Source: Thermoplasmata archaeon
GTDB lineage: Archaea > Thermoplasmatota > Penumbrarchaeia > JAEHCK01 > GCA-020356005
NCBI GenBank assembly: GCA_020356005.1
Contig: CP070629.1
Coordinates: 250,673-256,139, forward strand
Direction: 5' to 3'
Length of the DNA: 5,467 nucleotides
This document shows, in pieces, positions 1 through 5,467 of the stretch (position 1 is its first letter; each line of letters begins with the position of its first letter). Position numbers and translations under genes: made by a program. Below the pieces are notes generated by a model that saw nothing but the letters and a program-made list of their open reading frames with translations, ran no database searches and was not told the DNA's origin.

Positions 1-856
1 AAGGCGAGAGCGCATCGGTACCCTTGGGAATCATCCTGGTCTCCGATATCAACTGACTGGTTTTTTCTCCTGGTAAATGGCCGCCGTGGCCCGGCTTGGC
101 ACCCTGCCCTATTTTTATCTCCAGCGCCGCCACCTTCTTCAAATACGGCGGGTTGATGCCGAACCTACCGCTGGCTACCTCACTGTTGATAACCTTGCCG
201 TATTTGTAGAAATCCGGGTGCAGACCGCCTTCGCCGGTACCGACAAGTGTGCCTACCTCCATTGCTGCTTTGAATAATGCTATCTGGGCATTGTAGCTAA
301 TACTTCCAAGAGACATCTGGCCCACCATTATTGGTGTGTTCAATTCGATATTGGGTGGCAACTTTGTTTTGAAAACGATCTCATCTCCATTATCCTCAAA
401 ATCCAGCTTGGCAGGTTTCGCGCCCAAAAAGCACCTGGTCTCGATGGGTTCGCGCAGCGGATCGATGGCAGGGTTTGTTACCTGTGCCGCATCCAGGACC
501 AGATCATCAAAGATGCTCTGGTACGGCAGGTCGTTTCCGCAGGAGGTGAGCATAACACCGCCTGTTGAGGCCTGCTCCCACCCGATCCTTCGAATGCGCT
601 CATTGTAGGCAATGTGGACCGGGTATGCCATATCGTTATGCTTTATGGCGATAGCCTCCTGCGGGCATTTCATCGCACACCTCTGGCAGCCCACGCAGTT
701 ATCGTGATCAGAAATGATTCTTTCTCCATTGTATGATAAGGTATCAAAAGTACAGTTAACAGTGCAGCGCCGGCAGATCTTACACTTCTCCCTATCGATT
801 TCAACGATGAACCGTGGCGGGATATCCAATCTTATTCCTTCCATTTTCGCCGGCAT
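1..856 (-). CDS. gltB: Glutamate synthase (split, archaeal type) FMN/synthase domain protein with an N-terminal 2x[4Fe-4S] ferredoxin domain. It is partial because the 3' end runs off the left window edge.
   Basis: My own reverse-strand translation from ATG 856-854 is open down to position 2 (285 codons). It reads MPAKMEGIRLDIPPRFIVEIDREKCKICRRCTVNCTFDTLSYNGERIISDHDNCVGCQRCAMKCPQEAIAIKH...LNTPIMVGQMSLGSISYNAQIALFKAAMEVGTLVGTGEGG...EIKIGQGAKPGHGGHLPGEKTSQLISETRMIPKGTDALSP. Two CX2CX2CX3C(P) motifs are followed by the conserved GltB synthase-domain blocks (MSxGxxS, GEGG, QGAKPGxGGxLPG). A GGTGGAGG Shine-Dalgarno sits 8 nt upstream. An alternative start is ATG 844-842. The ORF is missing from the track only because no stop codon lies inside the window. 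Confidence 0.88.
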   Translation of the reverse strand, partial: MPAKMEGIRLDIPPRFIVEIDREKCKICRRCTVNCTFDTLSYNGERIISDHDNCVGCQRCAMKCPQEAIAIKHNDMAYPVHIAYNERIRRIGWEQASTGGVMLTSCGNDLPYQSIFDDLVLDAAQVTNPAIDPLREPIETRCFLGAKPAKLDFEDNGDEIVFKTKLPPNIELNTPIMVGQMSLGSISYNAQIALFKAAMEVGTLVGTGEGGLHPDFYKYGKVINSEVASGRFGINPPYLKKVAALEIKIGQGAKPGHGGHLPGEKTSQLISETRMIPKGTDALSP

Positions 857-859
857 ATT

Positions 860-2164
860 TCAGACCTCCACCTTCAACCGTTTGGATTCGAATTGATTTT
901 CGGTTCCTTTACTTATCAATCCGGTTTCAAGCTGGGCTATGACAGGATTACCAGTTACAGGCGCCCAGGTATTCTCAGTGCTTGTAACACGCTGGATTGC
1001 GCATTCCTCGCTGCTGGCGTACACCGTACCTCCGTCGTCGGAGGTTGCTGCGATCATCGGCCTCAGTTTCTTTCGATCTGTTAAGGCAATCATCGTGGGG
1101 TAAGGATTATTGGTACCCACGAGGATGCTGAAGGGGCCGTTCACCATAGCCCTTCCGTATGTCATCCGAAGCGCGGTGACGATCCTTTTTTGATCTTCGG
1201 AAAGCAATGCTATATCTTCAAAATAGGCCGGGGCCATAGCCATGGAAGCGATGCTGATCGGTAGTTTATGCCTCCTGCATAACAGATCCCACATGTAGGT
1301 TACAACCTCGGAATCCGTAAGAAGTGTACATTTGTAGCCCCACATCTCAACATAGCGTTTATTTGTACCGTAAGAAGTGATCTCTCCGTTATGACATAAC
1401 GACCAGTCCAGGATGTTGAAAGGATGAGCGCCGCCCCACCAACCGGGCGTGTTCGTGGGAAATCTCGAATGCGAGAGCCACATGTAGCCCTTGTACCGTT
1501 TCCTCAGATCATAGAAATCTGCTATTTCGTAGCTCCAGCCGTTACCTTTGAACACCGCCATGTTCTTACCTGAAGACATGCAGAATGCTCCGTCAATGGT
1601 AGAGTTCACTTGCATGACTACATCCACCATATAGTCATCAGCATTATCGATTGAGGGGTTGGCTTTCAGCTTTTTTTCCGGTACCTCCAGGAAAAATCGC
1701 CATATAAGTGGATAAGGCCCGCTCATTGTCTTTACCCCTCTCGTAAAAACCTTTTCATCTTTGATTATGTTGGTAATATCTTTAAAATACTCCTCAACCC
1801 GCGACTTTGCGGTTGTATCGTCAAGTAAAAGCTGTACACAGTACTTTCCTGCTAATTCTGGAAAGAGGCCGTAGCATGCATAACCTGCGCCCAGACCATT
1901 CTCACGATCTGTCATCGTGGTGATCATATCCACAACATCATTCCCATCAGTCCTCTTACCGTTGACATTGATCAGGCCGGCTATGCCGCAAGCTTCTATA
2001 TCCTTGCTGAAACCGTTGGGCGGGAGAGTTACACCGATCCTGCCCCGCTTGCCTTTTGATTCGCCTACCTCACCTATTCTTCCCAGAGGACTGTGCATCG
2101 AAAATCTCATTGAATTCAATGGCTCCCTGATATCATTATTCGTATTGTCATTGTCTTTGGTCAT
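860..2164 (-). CDS. gltB: Glutamate synthase glutamine amidotransferase domain protein (class II / Ntn-type GATase, GltB domain 1)
   Basis: This is a 434-aa ORF. It has a CGIAG nucleophile motif (Cys59). The blocks HSRFPTNTPGWWGGAHPF and LCHNGEITSYGTN match the conserved GltB amidotransferase blocks (HxRFSTNT...QPF and HNGEINTxxGN). The start ATG (2164-2162) overlaps the stop of the upstream gene as ATGA. The stop TGA (862-860) lies 3 nt before the next ATG. Confidence 0.9.
   Translation of the reverse strand: MTKDNDNTNNDIREPLNSMRFSMHSPLGRIGEVGESKGKRGRIGVTLPPNGFSKDIEACGIAGLINVNGKRTDGNDVVDMITTMTDRENGLGAGYACYGLFPELAGKYCVQLLLDDTTAKSRVEEYFKDITNIIKDEKVFTRGVKTMSGPYPLIWRFFLEVPEKKLKANPSIDNADDYMVDVVMQVNSTIDGAFCMSSGKNMAVFKGNGWSYEIADFYDLRKRYKGYMWLSHSRFPTNTPGWWGGAHPFNILDWSLCHNGEITSYGTNKRYVEMWGYKCTLLTDSEVVTYMWDLLCRRHKLPISIASMAMAPAYFEDIALLSEDQKRIVTALRMTYGRAMVNGPFSILVGTNNPYPTMIALTDRKKLRPMIAATSDDGGTVYASSEECAIQRVTSTENTWAPVTGNPVIAQLETGLISKGTENQFESKRLKVEV
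865..873 (-). promoter_or_regulatory. Shine-Dalgarno sequence for the ferredoxin-FMN gltB gene, embedded in the 3' end of the upstream CDS
   Basis: The minus strand reads AAGGTGGAGGTCTGAAATATG. The GGAGG core (869-865) lies 8 nt from ATG 856. Confidence 0.7.
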
Positions 2165-3522
2165 TTGTTACCCCTCACTACCTCTTCTACCAGTTTCCTG
2201 AATGCTTCGAGCTCAGGTCCCTTAATCTTATCAAGTCCCATTTTCTGGCGGAGTTCATTGTCGGGTTCAAAGGAATATGATGTATCCTGGAGACTTGCTC
2301 TCCTGTTCGCCACAACTTCGGGGAAAATTCCGTTTTGAACTGCAAGATTTTTCAGCCTAACCAGCAGCTTCACCATCCCGAAGTTCTGCGGGCAGTGCTG
2401 GATACATTCGTGGCAGTTCATGCAGTACCAGATGTCAGGTCGTTTGAGGGCTTCCTCTACCTTTCCACTCAGTACCAGGTCAAGAATCTCTTCGGGGTGA
2501 TACTCCGGAACCACCATTGCTGTTGAGCAGTCGTCTGTGCACGCTCGACACCCGGAGCAGATTTCAAGCTGTGAGGCCGTTACCTCACCCGAGTGCACTT
2601 CATGATCCTGCCCGGTGCTCAATATGTGTTCAACCACCGTTTCTTCAGTTCCTGAACTGAAATCGTAATGTATATTCATACCCATTTCTTCGGGTTCGAA
2701 ACCGAAGGCCACACCGATGAGCTGGGTAATGTAAAAAACAGGCAGCTCGATGCTGTCTGAATAGATATCGTTTACTTCCTTTATATTGCGGAAGAATTGA
2801 GCGAAGCAGTACGGGCAGTTGACAACCAGAGCTTCACCTCCGGAATCGAGAATTGACTTCAGCATTCTTCTTGCAGAGGGTGCGACATCATCCGAGCGGG
2901 CAATGGAAAGTCCACCGGAACAGCATGAGTGCTTCTCTGGATAAGAAATAACGTCGCCGCCAATCACCTTGACCAGGTCTTCCAGGTAATATGGCTTTTC
3001 CGGGTCGTCAAAGCCCATATGATCCATGGGTCTTTTTACATGGCAGCCAACAAAAGGTGCACATTTCAAATTTTTAAGTCGTTTATCAACTTTGGTATCA
3101 ATGGCATTTAAGCCAATATCATCATGGAGAACCTGCAGGATATGCTTTACATCGATGTCACCATGATATTCAAGCCCGAAATTTTTTAGTAATAGATTAA
3201 TCTCATTTTTAAATTTCTCATCGTTTTTGAGTCTTGAATTAATGGTTTTTAAGGTATCATAACATCCATTACACAAGGACAATATATCGTGGCCGTTTTG
3301 TTCCGCCAGACTAAGGTTTCGGGCTGCAAGAACCTCCCATAGCTCGTAACTTGAGCTCTGGATGGCCATCTGATTGGGACAGCAGCTGGCACCTTCAATG
3401 GCATGTAATTTTACTCCAAGCTTCTCAAGCACCATCCTGCTGGCTTTCTCTATGAACGGAAATTTGCTTGGAATCAAGCAGCCTGTAAACAATGAATATT
3501 CTTTTGAATCGCTTTTTATCAT
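2161..3522 (-). CDS. Heterodisulfide-reductase-like iron-sulfur protein: an HdrB-like half (two CCG domains) fused to a C-terminal HdrC-like 2x[4Fe-4S] ferredoxin half
   Basis: This is a 453-aa ORF. Counted motifs for CCG domain 1 are C15-X31-C47C48-X35-C84xxC87, and for CCG domain 2 are C160-X39-C200C201-X34-C236xxC239. The HdrB signature is CX31-39CCX35-36CXXC. The C-terminal half carries C322xxC325xxC328xxxC332 and C367xxC370xxC373xxxC377P, as in HdrC. The N-terminus YSLFTGCLIPSKFPFIE resembles HdrB N-termini. A GTGAT ribosome-binding-like motif lies upstream of the ATG. Confidence 0.85.
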   Translation of the reverse strand: MIKSDSKEYSLFTGCLIPSKFPFIEKASRMVLEKLGVKLHAIEGASCCPNQMAIQSSSYELWEVLAARNLSLAEQNGHDILSLCNGCYDTLKTINSRLKNDEKFKNEINLLLKNFGLEYHGDIDVKHILQVLHDDIGLNAIDTKVDKRLKNLKCAPFVGCHVKRPMDHMGFDDPEKPYYLEDLVKVIGGDVISYPEKHSCCSGGLSIARSDDVAPSARRMLKSILDSGGEALVVNCPYCFAQFFRNIKEVNDIYSDSIELPVFYITQLIGVAFGFEPEEMGMNIHYDFSSGTEETVVEHILSTGQDHEVHSGEVTASQLEICSGCRACTDDCSTAMVVPEYHPEEILDLVLSGKVEEALKRPDIWYCMNCHECIQHCPQNFGMVKLLVRLKNLAVQNGIFPEVVANRRASLQDTSYSFEPDNELRQKMGLDKIKGPELEAFRKLVEEVVRGNK

Positions 3523-3544
3523 ATTATCACACTGTATTCTGTTC

Positions 3545-3994
3545 TCAAATCTTTGGAATAAAGCTTTCTTTGACTATATTGAGCACTAATTTGGTTGATG
3601 TCCTGAGCACATATTTTTGACCTGCCAGTTCCTTGACGAACTTATTAAGTTCCTCGGTAGTCCGAAATTTTGTGACAAAAGTTGTATCATATTCACCGGT
3701 GACATCATAAACCGAGCAGACATTTTCATGCTTTGCGAATTTTGCCTGGACCTTTTCAAGGTGCCCTCCCTCGATCCTGATATCGATTAACGCACAGATA
3801 TCGTACCCGATTTCATGTGCATTTACTGCCGGAATTATTTTCGTGATTATATTCTCTTCTTTCATTCGCTTGATCCTGTTGTGGATAGTACCAACTGAAG
3901 TATCCACTTTTTTTGCGATACTTTCGTAGTTCATAGAGGCATCTTCTAAAAGGATTCGAAGAATACGTTTATCAATATCATCTAATACGTCCAT
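3545..3994 (-). CDS. Lrp/AsnC-family transcriptional regulator (N-terminal HTH plus C-terminal RAM/AsnC ligand-binding domain)
   Basis: This is a 149-aa ORF of typical Lrp size. The N-terminus DDIDKRILRILLEDASMNYESIAKKVDTSVGTIHNRIKRMKEENII is the canonical AsnC-type HTH. The C-terminal beta-alpha-beta-beta-alpha-beta-like segment (ALIDIRIEGGHLEKV...VCSVYDVTGEYDTTFVTKFRTTEELNKFV) matches the AsnC_trans_reg/RAM fold pattern. Only 22 nt separate its stop (3547-3545) from the next ATG (3522). Confidence 0.9.
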   Translation of the reverse strand: MDVLDDIDKRILRILLEDASMNYESIAKKVDTSVGTIHNRIKRMKEENIITKIIPAVNAHEIGYDICALIDIRIEGGHLEKVQAKFAKHENVCSVYDVTGEYDTTFVTKFRTTEELNKFVKELAGQKYVLRTSTKLVLNIVKESFIPKI

Positions 3995-4037
3995 TATATC
4001 ACGTTAATATTAATAAAAAGTGAGTATGTCGCCAATA

Positions 4038-4045
4038 CTATTTAA
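4038..4045 (-). promoter_or_regulatory. TATA-box candidate (TTAAATAG on the minus strand) for the lrp-hdrBC-gltB transcription unit
   Basis: This AT-rich octamer ends 43 nt before the lrp ATG. The identical octamer sits at an almost identical distance before the methyltransferase ATG. It implies a TSS near 4015 and a ~20-nt leader containing GTGAT. Confidence 0.35.
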
Positions 4046-4054
4046 TAATATTCA
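4044..4054. promoter_or_regulatory. 11-nt direct copy (AATAATATTCA) of the right part of the palindrome, abutting the TATA-like box; a candidate second regulator half-site
   Basis: AATAATATTCA occurs identically at 4044-4054 and 4075-4085, a 31-nt offset that is about three helical turns. It overlaps an everted repeat ATTCAT-CAAA-ATGAAT (4050-4065). Confidence 0.4.
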
Positions 4055-4071
4055 TCAAAATGAATTAAATG

Positions 4072-4086
4072 TTGAATAATATTCAA
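4072..4086. promoter_or_regulatory. Perfect 15-bp palindrome TTGAATA-A-TATTCAA, a candidate Lrp-family operator upstream of the lrp-led operon
   Basis: I verified the 7-nt arms base by base. The palindrome lies 78-92 nt upstream of the lrp ATG and ~27 nt upstream of the TATA-like octamer. Outer arms GTTGAA (4071-4076) and TTCAAC (4090-4095) form a second, overlapping inverted repeat. Confidence 0.5.
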
Positions 4087-4104
4087 TATTTCAACTATTT
4101 TATT

Positions 4105-4110
4105 AAAAAA
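4105..4110 (-). terminator. Second oligo-T (T6) termination signal downstream of the methyltransferase gene
   Basis: The A6 run on the + strand is T6 on the minus strand. It lies between the methyltransferase stop and the lrp promoter region. Confidence 0.35.
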
Positions 4111-4140
4111 TAATAAAGTGTTTAACTAAATCTCTGAATG

Positions 4141-4146
4141 AAAAAA
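4141..4146 (-). terminator. Oligo-T (T6) archaeal-type termination signal downstream of the methyltransferase gene
   Basis: The A6 run on the + strand is T6 on the coding strand. It starts 24 nt after the TAA stop (4172-4170). Confidence 0.45.
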
Positions 4147-4169
4147 CAATTTAATGGGATTTATTTGGA

Positions 4170-5036
4170 TTATTGAGGTTTTTTTGCTAGAATCATTATG
4201 TTGGACCTGTAATCCTTCAAGATTTTATTTAGAATAAATAATATTAGAGATGCACCTTTCTTTCCTTTGGCATAATCGCCGTATCTAAAATTGAATTTGT
4301 AAGAGTCCCAGCACATGCTCATCTCTATTTTTTCTATTCTGAAACCTGCCTTTTTCATTATATTAATGAGTTCTGTTTTATTGTATTCTCGAATATGAGT
4401 CCATGAATCGGTGATATGCCCTGAATTATTTTCTGAATCATATTTTAGGTCAAATGGTTCAAGAGGATTTCTTTTGAATATTATCATACCGATATTTGTG
4501 ATCCTGCAGAAGTTGGGAGTAGTTAATATTAAAAAACCTCCCGGTTTAATCAATTTTTTCAATTGAGTTAGAACCTTTACCGGTGAATCCCTAACATGTT
4601 CCAGGACTTCTCCGAACAAAATAATATCGAAAAATTCATTTTTAAAAGGTAATTTTGATTTGGTCAAATCGAGATCCTTGATCGGAATACCTTCATTAAG
4701 AGGTAAGACACAATTTTTTTCAATCCTGCTGGCAAGCTCCGTGCCGTACATCTGATATCCTATTCTTTTTAAAATCACATCATGCAATCCGTAAGATATC
4801 CCGATATCAAGGATATTTAATTTTTTATTGAGGGCCATATCAGGAACCAAAGAAAGCGTGTCGATATATCGGTCCATGTTTTTGTCAACATATTCCTGGA
4901 CATGCTTGATGCTCTCGGTTGAAAAATTTTTTAAATTGATCTCTTGTTCGGCCAGTGTTAAGGTTTGTTTTCGTAGATAATCAGCGAATTCTTTTTGGTT
5001 TTTAAATTGAGTAACAACATTTTTATGTTTTACCAT
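4170..5036 (-). CDS. Class I SAM-dependent methyltransferase (Methyltransf_11/23-like), substrate unknown
   Basis: This is a 288-aa ORF. Rossmann-fold methyltransferase motifs are present: motif I-like LNILDIGISYG (a slightly degenerate GxGxG), a post-I acidic residue in YGTELA, motif II FDIILFGEVLEHV, and motif III LIKPGGFLILTTPN. The gene is visibly more AT-rich than the gltB genes. Confidence 0.8.
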   Translation of the reverse strand: MVKHKNVVTQFKNQKEFADYLRKQTLTLAEQEINLKNFSTESIKHVQEYVDKNMDRYIDTLSLVPDMALNKKLNILDIGISYGLHDVILKRIGYQMYGTELASRIEKNCVLPLNEGIPIKDLDLTKSKLPFKNEFFDIILFGEVLEHVRDSPVKVLTQLKKLIKPGGFLILTTPNFCRITNIGMIIFKRNPLEPFDLKYDSENNSGHITDSWTHIREYNKTELINIMKKAGFRIEKIEMSMCWDSYKFNFRYGDYAKGKKGASLILFILNKILKDYRSNIMILAKKPQ

Positions 5037-5080
5037 CTAGACACTTTTGTAATAAATGGATAATAGCCTTTTAAATTTTT

Positions 5081-5088
5081 CTATTTAA
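5081..5088 (-). promoter_or_regulatory. TATA-box candidate (TTAAATAG on the minus strand) for the methyltransferase gene
   Basis: The same octamer occurs upstream of lrp. It ends 44 nt before ATG 5036. A T6 run (5091-5096, minus strand) lies immediately upstream and could terminate read-in transcription from the right. Confidence 0.35.
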
Positions 5089-5121
5089 GCAAAAAATATG
5101 ATTCGTTTTAGATATTATAAA

Positions 5122-5134
5122 TGAATGATATTCA
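5122..5134. promoter_or_regulatory. Palindromic box TGAAT-GAT-ATTCA, a 12/13 match to the core of the lrp-upstream palindrome
   Basis: TGAATGATATTCA (5122-5134) differs from TGAATAATATTCA (4073-4085) at a single position. It lies ~34 nt upstream of the methyltransferase TATA candidate, and also just downstream of a + strand TATA-like TTATAAAT (5115-5122). Confidence 0.4.
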
Positions 5135-5149
5135 GGTTGCATTTCATTA

Positions 5150-5446
5150 ATTCTCTCACTCCTCACCTCTCGCCTCTCCGAAGGGCACTGCCTCCTGCCA
5201 GTGCTAAAGATCGATAAATAAGCTCCGTACGCAGGACGGGGGCGACTAAAATTGATGACAAGAGCTGAGCTTTCTGCCGAGGTCAGGTTTAACTACCATC
5301 GAAGAAATCAATATAATTGAACAAAATCGAGATTAATGCTCCGACTGAGCCTGTAAGGCGAGGGAGGGGGCGAGGCACAGCCGAGCGTCGGAGGTATGGG
5401 CTATTGAGCGTAGCGAAATGCCCGCCATTTACGGGCTGCGCTTTTC
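5150..5446. other. GC-rich, apparently non-coding segment with multiple hairpins. It may be an unidentified structured RNA, a relic or a mobile-element fragment.
   Basis: There is an abrupt switch from AT-rich spacer to GC-rich sequence at ~5150. No ATG-initiated ORF reaches 60 aa in any frame. The left part (5152-5180) is a pyrimidine-rich tract and the right part (5357-5376) is a purine-rich tract. I verified at least four hairpins by hand (see findings). Confidence 0.35.
5407..5445 (+). terminator. Two-tier hairpin followed by TTTT, a terminator-like structure in + orientation
   Basis: AGCGTA (5407-5412) pairs with TGCGCT (5437-5442), including one G-U. GCCCG (5420-5424) pairs with CGGGC (5432-5436), with the loop CCATTTA. 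T4 follows at 5442-5445. No T-run follows the hairpin on the minus strand. Confidence 0.3.
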
Positions 5447-5467
5447 GAGGAACAAAGTCATTGATTC

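Follow-up and report, generated by a model that had tools for sequence, protein, structure and literature searches.

The first structural gene of a split glutamate synthase (GOGAT) operon in a Thermoplasmata archaeon encodes a 453-aa protein in which an HdrB-like half is followed by an HdrC-like half, and this four-gene operon is co-inherited across at least five phyla from two domains of life. We tentatively propose that the split ('archaeal-type') GOGAT has this protein as a dedicated fourth subunit, beside the amidotransferase, the ferredoxin-FMN synthase subunit and the GXGXG subunit, and that it may act as an electron-input module for a thiol-type donor. The window referred to below is the whole 5,467-nt stretch of DNA that was analyzed (contig CP070629.1, positions 250,673 to 256,139); its features are listed in Table 1.

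Architecture of the fusion protein and the adjoining genes

The fusion protein is 100% identical to P0001 from a Thermoplasmata archaeon MAG. Open reading frame, Pfam and NCBIfam results agree on two CCG motifs followed by two CX2CX2CX3C motifs, and the profile matches expected in the preliminary description were all obtained: Pfam identified two CCG stretches (PF02754, E=3.5e-23) and a Fer4 dicluster domain (aa 319-381) in the fusion, PF00310 in the amidotransferase and PF01645 in the FMN subunit. The NCBIfam models of HdrB (TIGR03288) and HdrC (TIGR03290) aligned to aa 8-285 (4e-78) and aa 320-448 (9e-16), with scores of 262.6 and 58.1 bits that lie below the equivalog cut-offs of 345 and 160 bits, respectively. 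The ten CCG cysteines (C15, C47C48, C84xxC87 and C160, C200C201, C236xxC239) fit the spacing CX31-39CCX35-36CXXC twice and are predicted ligands of two noncubane [4Fe-4S] clusters; the eight HdrC-type cysteines (C322xxC325xxC328xxxC332 and C367xxC370xxC373xxxC377) are likewise predicted to bind two cubane [4Fe-4S] clusters. All 18 cluster cysteines are invariant among 112 family members. In the protein of the window the first HdrC motif has a terminal CS, not CP. The linker between the halves shows pLDDT values below 50 at aa 303-315 of the AF2 model, and its alignment columns are poorly conserved. The inverted B-then-C order highlighted in the preliminary description is real and unusual, but it is not new as an annotation, as public records already name such proteins 'heterodisulfide reductase, B/C subunit'.

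Table 1. Features of the window; positions are counted from its first nucleotide.
Feature	Position	Strand	Remarks
FMN/synthase subunit gene, 5' part	1..856	-	285 codons; PF01645, 2e-49; continues past left edge
2x[4Fe-4S] ferredoxin domain of FMN subunit	635..808	-	N-terminal, aa 17-74; Fer4 family matches
Class-II (Ntn) glutamine amidotransferase subunit gene	860..2164	-	434 aa; PF00310, 1.9e-10
ATGA stop/start overlap, fusion/amidotransferase	2161..2164	-	seen in sequence
HdrB-then-HdrC fusion gene	2161..3522	-	453 aa; first structural gene of the operon
HdrC-like half	2179..2568	-	aa 319-448; two CX2CX2CX3C motifs
Inter-half linker	2569..2667	-	aa 286-318; variable, partly disordered in AF2 model
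HdrB-like half	2668..3501	-	aa 8-285; two CCG motifs
Lrp/AsnC-family regulator gene	3545..3994	-	PF13404/PF01037; 22 nt upstream of fusion gene
AT-rich imperfect palindromes I1-I4	4039..4117	.	intergenic, upstream of Lrp gene; inverted-repeat search; candidate operator/promoter region
Methyltransferase gene	4170..5036		Pfam

Profile, PDB-sequence and fold searches placed the N-terminal half with genuine HdrB, as had been assumed, and SdhE, LutA and GlcF were rejected as closest kin. HdrB chains matched this half with E=2e-66 to 1e-54 in the PDB sequence search, and its AF2 model agrees with 8rwn_B and 5odc_B at a target-normalized TM-score of 0.92 (rmsd 1.9-2.0 Å). For the HdrC half, a ferredoxin-like domain extended by a helical part, the corresponding matches were 5odc_C by sequence (E=4e-11) and 5odc_I by Foldseek (target-normalized TM-score 0.56). 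The bridging Cys81 and Cys234 of HdrB in 5ODC align to C87 and C239 of the fusion. Such bridging cysteines mark catalytic clusters, unlike the non-catalytic clusters of EtfD (PMC13083937), and judging from the alignment the fusion family has kept a complete, putatively catalytic-type CCG site, bridging cysteines included. Among the CoM/CoB contact residues, R14 (5ODR) is replaced by K/R in the family with retention of the charge, G46 by M/T/F and G198 by L/F, R201 falls into a gap and R240 is unconserved. A match to the TfrB model NF004898 (2.5e-13; 49.5 bits, below the cut-off of 385) was limited to the CCG region (aa 5-268 against profile positions 260-483); a TfrB identity was rejected, as the N-terminal iron-sulfur part has no match and a TfrA gene is not linked.

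The amidotransferase, whose homologues carry the name 'glutamate synthase domain-containing protein 1', has its catalytic Cys59 in the motif EACGIAG behind a 58-aa extension, and the motif CG[IL]xG is kept in all loci. Its gene overlaps that of the fusion by ATGA, and only 3 nt (AAT) separate its TGA from the ATG of the FMN-subunit gene (856), both as previously described. The NCBI version of the amidotransferase (P0121) has 412 aa and, by its length, would begin with M23, the second of the internal ATG codons; since this form is shorter, the overlap hinges on the chosen start. The long form is favored by conservation of the homologues upstream of M23 and by a Shine-Dalgarno-like run, GAGGGGT, preceding the ATG at 2164. 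The FMN subunit opens with a 2x[4Fe-4S] ferredoxin domain, whose eight cysteines are conserved among homologues; full-length homologues of this subunit have 497-531 aa and are followed by the GXGXG (PF01493) gene. Here that gene would fall outside the window; of the 22 homologous loci, 20 have it directly downstream. According to Pfam, none of the genes within the window is GltD-like, the others encoding the Lrp/AsnC regulator and the methyltransferase.

Conservation and genomic context of the operon

The expected synteny of the B-then-C fusion with glutamate synthase genes was found in almost every case. In all 22 independent fusion loci (31-65% identity), the amidotransferase gene lies directly downstream on the same strand, and intact FMN and GXGXG genes are present in 20; of the other two, L001 holds the fusion and amidotransferase genes but has neither an FMN nor a GXGXG gene within 10 kb, and L012 shows apparent frameshifts that break up its downstream genes. 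The hosts belong to Thermoplasmata, Freyarchaeota, Altiarchaeota and Actinomycetota (Gaiellales, Thermoleophilia, Coriobacteriia, Anoxymicrobiaceae), and two more Asgard loci with a fusion were reached by starting from the amidotransferase. At the fusion/amidotransferase junction, 15 of the 20 intact loci have an overlap of 1-20 nt or a gap of at most 15 nt, and in the remaining five the frames overlap by 74 nt or lie 52-91 nt apart. Of 64 canonical hdrC-hdrB loci, not one showed the GOGAT layout. The matrices of pairwise distances for the four proteins are correlated (r=0.91-0.95), and in a Mantel test 0 of 2000 permutations came up to the observed value; mean pairwise identity is 41% for the fusion versus 64% for the FMN subunit. 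No GltD gene is linked in the seven loci whose gene tables extend past GXGXG, and genes for thiol biosynthesis or disulfide reductases show no consistent linkage to it.

The genomic surroundings point to nitrogen metabolism. A glnA gene adjoins the cluster in many loci, Amt-PII and NAD synthase genes are located near the Asgard loci, and an Lrp/AsnC gene accompanies it in Thermoplasmata. Such a gene is found immediately upstream on the same strand in L001-L003 and L009 and in divergent orientation in L007 and L010. The position of the clusters beside glnA, Amt-PII and Lrp indicates a role in assimilation.

Proposed role and alternative explanations

In the enzyme that we propose, a persulfide or a thiol, either of low molecular weight or in a protein, would be oxidized at the HdrB site. 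Two electrons would then pass along a wire that joins the four clusters of the fusion to the pair in the ferredoxin domain and to the one beside FMN, and the FMN would reduce 2-iminoglutarate formed from 2-oxoglutarate and glutamine-derived ammonia. The analysis shows the identity of the domains, their conserved ligands and fold, and an operon that is conserved and co-inherited in a nitrogen-assimilation setting; that the proteins form a physical complex, which way the electrons run and what kind of donor supplies them are inferred. The enzyme would be a glutamate-synthase counterpart of thiol:fumarate reductase. The 2-oxoglutarate + NH4+/glutamate couple has an E0' of about -140 mV, which becomes about -70 mV with glutamine hydrolysis, which puts the GOGAT reaction within reach of thiol couples at -140 to -270 mV. 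CoM-SH/CoB-SH, named as possible donors in the preliminary description, are unlikely in this role because the family has not conserved the pocket residues, most of its hosts, Actinomycetota and Asgard archaea among them, are non-methanogens, and the methanogenic Methanomassiliicoccales possess a closely related GOGAT of the same clade without the fusion. The latter also means that the core enzyme uses another donor, presumably ferredoxin via its own 2x[4Fe-4S] domain, and that the fusion is therefore accessory. A precedent for a swappable fourth electron-input subunit is the FrhB-like 'subunit 4' of the Methanothermobacter GOGAT (PMC3087415).

Several observations count against an input role. 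The well-studied HdrBC modules all accept electrons downstream of a flavoprotein and none donates them, and in all characterized HdrABC complexes HdrC obtains its electrons from HdrA. The fusion might thus be a wire from the GOGAT FMN subunit to an unlinked HdrA-, MvhD- or other flavoprotein/hydrogenase-type partner, with 2-oxoglutarate plus glutamine (E0' about -70 mV) taking the place of the heterodisulfide in the high-potential branch that accepts electrons; flavin-based electron bifurcation might be involved. This is an unlikely arrangement in our estimation. In its favor, CCG modules are able to serve as pure wires, as in EtfD, and in L063, L077 and L082 GOGAT-domain genes directly adjoin hdrC, hdrB and a gene for a 1498-aa HdrA/GltD-like flavoprotein. 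Such a cluster in Armatimonadota, distinct from that of the fusion and with GOGAT-domain genes located beside hdrC, hdrB and an HdrA-like flavoprotein gene, fits a wire or acceptor role of HdrBC and speaks against input. However, the gene tables of nine fusion loci contain no gene for HdrA, MvhD or another flavoprotein, and the family keeps the full catalytic cysteine set, including the bridging ones that are lost in EtfD-type wires and that a wire would not need. Alternatively, electrons could exit at the HdrB site by reduction of a disulfide, which is the only activity demonstrated for sites of this type. They would be supplied by reduced ferredoxin via the ferredoxin domain of the FMN subunit, as a branch or safety valve, or by glutamate oxidation in peptide-fermenting anaerobes that use the enzyme catabolically; the host lineages do include peptide fermenters. 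Such an exit or reverse operation appears quite unlikely, as the amidotransferase retains its catalytic cysteine, GOGAT is effectively irreversible owing to glutamine hydrolysis, and the glnA, Amt-PII and Lrp neighbors indicate assimilation.

The accessory nature of the subunit, which is missing from the sister GOGAT clade, and its faster evolution compared to the catalytic subunits would also suit a redox sensor, whose exposed noncubane clusters sense oxygen or the thiol/disulfide state and regulate the passage of electrons to FMN with no net substrate turnover. A regulatory HdrBC is without precedent, however, and the strict maintenance of 18 cysteines and of the HdrB fold in lineages as far apart as separate domains suggests a part in catalysis or electron transfer, making a sensor decidedly unlikely. 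A quinol-linked input, with the CCG half docked on the membrane and menaquinol as its electron source, has been proposed for SdhE, GlpC and GlcF-type proteins but is very improbable here: a secondary NCBIfam match to SdhE, the anchor of methylmenaquinol:fumarate reductase, was obtained (1.7e-40), but HdrB is much nearer, the fusion lacks a hydrophobic segment (highest Kyte-Doolittle 19-residue mean 1.45), and menaquinol at about -74 mV would provide essentially no driving force. Finally, the absence of the FMN and GXGXG genes from L001 counts against a fourth subunit and, together with the related GOGATs that work without the fusion, could mean that the genes are conserved neighbors with no functional coupling. 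Considering the strict order on the same strand, the mostly overlapping or nearly abutting frames and the co-inheritance across such distant lineages, we regard this as scarcely credible.

Relation to known systems and implications

The best match of the fusion in sequence and structure is HdrB/HdrC of HdrABC-MvhAGD (5ODC, 8RVU, 7BKB), with which it shares the two folds, the ten CCG cysteines and both HdrC motifs. Unlike this complex, it is a single polypeptide with no linked HdrA/Mvh partner, its partner genes encode glutamate synthase domains, its hosts are mostly non-methanogens, and the CoM/CoB contacts G46, G198, R201 and R240 are replaced or unconserved. A ferredoxin-type dicluster and a double CCG module within one polypeptide also occur in HdrD (of HdrDE), GlcF, GlpC and the soluble domains of EtfD. 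In these proteins the ferredoxin part is N-terminal and the CCG part C-terminal, whereas the fusion has the CCG part at aa 8-285 and the ferredoxin part at aa 319-448, and it has neither a membrane partner nor a haem subunit; EtfD has in addition lost the catalytic ligand set that the fusion family keeps. The amidotransferase, FMN/synthase and GXGXG modules are those of GltBD NADPH-GOGAT and of plant and cyanobacterial ferredoxin-GOGAT, which catalyze the glutamine-dependent reductive amination of 2-oxoglutarate; in contrast to these, the present system has separate genes, an N-terminal 2x[4Fe-4S] domain on the FMN subunit and a fourth, HdrBC-like subunit, but it lacks GltD.

As a functional analogy we propose TfrAB of Methanothermobacter, in which a CCG module works on a biosynthetic flavoenzyme: thiols are oxidized at the module and fumarate is reduced, a reduction that feeds glutamate-family biosynthesis. 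TfrB is itself the iron-sulfur subunit of a fumarate reductase, with C-terminal CCG domains; CoM-SH + CoB-SH serve as its donor, and the enzyme that accepts the electrons is fumarate reductase instead of GOGAT. To our knowledge, no physiological electron donor has been established for domain-split GOGAT. The F420-dependent GOGAT of methanogens (PMC3087415; putative FGltS groups, PMC9012536) similarly combines a split/archaeal-type GOGAT with a recruited input module, which there is FrhB-like (F420, FAD, one 4Fe-4S) and here HdrBC-like and flavin-free. In a review from 2021 the archaeal genes still figure only as open reading frames that code for single GltS domains (PMC8097209), and our literature search found no description of an HdrBC-type protein coupled to glutamate synthase.

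The conserved, co-inherited HdrBC-like subunit is a concrete candidate for the electron-input module in many uncultured anaerobes, and the operon points to an undescribed route of electrons into nitrogen assimilation. If the donor is indeed a thiol, the enzymes would form a new GOGAT class that ties nitrogen assimilation to the thiol/disulfide or sulfur pool, and theirs would be the second HdrB site, after thiol:fumarate reductase, to work oxidatively for biosynthesis. With even more reserve than for the fourth-subunit proposal, we consider it possible that this class, its reductant a thiol or persulfide oxidized at an HdrB-type noncubane cluster pair, is widespread in energy-limited anaerobes. 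Its hosts might include Asgard archaea, Thermoplasmata and anaerobic Actinomycetota, and low-grade thiol reducing power, not ferredoxin or NAD(P)H, might then pay for their nitrogen assimilation. Hdr genes in non-methanogens, Asgard archaea included, are not automatic markers of energy metabolism, because some of them are part of an amino-acid biosynthesis operon.

Linkage of the fusion to split glutamate synthase genes

The preliminary description proposed that the HdrB-HdrC fusion is the electron-entry module of a split glutamate synthase (GOGAT), for which conserved synteny of fusion homologues with GOGAT genes was the main test. A search of 5.8 billion proteins returned 763 relatives at E<=1e-10, and among the best 120 of these 112 were full-length fusions (at least 420 aa) of the same B-then-C order, the hosts being Thermoplasmata, Asgard, organisms labelled Methanomassiliicoccales or Altiarchaeota, and Actinobacteria MAGs. 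The contigs of 6 relatives and 16 loci from a species-level genome collection provided 22 independent fusion loci, and the expected synteny was borne out, as the amidotransferase gene lay directly 3' of the fusion gene and on the same strand in all 22. Intact genes for the ferredoxin-FMN and GXGXG subunits were also next in 20 of the 22 loci, and in one further locus (L012) all three downstream genes were present, split by apparent frameshifts. The junction between fusion and amidotransferase genes was an overlap of 1-20 nt or a gap of at most 15 nt in 15 of the 20 intact loci; the other five had an overlap of 74 nt or gaps of 52-91 nt. The 64 remaining genome loci examined in the same scan carried canonical hdrC-then-hdrB genes, and none had the fusion-GOGAT arrangement. 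The sole clear exception among the fusion loci was L001, in a complete Thermoplasmata genome (CP070672.1, L001:10001-15443), where the Lrp, fusion and amidotransferase genes have unrelated NosD-like/beta-helix genes after them at the place expected for FMN and GXGXG genes; if the genome has the remaining subunits, they are encoded elsewhere.

The distance matrices of the four proteins were pairwise correlated at r=0.91-0.95, a value reached by none of 2000 Mantel permutations, and the four genes have therefore stayed together in archaea and bacteria alike. The fusion shows obligate genetic linkage to, and co-inheritance with, a split GOGAT. The neighbouring genes fit with nitrogen assimilation: glnA (glutamine synthetase) adjoins many fusion loci, an Lrp/AsnC gene those of Thermoplasmata, and Amt-PII and NAD synthase genes are found near those of Asgard. 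No GltD-like gene was linked to the cluster in any of the fusion loci with gene tables extending past GXGXG.

Apparent frameshifts break the fusion, amidotransferase or FMN genes in L012, L023 and L059, loci of long-read-derived Actinomycetes MAGs, and are probably assembly errors and not signs of pseudogenes. A cultured host seemed to be offered by L011, labelled Slackia heliotrinireducens, but its cluster contains MAG and metagenome members only. In Lokiarchaeon CR_4 (L091:1-6000) Amt-PII genes flank the operon, as does, at this locus only, a gene whose product combines pyridine-nucleotide-disulfide-oxidoreductase dimerisation, rhodanese and TusA domains and might point to a sulfur or thiol partner.

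For the converse test, the loci of four amidotransferase homologues (53-58% identity) were inspected. Two of them, both from Asgard, had the fusion upstream, in one case under the NCBI annotation 'heterodisulfide reductase, B/C subunit'. The other two, from Methanomassiliicoccales (L089:6001-9787 and L090:3754-7312), contained a three-gene GOGAT cluster without the fusion, in L090 not far from genes of a methanol methyltransferase, namely MtaB and its B12-binding partner. As related Methanomassiliicoccales GOGATs occur without it, the fusion is an accessory module of one GOGAT clade, and the lineage that lacks it is the very one in which CoM and CoB are available. In a midpoint-rooted neighbour-joining tree of amidotransferase and FMN subunits, the fusion-less GOGATs were sister to the fusion-bearing Thermoplasmata clade and sat inside the fusion-bearing diversity, which, for a neighbour-joining tree without outgroup, weakly suggests secondary loss of the fusion in Methanomassiliicoccales.

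Domains and cluster ligands of the fusion protein

The reading of the two halves as HdrB-type followed by HdrC-type agreed with all searches and with the structural model. Pfam identified two CCG stretches and then a 4Fe-4S dicluster domain, and NCBIfam assigned aa 8-285 to HdrB (TIGR03288, 4e-78) and aa 320-448 to HdrC (TIGR03290, 9e-16), both scores being under the equivalog cut-offs. Against solved structures, the N-terminal half matched HdrB chains (E=2e-66 to 1e-54) and the C-terminal half HdrC chains (~1e-10). An AlphaFold2 model (mean pLDDT 77) could be superposed on HdrB at 1.9 A (target-normalised TM-score 0.92) and, with its C-terminal part, on HdrC; the linker of aa 303-315 was disordered. 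The two halves are members of the HdrB and HdrC superfamilies, respectively.

All 10 CCG and all 8 HdrC cysteines were invariant in a 16-sequence alignment with identities down to 32%, and the 18 residues were also invariant across the 112 full-length family members. C87 and C239 of the fusion align with Cys81 and Cys234 of HdrB, bridging ligands that distinguish catalytic noncubane clusters from those of EtfD, which are non-catalytic (PMC13083937). One chain combines an HdrB site of the catalytic type with an HdrC dicluster. The residues described as holding CoM and CoB in PDB 5ODR are R14, G46, G198, R201 and R240 (PMC13261682), and these are only partly kept in the fusion family: R14 is K or R, G46 is replaced by M, T or F and G198 by L or F, R201 falls in an alignment gap, and R240 is not conserved.

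Gene organization and flanking sequence in the window

All genes of interest in the window are on the minus strand, and both junctions were present as first described, that is, the ATGA stop/start overlap at 2161-2164 and the 3-nt gap ahead of the FMN-gene ATG at 856. The identity of the gene past the left edge of the window is inferred from the homologous loci.

Genes of the window in gene order
Gene	Position	Strand	Remark
Methyltransferase	4170-5036	-	first
Lrp/AsnC regulator	3545-3994	-	second
Fusion ORF, 453 aa	2161-3522	-	third
Class-II amidotransferase, 434 aa	860-2164	-	fourth
Glutamate synthase FMN domain, first 285 codons	1-856	-	continues past the window edge

The amidotransferase has 412 aa in the NCBI protein record from the same genome (P0121), a length that would fit translation from the internal Met23. 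As homologues keep the sequence upstream of Met23 and the ATG at 2164 has a GAGGGGT run ahead of it, the long form was retained, and with it the ATGA overlap. In Thermoplasmata 50-58 aa precede the catalytic Cys (aa 1-58, window 1991-2164), with the motif GRIGVTLPPNGF-KDIEACGIAG conserved, and 7-50 aa do so in other lineages; this extension implies propeptide removal or a structural role.

The G+C content fell sharply from ~0.45-0.52 over 1-3000 to 0.27-0.41 over 3000-5467; the step lies near 2900-3000, within the fusion gene, whose 3' half is on the G+C-richer side together with the GOGAT genes. AT-rich imperfect palindromes, TTGAATATTATTCAA among them, occur at 4039-4117, upstream of the Lrp/AsnC gene, and a TATA-like TTTTTATTAATA lies ~15 nt ahead of its ATG; these may represent an operator for Lrp and a promoter that gives a leaderless transcript. 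A promoter/terminator scan based on bacterial consensus found sites no more numerous than in shuffled controls.

Proposed electron input and relation to known systems

The FMN subunit begins with a 2x[4Fe-4S] domain, and the FMN subunits of loci L002-L023 have a conserved CX2CX2CX4C near the C-terminus (e.g., C420, C423, C426 and C431 in L002:12668-14203), presumably for a cluster next to the FMN; its spacing differs from that of the [3Fe-4S] ligands of bacterial GltB. The four proteins would form one complex, with an unbroken iron-sulfur wire leading from the HdrB site to the FMN. A precedent for a swappable fourth input subunit is the FrhB-like 'subunit 4' of the F420-dependent GOGAT (PMC3087415). 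Three observations led to the rejection of CoM-SH/CoB-SH, earlier considered as donor, as a general answer: the host range, the lack of conservation among the binding residues, and the fact that methanogenic Methanomassiliicoccales lack the fusion. Our preferred, though still tentative, reading is electron input through oxidation of a thiol-type donor. It is favored because thiols at -140 to -270 mV suffice for the 2-oxoglutarate + glutamine / 2 glutamate couple near -70 mV, because a thiol donor would spare ferredoxin in energy-limited anaerobes, and because in thiol:fumarate reductase a CCG module likewise passes thiol electrons to a biosynthetic flavoenzyme.

The main rival to thiol-type input is that the fusion wires GOGAT, as a high-potential acceptor, to an unlinked HdrA-type flavoprotein. 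A hint in this direction comes from three Armatimonadota-type loci, in which GOGAT-domain genes adjoin hdrC, hdrB and a gene for a 1498-aa HdrA/GltD-like protein, but an HdrA gene was linked to none of the B-then-C fusion loci with a gene table, and we regard such wiring as unlikely. Retention of the full catalytic cysteine set also makes a pure wire of the EtfD type less likely. A membrane or quinone role was rejected, as the fusion sequence has no membrane-spanning or hydrophobic segment and resembles HdrB far more closely than SdhE; quinol input through the fusion is among the less likely readings, as are electron exit or reverse operation of the system, a sensing or regulatory function of the fusion, and a gene neighborhood free of functional coupling.

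The cluster of the three Armatimonadota-type loci (L063:406-12854, L077 and L082, from Armatimonadota and an uncultured bacterium) differs from the fusion operon and comprises, in this order, genes for MTHFR, two GltS-FMN-like proteins and a GATase/GXGXG fusion in which the catalytic Cys is kept, then hdrC, hdrB and the gene for the HdrA/GltD-like flavoprotein; it may specify an electron-bifurcating GOGAT-like complex.

The fusion differs from CoB-CoM heterodisulfide reductase proper on four counts, namely curated score, substrate residues, partner and host, and is unlike HdrD because its domain order is inverted; its partner genes are those of a typical domain-split glutamate synthase. In a 2021 review, archaeal GOGAT genes were still presented only as open reading frames for individual domains (PMC8097209). 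Our literature searches on glutamate synthase, Hdr, CCG domains and HdrBC fusions found no description of an HdrBC-GOGAT coupling, apparent leads concerning GltD domains, F420-type GOGAT or unrelated Hdr clusters instead. Some public records already give the B-then-C fusion itself the label 'B/C subunit'; what is new is that an Hdr-type catalytic module is combined with GOGAT. The association is both very robust and wide in its phylogenetic range, and it makes the question of the donor for split GOGATs directly testable.
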